38,860 nucleotides of DNA from a virus (lineage: Duplodnaviria; Heunggongvirae; Uroviricota; Caudoviricetes): the IMG/VR virus record IMGVR_UViG_2713896899_000004. One strand, written 5' to 3'. The position numbers were made by a program, and so were the translations under genes. The notes beneath the pieces are model-generated. The model had not been told where the DNA came from, made no database searches, and worked only from the letters and a program-made list of their open reading frames with translations. Shown here piece after piece: positions 1 to 38,860 of this stretch (positions within the stretch are counted from its first letter, which is position 1; each line of letters begins with the position of its first letter).

Positions 1-3
1 TAG

Positions 4-76
4 TCTAAAAACTAGTATTAAGACTATCACTTATTTAAGTGATATTGGTTGTCTGGAGATTCAGGGGGCCAGTCTA
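4..76. repeat. Left terminal inverted repeat (73 bp), perfect reverse complement of 38788-38860; contains internal 20-bp palindrome tatcacttatttaagtgata (25-44)
   Basis: Manual reverse-complement of the last 73 nt matches positions 4-76 base for base; match breaks at position 77 / 38787. Confidence 0.9.
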
Positions 77-109
77 GGTGCACAGGTTTGGTCGCCATCA
101 AGACAGGAG

Positions 110-322
110 ATGGTCGATGCGTTGGCCCCTGTTTATTACCTCGATTATTTTACTCCCTCTGGTTCTGGAAGTAGAACATATGATGTTGAGGCGGGATTGG
201 GAATCGACTATTACATAATGGACGTAACCAATGGGAAATACACAAGTCTTACGGTTTCTGGAAATACCATTTCATGGTCTGGAGCTAGTGGTAATTTAAA
301 CATATTGGTTTTTCAAAAATAA
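110..322 (+). CDS. Hypothetical protein, Gly/Ser/Tyr-rich
   Basis: ORF with strong RBS (caggag) 6 nt upstream of ATG, starting 34 nt inside the left TIR; TAATG overlap with next ORF. Confidence 0.5.
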   Translation: MVDALAPVYYLDYFTPSGSGSRTYDVEAGLGIDYYIMDVTNGKYTSLTVSGNTISWSGASGNLNILVFQK

Positions 323-930
323 TGTACGGAAGCAAGATATATCGATCTGACGGGAAGGTCTGGATGTCTCCTTCTTTGTCTCCTATCGTTTTTCAGAGAA
401 AGCAGGTTGTTTCTTTATCCGGCGGGACAGAGTTTAACACCCAAATATCTCCAGATCGTTCACCGATGATTTTTGTTGCCTATTCGAAAGCTGTTTCATT
501 AATAGCCAACAGAATAGTGCGTAACAACCAGGTGATTTACAGTTTCGGAGGTCAGGGTAGCGACTCTAGTGCCACGATATACGTATTTTCGAAAGGTATA
601 GCCAAAAAAGAAACTTGGGGCATGAGTTTTTTCAATGCACAAGGGGAGGAAATCTATAATACGGCAAATATCCCACTTTCATTTACCTTTCTTAATAATA
701 CGGAGTGGAACAGCTCTGGAGGGCATGTTTTTGATTACCCACCAGCGATAATCCCAACATATGCGAATGTGTTCGCTGTTCCAGTACCGGGCGGAGCCAT
801 GACAATGGTTTATGGATATGCGGCATATGGAAATACTGTTAGCTCGATATTCGTAAACCAACTTAATGGCGGCCATAGTTTTAGCGTAAATGGCAGAGTA
901 CCGGTAATAAATAGAAATCTGTATAACTGA
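322..930 (+). CDS. Hypothetical protein, Gly/Ser/Asn/Tyr-rich (beta-rich, fibre-like composition)
   Basis: 202-aa ORF translationally coupled to the upstream ORF; composition only, no motif recognised. Confidence 0.5.
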   Translation: MYGSKIYRSDGKVWMSPSLSPIVFQRKQVVSLSGGTEFNTQISPDRSPMIFVAYSKAVSLIANRIVRNNQVIYSFGGQGSDSSATIYVFSKGIAKKETWGMSFFNAQGEEIYNTANIPLSFTFLNNTEWNSSGGHVFDYPPAIIPTYANVFAVPVPGGAMTMVYGYAAYGNTVSSIFVNQLNGGHSFSVNGRVPVINRNLYN

Positions 931-937
931 TGAGTAA

Positions 938-1171
938 ATGATGAAAAGATTATTTCTAACAATAGCTGTTGTTCTCTCTCTTACTGGCTGCCAGAAATTG
1001 CCGACACCTATATGTTATGGTGAGGCTATCATTGGTGGACAGGAGACAGTCATACCCATATATGCTGTTAAAAAAGTGAACGACTATACCTTATACAAAG
1101 CGGGTAGCATCTATAACTGGCGATGGGTTGGAGTAGGTGCTTTCTCATCAGTCCGTTGCAATGCTGAATGA
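938..1171 (+). CDS. Small lipoprotein (signal peptide plus lipobox LTGC)
   Basis: N-terminus MMKRLFLTIAVVLSLTGC is a signal peptide with lipobox Cys; mature part about 58 aa. Confidence 0.5.
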   Translation: MMKRLFLTIAVVLSLTGCQKLPTPICYGEAIIGGQETVIPIYAVKKVNDYTLYKAGSIYNWRWVGVGAFSSVRCNAE

Positions 1172-1252
1172 TAGGTAAGTACACACCTACAACAAAAGGG
1201 TGAAATGTGATATAAATCCGCCATCCCGATTTGACTTTTCATGGAGGAAAAC

Positions 1253-1576
1253 ATGTCGAACGAGATGGCGGGCGTTACAACAGAGCAAGTTGAGCGTATT
1301 GCCGCGATCGTTGCTCGGGAGGTTGTTGGCAAATTAGGTAAAGAGCTACGTGAAGAAATTGGCCAGGAGGTCAATGATCAGCTGAAAACCTACTTTGGTG
1401 ATATGACCCCGGCGCAACATAGTATTCAACACTCCAATCTGGACAAACTCCTTAACCGGTTAGATTCCATCTCCAGTGGGTTCTTTGGCGGCATTGTTTC
1501 TAAAATAACGTCGTTCATTATTACTGCACTGCTTTTGGGGTTAGCCGCGTATGGCGTAAAAAATGGACTGCAATAA
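1253..1576 (+). CDS. C-terminally membrane-anchored protein upstream of lysis genes (possible holin or lysis regulator)
   Basis: Start placed at second ATG (1253), which has RBS ggagga 5 nt upstream; track ORF begins at 1241. Single C-terminal TM segment SFIITALLLGLAAYGV; overlaps next gene start. Confidence 0.45.
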   Translation: MSNEMAGVTTEQVERIAAIVAREVVGKLGKELREEIGQEVNDQLKTYFGDMTPAQHSIQHSNLDKLLNRLDSISSGFFGGIVSKITSFIITALLLGLAAYGVKNGLQ

Positions 1577-2282
1577 CAGGAGATCAAGGATGAAGACTCC
1601 GAGAGGCATTCGTAATAATAACCCCGGTAATCTTGATAAAGGATCACCGTGGCAAGGTCTGGTTGCGAATCCAGACGAACCGCGCTTTTGCACGTTTAAA
1701 GACCCTGTTTGGGGGATTCGTGCGCTGGCGGTGACTCTAATTACCTACCACGATAAACGTCGCGCAAAAGACGGCTCAAGTATCGATACCATTCGTGAAG
1801 TTATTGAACGCTGGGCACCGCCGAATGAAAACAATACTGACGCCTACATTAATGAGGTGTCTAAGGCCGTTGGTGTAACCGCAGACATGATCATCGATCT
1901 GCATGATTACGACATCCTTCGACCTTTGGTTGAGGCAATCATTCGCCACGAGAATGGCCAGGGTCCGCTAAAAACGCTGAACACCTGGTATGCGGCAGAA
2001 GTTATTGAGGAAGGTCTGCGTCGGGCTGGCGTTGTTAAGCCGGTGAAAACCGTGAAGGCTGTTCCTGTAACTAAAGAAACAGCAGGCGCAACTGTTACAG
2101 CAGGTATTGGTCTGGCGCAGCTGGCCGATGTTATGCCGCAGGTTTCCGCTGCTATGGATAAGGCACAAGGCCATATCTCTAGCGGGGATACAGTACGCAT
2201 CATCTTCGGTATTGCCACTATTGTTGTGGCAGGATTCATTGCCTGGTCACAGGTAAGAAAACACCAGAAAGGGATGGTCTAA
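1563..2282 (+). CDS. Putative endolysin / peptidoglycan hydrolase with C-terminal TM segment
   Basis: Position directly upstream of the Rz/Rz1 pair (1-nt gap) and overlapping the upstream membrane protein; conserved-looking N-terminus RNNNPGNL; C-terminal hydrophobic helix. Function inferred mainly from gene order. Confidence 0.4.
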   Translation: MDCNNRRSRMKTPRGIRNNNPGNLDKGSPWQGLVANPDEPRFCTFKDPVWGIRALAVTLITYHDKRRAKDGSSIDTIREVIERWAPPNENNTDAYINEVSKAVGVTADMIIDLHDYDILRPLVEAIIRHENGQGPLKTLNTWYAAEVIEEGLRRAGVVKPVKTVKAVPVTKETAGATVTAGIGLAQLADVMPQVSAAMDKAQGHISSGDTVRIIFGIATIVVAGFIAWSQVRKHQKGMV

Positions 2283-2283
2283 T

Positions 2284-2535
2284 ATGCTAGGCAGCCTGAT
2301 GACAAAGCTAAAAGTTGCTTTGATTACGCTGGCTGCCGTTCTTTTCGTTCTGGTCGGCGCTTACACGATGGGCGGGAATGCAGCACGACGAGCAATGGAA
2401 GAGAAGGCAAAACAGGAAGACAGAAAACGACTTCAAAGCACAGTGGACGTCAAAAATGAAACACTTGATGAGTTACGGCGCAAGGATGCTTCTTCTGTTC
2501 ATCATGAGTTGCACAATAAGTGGTTGCGTGATTAA
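2284..2535 (+). CDS. Rz-like inner-membrane spanin (i-spanin)
   Basis: N-terminal TM helix (LKVALITLAAVLFVLVGAY) followed by charged coiled-coil-like region; a lipoprotein ORF starts inside it in another frame. Confidence 0.55.
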   Translation: MLGSLMTKLKVALITLAAVLFVLVGAYTMGGNAARRAMEEKAKQEDRKRLQSTVDVKNETLDELRRKDASSVHHELHNKWLRD

Positions 2536-2686
2536 GCCTCAACCCGCTGGTGTGCTTTTCTGCGATGCGGCTACACCGCTATACATCAGTCGTGATGATC
2601 TCATGACCGAAGAGACTGAAAGAGAGATGCTTTTACACAATATGATAGGGGAGCGATTGTGTGGATGGGGCAGAAAAGTGCCATAA
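2456..2686 (+). CDS. Rz1-like outer-membrane lipoprotein spanin (o-spanin), overlapping Rz
   Basis: Frame +1 relative to Rz; lipobox ISGC with a short mature peptide; starts within Rz and extends past its stop. Start codon uncertain (2456, 2468 or 2486). Confidence 0.5.
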   Translation: MKHLMSYGARMLLLFIMSCTISGCVIKPQPAGVLFCDAATPLYISRDDLMTEETEREMLLHNMIGERLCGWGRKVP

Positions 2687-2863
2687 TAAAAGTGGAGTTT
2701 TCTAACATAAAATTTGCATATTATTAGAGCACAAGGTAGATTTGGCACATGGATGTCAAGCAAATCATACCTTGTTTTAATACATCGACGCATACTCGTA
2801 GCCTCTAAACTCTGACAAGAGTCGCCGCTATGACATTAAGTTAATACCGGCTAAGGTGGACAC

Positions 2864-3247
2864 ATGCTGAACGAAAAACGTTCTATACAAACAATTCGCG
2901 ATTGCACGAGTGTTATCGCAACCCATGTGCTGAATAAGCGCAAACTTGAGGTGCGTAAACTTAACAACGATGCGACAGCGCCAAAAGACACTCGCTTCAT
3001 CGTCACTTTCAAAGACGATGTTGAGAATGCTGGTGCCAGTGTAAAACCGTTGGCTGAAGCGATTTTCCTGAACGATCGTGTGCGTTTCATTGTGAAGCCA
3101 GCAAAACAATACCCTGAATTAGCACGGTTTAGTGATCAATTCTCTGAAATTATTGAGAGTGCAATTCGCCGCTTTCTTAATACTCATGGTAGCATTGTCA
3201 GCAATACAACTGCTGATGGTACTGCTCTAAGATGGCACCTACACTAG
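2864..3247 (+). CDS. Hypothetical protein
   Basis: ORF with RBS aaggtgg upstream of ATG. Confidence 0.5.
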   Translation: MLNEKRSIQTIRDCTSVIATHVLNKRKLEVRKLNNDATAPKDTRFIVTFKDDVENAGASVKPLAEAIFLNDRVRFIVKPAKQYPELARFSDQFSEIIESAIRRFLNTHGSIVSNTTADGTALRWHLH

Positions 3248-3984
3248 AACGCACATACTCTAAAAATCTTGATGAGTTTCCTCACCGTGGGGAAACTCGC
3301 GTTTCACGTTTTGGCTACCTCATCAACGAAGCATCGCTTTTCAAAATATCTGAAATAACCATCATCGAGCCTGATGATGATATCTGTCTGTATATCCTGA
3401 TGGAGAAAGTTGGAGCACGAGATCAGGGTGAACTGATGGACTTCATTCTGGACAGAGGCGAAGATGGAATGTCTGATTCAGACATTATTCAAGCTATTCT
3501 GCGTTCCGACATGCTCGATCAGAGCAGAAACACGATAGCAGGCAGAATTGCCTTGCGTGAATACACATTCATCGAGGATGGGGTAGAGATTGACTGCTAT
3601 CAGATTGCAGGTGTTGAAACAGAAAGAGCAATAAGGCAAAGGGGGCTGTGCAACCTCACGTATCGCTTCCTCCTTCATTGGTACGAACATCTTGTCTGTG
3701 ATTACAATCAGACCATCCCTGGCGCAAAAATTTGGGCCGGCCCATTAATGCGAACAGGTGATGTAAGAATTTACAACGCAAAAACTGAGACGTTCGAGGA
3801 TGTGTTAGGCGAGTATGGAATGGGAAAAGAAACCGGCTTTTTGCCGTGGAACAGAGGATTGTTGCTTGATCCAGAATTAAGCTCTTGGTTCCCAAACAAG
3901 GTGCAAGTTAACATTGAGAAATTTATCGTACTTATCATCTCCCGCAAAACAAGAACTCCAGTAGGTTTATACCTAAAAGATTAA
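3232..3984 (+). CDS. Hypothetical protein
   Basis: 250-aa ORF overlapping the upstream stop; followed by a terminator. Confidence 0.5.
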   Translation: MAPTLERTYSKNLDEFPHRGETRVSRFGYLINEASLFKISEITIIEPDDDICLYILMEKVGARDQGELMDFILDRGEDGMSDSDIIQAILRSDMLDQSRNTIAGRIALREYTFIEDGVEIDCYQIAGVETERAIRQRGLCNLTYRFLLHWYEHLVCDYNQTIPGAKIWAGPLMRTGDVRIYNAKTETFEDVLGEYGMGKETGFLPWNRGLLLDPELSSWFPNKVQVNIEKFIVLIISRKTRTPVGLYLKD

Positions 3985-3989
3985 AAATC

Positions 3990-4012
3990 AGGCGACTTTG
4001 GTCGCCTTTTTT
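3990..4012 (+). terminator. Rho-independent terminator
   Basis: Stem aggcgac / gtcgcct with loop tttg, followed by a T run. Confidence 0.6.
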
Positions 4013-4160
4013 GTTAACTGCCATTGATTCTCGCCTAAAAATTCTAAGGCAGCACCTACCATTTAACCTTTACACAGCAGCCGTAGGCATTTAGGCTATA
4101 TCACATATAAGAAAACAAGTTGTTTCAGACGATAATAATAGACGCAAAGGGAACTATCCA

Positions 4161-4829
4161 ATGACCAAGATCTTTGTGGTTGGCGGCACAAAGGGCGGGC
4201 CTGGCAAATCCACCGTTGCCCAGCAAATTGCCGTTTGCCTGAAAGTCAAAAAGAAGAAGAAGGTTTATGTCACCGATATAGATATTCAGCGCACGACAAC
4301 GAGCTGGTGTGAAGACCGTCGACAGAACGAAGATCTTGAGCTGATTCCTTTTGCATACGTACAAGATGACATCATTAAGCACCTAAAATCGCTTCAGGGT
4401 AGAGCTGAGTATGTAGTGGTAGATGCTGGTGGCTTTGACTCCGAAATTCAGCGACAAGCGATGCTGATGGCCGACATTATCATTATCCCGCTGCGTCCTA
4501 AGCGTCGTGATTTGAAATCTCTGCGTGACATCGATCCTATTATCGACAATGTTCGCAATGTAAACGATAAAGTGAAGGTCCGCGCGGTCATGAACCAGTG
4601 CCCGGCTTTGCCATCACAAGTATCTCGCATTCTGGCGGCTAAAGAGATTGTCGAGACGTTTGGCATCGAGTCTGCGCCTGTCAATCTATATAACCGCAAC
4701 GTCTACGATGATGCGGAAGAGGCTGGTCGTTCTATCTTTGAAATGACCGGTAGCGAGCGCGACAAAAAGGCGGAAGCCGAGTTTGAAGAATTTGTAGATT
4801 ATCTGTTGAGTCTGGAGGAAGAAGAATAA
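4161..4829 (+). CDS. parA: ParA/MinD-family partition ATPase (small type)
   Basis: Deviant Walker A GGTKGGPGKST near the N-terminus; 222 aa; translationally coupled (TAATG) to a small downstream ORF. Confidence 0.75.
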   Translation: MTKIFVVGGTKGGPGKSTVAQQIAVCLKVKKKKKVYVTDIDIQRTTTSWCEDRRQNEDLELIPFAYVQDDIIKHLKSLQGRAEYVVVDAGGFDSEIQRQAMLMADIIIIPLRPKRRDLKSLRDIDPIIDNVRNVNDKVKVRAVMNQCPALPSQVSRILAAKEIVETFGIESAPVNLYNRNVYDDAEEAGRSIFEMTGSERDKKAEAEFEEFVDYLLSLEEEE

Positions 4830-5188
4830 TGTCCATGAAAATGGGTGACCTAGCAAAGCGCAAAGAGCCTGATGCACCGGCTAAGAACACAACTCCTTTG
4901 CGCCAACCAGTCAGACCACAGGGACGCCCGACTCGTGGCAAAGAGAAAATTAAAAGCCGCACAATGTCACTGGAAGACGAATACTTCGAACTGCTGGAGA
5001 TGATGAAGTTCATCCCTCGTTTCGAGAAGTTCACTCGTTCTGACGTGATTCGCGCAGCCATTTTCCATCTGGCAGAGAAGTCACCGCAGGAAATCGAGGA
5101 CATCGTGAAACTGAACGAGGCGATCACAGCTGCCGATGTCACGATGCGTACCGATGAAATTAAACGCGAGTTAATGAAGAAAGGTTGA
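4829..5188 (+). CDS. Putative partition adaptor / centromere-binding protein (ParG/ParB-like partner)
   Basis: 119-aa basic N-terminus, coupled to parA; role inferred from operon position only. Confidence 0.4.
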   Translation: MSMKMGDLAKRKEPDAPAKNTTPLRQPVRPQGRPTRGKEKIKSRTMSLEDEYFELLEMMKFIPRFEKFTRSDVIRAAIFHLAEKSPQEIEDIVKLNEAITAADVTMRTDEIKRELMKKG

Positions 5189-5191
5189 AAT

Positions 5192-5212
5192 AAGGGAGGG
5201 TTCTCCCTTTTG
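5192..5212 (+). terminator. Rho-independent terminator after the par operon
   Basis: Stem agggag / ctccct with loop ggtt, followed by TTTT. Confidence 0.5.
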
Positions 5213-5221
5213 GGATATTAC

Positions 5222-5962
5222 ATGAATAAAAAATTTATATCGGTTGTGGTAGCAATACTGCTAGCTATAATTGCACTGCTGTTAATTTTTGTTTTTTATT
5301 TCCTTGATGCAACTATAGCTTCTTCATTAAAGTGGGCTGTCGGTATTGTAACGGCGTCTGTTATTTCACTTACTATAAAATCAATCTCCCAAATAGCTAA
5401 ATTACAAAATTTTTTATTAAATAATCCAATTGGCTTGTTTCTCAAGAGAAATTATGAAGAAGCCGAAGAGTTTAATCGAAAAATAGCTATGGTGGTGGCT
5501 AAAGTTACTCTGAGATTTCTGATAGTGATCGGTTATCTCACTGAGGGTACAAACAATAATGAAAAAGAGAAACAGAGTGCTAAGTCTAGACAAAAGACAG
5601 TCGTGGACTTGTATCTTCTTAACGAAAAGAAAAACCTCTTAAAAGGTAAGCTGGCAGGTTTGTTCATGGTTGTTATTTCTCTGGCTTATATAACATATTC
5701 AGACTCTTCAATATGGTTTATAGCCCCGGGGGTTATTGTTTTCTTTGTGAACTCAATGAAAGAAGAGGTTTTAACTTACAGAGTTAGAAAAGGTTTTTTT
5801 GGACGAAATGTAGATGAGGCTTTGCAATTAATTAAATTTATTCATGAAAATATCGATGATATAAATAATGATGGCAATGGTGGATCAAGAAGAATTTTAA
5901 ACAACAAAGAACAAGAAGTAAAAGAGTTTGTTATGGGGTGGAACGGTGAACAAAGTGCCTGA
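5222..5962 (+). CDS. AT-rich multi-pass membrane protein (accessory cargo)
   Basis: Start set at first ATG (5222) because the track's TTG start lies in the terminator hairpin. Four to five hydrophobic helices; visibly AT-rich codon usage compared with neighbours. Confidence 0.5.
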   Translation: MNKKFISVVVAILLAIIALLLIFVFYFLDATIASSLKWAVGIVTASVISLTIKSISQIAKLQNFLLNNPIGLFLKRNYEEAEEFNRKIAMVVAKVTLRFLIVIGYLTEGTNNNEKEKQSAKSRQKTVVDLYLLNEKKNLLKGKLAGLFMVVISLAYITYSDSSIWFIAPGVIVFFVNSMKEEVLTYRVRKGFFGRNVDEALQLIKFIHENIDDINNDGNGGSRRILNNKEQEVKEFVMGWNGEQSA

Positions 5963-6365
5963 ATTAGATGAAATTACTAAAAAATTGAACAAGGCACTTG
6001 ATGTTGTCTTGCTGAAATATCCTCAGCGCACTTCATTTGGCGTCCTTGTTGGTTTTATACTGGTAGTTTTAATTCACACCTTTCGCTTTGCTTTGACAGC
6101 TTATGGTGTATTTGTGGATTGGATGCACTATTTGTTTTGTGAAGTTGTAGGGGTCTTGGTTATGAATGCAAAGTCTATGTATGAGGCATTCAACGGCACA
6201 GCACTGGACGAACGTCTGGGCACTCTTATGAATGTAATTGATGCACGTAAAGATTTATCTAAGGCTCAAAGAGATTTGTTAATCTACGAAATCTTGAAAA
6301 ATGAAATTGATTCTTTATCCGCCAATCAAGTTGAACAAGTCGGTAAAAAAATAACTGACAAGTAA
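5928..6365 (+). CDS. AT-rich membrane protein, overlaps upstream gene
   Basis: Two hydrophobic helices; start codon uncertain (TTG 5928 or GTG 5946); followed by a large palindrome. Confidence 0.4.
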   Translation: MLWGGTVNKVPELDEITKKLNKALDVVLLKYPQRTSFGVLVGFILVVLIHTFRFALTAYGVFVDWMHYLFCEVVGVLVMNAKSMYEAFNGTALDERLGTLMNVIDARKDLSKAQRDLLIYEILKNEIDSLSANQVEQVGKKITDK

Positions 6366-6370
6366 TTCAA

Positions 6371-6429
6371 GAACCTGCTTCTGTATATAAATACTAAGTT
6401 ACTTATTATTATTTATACGGAAGCAGGTC
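6371..6429. repeat. Large imperfect palindrome (about 59 bp) containing an ATAAGT-type dyad
   Basis: ctgcttc...gtataaata arms mirrored around ctaagttacttatt; possible terminator or operator. Confidence 0.5.
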
Positions 6430-6545
6430 TTTTCTCTGCTGACTTCCCAGATACATTCCCTTCCGTTTCTACTTCCAAAAACTGCCACCAATCGCTATCA
6501 TCCGCTCATCGCGATAAGTAACTAACTACCTACCAGGTGAGCCAC

Positions 6546-7286
6546 ATGAGCCAAATCTTTTTCGATACCATCGACAACGACCAGTACGACTTCATGACAG
6601 AGTGGAATACCGCTGTTATGGACAAGTGGGTCGCTGAAAACATTGGTTTGTCGCGTTGCAAAGACGAGGCTGAACTCTTCGAGACAAAGTGGTTTGATTA
6701 CCGCGACATGCATCCTCTGATGGCCACCTGTCTTTTTACGGAGGCATACAAACGTCAGTACTCAAATATCATGCTGACGCACGGTCGCGAACACTTTGAA
6801 ACAGCTCCGTTCACCACCGGGTTAAAACGTCTGCCTTATCAGGAGTTGTCGACTGCCAATAAAACGTCGCTATGGAAAGCACGCCAGTTTGCTGACCGCT
6901 ATTGCTGCTCATACGACTACTTTATTTCCACCGTTCTTTCCGCAGCAGCACGACGTTTGTGGGACAAGTTGCCGCGCCCACAACATTTGTGGCAGCCAGA
7001 GTTGATTGAGATATTCGAAGAGAAATTAGCCAGACGCGCAACAACCCGTCTGGATGACTCTCTGGTTAGCTTTAAGCATATGGGAGACATGCAGTTCAAC
7101 CCGATTCAGGAAAGCTATTTTGAGTGGATTCTGGAGCGTTTACGCACCATCCCCCGCAGCAAGCGCATACGCGCAATTTTCTCCGCTATCTGGCTAATGG
7201 AAATCGTTCCAGAGCGCCTTATTTCCGCCCACTTTCCAGAAGAACTGGAAGAAGCACGGCGGTTTATTGATCCCCTATCTAATTAA
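6546..7286 (+). CDS. Hypothetical protein (first gene of the replication block)
   Basis: ATG at 6546 with RBS aggtga 6 nt upstream; 246 aa. Confidence 0.5.
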   Translation: MSQIFFDTIDNDQYDFMTEWNTAVMDKWVAENIGLSRCKDEAELFETKWFDYRDMHPLMATCLFTEAYKRQYSNIMLTHGREHFETAPFTTGLKRLPYQELSTANKTSLWKARQFADRYCCSYDYFISTVLSAAARRLWDKLPRPQHLWQPELIEIFEEKLARRATTRLDDSLVSFKHMGDMQFNPIQESYFEWILERLRTIPRSKRIRAIFSAIWLMEIVPERLISAHFPEELEEARRFIDPLSN

Positions 7287-7329
7287 CTAATACTAGAAAA
7301 CAATTTGTTTAAAAAACAAAGGAAAGCAC

Positions 7330-8670
7330 ATGACAGAACTTTGCCATACAGGACGCGGGCTGTCCGAAGAGTTTGATGAAGATTTCCAGAACAGACTGAC
7401 GGCATATTTTTGTCGTGATCACGAGTTTCTTACTCGTGCGGGAGATCTGGTTGTGCCTAGCCAATTTGCCAATGCGGCCAATGCCATATTGGTTAATATG
7501 GTTTCGGGCTATTACCGTATGTACAAGAGCGCGCCCTCTTCATCTGCAATTCTGGATATGCTTAAGCGTGCGAAACGCGATAAGACTATCCGTGAGGAAC
7601 TATTCGCCGATGTTGTTGCTGCGTTTAAGCGCATCCTTGCAGAAAAATTGTCCGATACCTCGTACATGGTTGACCAAGTATCAACCTTCGCAAAAAGCGT
7701 AGCGTTTGATGATGCTCTGATTAAGGCTGCTGAACTGAAAGAGAAGGGCGACTTTCAGGGGGCGATGGCAATCATGGCCAAGGTTCAGCAGATTGGATCG
7801 AACGAAGCGACCGGAATCTACGACTACTACACCTCCGCAAGTGAGCGATTGAAAGCGCGTGAATATGAGGCTTCAGAGGAGTATGTACCAAATAGTATTA
7901 CAACTGGACTCCCTCTGCTCGATAGGTTGCTGTACCAAAAAGGCTGGGCGAAGCGTGAAATGGTGCTCTTCATGGGGTTCGCTAAATCCGGTAAATCGAC
8001 CGCAATGGGTGAGTTTTCCATAAACGCAACGCTTGCTGGTTACAATGTTCTGTATCTCTCGCTGGAGGTTCACACCAACATTTTGTCCGACCGTTTTGAT
8101 GCAAGATTGTCGGAGACGGAAATGTCCAAGCTGGTGGAACGGCGCGATGAAGTTCATCGTAAGTTGGCAGAGTTGGGAGCCACTAAGGGGATTGGTAGTT
8201 TGTGGGTTGTTGAGCGTCCGTCAGGAAGTATGTCACCGGCAGATCTGGACCGTATGCTTAACAGTATGAAAGCCAATGGCATGGTGCCTGACATGGTTGT
8301 TGTCGACTACGCAGATTTGATGCGTGCCAGTTATGACCTTCGTGATGATCGCGCCAACATTCGTAGTATCTACACCGATTTACGTGCTCTTTATGACAAA
8401 CATAACGTTGCTGGGATCACGGCATCGCAGACAAACCGTGAAGGTGGCGCGTCAGAAGTTGCCACAATGATGCACGCTGCCGACAACATCGAAAAAGTAC
8501 GTATTGCTGACCTGGTAATAACGATCAACAAAACCGAAGAAGAAGAAGCGAAAGGAGAGGCTCGTCTCTACTTTGCTGGTTCACGTAACCAGCAGGGAGG
8601 GATCAGCATTCGCGTTAAACAAAACCTCGAACAAATGCGCTTCATTGAGCGAATCTTAGACGTTACCTAA
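7330..8670 (+). CDS. DnaB-like replicative helicase
   Basis: Walker A GFAKSGKST, Walker B VVVDYADLM, and ITASQTNREGG / RLYFAGSRNQQGG matching the DnaB C-terminal RecA-fold pattern. Confidence 0.65.
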   Translation: MTELCHTGRGLSEEFDEDFQNRLTAYFCRDHEFLTRAGDLVVPSQFANAANAILVNMVSGYYRMYKSAPSSSAILDMLKRAKRDKTIREELFADVVAAFKRILAEKLSDTSYMVDQVSTFAKSVAFDDALIKAAELKEKGDFQGAMAIMAKVQQIGSNEATGIYDYYTSASERLKAREYEASEEYVPNSITTGLPLLDRLLYQKGWAKREMVLFMGFAKSGKSTAMGEFSINATLAGYNVLYLSLEVHTNILSDRFDARLSETEMSKLVERRDEVHRKLAELGATKGIGSLWVVERPSGSMSPADLDRMLNSMKANGMVPDMVVVDYADLMRASYDLRDDRANIRSIYTDLRALYDKHNVAGITASQTNREGGASEVATMMHAADNIEKVRIADLVITINKTEEEEAKGEARLYFAGSRNQQGGISIRVKQNLEQMRFIERILDVT

Positions 8671-8751
8671 AAAATAAGCGTGGAGAACACCTCCACGCTT
8701 GATTCATTGGTGAAACAACTTTTCTTTTGCCAAACCACAAAAGAAAAACAC

Positions 8752-9933
8752 ATGAGCCTTTATGTTATATCAACATTTAGGTTGGTCACAATATTGCCTG
8801 TTAAAAGTGGAATTATCGTGAGCGAGCTGAAAGAGCTAATTGCCGAATTAGATTTTGAACAATGGTTGGATACTGAAGGTATCGTTTATCGACGTGGAGG
8901 TGTGAGTGCTCGCGGTCGTGAAGTGAATATCAAGGAGTGTCCGGTATGCGGCAGCTCCAACTGGAAGGTATATTTCAATCTGACCAGTGGTGTCGGCAAA
9001 TGCTTTGCTGGTGATCATCCCGAAGAGATTCAGTTCAATAAGCTGGTCTTCCTCAAGCACTACAGCGGCAAATCACGACGACAGTTCGAGGAATATGTGC
9101 AGAACGCCCTTCTTTCCCAGGGGTGGGCACCAAAGAAAGAAGAGATAGTGCTTGCAAGCACAGTCGAGTTAGAGGGACCACTTGCACTCCCTCGTCATTA
9201 CGAACTTCCTATAGATGGCCGTCTTCCAGACTATCTGGTTGAACGAAACATATCGCCTGAAATGGCAAAGTATTTTGACCTACGATACTGCGTCGAAGGT
9301 AAGCACGCATATGTAGATCCGTATACAGATCAGGTTAAAGGACAGATATTCGATATGCGAATACTGATACCGGTTTACGATCTGGATGGGGTAATGAAGA
9401 CATTTCAGGGACGAGACATTACCGGTACAGCAGAACGCCGCTACCTCTTTCCTATGCAGCTTCCAGCTTCAGGTAAGTTTCTCTACAACGGCCATAATGC
9501 GGTCGGCAAACAGACTGTAGTTGTCTGTGAGGGGGCGTTCGATGTTATGGGGGTTAAACGAGCTATTTTTGATGAAGAAACATTACGTGATTACGTGGAA
9601 CCAATAGGAACGTTCGGGATGCATCTATCTGGCAACACCACTCAGGATGCAGAAGATCAGTTGGGCGCGTTCCTGACGCTCAAGGCGCGTGGATTACGTA
9701 ATGTGATCATGATGTGGGATAGTGAAAAGCAAGCTATACGAAACACTATGGCCGCAGCCAGGCGACTGACCAGTATCGGTCTTAATGTCAAAGTTGCGTG
9801 TTTGGGTGAGGAAGGACTCGACCCAGGCGGTGCAACGCCAGAACAAATTATCAAAGCCTATTATCGGGCAAAACCGTATACCAAACAGTTGGAGTTGCAA
9901 AGCAAGGTTTTGGGCATTAAGGCTCTATCGTAA
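8752..9933 (+). CDS. DNA primase (zinc-ribbon plus TOPRIM)
   Basis: CPVCGSSNWKV...C..GDH zinc-ribbon; TOPRIM-like VVVCEGAFD and MMWDSEK. Start uncertain (8680 in track, 8752 after aaaacacATG, or GTG 8818). Confidence 0.55.
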   Translation: MSLYVISTFRLVTILPVKSGIIVSELKELIAELDFEQWLDTEGIVYRRGGVSARGREVNIKECPVCGSSNWKVYFNLTSGVGKCFAGDHPEEIQFNKLVFLKHYSGKSRRQFEEYVQNALLSQGWAPKKEEIVLASTVELEGPLALPRHYELPIDGRLPDYLVERNISPEMAKYFDLRYCVEGKHAYVDPYTDQVKGQIFDMRILIPVYDLDGVMKTFQGRDITGTAERRYLFPMQLPASGKFLYNGHNAVGKQTVVVCEGAFDVMGVKRAIFDEETLRDYVEPIGTFGMHLSGNTTQDAEDQLGAFLTLKARGLRNVIMMWDSEKQAIRNTMAAARRLTSIGLNVKVACLGEEGLDPGGATPEQIIKAYYRAKPYTKQLELQSKVLGIKALS

Positions 9934-10008
9934 CAAACGCCGTTAAAATAAGTAGATGATTACTTATCTTTCTGTAAGAATACTTTCATCTGTTAGCTAG
10001 GAGTTGGT

Positions 10009-10785
10009 ATGAAAGACGAAATTCAGAAATTAGCCTGCGACATCATTGATAAAACTGGTTTAGAAATCAGCGAGAGCAATCGACTAGACATCATTGAAAA
10101 AGCCGTAAAAACAGCAATGGATCATATCGCCACTCGTTTGGTTGAGATCCCGCTACCAGGGCTACCTTATCTGAAAGTTGAGTTACACGTATGGGGTGAA
10201 CCTTCTTGTGCACGGCGTTCTGCATTAGTTGTTTTTATTAGCAAAGAAAACCCGATCAGTCTTAAAGTGCAGGTTGGAGCATGGCTTGATGGCAGAGTGA
10301 TCTACACAAATACCGTTTTTTGTCTTTCAAACGACGAAACTATTGAAGCAGCCATTCAAGAAGCAGTTCTAGCAATGCGCAGCAGCGGTTTGATGAAGAA
10401 TAACTACGAAGAGTACTTGCGTTCGATAAGTGGTGAAAAGACATTATCTCTGAAAGCAGATTTCGTTACCCCGAAAAATCTGTTGGAAGTTTTGATTAAT
10501 AAAGGGGCTAATAGTGCCGTAAATGTAATCAGAGAGAGTGAATACGCGTCTCTTTGGGACATGTGCAAAAGCCAGTTGGATCTGGTGCATATCGTTATTG
10601 ATGCGGGGAAGGCATGTGATGGCGTAATGGCGGAATTTGCTGGGAAGATGGTCAGGATTGCTAACGAATTACCGATGATAGAGCAAGAGGCTAAATCATA
10701 CGCCACCAATCATGTCACAGAGCTTCTTGTCCCCTATCGCTTAGAAAGCAATCAGCGCAAGATGGTTAGCTGGGGAAGTTGGTAA
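10009..10785 (+). CDS. Hypothetical protein
   Basis: RBS aggag upstream of ATG; 258 aa. Confidence 0.5.
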   Translation: MKDEIQKLACDIIDKTGLEISESNRLDIIEKAVKTAMDHIATRLVEIPLPGLPYLKVELHVWGEPSCARRSALVVFISKENPISLKVQVGAWLDGRVIYTNTVFCLSNDETIEAAIQEAVLAMRSSGLMKNNYEEYLRSISGEKTLSLKADFVTPKNLLEVLINKGANSAVNVIRESEYASLWDMCKSQLDLVHIVIDAGKACDGVMAEFAGKMVRIANELPMIEQEAKSYATNHVTELLVPYRLESNQRKMVSWGSW

Positions 10786-10841
10786 TCTCTCCGCGCGTCG
10801 TTTTTTTACGCAAACAATGATAGGTAAGTACAAGATTATTT

Positions 10842-11324
10842 GTGGCGGTGGTTGTGAAAGCTGATTTGTCAAAAATCCCTTCTATTTCAGGAAATAATGG
10901 TTATTCACTTCGTTGTGAGGAAGTAAAGATAAACGGTGAGTCGGCATACTGCAGCTACTCCGTTTGCCAGCACACCATTCTTGCCTTCAAAGAAAACCGT
11001 CTTCCTCGAACTTCATTCCAGTCGTGCGCAACCGCTATCAAAGCAGGCAAATGCAAGGCGTTAAAAATGATGGTTGAAGAGATTCGTAAAGGAGAATCTC
11101 TGTATTTCGAAGATATGACCGCGCTCATTAAGGAGGTTGAAGAACGGAATAAACAAGCCAGAACTATAAAACGAAAACGTGACAGTGTAACGATTAGTAG
11201 CATGGTTAAGAAGAGCGCCACATCACAAACAGCGATCACTGACGTGTATGCGGCGTTGCTTGAAGAAACAACAAAAGAAACACATGAGCAAATCGATCAA
11301 CATATGGAGGCAAAACAACAATGA
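10842..11324 (+). CDS. Hypothetical protein (Cys-containing N-terminus, coiled-coil C-terminus)
   Basis: ORF ends in an ATGA overlap with the ligase start; start codon uncertain (GTG). Confidence 0.4.
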   Translation: MAVVVKADLSKIPSISGNNGYSLRCEEVKINGESAYCSYSVCQHTILAFKENRLPRTSFQSCATAIKAGKCKALKMMVEEIRKGESLYFEDMTALIKEVEERNKQARTIKRKRDSVTISSMVKKSATSQTAITDVYAALLEETTKETHEQIDQHMEAKQQ

Positions 11325-12643
11325 AAAAGTTGATCGCACTTAAGCATAAGCTGGACGAAATGAAAGCTATGGGAACCAATGCAAAAAAAGAGGCATTGGC
11401 CAACATGGATGACTTTGAACAAAGCATGGTTTCATTGATGCTCAACCCTTTCATCCGTTTTGGGGTAAAGAAATACAAAGTGGCAGAGCCGCTTAGTGAG
11501 TCCGTCCCAAGTGACGAAAAAGCCATTGATGTACTGAATAAGCTGGCCTCTCGCGAGCTGACGGGGAACGCAGCAATAGCAGCTGTTGAGTCTATCGTGG
11601 CGTCAATGTGCGCCGATGGGCAGGACGTGTTCCGTCGTTTCCTCTTAAAAGACCCGAAAGCAGGTGTTGGGATTAGCCTATGCAACAAGGTTTTTGAAAA
11701 TCCCATTCCGAAATTCGAGGTGCAGCTGGCGTCACCGTATAAAGAAAAAGGCGACAAATACCCCTTCAAGCCAAATCCTAAAGCCAAATGGCCGATGATT
11801 GGCAGCCTTAAGCTCGATGGTTTGCGAGTAATTTGTGAGGTTATTGTTGACGAGGAAGAGGTTAACTTCCTTTCTCGTACTGGTAATCCAATCACGTCTC
11901 TCGATCACCTAAAGCCAGCAATGCTCGAATTAGGCAAACTCTCAGGCCACAAACACATCTTCTTCGATGGTGAAGGAACAGCCGGTTCATTTAACCAGTC
12001 CGTATCTGCATTGCGCAAAAAGAACGTGCAGGCAATTGGCGCTATTTATCATGTTTTCGACTTCTTCCTACCGGAATGGCGGGCACAGGCTAAATCCAAA
12101 GAGTATGCAAAGACAGGTATGAAGCTGAAAGAGCGCCTGGCTATGCTCGTGGCGTTGTTCAAAAACGATCGCAGTGAAGGCTACGCACAAGACATTCACC
12201 TGCATCCGTTCTACATCATCCATAGCCACGAAGACTTCATCGAACGCTTCATGAAACGCCTGGACGATAACGAAGAAGGGGAGATGGGCAAAGATCCGAA
12301 CTCTGTTTACGAGTTTAAACGTACCCGCAGCTGGTGGAAGTTAAAAGACGAAGATTCAGAAGATGGTGAAATTATCGACTTTGAGCCGGGCGACCCGGAC
12401 TCTGGTTTTGCCAACACACTTGGAAAAATTGTTATTCGTCTTGAAAACGGCGTCATCGTTCGTGCGAGCGGCATTAAGCATAAATATCTGGACGAGATCT
12501 GGAACAACAAAGAGAAGTACCGTGGTCGTATTGTCGAGGTTCATTGTCACGAGAAAACACCGGACGGCAGCTTACGCCACCCACGACTGAAATGGCCGCG
12601 TTGCTTACGCGATACAGAAGATCGAATCGGAGATAAAGAATGA
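11321..12643 (+). CDS. ATP-dependent DNA ligase
   Basis: Adenylation motif I KxDG present as SLKLDGLRV; 440 aa. Confidence 0.7.
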   Translation: MKKLIALKHKLDEMKAMGTNAKKEALANMDDFEQSMVSLMLNPFIRFGVKKYKVAEPLSESVPSDEKAIDVLNKLASRELTGNAAIAAVESIVASMCADGQDVFRRFLLKDPKAGVGISLCNKVFENPIPKFEVQLASPYKEKGDKYPFKPNPKAKWPMIGSLKLDGLRVICEVIVDEEEVNFLSRTGNPITSLDHLKPAMLELGKLSGHKHIFFDGEGTAGSFNQSVSALRKKNVQAIGAIYHVFDFFLPEWRAQAKSKEYAKTGMKLKERLAMLVALFKNDRSEGYAQDIHLHPFYIIHSHEDFIERFMKRLDDNEEGEMGKDPNSVYEFKRTRSWWKLKDEDSEDGEIIDFEPGDPDSGFANTLGKIVIRLENGVIVRASGIKHKYLDEIWNNKEKYRGRIVEVHCHEKTPDGSLRHPRLKWPRCLRDTEDRIGDKE

Positions 12644-12819
12644 TGCTCGGCTGGATGATTGCATTTTTAGCGGTTGGTTTTTTAATCGGTATTGTGGTGA
12701 TGTCCAGTTGCATCAATGACTACATTAAAAGCGGTGTTATAGAACGACGCGGTCGTATTTATCGCATTGTAGAAATAACCCACACAGTGAAGGAGATTAA
12801 GGATGATCGTATTAAGTAA
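12640..12819 (+). CDS. Small single-pass membrane protein (59 aa), not in the ORF track
   Basis: ATGA overlap with ligase stop; TM helix then GRIYRIVEITHTVKE tail; paralogous to ORF 13015-13167. Confidence 0.4.
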   Translation: MMLGWMIAFLAVGFLIGIVVMSSCINDYIKSGVIERRGRIYRIVEITHTVKEIKDDRIK

Positions 12820-13018
12820 GCGGGAGAAGGAAACGCTTCATGAAATCAGTAAGTGGCCGGAGTTCCCTGAGTACTGGAAGCCTAAAACGCGGGCTAAGTT
12901 AGAGCGTTTAGGGTTGGTTGCAAACGTTTCTGAAACGAAGTGTTCGGCCAACTACCAGTTAACTGATAAAGGGAAAGTATTGCTACAGCAATTAGTAGAA
13001 TCAGGAGTGTTAAAATGA
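12803..13018 (+). CDS. Hypothetical protein
   Basis: RBS aaggag upstream of ATG; 71 aa. Confidence 0.5.
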   Translation: MIVLSKREKETLHEISKWPEFPEYWKPKTRAKLERLGLVANVSETKCSANYQLTDKGKVLLQQLVESGVLK

Positions 13019-13167
13019 TTCCATACATCTCATTAGCTTTTATGGGTGGCTTCCTTATCGGCTTCGGCATCTGTCGTGATTTAATTAAGCAGGAACTTAA
13101 AACCAAAACACTGTGCATCGGAAAGCGTGTGTATCGGGTAGTTCATGAAACAAAGGTGAAAAAATGA
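13015..13167 (+). CDS. Small single-pass membrane protein (50 aa), paralogue of 12640-12819
   Basis: ATGA overlaps on both sides; TM helix then KRVYRVVHETKVKK tail. Confidence 0.4.
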   Translation: MIPYISLAFMGGFLIGFGICRDLIKQELKTKTLCIGKRVYRVVHETKVKK

Positions 13168-13454
13168 GCAATTTAACTTCTTGGGAATGGTGGTTGGCCA
13201 CCTATTTCTTAGCGGCCGGAGTCGCATTCGCCTTTTACGTAGGTCAGTTAGTCGTAAAACTGTTGCTGATTAAATTTGCTAGTCATAAACGTATCGATGA
13301 TGGTCTGTGGCGTCTTGGCACCCTGGTGGAAACTCGCTACGGGCAACTTAAGGAGAACGAAACCATTACTATCCAAGCGAAACGATTCACTGCCACCATC
13401 ACAAGAACACCTAGTCGTAGAGTGGCCTTGATCAAAAAAGGCACAACCGAATAA
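13164..13454 (+). CDS. Small membrane protein
   Basis: N-terminal TM helix (WWLATYFLAAGVAFAFYVGQLVV); translationally coupled to upstream ORF. Confidence 0.5.
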   Translation: MSNLTSWEWWLATYFLAAGVAFAFYVGQLVVKLLLIKFASHKRIDDGLWRLGTLVETRYGQLKENETITIQAKRFTATITRTPSRRVALIKKGTTE

Positions 13455-13460
13455 AACACA

Positions 13461-13486
13461 ATGATAAGTATTTACTTACTTATCAT
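13461..13486. promoter_or_regulatory. Perfect dyad atgataagta-N6-tacttatcat (operator- or promoter-like)
   Basis: 10-bp arms are exact reverse complements; member of a dispersed ATAAGTA/TACTTAT family. Confidence 0.5.
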
Positions 13487-14246
13487 TTACGTATAAGATG
13501 ACTTTGTTTTCGTTGAGACGCGACTGTTTGAACTTAAATACAAGTGCAAACGAAGAAGTCTATCTGGCAGTAGCCTAATAAGCCAAACACCAGCGAGGTC
13601 AGTTTCCAGCCTCGTTACCGAAATGGGACACACTGAGCGAGTGTGATTGCAGAACGCAGGATAGGGCATAGACAGCCAAACCACTATGCCCTATTCGATG
13701 AAGTAACAGAATGGGCGGTTGGTATATTTTCAACTCCATATGACTCCCGGATTCTTAGCCACTGACCGCCCATCCTGTTACGTCATTTTGTTCAATTATG
13801 TCGTTTATACTGGGTTAAAAAGCGGCGACGTAGCCCGGCTGGTATGGTTAGCCAGCACACAACGTTGAGGCCATTACATTTTTATCAATTCTAAGGTTCT
13901 ATTCACAGAGATACCGGCGAGCGTTGATATGTAACATGTTGGGCAAACATTCAATCGGAGTAGTGGCCTCAACGTTGTGAAGACAGGATAGTTGTTGTAG
14001 GTTTAACCACTGTTGCCATTGGTGCCTGTTTTCACAACAAATGATTCCATACATCACATTGTATAAATTACAAAGTAGGTGCTGTCCTCAGAAACATCAT
14101 CTACTTAAAGAATTTGCCTTCTACTATTGAGCGAAGTCGAAAGCGTCTGGCACTAACGAAAAGTGCAAGTAGCGGTGCGTTTCCTGGCAGAAACTAAACC
14201 GTCGCGATTGGCACTGTTGAGTAATAAATACTGGCAGTGCCGAATT

Positions 14247-14321
14247 GATGGTGTAGCTCAGCGGTAGAGCAGTTGGCTGTTAACCAACTGGTCGGTGGTT
14301 CGAATCCACCCACCATCGCCA
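14247..14321 (+). tRNA. tRNA-Asn (anticodon GTT)
   Basis: Hand-folded cloverleaf: 7-bp acceptor gatggtg/caccatc, anticodon loop ctGTTaa, T-loop ttcgaat, 3' CCA encoded; differs from the E. coli tRNA-Asn sequence. Confidence 0.8.
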
Positions 14322-14323
14322 AT

Positions 14324-14399
14324 GCCGGTTTAGCTCAGTTGGTAGAGCGCCTGCCTTGTAAGCAGGATGTCAGCGGTTCGAGTCCGTTAACCGGCACCA
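14324..14399 (+). tRNA. tRNA-Thr (anticodon TGT)
   Basis: Acceptor gccggtt/aaccggc, D-arm gctcagttggtagagc, anticodon loop ctTGTaa, T-loop ttcgagt, CCA encoded. Confidence 0.8.
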
Positions 14400-14623
14400 A
14401 TACAACGATAAGATCATTACGGTTAATCGTCGTTCATGTGCACAATGACTGGTCGAAAGGTAGTGATCTTACCGTTGTGGTGGATTCGCAGACTGATGCG
14501 ATAGCTTTCTTGGATGTTAGGGAAATGCGGCCGCAAATCTTCCCTTTCGCGAGCGGTGATCGTCCGTAGTCCTAATTGGCTGCACCGTATGCCGGAGATT
14601 CAGTACCGGCCACCACAACGGCC

Positions 14624-14710
14624 GGAGAGTAGGGAGCATGGTGCTCAAGCGGTCTTGAAAACCGCCCCATTGCGCAAGCGATGATGGTTCGATTCCATTA
14701 CTCTCCGCCA
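14624..14710 (+). tRNA. tRNA-Ser (anticodon TGA), class II with long variable arm
   Basis: Acceptor ggagagt/actctcc, anticodon stem-loop gcggt-ctTGAaa-accgc, long variable arm, T-loop ttcgatt, CCA encoded; D-arm slightly irregular. Confidence 0.65.
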
Positions 14711-14712
14711 GA

Positions 14713-14790
14713 CACAGCGTTGAGCGGTTTGGCCTTTTAATCACCCAGATTAAGACTCCGCTAACATAAACCAGACCGCTCAACGCTGTG
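14713..14790. repeat. Long hairpin (about 20-bp stem, 38-nt loop) immediately 3' of tRNA-Ser
   Basis: cacagcgttgagcggt (14713-14728) is the exact reverse complement of 14775-14790. Confidence 0.6.
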
Positions 14791-14864
14791 ATTGACAATT
14801 ACGGCAGACGTTCTTAACCATAGCTTGCTAACATCCTAGCAACACTTTTTTCAGCGCAAAATTC

Positions 14865-14887
14865 AAAGGGGCTTCGGCCCCTTTTTT
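14865..14887. terminator. Bidirectional rho-independent terminator
   Basis: aaaggggc-ttcg-gcccc-tttttt; closes the tRNA island on the plus strand and the minus-strand ORF 14903-16165. Confidence 0.65.
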
Positions 14888-14902
14888 GTTGAACAGTGCA
14901 AT

Positions 14903-16165
14903 TTACTTTACATAGTCGCCCAGTTTTAATATTTCGCGCTTATATTCTTTAACCATGTCACAGGATTCAATGTAAATTCGATGTAAAAGACTGCCGTTAT
15001 CTTTATTTTCATTTATCTTAATTAGTGCTAATTTATATTCATAGTCATCAAATGCCACAATTAAATGGTGGCCTGGGATTATATCTTCGTCACTCTTAAA
15101 GTATATATCTTCAAGTATGTAATCTAGTTGATTAGATTTTCTTTTCTCGATGTAATCTTCAGCCATAGCTATTACATCATTCCTGTCATTTAACCTGTTT
15201 TTTTCGGAAGGCACATCTTCGTAATGTTGCACGATTGAACAACCAATAAGGCGTGGGATGTAAACGTCAAAATGAGTAACTCTATCATTCGCGGTTTTAA
15301 GTAGTTCCTCAAAGTAGTTTCTTACATGTAAAGGCAACTTCTCAAAGTAATCATTAATTATAGGAGAACAAGGAGTTTTATAATTCATAAGAACCGACGG
15401 TACGAGCTTTGGGTGTCGAAACATCCAGTCCCTTTTAACGTCCGATGGAACATAATAACTTTTAATGATATTATCAAAATAATTTATCATTCGAGATTTG
15501 AATATTTTGTTGAATCTAAGGTTTATGAATGTATCCAGATAAGGCATATTTGAATAAGCATCATCAAAAAATATTTCATCATTGAAAAAATCATATTTAT
15601 TCAATAAACAACACAGTTTTTCCGAATTAATATGTTCACAATAATCGATTTTTAATCCAAAGATAGCAATGATCAACTTCATCTGAGGTGGGATTTTAAA
15701 AATTAATTGTGACACATACGCTCTTTTTTCCTTGAGACATTCCCCATCAATATAAAATGAACCATCCACATACTCAAATATATTAATAATATGCTTCACA
15801 TACTGTATTACCTCATGCTGTCTTACCAATGGGTAATATAGTCTATGTAACTCATCGCTGTTTAAATTAATTTTGTGTTTATCGATAATTTGTTTTGCAA
15901 GAAGACATAACTCATCATGTTGATTTAATAAGGAATCAAACCATTGTTTAAATGCACTCTTTCGCATTTCGAACAATGATTCAGTTGTTAATTGAAGGGC
16001 TGAAAAAGCTGCTTTTGCACTTTTTCTCGCTTCGTAGGCATTCCATGCTGTTGCTATAAAAGCAAATGCTGTAGCCAATGTTCCAACAGTTTGACCATTT
16101 AAAACAACCCAATCCCAAAAAATGACGGTGAGCAGTAGTATAATAATGAAAATTAAAAAAGGCAT
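14903..16165 (-). CDS. AT-rich membrane-anchored protein of unknown function (candidate defence / abortive-infection cargo)
   Basis: 420-aa ORF on the opposite strand from almost all other genes; N-terminal hydrophobic helices then a large Asn/Lys/Tyr/Phe/Ile-rich soluble domain; strongly AT-rich; own terminator. Confidence 0.55.
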   Translation of the reverse strand: MPFLIFIIILLLTVIFWDWVVLNGQTVGTLATAFAFIATAWNAYEARKSAKAAFSALQLTTESLFEMRKSAFKQWFDSLLNQHDELCLLAKQIIDKHKINLNSDELHRLYYPLVRQHEVIQYVKHIINIFEYVDGSFYIDGECLKEKRAYVSQLIFKIPPQMKLIIAIFGLKIDYCEHINSEKLCCLLNKYDFFNDEIFFDDAYSNMPYLDTFINLRFNKIFKSRMINYFDNIIKSYYVPSDVKRDWMFRHPKLVPSVLMNYKTPCSPIINDYFEKLPLHVRNYFEELLKTANDRVTHFDVYIPRLIGCSIVQHYEDVPSEKNRLNDRNDVIAMAEDYIEKRKSNQLDYILEDIYFKSDEDIIPGHHLIVAFDDYEYKLALIKINENKDNGSLLHRIYIESCDMVKEYKREILKLGDYVK

Positions 16166-16339
16166 GTATGTATTTCACTCTACTAACTATAAAATATTAG
16201 GGTAATGTTAACCAAACAATGCCTTAATTAATAGATTGATCGAGGCTTTAATAGCTTTATAATGCAGACTGCAATGATAAGTATGCACATACCTATCTTC
16301 TTTGTAAGTAAAGTTGCATATCAATTCTATGAGGTAACA

Positions 16340-16585
16340 ATGACGATCACTATCTACGGACGAGATAACTGCTCATACTGCAAACGTGCGGTCGAGCTGG
16401 CGAAGCAACTAAAGGGACATGGCTACGGTGATTATGAGTACATCGACATCACCACTGCCGGTATCGACAAGGAAAAACTTAGTGAAATTGTTGGTAAACC
16501 GGTAGAGACTATCCCCCAGGTACTGATCGATGGCCAACCGATTGGCGGATACACAGAACTGGCTGCATACGTCAGCACCCTCTGA
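16340..16585 (+). CDS. Glutaredoxin / NrdH-like redoxin
   Basis: CSYC active-site motif near the N-terminus (TIYGRDNCSYCKRA); 81 aa; start set at ATG 16340 with RBS gagg; followed by a terminator. Confidence 0.6.
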   Translation: MTITIYGRDNCSYCKRAVELAKQLKGHGYGDYEYIDITTAGIDKEKLSEIVGKPVETIPQVLIDGQPIGGYTELAAYVSTL

Positions 16586-16588
16586 TTT

Positions 16589-16614
16589 AAACGGCTCACA
16601 GGAGCCGTTTTTTA
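16589..16614 (+). terminator. Rho-independent terminator
   Basis: acggctc-acag-gagccgt followed by TTTTTT. Confidence 0.65.
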
Positions 16615-16665
16615 TTCCCACCAAACTCACTCCTGTTTCCCTTAAAATTCAAAAAACAACGTCTA

Positions 16666-16698
16666 AATGATTCCATACCTACTATGTATGGAATCATT
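16666..16698. repeat. Perfect palindrome aatgattccatac-ctactat-gtatggaatcatt upstream of integrase (candidate att or integrase-binding site)
   Basis: 13-bp arms are exact reverse complements; the core aaatgattccatac also occurs at 13012-13028 and 14037-14053. Confidence 0.5.
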
Positions 16699-16796
16699 AC
16701 TGAAAATGAGTTACTTTTACTCTTGATCCTATAAGAATCTATGCCTAATATACTGTTTACTTATACAGTGAATCGGCGTAACTCGGTGATTGTCAT

Positions 16797-17900
16797 ATGA
16801 AAAATAGCTTTGACAGAGCGCGCGCTGCGGAGAACACCTCAAAAGAGGCGATTGAGTATCTCGAAAGAGCATCTCAAATGCAGGCCGTTATGATCTCGCA
16901 GGTTAGCAATGACATGAGATTCTCGGACGCTTTCATGTTATTCACTCGCTTATCTCTGCTGATAACCAGACGTCGGCCAGAGATCGCTGTTCATTGTATT
17001 TTGATACATGTTTTGCCGCACATTGCCGATGTAAAAGTAAGTGACATTAATAGGTTCATGGTGAACCAGCTGGTCAACCCACTAATACTGGATGGCAAAA
17101 TTGTTATGGGCCGCCGCGTTTTCTCTCTGATGAAGCAGTTCCTTAGCTGGTGCGCCTTCCAGGGGATGATAGACGTGTCACCGTTAAACGATATGTCACT
17201 AAACAAAGTTGCCGGTGGCGCAAAGCCCACACCTCGCGAGCGGAAGCTGACCGACGCAGAGGTATGGGTGTTCTGGAATATATGGGACTACTTCAATGTG
17301 TGCGCTGGTACAAAATGGGCGGCCAGGCTGTGTCTTGTATCAGCAAGACGACCTGACGAAGTACTGCGGGCTAAAAAAAGTGAGTTCAATCTTAAGCGTG
17401 GAGTTTGGAATCAAGGCAAGAGAAACAAGTCAGCACGTGAGCATTCGCTGCCTTTAAGCACATTAATGCGCACATGCATTGAAGAGTTGTTCGAATACGG
17501 TAAAGACAGCCAGTGGCTCGTGCCTTCGAATAAAAAAATCGGGAAAGACCTTCCTATGTCTAAAGTGGCAATAGCCCAGGCATTACGTCGTATTCTGGAA
17601 CGACCAGAACTGATGGAGCTTGAGCCATTTACACCCCGAGATTTGCGCCGTACTGCGCGTAGTTACTTCCCAGCATTAGGCATAAGCCAGGAGGTATCAC
17701 GCAAAATCATGAACCACAGTCTTGAGGGGATAGATCGGGTATACGATCGACACGATTATATGGATGAGATGCGAGACGCCTTAGAAAGTTTCTCGACGTA
17801 CATCGCATCAATCGTAGAGCAACCGGATTTAGACGAAATTGACCACAAATTCAAGGGAGATCGTCTATCGACAGAGCTTATTCGTGTAAATTTTTCATAG
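16797..17900 (+). CDS. Tyrosine recombinase / integrase (P4-like C-terminal catalytic region)
   Basis: C-terminal FTPRDLRRTARS ... NHSLEG ... VYDRHDYMDEMR matches the Arg/His/Tyr catalytic pattern of P4-type integrases; N-terminus atypical. Confidence 0.65.
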   Translation: MKNSFDRARAAENTSKEAIEYLERASQMQAVMISQVSNDMRFSDAFMLFTRLSLLITRRRPEIAVHCILIHVLPHIADVKVSDINRFMVNQLVNPLILDGKIVMGRRVFSLMKQFLSWCAFQGMIDVSPLNDMSLNKVAGGAKPTPRERKLTDAEVWVFWNIWDYFNVCAGTKWAARLCLVSARRPDEVLRAKKSEFNLKRGVWNQGKRNKSAREHSLPLSTLMRTCIEELFEYGKDSQWLVPSNKKIGKDLPMSKVAIAQALRRILERPELMELEPFTPRDLRRTARSYFPALGISQEVSRKIMNHSLEGIDRVYDRHDYMDEMRDALESFSTYIASIVEQPDLDEIDHKFKGDRLSTELIRVNFS

Positions 17901-18281
17901 AGACTTTATGGCCTCAACAACCTTTTGTGATGCGCCTTTCTCTTTACCGAATCGCTCGTTATATGCAGCAAGAACCTGTTTTTCGTCCTCGTTAAGAGGA
18001 GCGGTGCCTTCTTTGTATAAAAATGCTGCGAGTTCAGGTTGGCGTTCTTCCAGCACCATCATCATAAGACGACTTGGCTCAATACCCAGCGCCAGCGCCA
18101 ACGGACGAACCTTATCGATAGGCAAAGGAATTTTGCCACTTTTAATTAAAGAAAGGTTGTTGGCATTTTTATAACCAATAAGTCTGGCTATTTGGGCCTG
18201 ACTCATAGGTGAGGATTCAATCAGCCCTGCGATAAAAGCAGCATAGCGACTTTCTATAAATTCAATCTTGTTGTCAGACAT
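17895..18281 (-). CDS. HTH (XRE/Cro-CI type) transcriptional regulator, candidate repressor
   Basis: N-terminal MSQAQIARLIGYKNANNLSLIKSG helix-turn-helix; divergent from downstream plus-strand genes; no protease domain (128 aa). Confidence 0.6.
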   Translation of the reverse strand: MSDNKIEFIESRYAAFIAGLIESSPMSQAQIARLIGYKNANNLSLIKSGKIPLPIDKVRPLALALGIEPSRLMMMVLEERQPELAAFLYKEGTAPLNEDEKQVLAAYNERFGKEKGASQKVVEAIKSL

Positions 18282-18532
18282 TGTTACAACCTTTGCGCGT
18301 TTAATTCTCTATGGTAAGTGCTTACCGATATTACATCAAAGGTTAGGGTTGTAAAGCTATTATCATTTTTTTCGGCAGGCACTTGTAAGACCGAGCAAAG
18401 GTCCATGCATGGAGAAAAACTAGCCCAAAATAGGTAAGAAAATTAACTTGCATCTGATATAGATGTATTCAGTATTGATACAAATTTTAGTAGTATTCCT
18501 TACCATAGTATAAGTTAGAATGGATTGATTGA
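18282..18532. promoter_or_regulatory. Divergent control region between repressor and plus-strand operon, with GGTAAG/CTTACC dyads
   Basis: 251-bp intergenic region containing palindrome ggtaag-tg-cttacc (18314-18327) and further ggtaag / ataagtta half-sites. Confidence 0.45.
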
Positions 18533-18745
18533 ATGAAAACCACTATTTCCAGCCTAATCGCTCTTGAGATCGGACACGTACAGAAATTAGCTGATGAGTG
18601 TGTAGCTGACATCCTCACCGATCTACCGAATGAGCAGATTCAGGTTGGTGTGAATGACACAACTGGCTTTATATTCGAACTTAACAACAAACGCTTCACG
18701 CTTCTCAATACCGGCTCCGGGTCTTTAGCCGTCAGAATCTGTTAA
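18533..18745 (+). CDS. Hypothetical small protein (possible Cro-like partner by position)
   Basis: 70-aa ORF divergent from the HTH regulator; weak RBS. Confidence 0.35.
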   Translation: MKTTISSLIALEIGHVQKLADECVADILTDLPNEQIQVGVNDTTGFIFELNNKRFTLLNTGSGSLAVRIC

Positions 18746-18843
18746 CCCCTCTTCTCCCTGCGCGAATGGCTTAGTTCCCTGTTCGCGCAGTGCTACATTA
18801 AACACACTAGTAAATAATTTGTTTTCATAACAAAGGATTAGCC

Positions 18844-20952
18844 ATGTCTAAAAAACGTTCCATCAAAGAGGTTCAGGACTTCCGTGACAGTGTAAAACGA
18901 GTAGTCGCTCTCCTTTCAGGTAAAAACATCCCTGTTGCAGAACGAGGGGACGACGCTTATGTACGCTATAACGATGATGGAGAGCCAATTCTCGTAAACA
19001 TCCCATCAATCCCGGATAACGCAACACCGGCATTGATGAATGCTGTGCGCGGATTTCTCGATCATGAGGTTGCTCACATTTTGTTTACCGATATTCGTGT
19101 GTCCAACAAAATGAGAGAAAAAGGACGCGTTCCTTCCTGGTCGCTATGGAATGCCTTAGAAGACGTGTTCATCGAGCGAAAAATGGGGCAGGTCTTTAAC
19201 GGAACAAGACGTAATCTGATGGCAACTCAGCGCCTTATAATCGAAAAAGTCTTTAAACCAAAGGCTTCAGAGGCTATTGCTTATTGTGGCAAAGATCAGC
19301 GCGCGCTTTTTCTAAACTTCTTTCTCTGTCCGGTTGTAAGAGCCTGGGATGGCCAAGCACCGTTCGTAGATTTCATGGATGAATATTGGCCTGTCATTGA
19401 GAAACCAATTTCATTATTAAAAGAACATGGTATCGATGTGGCCGTGCGTAACATGTCTTGCACCGAGGATTGTGTAAAGGTGGCTGCGACCATAGCTAAG
19501 CTCCTCAAAGACACTGAAAGTGAAAGCAAAGGTAAGGAGTCAGCTCCGGGAAAAACTTCTGATCCTTCAGACGCTGACCAGACGGATGCCTCTGGAGAAA
19601 ACAATGAAGACAACGAAGATCATGAGACACCCTCAGAGATAGATAATCACAAATCTATCAAATCAGAATCACATAGTAAGCACAAGCATGATAATAACGA
19701 CAGTGATGATTCAGATAATTCTGAATCATCAGAAACAATATTCGATGATACAGAAAATGATAAAGAGGTATCAGATTCTGATGCTTCTGATAACGCGGCG
19801 TCAGAATCATTAACCGCTGACCACGAAAAAAGAAAAACGACAGAAGACGGCTCTTCAGATATTCCAACTCCGTCAAAAATGAGTCTGGAAGAGGCTTTAG
19901 AGGAGCTGGATAGCATAGAAGATGAAGTCGGAGGCATGACAGAAGATGCTCTATCCGAAACGATTAAAAGCGAGTTAACAGAAAGCTCGAAAAGCGAATA
20001 CAGGCCATACAATCGCTCATACGACTTCATCGGCTCGATTGATCAGGCAGAAGCCCATATCAAACGGCTTATTAAAACATTCTCCGATATTGATTTAGGA
20101 GGATATCCAATCAGCCGCTATCGCATCGTTCCTGAAGGCAACCAGCTCTTCGACAAATATATTGAAAAGCATCTTTCGTCAGGTGTTTCGTCGACGCTAG
20201 CAAAAGACCTGGAACGTGCAATAGCAAGCAGAAACAGAGTTCAGTTTATACCGGGCCAGCGTCGGGGGCGCATTCATGGCTCTAGTATCTACAGATTAGC
20301 AATGAATGATGATCGCGTGTTTCGTAAAAAAGAGGAATCTAAAGCCGTTAACGCCTGTGTTCAACAAGTGATTGATTTATCGGGTTCAATGAGTGGCGAA
20401 ACGATAAAACTAGCTCTTGCAAGTGCATATACCATCGCCGATGCTCTTGATCGAATAAATGTTCCCAACATTATCACCGGCTTCACTACATTTGGCAGTC
20501 ATCTGGCAGCGATAGAACTTAAGGCTATCAAGTATGAGTTCTCTCGCTTTGAATCTTTAATGCTACCTATCATCAAAAATTGGAATGAAAAAGCAAATTC
20601 TCGCGAAGTTCGCTCACGTATGGGGTGCGTAGGCTACACATTCCCACTTCTTAATAACGTGGATGGTGAAAGCATAGCCAGCCTTGCATCGTTATTTTCC
20701 GGTCGCATGGAGGACAGGAAGATCATGCTTGTTCTGAGCGATGGCGAGCCGCTGGCTGTTGGGAGAGGTTTTGACGCTCATTTGCGTTCGGTTGCGAAGC
20801 AAATTGAAACGCAGACTGACATTGATTTGATGGCAATTGGCATAATGACTGACGCACCGGAGAGATTTTACTCAAATCATGCCCTGGTAACGAGCGTTGA
20901 TAGTCTTGGTTCATCTGTAGTTACTGAACTATCTCGTATCATTTTGAAGTGA
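18844..20952 (+). CDS. von Willebrand factor A (vWA) domain protein with acidic Ser/Asp-rich linker (CobT-like)
   Basis: MIDAS motif DLSGSMSGE and downstream VLSDGEP; long acidic low-complexity segment in the middle; RBS aaaggatt upstream. Confidence 0.6.
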   Translation: MSKKRSIKEVQDFRDSVKRVVALLSGKNIPVAERGDDAYVRYNDDGEPILVNIPSIPDNATPALMNAVRGFLDHEVAHILFTDIRVSNKMREKGRVPSWSLWNALEDVFIERKMGQVFNGTRRNLMATQRLIIEKVFKPKASEAIAYCGKDQRALFLNFFLCPVVRAWDGQAPFVDFMDEYWPVIEKPISLLKEHGIDVAVRNMSCTEDCVKVAATIAKLLKDTESESKGKESAPGKTSDPSDADQTDASGENNEDNEDHETPSEIDNHKSIKSESHSKHKHDNNDSDDSDNSESSETIFDDTENDKEVSDSDASDNAASESLTADHEKRKTTEDGSSDIPTPSKMSLEEALEELDSIEDEVGGMTEDALSETIKSELTESSKSEYRPYNRSYDFIGSIDQAEAHIKRLIKTFSDIDLGGYPISRYRIVPEGNQLFDKYIEKHLSSGVSSTLAKDLERAIASRNRVQFIPGQRRGRIHGSSIYRLAMNDDRVFRKKEESKAVNACVQQVIDLSGSMSGETIKLALASAYTIADALDRINVPNIITGFTTFGSHLAAIELKAIKYEFSRFESLMLPIIKNWNEKANSREVRSRMGCVGYTFPLLNNVDGESIASLASLFSGRMEDRKIMLVLSDGEPLAVGRGFDAHLRSVAKQIETQTDIDLMAIGIMTDAPERFYSNHALVTSVDSLGSSVVTELSRIILK

Positions 20953-20967
20953 ATAAAACAGCCTTAA

Positions 20968-20986
20968 CGATAAGTAACTACTTATG
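20968..20986. promoter_or_regulatory. Dyad gataagta-ac-tacttat upstream of the AAA+ ATPase gene
   Basis: 7-bp arms ataagta / tacttat are exact reverse complements. Confidence 0.45.
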
Positions 20987-21047
20987 ATGGTTAATGATAT
21001 ATTTATATAAGAAGTTGAACGCTCATTAGAGAACAAAGGAAAAACGC

Positions 21048-22283
21048 ATGACTACTACTGCACTGCAAAATGAAAAAAATCCTTCTGATTACCTTGTTTG
21101 CAAGTGGTGCGGAAAATCATTTCACTATTTTAAGTCCCATGTAGCCTATGGTAATTGCGAGGGCATTCCTGAGTCGGTAAAAGATGCCGATCCTGACACC
21201 GTACTGAAAATGTACACAACGCAGTTTCCAGATGAACCAACGCTATCGAAAAAGGCACTTGATGCAATTCAAGCTAAACGTGCCGAGCAAAAAAGCGAAA
21301 TGGCCAAATCTTCTGGTGTGACCAGTAGCCCAGGCTACATAGGCACAGTTGAGTACAAGACAGATCTGGTCGCAGCTCACGAACTGCTAGACGTAACGGT
21401 GGAAGAACTCGGAACAAAACGTGGGACGCCGCTCATGGTTAGCGTCAACGTCAATACGCCGTTTCCAGAGTTCGTTCCTGAAGTGAAGAAGGGCTACGTA
21501 TATGGCGACTTCGAACTGATCAAAGACATTTTCATGATGCTTGAACTTGGCATACCAGGCTATTTGTGGGGACATGCAGGAACAGGCAAATCGTCATTGC
21601 CTACACAGCTATGTGCTTTGCTCAATCGTCCGTTGATCCGTGCCCAACATACAGCATCAATGGAAGAAGCTCATGTTACGGGTCAAATTCTGGCGCGTGA
21701 TGGCTCTACGTATTTCGAGCCAGGCTTGCTTGCGCTCGCAATGAAGCATGGCTGGGTTTACCTCGCGGATGAATACGACTTTGCGTTTCCACAAATTCTT
21801 GGCGTGTATCAGCCAGTGCTGGAAGGTGAAGCGTTGGTCATCAAAGAGGCGACACCAGAATGGCGTCGCATTACTCCGCATAAACGGTTTGCTTTTATTG
21901 GCACTGGCAACACGAACGGATCTGGTGATGAAACCGGCTTGTACCAGGGTACAAACATCCAGAACGCCGCGAACTTTTCGCGTTTTGGCATCGTTTCGAA
22001 TGTGAAATACATGAGCAAAGAGGCAGAGATCAACATGTTGATAAATGCCGGCATTGTGGATGAGTACGCTGAAAAGATGGTTAAGTTTGCCGGTATCGTT
22101 CGCGATGGTTACGAAGAACACAATATCAGCCAACCGATTGGGCCTCGTGAGCTTTTGTTGTCGGCCAAGATTGGAATGATGCGAGGCGACTTTGTGACAG
22201 GTATTGAGCGTTCTTTCATTAACAAACTCCCTTCAGCTTCTGCGCAAGCGGCACGTGAAGTTGTTCAAAAAATATTTGGTTAA
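21048..22283 (+). CDS. AAA+ ATPase (MoxR/CobS-like) with N-terminal Cys/His zinc-finger-like motif
   Basis: Walker A GHAGTGKSS, Walker B VYLADEYDFA; N-terminal CKWCGKSFHYFKSH...C; paired with the upstream vWA protein. Confidence 0.6.
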   Translation: MTTTALQNEKNPSDYLVCKWCGKSFHYFKSHVAYGNCEGIPESVKDADPDTVLKMYTTQFPDEPTLSKKALDAIQAKRAEQKSEMAKSSGVTSSPGYIGTVEYKTDLVAAHELLDVTVEELGTKRGTPLMVSVNVNTPFPEFVPEVKKGYVYGDFELIKDIFMMLELGIPGYLWGHAGTGKSSLPTQLCALLNRPLIRAQHTASMEEAHVTGQILARDGSTYFEPGLLALAMKHGWVYLADEYDFAFPQILGVYQPVLEGEALVIKEATPEWRRITPHKRFAFIGTGNTNGSGDETGLYQGTNIQNAANFSRFGIVSNVKYMSKEAEINMLINAGIVDEYAEKMVKFAGIVRDGYEEHNISQPIGPRELLLSAKIGMMRGDFVTGIERSFINKLPSASAQAAREVVQKIFG

Positions 22284-22463
22284 TCGTGCGTAAAGGATGT
22301 TTCGGCTCTCTTATCGCTGCTTCTGAAACTGGTAAGGCTTGTCTGGTGTGCCCAGACAAGCCCGATTGTCACCAATCAGCAAAAGAAGTTGCGATTTCGA
22401 TGCACGGGAAGTTCGTAGGCTTCCCAAATGACAAAATCAAAAAAACCAGAAAGGTAAAAACAC

Positions 22464-25400
22464 ATGAAGGCACTGATGGTTCGAACTGACTTCTCACTTG
22501 GGGAGTCGGCTCTAAAAGCAGAAAACGCGGTGAAGATTGCCAGAGAAGCTGGCTACACCGCTGTAATTTCAGCAGATAGCATGAATATTGCGAGTGTTAT
22601 TCCACTACAACGTGCCGCTGGTGACGACATGGCGGTTATTTGTGGTGTGAAACTAAACATCGTTGATGATCCCACATACGAGCACCGGGCTAAACTTGCT
22701 AAAGAATCTAAGGGATGTATGGAATCATTAGAGCGAGGACGTAACTACTCGTTTACCGCTCTAATTAAAAATGAGCAAGGATATCGCGACATCTGCGAAC
22801 TAATGACGGTGGCCAACACACGAGAACAGTTCTACTTTGTACCGCGTCTCTCGCTCGAACAGTTGGTTTCTACATATGCCAAAGGCAACATCATCCTGCT
22901 CACTTCCGACATCGGTAGCGTGTTCCAACGCAACGATTTTGCAAAAATCATAAGCACACTGATTACAGCGGGTGGAAAAGACAACTTCTATAGTGTGGTT
23001 TATCCGCACCCTACCCCATTCTACGACCAGATTAACGTCCGGGCGATGAAAGTCGCCAGCGCACTGAAAATAGAGCCAGTAGCGTTCTATCCCGCTTATT
23101 ACGAATCGATCGACGATGCAGACATTAAAGACATTGCGCACATGGTTACGAACAACATCAAAATCGACCAGCCGCATCGTCTGCGTATCCCCCACCAGCG
23201 AGATAACGCCGTCAATGGTCGCCGCCATCTCCTTGAGGCGCTGAAAGCCTTCTCCGTTCGCATGGATGTGCCGGTAACAGCTGCAATGGCCTCAACAACG
23301 CAGGATACCATTATCGATGCCTGCACATGGCGCTGGCATGAATTGCCACCAGCACTGCCAAAGATGGCAGACGACGAGCCTGCAACGCTGATGAAACTGG
23401 CCGTTGCTGGGCTGCGTAAACGTCTTACCACAAAAGAGTTTGGCTACACACCACCGGCTTCTGAGAACAGGATTTATGTTGAACGGCTTAAGTACGAAAT
23501 GGACACGCTGACTCGCCTGGGATTTTGTGGTTACTTCCTGATGGTACGCGATCTGATGAATCACAGCCGTGAAACTGGCATTCCTGTCGGGCCTGGTCGT
23601 GGTTCCTCTGCCGGTTCTCTGGTGGCGTGGTGCATAGGCATAACCAACGTCGACCCAATCCGTCACGGTCTTCTGTTTGAGCGTTTCATCAACCCTGAGC
23701 GTCTCGACTTGCCGGATGCGGACTTGGACTTCAGCCAGGCACGTCGCCATGAGGTGATCGAGTATCTGAATGAACGCTACGGCGAAGATTACGTTGCAGG
23801 CATTCCGAACTTCACCTACCTGGGCGCAGCCTCTGCACTACGTGACACCGCTCGTATTTATGGTGTGGAGTCCGCAGATATGGCGGTATCAAAAGAACTG
23901 AAGAACGTCGAGGATGATAGCCTTCCATTGGAAGAACTGCGCGAACAACTGGCAAGTCTCGACAAATACGCAACAAAATATCCTGATGCATTCAATGCAG
24001 CCTGCAAGTTACAAAGCCTTATGCGTGGCTTTGGTAGACATGCGGCAGGGATGATCGTAGCAGGTGTTCCTCTGACAGAACGCACACCGGTTGAGCGCCG
24101 TGGTGACGCGCGTTGTATCGCATTTGACAAGCGTTACTGCGAGGCTATGGGCCTAATTAAGCTGGACGTGCTTGGCCTGGCAACTCTCGATTTGCTCGAT
24201 AGTGCAAAACGCTACATAAAAGAGAACACAGGTGAAGATATCAATCTTGATGCCATTTCTCTTGAGGATCGCAAGGTGCTGGATGGTTTTGCTGCTGGGT
24301 ACACTCAAGGTGTTTTCCAGCTTGAATCAGGCCCAATGCGCAAGCTGCTTAAAGATTTAGGTGGTGGAATTGAGCCAATGAGCTTTAAAACGGTTGTTGC
24401 TACGACTGCGCTCTTCCGGCCGGGGCCAATTCAGTCAGGCATGTTGGATGATTATGTTTCTGTCGCCAAAGGCTTTATGACGCCGGAATCATTACACCCC
24501 GTTCTTGATGAACTTACCGCAGAAACAAATGGCGTGATTCTCTATCAGGAACAGACGATGAACGCGACTCGATTGCTTGCTGGCTTCACAATGGCTGAAG
24601 CTGACGGTGTTCGTAAAGCGATCGGCAAAAAAGACATGGAAAAAATGAAGAGCATGGGCGAGAAGTTCATCGTTCAGGCTCAAGCTGGCTGGATAGACGT
24701 TGAGCTGGAAGATGGCACTACACAGCGCATTCACCGTGCGGAACATTTTAAATGCGAAGACGGAACTCTGAAAACTGTCGAAGAGGCACTTGAGTACGGC
24801 GCAAAACTACCTATAAACGCAGTACGCGTTACAGCGTCACATCCAGGGCTATCAGAGATGAAAGCGAAGGAGATCTGGACCGCATTCGAAAAGAATGGTG
24901 CCTACCAGTTCAACAAATCACACTCTGTTGCTTACTCCTTAATCAGTTATCAATCTATGTGGTTGAAAACTCATTATCCCGCAGAGTTTTTCGCTGCTGC
25001 TCTCACTATTCTTGGCGAAGATAAACACCAGGGGCTGGTTAAAGATGCGCTGACCTATGGTATTCGCGTATTGCCACCAGACGTTAACGTGTCATCTAAC
25101 CGAATCGAGATCCGCACGCTTGAAGATGGCAGCCAGGTGCTGTATGCGCCCTTCTCTGCTGTGAAAGGTTGTTCTGAGAATGGCTGCCAGGCCATCATGA
25201 GAGCGCGAGAAAAAGTTGGCGGCAAATTCGAGTCACTGGCGCAATTCGAAGAAGCTGTCGAGAAACGTGCCTGTAATAGTCGAGTGTGCGAATCACTGCA
25301 AAAAGTAGGGGCGTTTGCATCCATCGAGCCAGGTAGTCTGCCAGCAACTGATCCAGAGCGTCTCCGCGACCAAGCTGAATTGATGGGAAACCTTGTCATA

Positions 25401-25982
25401 GACGCAGTTAAAGCCTCACGTCCGTTTGAGATGAACCCCAAACGTTCGGCTGAGATTAACGTGCTCATGACACGGATGGCGGCTGAAATGGGATTAGGTG
25501 ATGAACTAATCCGCCCTAGCATTGGCATTAAGCCGAAAATCATGATCATTCTGGACAATGCAAACGGCAATGATGCTCGAACCGGTTACTTTATGGAGAA
25601 CGGATACGACGATTTTAAGGCCAAGCTGTTGACGGCTGGGGATTTGCGCATGGGCGATCTCTATGTCACAGGCGTTTGCAAAAAGGTGAAAGACAAAGAA
25701 AAGGACTACACCAAAGACGAGATCGGCCAGTTCACCGACTTTATGCGTGAAGAGATCAATCTGGTGCGCCCGACCTATGTGCTGACGTGTGGCAGCCGGG
25801 CAACGGCATTGTTTAACAACAAAAACAAGCCATCCGATTTGGTCGGCAGGAAGGAGTACCTTCCAGACCTTGACGTTACTGTCTTTTACGGGTTTAACCC
25901 CAACATTCTTTACTTCAGACCTGAAGAGGGAGAACGACTAGAAGCGATATTAGCCGACGTAGCAGAAACCATTAAGACGTGA
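22464..25982 (+). CDS. dnaE: DNA polymerase III alpha subunit (family C, DnaE type)
   Basis: 1172 aa; GPGRGSSAGSLVAWCIGITNVDPI ... FERFINPERLDLPDADLDF matches the DnaE palm/catalytic region; PHP-like N-terminus. Confidence 0.8.
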   Translation: MKALMVRTDFSLGESALKAENAVKIAREAGYTAVISADSMNIASVIPLQRAAGDDMAVICGVKLNIVDDPTYEHRAKLAKESKGCMESLERGRNYSFTALIKNEQGYRDICELMTVANTREQFYFVPRLSLEQLVSTYAKGNIILLTSDIGSVFQRNDFAKIISTLITAGGKDNFYSVVYPHPTPFYDQINVRAMKVASALKIEPVAFYPAYYESIDDADIKDIAHMVTNNIKIDQPHRLRIPHQRDNAVNGRRHLLEALKAFSVRMDVPVTAAMASTTQDTIIDACTWRWHELPPALPKMADDEPATLMKLAVAGLRKRLTTKEFGYTPPASENRIYVERLKYEMDTLTRLGFCGYFLMVRDLMNHSRETGIPVGPGRGSSAGSLVAWCIGITNVDPIRHGLLFERFINPERLDLPDADLDFSQARRHEVIEYLNERYGEDYVAGIPNFTYLGAASALRDTARIYGVESADMAVSKELKNVEDDSLPLEELREQLASLDKYATKYPDAFNAACKLQSLMRGFGRHAAGMIVAGVPLTERTPVERRGDARCIAFDKRYCEAMGLIKLDVLGLATLDLLDSAKRYIKENTGEDINLDAISLEDRKVLDGFAAGYTQGVFQLESGPMRKLLKDLGGGIEPMSFKTVVATTALFRPGPIQSGMLDDYVSVAKGFMTPESLHPVLDELTAETNGVILYQEQTMNATRLLAGFTMAEADGVRKAIGKKDMEKMKSMGEKFIVQAQAGWIDVELEDGTTQRIHRAEHFKCEDGTLKTVEEALEYGAKLPINAVRVTASHPGLSEMKAKEIWTAFEKNGAYQFNKSHSVAYSLISYQSMWLKTHYPAEFFAAALTILGEDKHQGLVKDALTYGIRVLPPDVNVSSNRIEIRTLEDGSQVLYAPFSAVKGCSENGCQAIMRAREKVGGKFESLAQFEEAVEKRACNSRVCESLQKVGAFASIEPGSLPATDPERLRDQAELMGNLVIDAVKASRPFEMNPKRSAEINVLMTRMAAEMGLGDELIRPSIGIKPKIMIILDNANGNDARTGYFMENGYDDFKAKLLTAGDLRMGDLYVTGVCKKVKDKEKDYTKDEIGQFTDFMREEINLVRPTYVLTCGSRATALFNNKNKPSDLVGRKEYLPDLDVTVFYGFNPNILYFRPEEGERLEAILADVAETIKT

Positions 25983-25988
25983 TCCCAT

Positions 25989-26014
25989 AAACATGGCCTC
26001 TATGGCCATGTTTT
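25989..26014 (+). terminator. Rho-independent terminator after dnaE
   Basis: Perfect 10-bp stem aaacatggcc / ggccatgttt with loop tctat, followed by TTTT. Confidence 0.6.
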
Positions 26015-26107
26015 CCCTTATCCCCTCATATCCCCTATCCTCGAACTCCTTGCCTTATCATCACAATGATATAATCAATATAAAATGATAAGTAAAAAGG
26101 AAAGCAC

Positions 26108-26539
26108 ATGATCACCGATATTTACGAGAAAATAATGTCTGATCTCGAGTTTGACCGAGACAATCTGGAGGAAGTCTGGCGTAGACAACCCCGCCTTTTA
26201 ATGGAGTATGGCTCAAAACTCGCTCATGCAGAAAGAAGTGTCGCAGAGGCAAAACTTAACCTTGAAGCTGTTGAAGCAAAGCTATACGACACAGAGCGTA
26301 AGAACTTGAGTATGAACGGCATTAAGTTCAACGAGTCTGTACTGGACGCTAAGGTTAAAACAAACCCACAGTATCTGTCTAAACGGCAGAAGTTGGATGA
26401 AGCACGGCACATCGCAGACATATACAAACATGCTGTCGCCGCCTTTTCGCATCGCCGAGACATGATCGTTCAGGCGTCGAAGATGGCCATCGTTGAGTTA
26501 GATCGATTAGGCTCTGAACGCTTTATTACTCCCCGTTGA
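26108..26539 (+). CDS. Hypothetical coiled-coil protein (possible UvsY-like recombination mediator)
   Basis: 143 aa; loose pattern resemblance to T4 UvsY and position beside SSB and recombinase genes; weak. Confidence 0.35.
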   Translation: MITDIYEKIMSDLEFDRDNLEEVWRRQPRLLMEYGSKLAHAERSVAEAKLNLEAVEAKLYDTERKNLSMNGIKFNESVLDAKVKTNPQYLSKRQKLDEARHIADIYKHAVAAFSHRRDMIVQASKMAIVELDRLGSERFITPR

Positions 26540-26544
26540 TTTTT

Positions 26545-26575
26545 GATAGATAATAAGTAAGTACTGATCTATCAT
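26545..26575. promoter_or_regulatory. Dyad tgatagat-aataagtaagtactg-atctatca upstream of the SSB gene
   Basis: 8-bp outer arms are exact reverse complements; inner ataagtaagtact core. Confidence 0.45.
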
Positions 26576-26656
26576 TTAACAGCTCGAAAGAGCCACGAAT
26601 GAACGAAAGCCCAACGCGCATAGCGCCATCGGCCAAATCACAACAAGGAGAAACAC

Positions 26657-27679
26657 ATGTCTAAGACATTACTTGATTTGCTTAACAAAACTCGTGAAGA
26701 CATTGCCGCCAAACGTGGCAAAAACACTGATTTGACCCGCTTAAAAGACGGCATCAACTATATCCGCATCTTCCCTAATAAAGACGACCCGAATGGTAAG
26801 TTCTTCCAGACTTTTGGTATGCACTACATTAAGTATCAGAACGAGGAAGGTAAAGAAGCAACCAATGCTTATATTTGTGAGCAACATACTCACGGTCGCG
26901 CTTGTCAGCTATGCGAAATGGTGATGGAAGGTCGCGCTCGTCACAAGGGTAACAAAGCAATGGAAGAGCGCATCGGTCAAATGCGTGCAACCCCTCGCTA
27001 CCTGGTAAACGGCATTCTTTCAACTCGTGAGGATTTCTCCGATGCAGAGAAATGTCAGTTAATCGAACTGCCTTCCACTGTGTTCGATGATATCTGCAAA
27101 GCAATCACCGAAGACATCGCTGACGATATCGGCAATCCATTAAGCAAAGAGGAAGGTTACGCATTTCAAATTAAGCGCACAGGCTCTGGTCGCGATACAG
27201 AATATGACGTTTCACCAAAACGTAAAGTCTTCAAAGGTGATATCGAAGATAAATTCTGGAACAACCAACATGACCTGATTGCTTATGTGAATCAGGCCGA
27301 TGAAACTCGCCTTCTTGCGACAGTTCGCACTATGGGTCGTCTGATTGGCATCGCTGCACCAACTGCCACTGCATCGGCACCAGCAATTTCCTCAACAGCG
27401 AAAACATCGGCCTCTGCACTGCCTGGATTTGGCTCGATCACTGGTCATACGGAAGGAGCGACGGCTGTAGCAACCGCCCACACTCCAGCTTCTGAACCAA
27501 CCAGTCTGGTTGATGAAGAAGTCCTGCGAGCAATGGAATCTGAATTTAAATCAGAAACAAGTTCTGCTGCCGCATCAGCCAAAGAGTCTGAAGCAGACGC
27601 AACGACATCTGTAGCAGCCGCATCTGCGGCGGAAGATGAAGGTATTGATGACCTGCTGAAAGAACTGGAGTCTCTGTAA
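26657..27679 (+). CDS. Putative ssDNA-binding protein (gp32-like) with Ala/Ser/Thr-rich linker and acidic C-terminal tail
   Basis: Cys/His cluster (CEQHTHGRACQLC), flexible low-complexity linker and acidic tail EDEGIDDLLKELESL typical of SSB C-termini. Confidence 0.45.
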   Translation: MSKTLLDLLNKTREDIAAKRGKNTDLTRLKDGINYIRIFPNKDDPNGKFFQTFGMHYIKYQNEEGKEATNAYICEQHTHGRACQLCEMVMEGRARHKGNKAMEERIGQMRATPRYLVNGILSTREDFSDAEKCQLIELPSTVFDDICKAITEDIADDIGNPLSKEEGYAFQIKRTGSGRDTEYDVSPKRKVFKGDIEDKFWNNQHDLIAYVNQADETRLLATVRTMGRLIGIAAPTATASAPAISSTAKTSASALPGFGSITGHTEGATAVATAHTPASEPTSLVDEEVLRAMESEFKSETSSAAASAKESEADATTSVAAASAAEDEGIDDLLKELESL

Positions 27680-27688
27680 TCCCATTAC

Positions 27689-28684
27689 GTGACCAGTAAG
27701 GCGTCTACGGACGCCTTACTTTTTGGAAGGAATGTACCGGTGAATTATCTCTTCGTAGATGGCAATAGCCTGGGTTATTACCACCAACAATCTGACAAAT
27801 TGCACAACGGCGAAATGGAAGTACAGGCTGCTTTCGGCTTTGTTAAGAACGTCCGTCGTTATGCCTCCATCCTCCATGCCCGACCTATGATTCTTTGGGA
27901 TGGATTTAGTGACAAGCGTCGCGACTTTTACCCGGACTACAAAGCAAATCGCGACGACGATCCTGATATGAAAAAGATGAAGGAAGGCTTTGCTGTCCAG
28001 AAGCCATACATCCTCAAAATGATGACCGCGCTTGGTGTTAACCAAATCATTGCAAAAGATGCAGAAGCGGATGATCTGGCCGGGCTGCTGGTATCCCGCA
28101 TGGCACCGCAGCCAACCGTTGAACACATCTATCTGTTAACAGGCGATAGCGACTGGCTTCAGTTAGTTCGCGAAAACGTAAGCTGGGTAAGCCTGCGTGA
28201 AGACGCCAAAAACAAGCAGGTTAATTTTGAGCAATTTGCGGAGCTGACAGGATTCGCCACGCCTCGCGCATTTTTGGAAGCAAAAGCATTACAAGGCGAT
28301 AACTCGGACAACATTAGCGGTGTTGGTGGCATTGGTGCTGGCGGCGCGAAAGAGCTGCTGCATGAATGGGGAAGTGTCGCAACGATGGTACGCGGCATCA
28401 ACGACGGCTCAATCGTGGTTAATAAAGGGCGTCATAAGACCGCCTTCAACAAACTAGCGAAGAATGCCTTCAACGAGAAAACAGGCTGTCGAATGCTCGA
28501 AGCGTTCAAGAGAAACATCACGCTAATGAACCTGATTGAGACGAAGTTTCCGCCTACCGAAATCGAAACAATCAAAGGCAATCGTGACGTGAAAGCATTC
28601 GAGCAACTGTGCTATGAGCTGAATTTCCGTTCGTTCCTTGAAGACCTTGAAGTGTTTGTTCTTCCATTCGAAAGGTATTGCTAA
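27689..28684 (+). CDS. 5'-3' exonuclease / flap endonuclease (FEN family)
   Basis: LFVDGNSLGYY near the N-terminus, GDSDWLQL and a helix-hairpin-helix segment LQGDNSDNISGVGGIGAGGAKELL; start may be GTG 27740. Confidence 0.7.
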   Translation: MTSKASTDALLFGRNVPVNYLFVDGNSLGYYHQQSDKLHNGEMEVQAAFGFVKNVRRYASILHARPMILWDGFSDKRRDFYPDYKANRDDDPDMKKMKEGFAVQKPYILKMMTALGVNQIIAKDAEADDLAGLLVSRMAPQPTVEHIYLLTGDSDWLQLVRENVSWVSLREDAKNKQVNFEQFAELTGFATPRAFLEAKALQGDNSDNISGVGGIGAGGAKELLHEWGSVATMVRGINDGSIVVNKGRHKTAFNKLAKNAFNEKTGCRMLEAFKRNITLMNLIETKFPPTEIETIKGNRDVKAFEQLCYELNFRSFLEDLEVFVLPFERYC

Positions 28685-28950
28685 TGCTTAAATCGATTAT
28701 TAATGGCGCTACCACCACCCCTACCCAACTGGCAAAAGAGATTGTCTTTTATCACGGTGAGTACGCTGTCATCGCACTGCCGTCAATTCTAGGCGCTGCC
28801 GGAATGAGAGCGACAGATCGCGAGTTTGGATTAGTCAGCGAGCAGGTCGTAAAAATCCTCGCTCGTGTATCCAAACACCTTAACCACGATGCGATTGTAT
28901 TCGACGAATCCGCCGCTTTAAAACGAATCAACAAAACAAAAGGAGCCTGA
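28678..28950 (+). CDS. Hypothetical protein
   Basis: 90-aa ORF filling the gap between exonuclease and recombinase genes. Confidence 0.4.
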   Translation: MLMLKSIINGATTTPTQLAKEIVFYHGEYAVIALPSILGAAGMRATDREFGLVSEQVVKILARVSKHLNHDAIVFDESAALKRINKTKGA

Positions 28951-28952
28951 TC

Positions 28953-30026
28953 ATGGCAAAAGGAAAATCCGCACTGGCACTTGCTCTGAAAAAGAAAATC
29001 GGTAGCAACGACGAAATTCAGAAAGTAACCCATTGGATTGACACAGGCTTTCCTCCGTTAAACAAAGCTATTTCAGGTCGTTACGATGGCGGTTTCCCAT
29101 GTGGTCGTATCGTAGAAGTATTCGGGCCGCCAAGCGCGGGGAAAACCTTTTTGGCAACAGCAGCAATGATCTCCGCTCAGAAACAAGATGGTCTGGCGGT
29201 ATTCCTCGATCATGAGAACAGTTTTGACGTTGGCCTGGCGGTAGCCAATGGCCTGAATGCAGATGAGGATGACGGCCAGTGGGTATACAAGCAGCCTGAT
29301 ACCTTCGAAGACTCTGTAGAGTTGATCGGCACAATACTTAAATTGGTACGTGATGAAGAGCTTATCCCTGAATCAGCACCTATCTGTATCGTGGCTGACT
29401 CACTTGCGTCTATGGTTCCGAACTCCAAAGCCGAGAAGTTCGAAAAGATGGCTGAAGGCACTGCCAAAGACAAAGATCAGCTAAACATGAACGACAATAC
29501 GGCGCTTGCTCGTGCGACGAGCGCGAACTTCCCCACTCTGTCTTTGTGGGCACGCAAATATAACGCCTGCATCATCTTCTTGAATCAGGTTCGCACAAAA
29601 ATCGGTGTAATGTTTGGCGACCCTACGACGTCACCAGGCGGCGATTCACCGAAGTTTTACGCTTCTGTGCGCATCCGTCTCGGTGCATCGGTGATGAAGG
29701 ATGGTAAAGAGAAGATCGGTCAGGACGTAGGCGCAGAGTGCATCAAAAACAAAGTTGCACCACCGTATGGCAAATGCACCTGGAAATTCTACTTCGATCC
29801 TACTCGTGGCCTCGACGTTATCGAATCGCTCGTCGAGTACATGCTGGATGAAGGATACCTGCCAAAGAACGCCAGCGGGCGCGTAGAAATTGGTGACAAG
29901 AAATACACCAAATCACAGATCGTCGAGATGTATCGGGAGAAGCCACTAGCTGAAATCATTGCGGCTTTACAGGCAATCGACGACCGGAGATCAAAAGACA
30001 ATCCCACCGAGTCAGTAGAAGAGTAA
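28953..30026 (+). CDS. RecA/UvsX-family recombinase
   Basis: Walker A GPPSAGKTFLA; FLNQVRTKIGVMFGDPTTSPGGDSPKFYASVRIRLG closely parallels the RecA loop L2 region; RBS aaaggag. Confidence 0.75.
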   Translation: MAKGKSALALALKKKIGSNDEIQKVTHWIDTGFPPLNKAISGRYDGGFPCGRIVEVFGPPSAGKTFLATAAMISAQKQDGLAVFLDHENSFDVGLAVANGLNADEDDGQWVYKQPDTFEDSVELIGTILKLVRDEELIPESAPICIVADSLASMVPNSKAEKFEKMAEGTAKDKDQLNMNDNTALARATSANFPTLSLWARKYNACIIFLNQVRTKIGVMFGDPTTSPGGDSPKFYASVRIRLGASVMKDGKEKIGQDVGAECIKNKVAPPYGKCTWKFYFDPTRGLDVIESLVEYMLDEGYLPKNASGRVEIGDKKYTKSQIVEMYREKPLAEIIAALQAIDDRRSKDNPTESVEE

Positions 30027-30031
30027 ACACA

Positions 30032-30056
30032 AGGCGTCCACAGGACGCCTTTTTTA
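30032..30056 (+). terminator. Rho-independent terminator
   Basis: aggcgtcc-aca-ggacgcct followed by TTTTTT. Confidence 0.7.
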
Positions 30057-30070
30057 TCTCTTGAAAATAT

Positions 30071-30090
30071 ATAAGTACTTACTTATCATT
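30071..30090. promoter_or_regulatory. Dyad ataagta-ct-tacttatcatt, about 30 nt upstream of ORF 30119
   Basis: Shares the 14-mer tacttacttatcat with 13473-13486; TTGAAA lies just upstream. Confidence 0.5.
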
Positions 30091-30118
30091 TTCGCATAAC
30101 AACCACATAGGAAAACAC

Positions 30119-30319
30119 ATGATCAAAATCTATCTATTGGCAGTAGCCACAGGCCTTTCAGTGGCTCTCATCTACGGATTACTGGTTCCGTCGCTGATTT
30201 CTGCAAAGAGTGATTTGGCCGTCATGCTTGGAGTTCTCGTTGGTTTTGGTACTCCTGTAATCGGTCTTATTGCTGGTCGTAAGTTTATTAACTCATTAAT
30301 CAAAGCAAAGGGGAAATAA
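30119..30319 (+). CDS. Small two-helix membrane protein, upstream partner of the SPFH protein
   Basis: 66 aa, two hydrophobic helices; conserved aaaacacATG start context. Confidence 0.5.
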   Translation: MIKIYLLAVATGLSVALIYGLLVPSLISAKSDLAVMLGVLVGFGTPVIGLIAGRKFINSLIKAKGK

Positions 30320-30322
30320 GTA

Positions 30323-31153
30323 ATGAAGAAAGGTTTACTTGCAGTTGCTCTGGCGGCTATTTGCACAATGGGTCTTAGTGGCTGTGATCGCGTAGAGCCT
30401 GGATACGTTGGCATCAAAGTAAACAAATTAGGTGAAGACAAAGGGATTGGTGAAGTGGTTGGCGTTGGTCGCCAATGGACAGGTCTTAACACCGAACTTT
30501 ACGTATTCCCGACCTTCAAACAAATGAAGACCTACGACGAGCCGTTCACATTCCAGATGAGTGACGGTACTGCTATTGGTCACAAAATTGGCGTTGCGTA
30601 TCTGGTTAATCGTGACAAGGTAACGACGGTGTTCCAGACCTATCGCAAAGGCGTAGACGATATCACCGAATCAGATCTGCGTCAGAAAATTGCCGACTCT
30701 CTAAACCGTTTGGCCAGCCGTATGACCACTGACTCATTTATCGACGGTGGTAAGGCACAATTGCTGGACAACGCACTGAAAGATATTCAGAAAGAGATGT
30801 CTCCGGTTGGTATTGAGGTACTGAGCCTGTCATGGGTTGGAAAGCCTGATTACCCAAAAACCGTCATTGAATCTATCAACGCCAAAGTAACGGCTAACCA
30901 GCGTACTCTGCAACGTCAGCAGGAAGTTGAACAACGTAAAGCTGAGGCGAATATGCTACGTGAACAGGCTAATGGTGAAGCTGATGCTATCCGTGCTCGT
31001 GCGCAAGCAGAAGCAGACGCCATTCGTCTGCGCGGTGAAGCTCTGCGTCAAAACCCGAACGTTATGGAGCTGGAAGCCATCAATAAATGGAATGGCCAGT
31101 TACCGCAGTACATGACTCAAGGGGCTAACACTCCTTTCATTACAGTGAAATAA
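30323..31153 (+). CDS. SPFH / band-7 (prohibitin-like) domain lipoprotein
   Basis: Lipoprotein signal MKKGLLAVALAAICTMGLSGC; C-terminal Ala/Glu/Gln/Arg-rich coiled coil typical of SPFH proteins. Confidence 0.6.
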   Translation: MKKGLLAVALAAICTMGLSGCDRVEPGYVGIKVNKLGEDKGIGEVVGVGRQWTGLNTELYVFPTFKQMKTYDEPFTFQMSDGTAIGHKIGVAYLVNRDKVTTVFQTYRKGVDDITESDLRQKIADSLNRLASRMTTDSFIDGGKAQLLDNALKDIQKEMSPVGIEVLSLSWVGKPDYPKTVIESINAKVTANQRTLQRQQEVEQRKAEANMLREQANGEADAIRARAQAEADAIRLRGEALRQNPNVMELEAINKWNGQLPQYMTQGANTPFITVK

Positions 31154-31171
31154 CTCTCTTTGAGAAGATCA

Positions 31172-31195
31172 GGCGTCCAGTTGGACGCCGTTTTA
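31172..31195 (+). terminator. Rho-independent terminator
   Basis: ggcgtcca-gt-tggacgcc followed by TTTT; stem nearly identical to terminator 30032-30056. Confidence 0.65.
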
Positions 31196-31248
31196 TTCTC
31201 GTTATTATCACACACAAGAAAACAATTTGTTAAAAGGTTAAGTTAATT

Positions 31249-32073
31249 ATGCCCAACCACATTACAAACGAAATCCGAGTCATAGGTGGTACAAATAAAC
31301 AACGCTTAGATTTCATACGTGCCATAACTAACAAAAAAGGTCTAATTGACTTTAATACCATTTGCAGACGTCCGAAAAGTATAGAAATGGAAGAAAACAA
31401 TCATATCAGGCGCATGGCCTCTGCAATGGCGGGCGAAACAGTTTACGACTACATGTTCGGTGAATTAAAGACTCCAGAGCAGGTCGAATTAGCTATGCGT
31501 GAATCAGGAATGACACGCAAGGAAATTCGCAAAATCAAAGAGCAGGCTCTTATGCGGCTTGAGAATTATCGTCGCTATGGCTATTACTCGTGGTTTGACT
31601 GGTCGCGAGCTAATTGGGGAACAAAATGGAATGCCTACAACATCGAAATGCCCGTAAAACGTATCCCTACACGTATTAAGTACGGCCATAATTTCCGCCA
31701 TACACACGTTCGAGCATATGCAAAACGAATCTATAAAAAACGTCTTGCAAGACATGCCGCAACTGGTGGTGAGTTGGTGATTCGCTTTGAAACAGCCTGG
31801 TCTATGCCAAAACCAATTTATCAAGCGATGGCTAGAAAGTTCCCGCACCTTGAGTTTGTAATACGTTATGCAGACGAAGACTTCGGCAATAACTGCGGAT
31901 TCATTTTACTTCGCAACGGCAAATGGGAATATGACTACATTGCACCGGCGAATAACGAACAATCGTCAGAAGAAAAAATCAAATGGCGCAAGTTCGCCTT
32001 TGAGTTATGTTGTCCGGGTATTACTCCACAAGAATACGGTCTAAATGAAGAATACGAATACGCCGGATATTAA
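31249..32073 (+). CDS. Hypothetical protein
   Basis: 274-aa ORF, basic, Trp/Tyr-rich; no motif recognised. Confidence 0.5.
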   Translation: MPNHITNEIRVIGGTNKQRLDFIRAITNKKGLIDFNTICRRPKSIEMEENNHIRRMASAMAGETVYDYMFGELKTPEQVELAMRESGMTRKEIRKIKEQALMRLENYRRYGYYSWFDWSRANWGTKWNAYNIEMPVKRIPTRIKYGHNFRHTHVRAYAKRIYKKRLARHAATGGELVIRFETAWSMPKPIYQAMARKFPHLEFVIRYADEDFGNNCGFILLRNGKWEYDYIAPANNEQSSEEKIKWRKFAFELCCPGITPQEYGLNEEYEYAGY

Positions 32074-32106
32074 AGAATTGTCATTTGGCTTTACGCACGA
32101 AGCATA

Positions 32107-32859
32107 GTGGTTAAGAAGATGAAAAGAAAAATTGAAGAACCAAAAACGACACTTAATAAACATGGGGAAAAAATTCAAACACACCCAGCGTTCGGTCTTG
32201 TGAAAACAAGCCGTGTTAACACGACTGGCATTCGCCTATTTGATTCAGAACTGGAACATAGAGACTATATTGAAATAGGCGTTTACGAGGCTGAACTGTC
32301 CTTAGACAATGAACGAACCCGGCCACAAAGGAGTAGCAATAGACGGCCTTTAGTTGAAATTAGACTTAGCCAGGCACAATGGGCTGCTATGGTTAGCAGT
32401 TTTGGCGTGGGCGAAGGTGTGCCATGTACTATTTCATATAAAACCATTGGCGACTCAATTAGAGTTCATGATATTGCCGAGCAAAAAAGTATTCGGCAAA
32501 AATTCAACGATCAAATAAAGGCAGCTACGAATAGTGAGATTGATCGACTTAATCAGCAAGTTTCAGAGCTAGGTGAGCTTGTGAAAAAAGGAAGAGCTGG
32601 AAAACGTGACCTTGAAGAACTATATAGAAAACTTGCATCTGCTGTAGCTAACCTTCCTGAAAATCTGTGCTTTGCTACCGAATTAATGCAGGAGCAAATG
32701 GATGAAATTGTCTCATCTGGAAAGGCGGAGATTGAGGCGTATGTTGCAGGCACTGTTATGCGTAAAGGGTTAGCAGCATTAGGCACAGAATCATGCATTA
32801 ACGATGATCCTACTGTCTCTATCACCAAAATGGAAAGCGGTAAAGAATTACTGCCATAA
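32107..32859 (+). CDS. Hypothetical protein
   Basis: 250-aa ORF; start uncertain (GTG 32107 or ATG 32119). Confidence 0.45.
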   Translation: MVKKMKRKIEEPKTTLNKHGEKIQTHPAFGLVKTSRVNTTGIRLFDSELEHRDYIEIGVYEAELSLDNERTRPQRSSNRRPLVEIRLSQAQWAAMVSSFGVGEGVPCTISYKTIGDSIRVHDIAEQKSIRQKFNDQIKAATNSEIDRLNQQVSELGELVKKGRAGKRDLEELYRKLASAVANLPENLCFATELMQEQMDEIVSSGKAEIEAYVAGTVMRKGLAALGTESCINDDPTVSITKMESGKELLP

Positions 32860-32879
32860 ATGTATCTGAGGTACTGACA

Positions 32880-33269
32880 ATGCTTTTAATTCAACCTGGG
32901 TTCGGTTTAAAGATAAAAAAAGGACATATGTTCGGTTTCAAAGAATCGAAACGAAAAATTCTGTCCATTAGATTGCCGTTTATCACCATTCATTGGTTAA
33001 ACAGAGAGTCAACCGATTATTGGTATAAATGTGCTCTGGCCGCATTTAACGACCCTGACTGGTTTATAGAAAACCACCATGCTGTTCGTCAGGCAAAGAG
33101 AAAAGCTAATACGACATACATGAAGGCGTATCGGAAGGCATGGAAAGAACACCGCGATCGATACCAAAAAGACATGGAGAAACTTGAATTGGAAAATATG
33201 GATCTAAGAAGGAAGCTCGGTGAAGCACGGCGAGATATTGAAGCATATAAACGTCTTGTATCGGAGTGA
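32880..33269 (+). CDS. Hypothetical protein with basic coiled-coil C-terminus
   Basis: RBS gagg upstream of ATG; 129 aa. Confidence 0.45.
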   Translation: MLLIQPGFGLKIKKGHMFGFKESKRKILSIRLPFITIHWLNRESTDYWYKCALAAFNDPDWFIENHHAVRQAKRKANTTYMKAYRKAWKEHRDRYQKDMEKLELENMDLRRKLGEARRDIEAYKRLVSE

Positions 33270-33332
33270 ATATATCTTTGCTTTATTTTTTTCAAAGGTG
33301 ATTATTTTCCTATTTATAAGGAGAAGTAAAAC

Positions 33333-33758
33333 ATGGCAGCAATTAAGAAACTCTACGATGCCGCAAACGCGGCTCTGGATGTTATTGATGATGAAGTATC
33401 AAAAGGCTTTCCTGAACCTGATTGGGCGCATCAGCTACGAAACGCTATCGCCGAAATGAATCCACCAAATCCGACAACCGACGAGACAGACTGGCAGCGA
33501 TTTATCCGTATGTACGCTCAGGAAATAGGTCCAACGCCAACGGCAGAGCAAGCAATGCTGCTGAAATACTTCAAAGAGGCGGGAGAGGATTTACCAATTG
33601 ATGACTCAGCATATTGGTTCCACTGCGCATGGCGTAAGTATGACGTGATATTCACACAAGGCATGGGGAGCAAAGATATGGTTGTGTGGCATCTACTCCA
33701 TATAGACACAGCCGTTGACAGAGTTATTGAACAGTTTTTCCCTAAACAAGAAGATTGA
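33333..33758 (+). CDS. Hypothetical protein
   Basis: RBS aaggag upstream of ATG; 141 aa. Confidence 0.5.
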   Translation: MAAIKKLYDAANAALDVIDDEVSKGFPEPDWAHQLRNAIAEMNPPNPTTDETDWQRFIRMYAQEIGPTPTAEQAMLLKYFKEAGEDLPIDDSAYWFHCAWRKYDVIFTQGMGSKDMVVWHLLHIDTAVDRVIEQFFPKQED

Positions 33759-33813
33759 TCGCCTATTCATAACTAACAAAATAAGTAAACACTAACCACA
33801 AAAGGAAAAACAC

Positions 33814-34089
33814 ATGAGAGTTTTAGTTCGAATCGTTACCAGCACTGTCTATGACGTGTTTCCGCTTTTTATGGTCAAAGCCGATGGTCTTAACGACGAA
33901 GAAACTGACGCACTGATCCAGCGTATTCTCGTTGAATATACAGGTCATGACGCTGATTCAGTGATGGTTGATGATGATGGTGTTTGTTGGCATAACGGCA
34001 ACTGTTGGTACGTAGAAGAGACTCAACAAATCAGTGATGAAGATGCCGCACATCTTGAGCGTATTTTAAGCATCAGCACTTTTGAGTGA
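33814..34089 (+). CDS. Hypothetical acidic protein
   Basis: Conserved aaaggaaaaacacATG start context; 91 aa. Confidence 0.5.
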   Translation: MRVLVRIVTSTVYDVFPLFMVKADGLNDEETDALIQRILVEYTGHDADSVMVDDDGVCWHNGNCWYVEETQQISDEDAAHLERILSISTFE

Positions 34090-34128
34090 GTTTACAGTAA
34101 AATTTATATAAGTTAGTATCTACCTATC

Positions 34129-34308
34129 ATGAAGATTTTTATTGAATACTTGTTACTCATCGTGTCAATAGCTTTTGTCATCGACTGCATTTTCACTGGT
34201 GTCATTCGTAAAGTCTTTTCCCCGGTGAACGACGTAGTCATAAACGCTTTGGCTATCGTGCTCGTATTTAATTCAGCATTTGATGTAATCAAAGAGGTGG
34301 CAGCATGA
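34129..34308 (+). CDS. Small membrane protein (59 aa), not in the ORF track
   Basis: ATG at 34129, hydrophobic helix (LLLIVSIAFVIDCIF), ATGA overlap with the next gene. Confidence 0.35.
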   Translation: MKIFIEYLLLIVSIAFVIDCIFTGVIRKVFSPVNDVVINALAIVLVFNSAFDVIKEVAA

Positions 34309-34640
34309 AGGCCATCCCATTCGCGCTGTTGTTCCTTTCTTCGATCGTTGTGGCCGACACCACTGTTTATCAGTGTGAAATGTCTGTAGCCGACGTTAAG
34401 AATGGCGCTCTTACCGACGTCATAAAAGCACCATATGGAGCGATGGTCGTAGACAGCGGCGACCAGTTCTATGTTGTGCGTGACGATCGAGTGTTGTCAT
34501 CCCCATATCTCACAAACCGTAATGGCAAATTAACCGGCGTCGGAGAAGACCACTTCGTATACAACAAATACAAGGGCTTCTATGGCGTTCACGCTTCTCA
34601 GCAAAGCTACCTTTTCGATGACTGCAAGGAGGTTGGATAA
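34305..34640 (+). CDS. Secreted / periplasmic protein (cleavable signal peptide)
   Basis: N-terminus MKAIPFALLFLSSIVVA followed by DTT; 111 aa. Confidence 0.5.
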   Translation: MKAIPFALLFLSSIVVADTTVYQCEMSVADVKNGALTDVIKAPYGAMVVDSGDQFYVVRDDRVLSSPYLTNRNGKLTGVGEDHFVYNKYKGFYGVHASQQSYLFDDCKEVG

Positions 34641-34852
34641 TGGCATTAACACTGGCAGGTCTGGAAATCGAGAAAACAAGCGGATACTGGCGTGCTAAGG
34701 GTTTCAAGCAGCCTGGCGTTCTTGAGCGTCTGGAACGTGAAGATGGGTATATCGTCCACCAGCGGCGTGAATGGCGTATGTACGATCCAGAAACAGGAAA
34801 ACTGACTACAAAAGCCGGAACACTTTGGGGTCTGTTGAAGAAAATACACTAA
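34640..34852 (+). CDS. Hypothetical protein
   Basis: 70-aa ORF translationally coupled to the upstream gene. Confidence 0.45.
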   Translation: MALTLAGLEIEKTSGYWRAKGFKQPGVLERLEREDGYIVHQRREWRMYDPETGKLTTKAGTLWGLLKKIH

Positions 34853-34898
34853 ATGCAAACTGACTGCGGCTCGTTCCGCAGTCATATTTCATAGTCGT

Positions 34899-35432
34899 CA
34901 CCGCTGACAGCATACACAATCAACTGCCGCTGATAGCATATCGAGAGTCTATCTCACCGCTCACAGCATACTTTACTCGATTTTTTACCGCTGACAGCAT
35001 ACTTAAGACATTGCATGAATAATGTGTACCGGTATGGGTATAACCAGAACAAAATTACCGCTGGCAGCATACGAAGGTCTGACATATGCCATTAATTACC
35101 GCTGATAGCATATCCAAACAAAAATTCCTCAATAAAACACCGCAGACAGCATACGTTCTATCAGGGAGCAGCAGGCAATAAATGCCTTTCACTACAAGCA
35201 ATCAGCGCAATAGCAATAGAATGTTAGTGAGCGCAAACCTATATGGAATGCACTCTTCGAGGTTAGTAACCACTGGGGAGGTATGACAGAGCATTGAGTG
35301 GTGATAGATGATTTACCGCTCACAGCATACGTTCATCTCACTAGACCGCTGGTAGCATATCTTTAACCGTTCACAGCATACTTTTCAGAAAAATAGCCGC
35401 TGATAGCATACATTTCACCGCTGACAGCATAT
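34899..35432. repeat. Iteron array, about 12 copies of a 17-bp repeat (consensus yACCGCTGACAGCATAC), downstream of rep (copy-control, incA-like)
   Basis: Copies read at 34899, 34924, 34955, 34986, 35056, 35097, 35138, 35314, 35344, 35365, 35395 and 35416, in both orientations with irregular spacing. Confidence 0.8.
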
Positions 35433-36526
35433 CAAAGCAGTTTGAGACTATTGGAAAGGATCTCAATCATCTTGATATTTTCAGGCGTCAAATTCTGCGA
35501 AAGTTCAGTTATCTTGTTGATAATGTTCTGTTTAGCATCAATTTCCCCGGCTTTCTCATCTGGTTTTTTGGGTTCGATGTCTTCAGGTTTTGGCGGTGCG
35601 ACTTTAAGTTTTGGATTGCGGCTATGAATCTGGATATAGATCGACCGCCCTCGCTTAATCTCGCTGTATTCGAGATAGCCCAAATCTTGGAGAGCTTTTA
35701 AGCCGTTACGTATAGTCTGATTCTGCGAGCTTACATTCCTGCTACTCAAATTGAGTCGCGCACGCAATCGAGCAAGCGATACCGGCGCAGGCTTGGTTGG
35801 AAGACTTTCGATGAAGGTGTACAGAGCCTGTGCTGTTTCTTTGCGTGGTAGCTTATTGATAACCTTTAACTGCAAAAGAACCTTATGGTCAAAGCGATAT
35901 AGTTCGGCCAGCTTCGGTTCTGCATAGAACACCACCGTATCTTTCTGCTCGTTGTAGTCCACGCTATTGATGAGGTGCACCATCAGAAGCGAGATCTTGT
36001 TAGAGCCGTCGACGTTCTTTTCTTCATACGTTCTCTGGAAAGACAGAGTTGTACGCATGATCTTCAAAAGACTGTTTGTAAGCCGGTCGCGGAGTGTTTT
36101 GCGGATCTGTGACGATGGATAGCCACAAAACTTCGCAAATTTCGTGATGCTTAACTCGACACGACCGTTAGGTTCGCCGTATTCTGCCAGCGAACGCACA
36201 ACGCCCACCCACGTTTTGAAATCATGATCCATGTCGAGACGAGGACCGGTTATCTTGATATCGGAATAGCCTTCAGAACGGGCTACTTCGAGCTGAACAA
36301 GCTCCTTTGAAGCATCGATCTCATTTGGCTTGTTACGCTTGCTGTATTTTGTCCCCTTGAGCGTGGGCACGAACAACCCCAGCCGCATCAACGCAATTGG
36401 TTGGACTGTATTGTTGCTATTAGGGACAAGTTCCCCTGTGTACAATTCAAGGGAACCTTCTTCAAAGTTGTCGAGATTATCTTCTACTTCTTTGTTATTT
36501 TTACCTTTTTTATTTTTTGTGGACAT
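35432..36526 (-). CDS. Iteron-binding replication initiator (Rep, plasmid RepA-like)
   Basis: Gene sits between two iteron arrays. Start set at internal ATG (36526) with RBS aaagg, because the track's 40-aa N-terminal extension reads through iterons. Basic protein, Arg/Leu-rich C-terminus. Confidence 0.6.
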   Translation of the reverse strand: MSTKNKKGKNNKEVEDNLDNFEEGSLELYTGELVPNSNNTVQPIALMRLGLFVPTLKGTKYSKRNKPNEIDASKELVQLEVARSEGYSDIKITGPRLDMDHDFKTWVGVVRSLAEYGEPNGRVELSITKFAKFCGYPSSQIRKTLRDRLTNSLLKIMRTTLSFQRTYEEKNVDGSNKISLLMVHLINSVDYNEQKDTVVFYAEPKLAELYRFDHKVLLQLKVINKLPRKETAQALYTFIESLPTKPAPVSLARLRARLNLSSRNVSSQNQTIRNGLKALQDLGYLEYSEIKRGRSIYIQIHSRNPKLKVAPPKPEDIEPKKPDEKAGEIDAKQNIINKITELSQNLTPENIKMIEILSNSLKLL

Positions 36527-36545
36527 GTGGACACCTTTGTCATTC

Positions 36546-36648
36546 AACCGCTGACAGCATACTTGATTTGCCGCTGGCAGCATACCAAAAACAGTTGGCA
36601 GCATACGGCGAACCGTTGACAGACTATCAATTACCGCTGGCAGCATAC
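36546..36648. repeat. Iteron array, 4-5 copies of the same 17-bp repeat, upstream of rep (origin iterons)
   Basis: Copies at 36546, 36569, 36592 (degenerate), 36611 (degenerate) and 36632. Confidence 0.75.
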
Positions 36649-36688
36649 ATGAACATGGCTTCAGACCAGTCGTGGCGCGGCTTACAGC

Positions 36689-36770
36689 GATCGGGGATCT
36701 TATTTGATCTATACAAGGATCTATCTATGGATCTCTTTATTAGGATCTATCCTGTGGATATGTGAATAAT
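36689..36770. promoter_or_regulatory. Origin-associated GATC cluster (six GATC in about 60 bp, five GGATCT-type heptamers) plus DnaA-box-like tgtggatat
   Basis: GATC at 36689, 36696, 36706, 36718, 36729 and 36744; tgtggatat (36754-36762) matches the DnaA box complement TGTGGATAA at 8 of 9 positions. Confidence 0.6.
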
Positions 36771-36847
36771 TAAAACAGGCATTTACTACCTTCGGCGCAC
36801 CTGGTGGGTTATCGTTGCCTCGGCTAACAATCACAGAAAAATGACAT

Positions 36848-37492
36848 ATGGATCTAAAACGCACGCGCTGGGTTCGTCGTCTTGAAGACGGCTCCTACAC
36901 TATCGAATCAAATTCCAACCTGAATAAGCAGAAGTTGCTTTGTGACATCTGCGGTATAGCGGCGAAGTGCCCGATCTACGAAACCAGAATTAAACTTGAT
37001 AAGGCTGGTGTGAATTTTCATTTAAACAGTTGCATCAGGTACGTTCCATTGCTCGCATTTCGTAAACCGATCATCGGATTGGATGCCCCCTACTTCAACA
37101 CACTCCGTTCAGGTGTGACGTGGCGAGATCGTTTATCACCAGACAAGCTGATTTGCCTTGTATCCGCAGACACAGGGAAAATCATCCGTTTTGGGAAAGT
37201 AGACAAGGTTTACTCAGGTCCAGTAGACGAAATGTTGCGGAAACACAGCCGGTTTAATCATCTCTGTATGGGTGGTGAGAAAATCGAAAAGGTGGAAGAA
37301 GTGATCCGTAAATCCTACGGACACTTCCTGACCAAAGATAGCCTGCTCACCGCAATCTACATCAGACATGTAAAACGTGAGTTCGACCTCGAATACCACA
37401 GTGAAGAAGAGCTTAACCTTGTTGACCCACGTCCAAAAGCTGGCGTCATAAGCATAAACGCAGCGCGTAAAAAGCCCACTGACGCGCTGTAA
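36848..37492 (+). CDS. Hypothetical protein
   Basis: 214-aa ORF; no motif recognised. Confidence 0.5.
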   Translation: MDLKRTRWVRRLEDGSYTIESNSNLNKQKLLCDICGIAAKCPIYETRIKLDKAGVNFHLNSCIRYVPLLAFRKPIIGLDAPYFNTLRSGVTWRDRLSPDKLICLVSADTGKIIRFGKVDKVYSGPVDEMLRKHSRFNHLCMGGEKIEKVEEVIRKSYGHFLTKDSLLTAIYIRHVKREFDLEYHSEEELNLVDPRPKAGVISINAARKKPTDAL

Positions 37493-37746
37493 CCCTCCAG
37501 ATCGCATATTGGCGTAGATAAAATCTACGCCTCCTCAAAATAGCTCTCATAGCGTTCTACAGTGATCCTGTCTTATTTTTAGTCATACAGACAAGCAAAA
37601 TTGCGCCACAATATATAGGTATATACTTACTTATAAATTTTGTATATTAAGACGCTCGTTTCATTTCTAACATACCGTTATGCATAGTTGTTTACCTTCT
37701 CATTGCTCTTAAAATTTGTATCAAAATAACCACAAAGGAAAAACAC

Positions 37747-38790
37747 ATGACTTTGCCATACGGCGTCATTTCTGACTGCCACTACCACAAATGGGATGCG
37801 TTCTCCACGACGAACGCTGAGGGGCTTAACTCCAGACTTGAAATACAGTTGGAAGCAACGAAAGAAGCAGCCATCGCCATGAAGAAGGCCGGTTGTAAGT
37901 ACATGTTGGTTGCCGGTGATACATTTCACGTCCGAGGAACTGTGTCCCCTTCTGTTTTGCATTACGTAACTGAAACGTACAAGTGGATTATCAACGAGCT
38001 TGATCTGACAGTAGTAATGCTGGCCGGTAATCACGATCTTGAAACCAACGATTCAGTATATAGCGCCAACGCAGCAGCATCGCTGAGTTCTATCGGCGTG
38101 GTAATCGTATGTGGCAAGCGCCCACACTCAATAAAAATTGGTGATGTGACTGTCCACCTGATTAGCTGGCGTAACAATCATGCGGAGCTTATCAGCGATC
38201 TGAAAGCATTACGTAAGAGCGTAGAAGGTGATAATCATGACGTTGTTATCCATACATCCATTAACAAAGCCATTCCAACAATGCCTGACGTCGGTATCGA
38301 TGCGCAGGAGTTAAAGGATATCGGCTTTCGTCTCGTGCTTAGTGGGCATTACCACAACCACAAAGAGGTCATTCCTGGAGTTATCAGTGTCGGTGCGCTG
38401 ACCCATCAAAATTGGGGAGATGTTGGATCTCTGGCTGGTTACATGATCGTAAACCCGGACGGCAGTTTCAGTCACTACGAAACCAGTGCGCCTAAATTCA
38501 TTAACCTGGAAGATTATGTTGCCGATGACCAAATTCGCGGCAACTACGTGCGTTTCCGCGCCGTAATTGAGAACGATGAAGAAGGCATTAAGTACCAGAA
38601 TATCCTCAAAACAATGGGCGCAAAAGGTGTCGTGTGCAACTTCATCCGTAAGTCATCAATGATGGAAGGGACAGCAAGCACAACGGAAACCAGCAAAATC
38701 GATAGCTTGGGAGAGTCGGTATCTGCTTATTGCAAGATTGTCCACGATACTGACGGCGGATTTGATCTGAGCAAGTTGGATATTTTGTAG
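37747..38790 (+). CDS. Calcineurin-like metallophosphoesterase (SbcD/Mre11-like nuclease family)
   Basis: Phosphoesterase motifs in order: DCHYH, AGDTFH, AGNHD, SGHYHNH; conserved aaaggaaaaacacATG start; stop codon lies inside the right TIR. Confidence 0.6.
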   Translation: MTLPYGVISDCHYHKWDAFSTTNAEGLNSRLEIQLEATKEAAIAMKKAGCKYMLVAGDTFHVRGTVSPSVLHYVTETYKWIINELDLTVVMLAGNHDLETNDSVYSANAAASLSSIGVVIVCGKRPHSIKIGDVTVHLISWRNNHAELISDLKALRKSVEGDNHDVVIHTSINKAIPTMPDVGIDAQELKDIGFRLVLSGHYHNHKEVIPGVISVGALTHQNWGDVGSLAGYMIVNPDGSFSHYETSAPKFINLEDYVADDQIRGNYVRFRAVIENDEEGIKYQNILKTMGAKGVVCNFIRKSSMMEGTASTTETSKIDSLGESVSAYCKIVHDTDGGFDLSKLDIL

Positions 38791-38860
38791 ACTGGCCCCC
38801 TGAATCTCCAGACAACCAATATCACTTAAATAAGTGATAGTCTTAATACTAGTTTTTAGA
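38788..38860. repeat. Right terminal inverted repeat (73 bp), partner of 4-76
   Basis: Same comparison; the stop codon of the last CDS (38788-38790) lies inside the repeat. Confidence 0.9.

Follow-up and report, generated by a model that had tools for sequence, protein, structure and literature searches.

An Mre11/SbcD-family nuclease gene of an SSU5-like phage-plasmid, interrupted by IS2 at the edge of a draft contig

An exact-sequence match identified the stretch of DNA analyzed here (the window, 38,860 bp) as the complete draft contig BBVJ01000037.1 from assembly GCA_001514665.1. Its last gene, here called sbcD, was found in an ORF search of the window at 37747-38790 on the plus strand; it starts with ATG and encodes 347 aa. 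The gene is preceded by a palindromic operator-like motif and a leader, and both ends of the window consist of IS2 sequence. The features referred to below are the following:

1..76, minus strand: left end (nt 1-76) of a second, inverted IS2 copy, 76/76 identical to IS2A nt 1-76
37615..37634, plus strand: palindromic operator/promoter-like motif, ATAGGTA-N6-TACTTAT (also written ATAAGTA-N6-TACTTAT), from aligned copies
37728..37750, plus strand: conserved leader with ribosome-binding region, AACCACAAAGGAAAAACACATGA, which runs into the sbcD start codon, from direct-repeat family D4
37747..38787, plus strand: sbcD codons 1-347 of 361, from the ORF search, Pfam, PHROG, the homologue alignment, and AlphaFold2 with Foldseek
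37774-37782, plus strand: motif I of the Mre11-form phosphoesterase in the window sbcD, DCH
37915-37929, plus strand: motif II of the same set, GDTFH
38026-38037, plus strand: motif III of the same set, GNHD
38251-38253, plus strand: motif IV of the same set, H169
38344-38355, plus strand: motif V of the same set, GHYH
38788..38860, plus strand: left end (nt 1-73) of IS2, 73/73 identical to IS2A of E. coli MG1655
38820..38839, no strand assigned: internal palindrome TATCACTTA-AA-TAAGTGATA, from a palindrome scan, equal to IS2 nt 33-52

The first-pass annotation had credited the gene product with the full set of calcineurin-type motifs. All five were found with the Mre11/SbcD pattern (I, DxH; II, GDxxH/D; III, GNHD/E; IV, H; V, GHxH), and an alignment of 64 homologues, with identities down to 34%, shows no variation in their residues. 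The invariant residues are D10, H12, G57, D58, F60, H61, G94, N95, H96, D97, H169, G200, H201, Y202, and H203, every one of which is present in the window copy. Pfam Metallophos (PF00149) matches residues 4-204 of the 347-aa product (E 7.5e-10), and PHROG 100, defined as "SbcD-like subunit of palindrome specific endonuclease," matches residues 1-345 (E 1.1e-86). The AlphaFold2 model of full-length SbcD (pLDDT 90.3, pTM 0.81) is predicted to have the Mre11 fold, with a phosphodiesterase domain followed by a capping domain. When this model was compared to the PDB by Foldseek, the best 50 matches were all Mre11/SbcD chains, with alignments of 295-496 columns. The top match was 3tho_B, from the T. 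maritima Mre11:Rad50 complex (E 6.8e-16), and the best 50 also included P. furiosus and M. jannaschii Mre11, S. aureus SbcD (7dog), and E. coli SbcCD (7yzo, 6s85). In phage genomes, tblastn with SbcD matched, at 21-27% identity, T4-like genes recorded as a "recombination endonuclease subunit" and genes of staphylococcal phages that carry the name rncA or "recombination nuclease A."

In Pfam and NCBIfam, generic Metallophos was the only profile to match SbcD at cut-off, and no family-specific one did. NCBIfam returned a sub-threshold match to PdeM only (23 bits vs. a cut-off of 150), and a sequence search of the PDB returned only a marginal match to "Nuclease MPE" (E 0.028). Since generic libraries do not decide the subfamily, the specific call was made from PHROGs, synteny, and the structure model. 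By these, the product of 37747-38790 belongs to the Mre11/SbcD nuclease family, and it is termed a nuclease by that assignment. The SbcD/Mre11-like identification made earlier from sequence was thus borne out by PHROG 100, by Foldseek of the predicted structure, and by the gene neighborhood, and no profile assigned the protein to a non-nuclease phosphatase subfamily, the outcome that the first-pass annotation had named as evidence against itself. The RefSeq name of the protein is "metallophosphoesterase family protein."

The reading frame in the window is incomplete. Its product is identical at 347 of 347 positions to the start of a 361-aa protein encoded by p009_B, and at 346 of 347 positions to the retained part of Cyrano CYRAN_65. 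DNA homology to intact phage-plasmids ends at 38788, running to ...GATATTTTGT / ...ATATTTTGT and then giving way to IS2 (TAGACTGG...). IS2 here replaces GTCAGGAAATCC..., which corresponds to the last 43 nt of sbcD in the relatives, where the lost 3′ end reads GTCAGGAAATCCTCACCGAAGCGGAGAGTTCGGAGGCTGTGTGA. The insertion point is codon 348 of 361, the TAG stop codon comes from IS2, and the product lacks its last 14 residues, CQEILTEAESSEAV. It had been claimed that the gene ends inside a right terminal repeat; the stop codon does occupy the first 3 nt of the 73-nt right arm, but the repeat is IS2 and the gene is truncated by it.

The repeat in question is a perfect inverted repeat of 73 nt, with arms at 4-76 and 38788-38860 that are 100% complementary. 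Both window ends correspond to the left end of IS2, an IS3-family element, and are 100% identical to that of IS2A, palindrome included; compared to the IS2 right end, only 22-23 positions are identical (22/73 for 38788-38860). The 9+2+9 palindrome within the repeat accordingly belongs to IS2 rather than to the phage-plasmid. Phage SfX carries an annotated IS2 in which the window-end sequence sits just upstream of IS2 ORF1; the transposase genes beside sbcD would read in the direction of sbcD, beyond the window. The window shows 73-76 nt of IS2 at each end, and neither transposase genes nor right ends nor 5-bp target duplications lie within it. On the left, comparison with p009_B shows that a small ORF, encoded downstream of the tail-fibre genes, is interrupted after codon 3 (ATGAGCTAT|GGTGCAC). 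With IS2 left ends on both sides of a draft contig, the window ends are assembly breaks in a repeated insertion sequence and not ends of a genetic element, and the placement of the gene at an element terminus falls with them. A single IS2 copy circularizing the segment into a 40-kb replicon was considered and rejected, since both ends are left ends and one copy cannot supply two of them. The simplest layout would be a larger circle in which two segments, A and B, are separated by IS2 on one side and by inverted IS2 on the other (A - IS2 - B - inverted IS2), with the contig as segment A.

The replicon from which the contig derives has the features of an SSU5-like phage-plasmid, namely collinear homology, which takes in the genes for phage lysis and DNA metabolism, and a Rep3-type repA with iterons. 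Window positions 1170-38788 are collinear with 26656-64372 of Escherichia phage Cyrano at 95-99% identity, and the window is likewise collinear with PhiR41_1 and CMS-2020a at 95-99% identity; identity to Salmonella phage SSU5 is about 78-82%. Pfam identified a Rep3_N domain in the window, and iterons flank repA. Phage-plasmids of the SSU5 group occur commonly in E. coli and related Enterobacteriaceae. The p009_B and PhiR41_1 sequences were deposited as circular records of ~108-110 kb (110,182 bp for p009_B). In p009_B, the two IS2 junction points lie 39.3 kb apart across the record origin, compared to 38.7 kb in the window, and this matching spacing, together with the collinearity, is as expected had IS2 simply inserted twice in an SSU5-like phage-plasmid of ordinary make-up, about 108-110 kb in size. 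In the circular relatives sbcD is internal, located in a replication/recombination module next to repA, and the intact gene order is repA, an ASCH-like gene, sbcD (361 aa), a spacer, sbcC (638 aa), a 247-aa ORF, a 189-aa ORF, and nrdAB. A RecA-like gene lies further upstream of the sbcD module in intact copies. The 189-aa ORF is a RuvC resolvase according to the Cyrano record, and it has no Pfam match.

The absence of an SbcC-like or SMC-like partner, also reported earlier, holds for the window itself, where tblastn detected no SbcC-like gene in the 38,860 nt (best E 1.1). However, the partner gene lies directly downstream in intact relatives. Cyrano carries a gene for a 638-aa "SbcC-like endonuclease subunit" 229 nt downstream of sbcD, and an "AAA family ATPase" is annotated at the equivalent position in p009_B. 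The 638-aa protein matches PHROG 77, "SbcC-like subunit" (E 3.7e-164). Pfam AAA_23 and SMC_N exceed their cut-offs, SbcC_Walker_B is a weak match below its cut-off, and the NCBIfam Rad50/SbcC models give partial matches that are all far under the curated cut-offs. The protein has an NGSGKST P-loop, a single CPTC at 329 of 638, and an SGG signature at 549. The CPTC is central in the protein, as is the CxxC of the Rad50 zinc hook.

Similar pairs were seen at more distant loci. Three of three distant SbcD homologue loci, from Burkholderia gladioli, Photobacterium ganghwense, and a metagenome (L012, L013, and L015; nuclease identity 37-52%), have an adjacent AAA_23/SMC_N gene encoding 639-648 aa, with which the nuclease gene abuts or overlaps (spacings of +13, -4, and -14 nt). 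Genes for a gp32-like SSB, a 5′-3′ exonuclease, and RecA lie upstream in two of the three (Burkholderia and the metagenome), and ribonucleotide reductase lies downstream in all three. An SbcC/Rad50-like gene therefore stands immediately downstream of sbcD in every intact relative checked (Cyrano, p009_B, and the three distant loci). In the window, the sequence stops 70 nt past the truncated sbcD, and sbcC is absent because the window ends before its place in intact relatives; the "orphan" state of SbcD is a contig-edge effect. An inversion that moved the partner elsewhere into the window was excluded, as neither the relatives' SbcC nor its neighbors, the 247-aa ORF and the RuvC-like protein, had a tblastn match there. 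By extension from the relatives, sbcC would be present on another contig of GCA_001514665.1.

Taken together, it is very likely that the locus holds a genuine Mre11/SbcD nuclease-subunit gene of an SSU5-like phage-plasmid that has been cut by IS2 at the edge of a draft contig, with its sbcC partner normally just beyond. The sbcD product would be the nuclease subunit of a phage-type Mre11-Rad50 two-subunit complex resembling SbcCD and T4 gp47/gp46. By analogy with T4 gp46/47 and cellular SbcCD, a dimeric nuclease may be clamped onto DNA ends by the ATPase, such that the ends are resected or opened. Opened ends could then feed the RecA-like recombinase, and possibly the 189-aa RuvC-like product, in recombination-dependent replication or repair during lytic growth. 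In T4, gp46/47-type end resection serves recombination-dependent replication, and the role in the SSU5 group is inferred from it. In this isolate, IS2 at codon 348 introduces the TAG stop and removes 14 residues, and it would leave sbcD at least 1.3 kb from sbcC. The short-read draft assembly breaks inside IS2, with the inverted second copy ending the contig on the other side, and from these two breaks arise both the apparent "terminal inverted repeat" and the apparent "orphan" status of the nuclease, neither of which is real.

Among known systems, the closest counterparts are Cyrano CYRAN_65/66, the PhiR41_1 "exonuclease," and p009_B WP_000174804 with WP_137647971, which share the same neighbors (repA and the ASCH-like gene) and the same upstream region. 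In these SSU5-group relatives sbcD is intact and sbcC is adjacent, whereas in the window sbcD is cut at codon 348 and the contig carries no sbcC. T4 gp47/gp46 and staphylococcal rncA resemble the pair in having a nuclease of ~340-360 aa followed by a short Rad50-like ATPase of ~560-650 aa, and in the setting of a two-gene module among RecA/UvsX-like, SSB, and nuclease genes. However, identity to these T4 and staphylococcal phage homologues is only 21-27%, and the replicon here is a temperate phage-plasmid rather than a virulent phage. E. coli SbcCD and the archaeal and bacterial Mre11-Rad50 proteins (6s85, 7yzo, 3tho, 3av0, 1ii7, 7dog) share the predicted fold (E 1e-11 to 7e-16, probability 1.00), the same five motifs, and the predicted C-terminal helix-loop-helix, at 12-20% identity. 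The SbcC-like partner, at 638 aa, is much shorter than E. coli SbcC, which has 1048 aa, and has a shorter coiled coil.

Other explanations for the locus were weighed. The one from which the analysis started holds that the DNA is a linear element bounded by terminal inverted repeats and that a stand-alone SbcD, encoded at its physical end, acts on the hairpins or ends to which the repeat and its palindrome give rise. The perfect 73-nt inverted repeat at both ends with its 9+2+9 palindrome, the lack of an SbcC-like gene in the window, and the general knowledge that SbcCD enzymes cut hairpins all speak for it. However, repeat and palindrome are accounted for by IS2 nt 1-76 at the ends of a draft contig, the p009_B and PhiR41_1 records are circular with sbcD internal, sbcD is truncated by the repeat rather than naturally ending in it, and the partner lies directly downstream in every intact relative checked. 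The probability left to a linear element is close to negligible, and the end-processing role proposed from the proximity of terminus and palindrome loses its basis, the palindrome being IS2 nt 33-52 and the gene internal in circular records. It is also very improbable that the product is a non-nuclease calcineurin-type phosphatase or phosphodiesterase, e.g., a protein phosphatase or cyclic-nucleotide phosphodiesterase, that shares only the metal-binding motifs. Such an enzyme would be consistent with the generic Metallophos match in Pfam and NCBIfam and with the RefSeq name, but PHROG 100 covers nearly the whole product, the best 50 PDB matches of the model are all Mre11/SbcD, and synteny with an SMC/Rad50-like ATPase gene holds across 37-99% identity. 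The forms of motif II (GDxFH) and motif III (GNHD), which are those of Mre11/SbcD, count against a phosphatase as well.

A further alternative accepts the nuclease but supposes that sbcC has truly been lost, through an IS2-mediated deletion or rearrangement that left a defective phage-plasmid remnant with an orphan, truncated SbcD. Two inverted IS2 copies do flank the segment, insertion sequences are generally known to cause adjacent deletions and inversions, and no complete genome with the junction shows the far side of IS2. On the other hand, the 38.7-kb segment is collinear with the relatives and its length fits the distance between insertion points in p009_B, the layout with two left ends is compatible with the larger circle described above, in which B would measure ~70 kb, and nothing seen points to a deletion. 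We therefore consider the loss of sbcC unlikely.

Under the favored explanation, in which an ordinary sbcD was interrupted by IS2, the truncation itself may have consequences for the protein. The full-length model predicts a C-terminal helix-loop-helix with helices at 321-336 and 341-360, and the truncation takes 13 of the 20 residues of the last one. Among 63 homologues, the lost tail is conserved at C348 (40/63), I351 (40/63), L352 (56/63), and A355 (36/63). Structures of Mre11-Rad50 complexes show the base of the Rad50 coiled coil held by the helix-loop-helix at the Mre11 C terminus. Because the lost helix would belong to this Rad50-gripping element of Mre11 proteins, the truncated allele is likely impaired in binding its SbcC partner, as judged from the model and by analogy. 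In addition, any gene that follows sbcD is moved at least 1.3 kb away by IS2. The C-terminal domain of T4 Mre11 reportedly both binds Rad50 and autoinhibits the nuclease. The biochemical role of SbcD is putative, as is a loss of SbcC binding or a polar effect in the IS2 allele. A more far-reaching proposal, which we regard as unlikely, is that the insertion created a natural separation-of-function allele, in which the catalytic and capping core is kept, the helix that tethers SbcC is mostly lost, and the gene is transcriptionally uncoupled from sbcC. If this were true, plasmid maintenance would proceed either with no functional Mre11-Rad50 complex or in the presence of a free nuclease that has escaped regulation.

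An exact look-up of the 347-aa product found the sbcD::IS2 junction in one other assembly only, DRR017204, which may come from the same strain as the BBVJ01 source. Two further public contigs encoding the same 347-aa product were set aside, as they end by chance near codon 347 and have no IS2 sequence. Junction queries containing IS2 (301 and 300 nt) matched 4,766 and 4,746 of 5,426 complete E. coli genomes, and neither the sbcD::IS2 junction nor the left-end junction was present in any PLSDB plasmid or complete E. coli genome searched. The SbcD-like subunit is already annotated in public phage records and has a defined PHROG, and the SbcD-SbcC pair, a conserved part of the recombination/replication module of the SSU5 group, is annotated as such there; only the strain-specific IS2 insertion departs from this. 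The disrupted allele is a minor strain-level variant, at most a natural knock-down for questions of plasmid maintenance or lytic growth. The case also carries two cautions for similar material: insertion sequences are the first thing to compare when a short-read contig has a palindromic "TIR" at both ends, and a subunit that looks orphaned at a contig edge calls for a comparison with intact relatives.

Upstream of sbcD, the region that is shared with the relatives contains candidate control elements. The operator-like motif at 37615..37634 lies about 115 nt upstream of the start of the gene and is followed by an extended -10-like sequence, TGTATATT. The motif has 11 matches in the window (10 distinct sites) vs. 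1.68 expected, a count reached in 0 of 100 shuffles, and its sites are mostly upstream of plus-strand genes. The copy at 37615..37634 is likely the control region of the sbcD operon, and the distribution of the motif suggests that this operon belongs to a repressor- or promoter-controlled regulon common to other early genes. The leader that ends in the sbcD start codon also recurs, with D4 copies at 8733, 21029, 33795, and 37728, and is common to sbcD and three other genes of the window.

Several short motifs recur in the window, and one of them is a palindrome with an appearance of shared transcriptional control. ATAAGTA-N6-TACTTAT has 11 matches at 10 sites, compared with 1.68 by chance, and this count was reached in none of 100 shuffles (0/100). 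Comparison with the ORF list placed the majority of the sites in intergenic positions 5′ of plus-strand genes, often with a -10-like GTATAA/TATATT sequence on their 3′ side. The motif looks like a common operator/promoter for early or DNA-metabolism genes of the phage-plasmid. A second repeated element consists of four near-identical copies of a translation-initiation region, each closing with the start codon of a different gene, including the Mre11/SbcD-type nuclease gene sbcD; the degree of conservation of these copies is unusual.

6387, 6514, 9948, 10824, 13464, 16277, 26553, 30067, 34108 and 37615: 20-nt palindromic sites
8733-8755, 21029-21051, 33795-33817 and 37728-37750: 23-nt leader/ribosome-binding region AACCACAAAGGAAAAACACATGA (direct-repeat family D4)
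34894-35431 and 36541-36648: iteron-like repeats of 20-21 nt, core ACCGCTGACAGCATA, at least 12 copies
35432-36646, minus strand: repA, Rep3-type
13858-13979 and 14713-14790: pair of inverted repeats, each able to fold into a hairpin, arms of 20 nt, common core CACARCGTTGAG
14903-16165, minus strand: ORF of 420 aa

The iteron-like repeats flank repA on either side, some of them lying inside the gene, and together with it they constitute the plasmid origin region, only ~1.1 kb from sbcD. The hairpin-forming repeats adjoin the 420-aa ORF, just upstream, and may be recombinase or partition sites. This ORF overlaps the GC minimum of the window (15001-16000, GC 0.31); relatives carry an integrase annotation somewhere within the matching stretch, which may or may not correspond to this ORF.

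The insertion of IS2 into sbcD falls at the same point as the annotated start of a small ORF that E. coli SSU5-like elements carry in the spacer before sbcC, the SbcC/Rad50-like ATPase gene.

L003:2261-2539 (p009_B) and the gap L001:8029-8257 (Cyrano): sbcD-sbcC spacer with the small ORF, PHROG 37951

The two genes are 229 nt apart in E. coli SSU5-like elements, where the small ORF matches its PHROG at E 7e-38; in distant homologues, sbcD/sbcC-type genes adjoin or overlap (+13, -4, and -14 nt). Two Logan contigs from unrelated read sets, SRR21910248_22697 (L008) and SRR11179849_2757 (L009), end 1-3 nt from the insertion point, and IS2 sequence is absent from both. These contigs were found by exact-length look-up, and their ends near this point are probably a matter of chance selected by that look-up, and less probably mark a local assembly break point.

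At the opposite end of the window, IS2 lies after codon 3 of another ORF, itself downstream of tail-fibre genes.

1-320: left IS2 copy and interrupted 84-aa ORF (WP_048959172 in p009_B)

Positions 77-1170 had no match in the phage collection, but the first part, ~77-300, matches p009_B-type plasmids; this is thus a variable region adjoining the tail-fibre genes.
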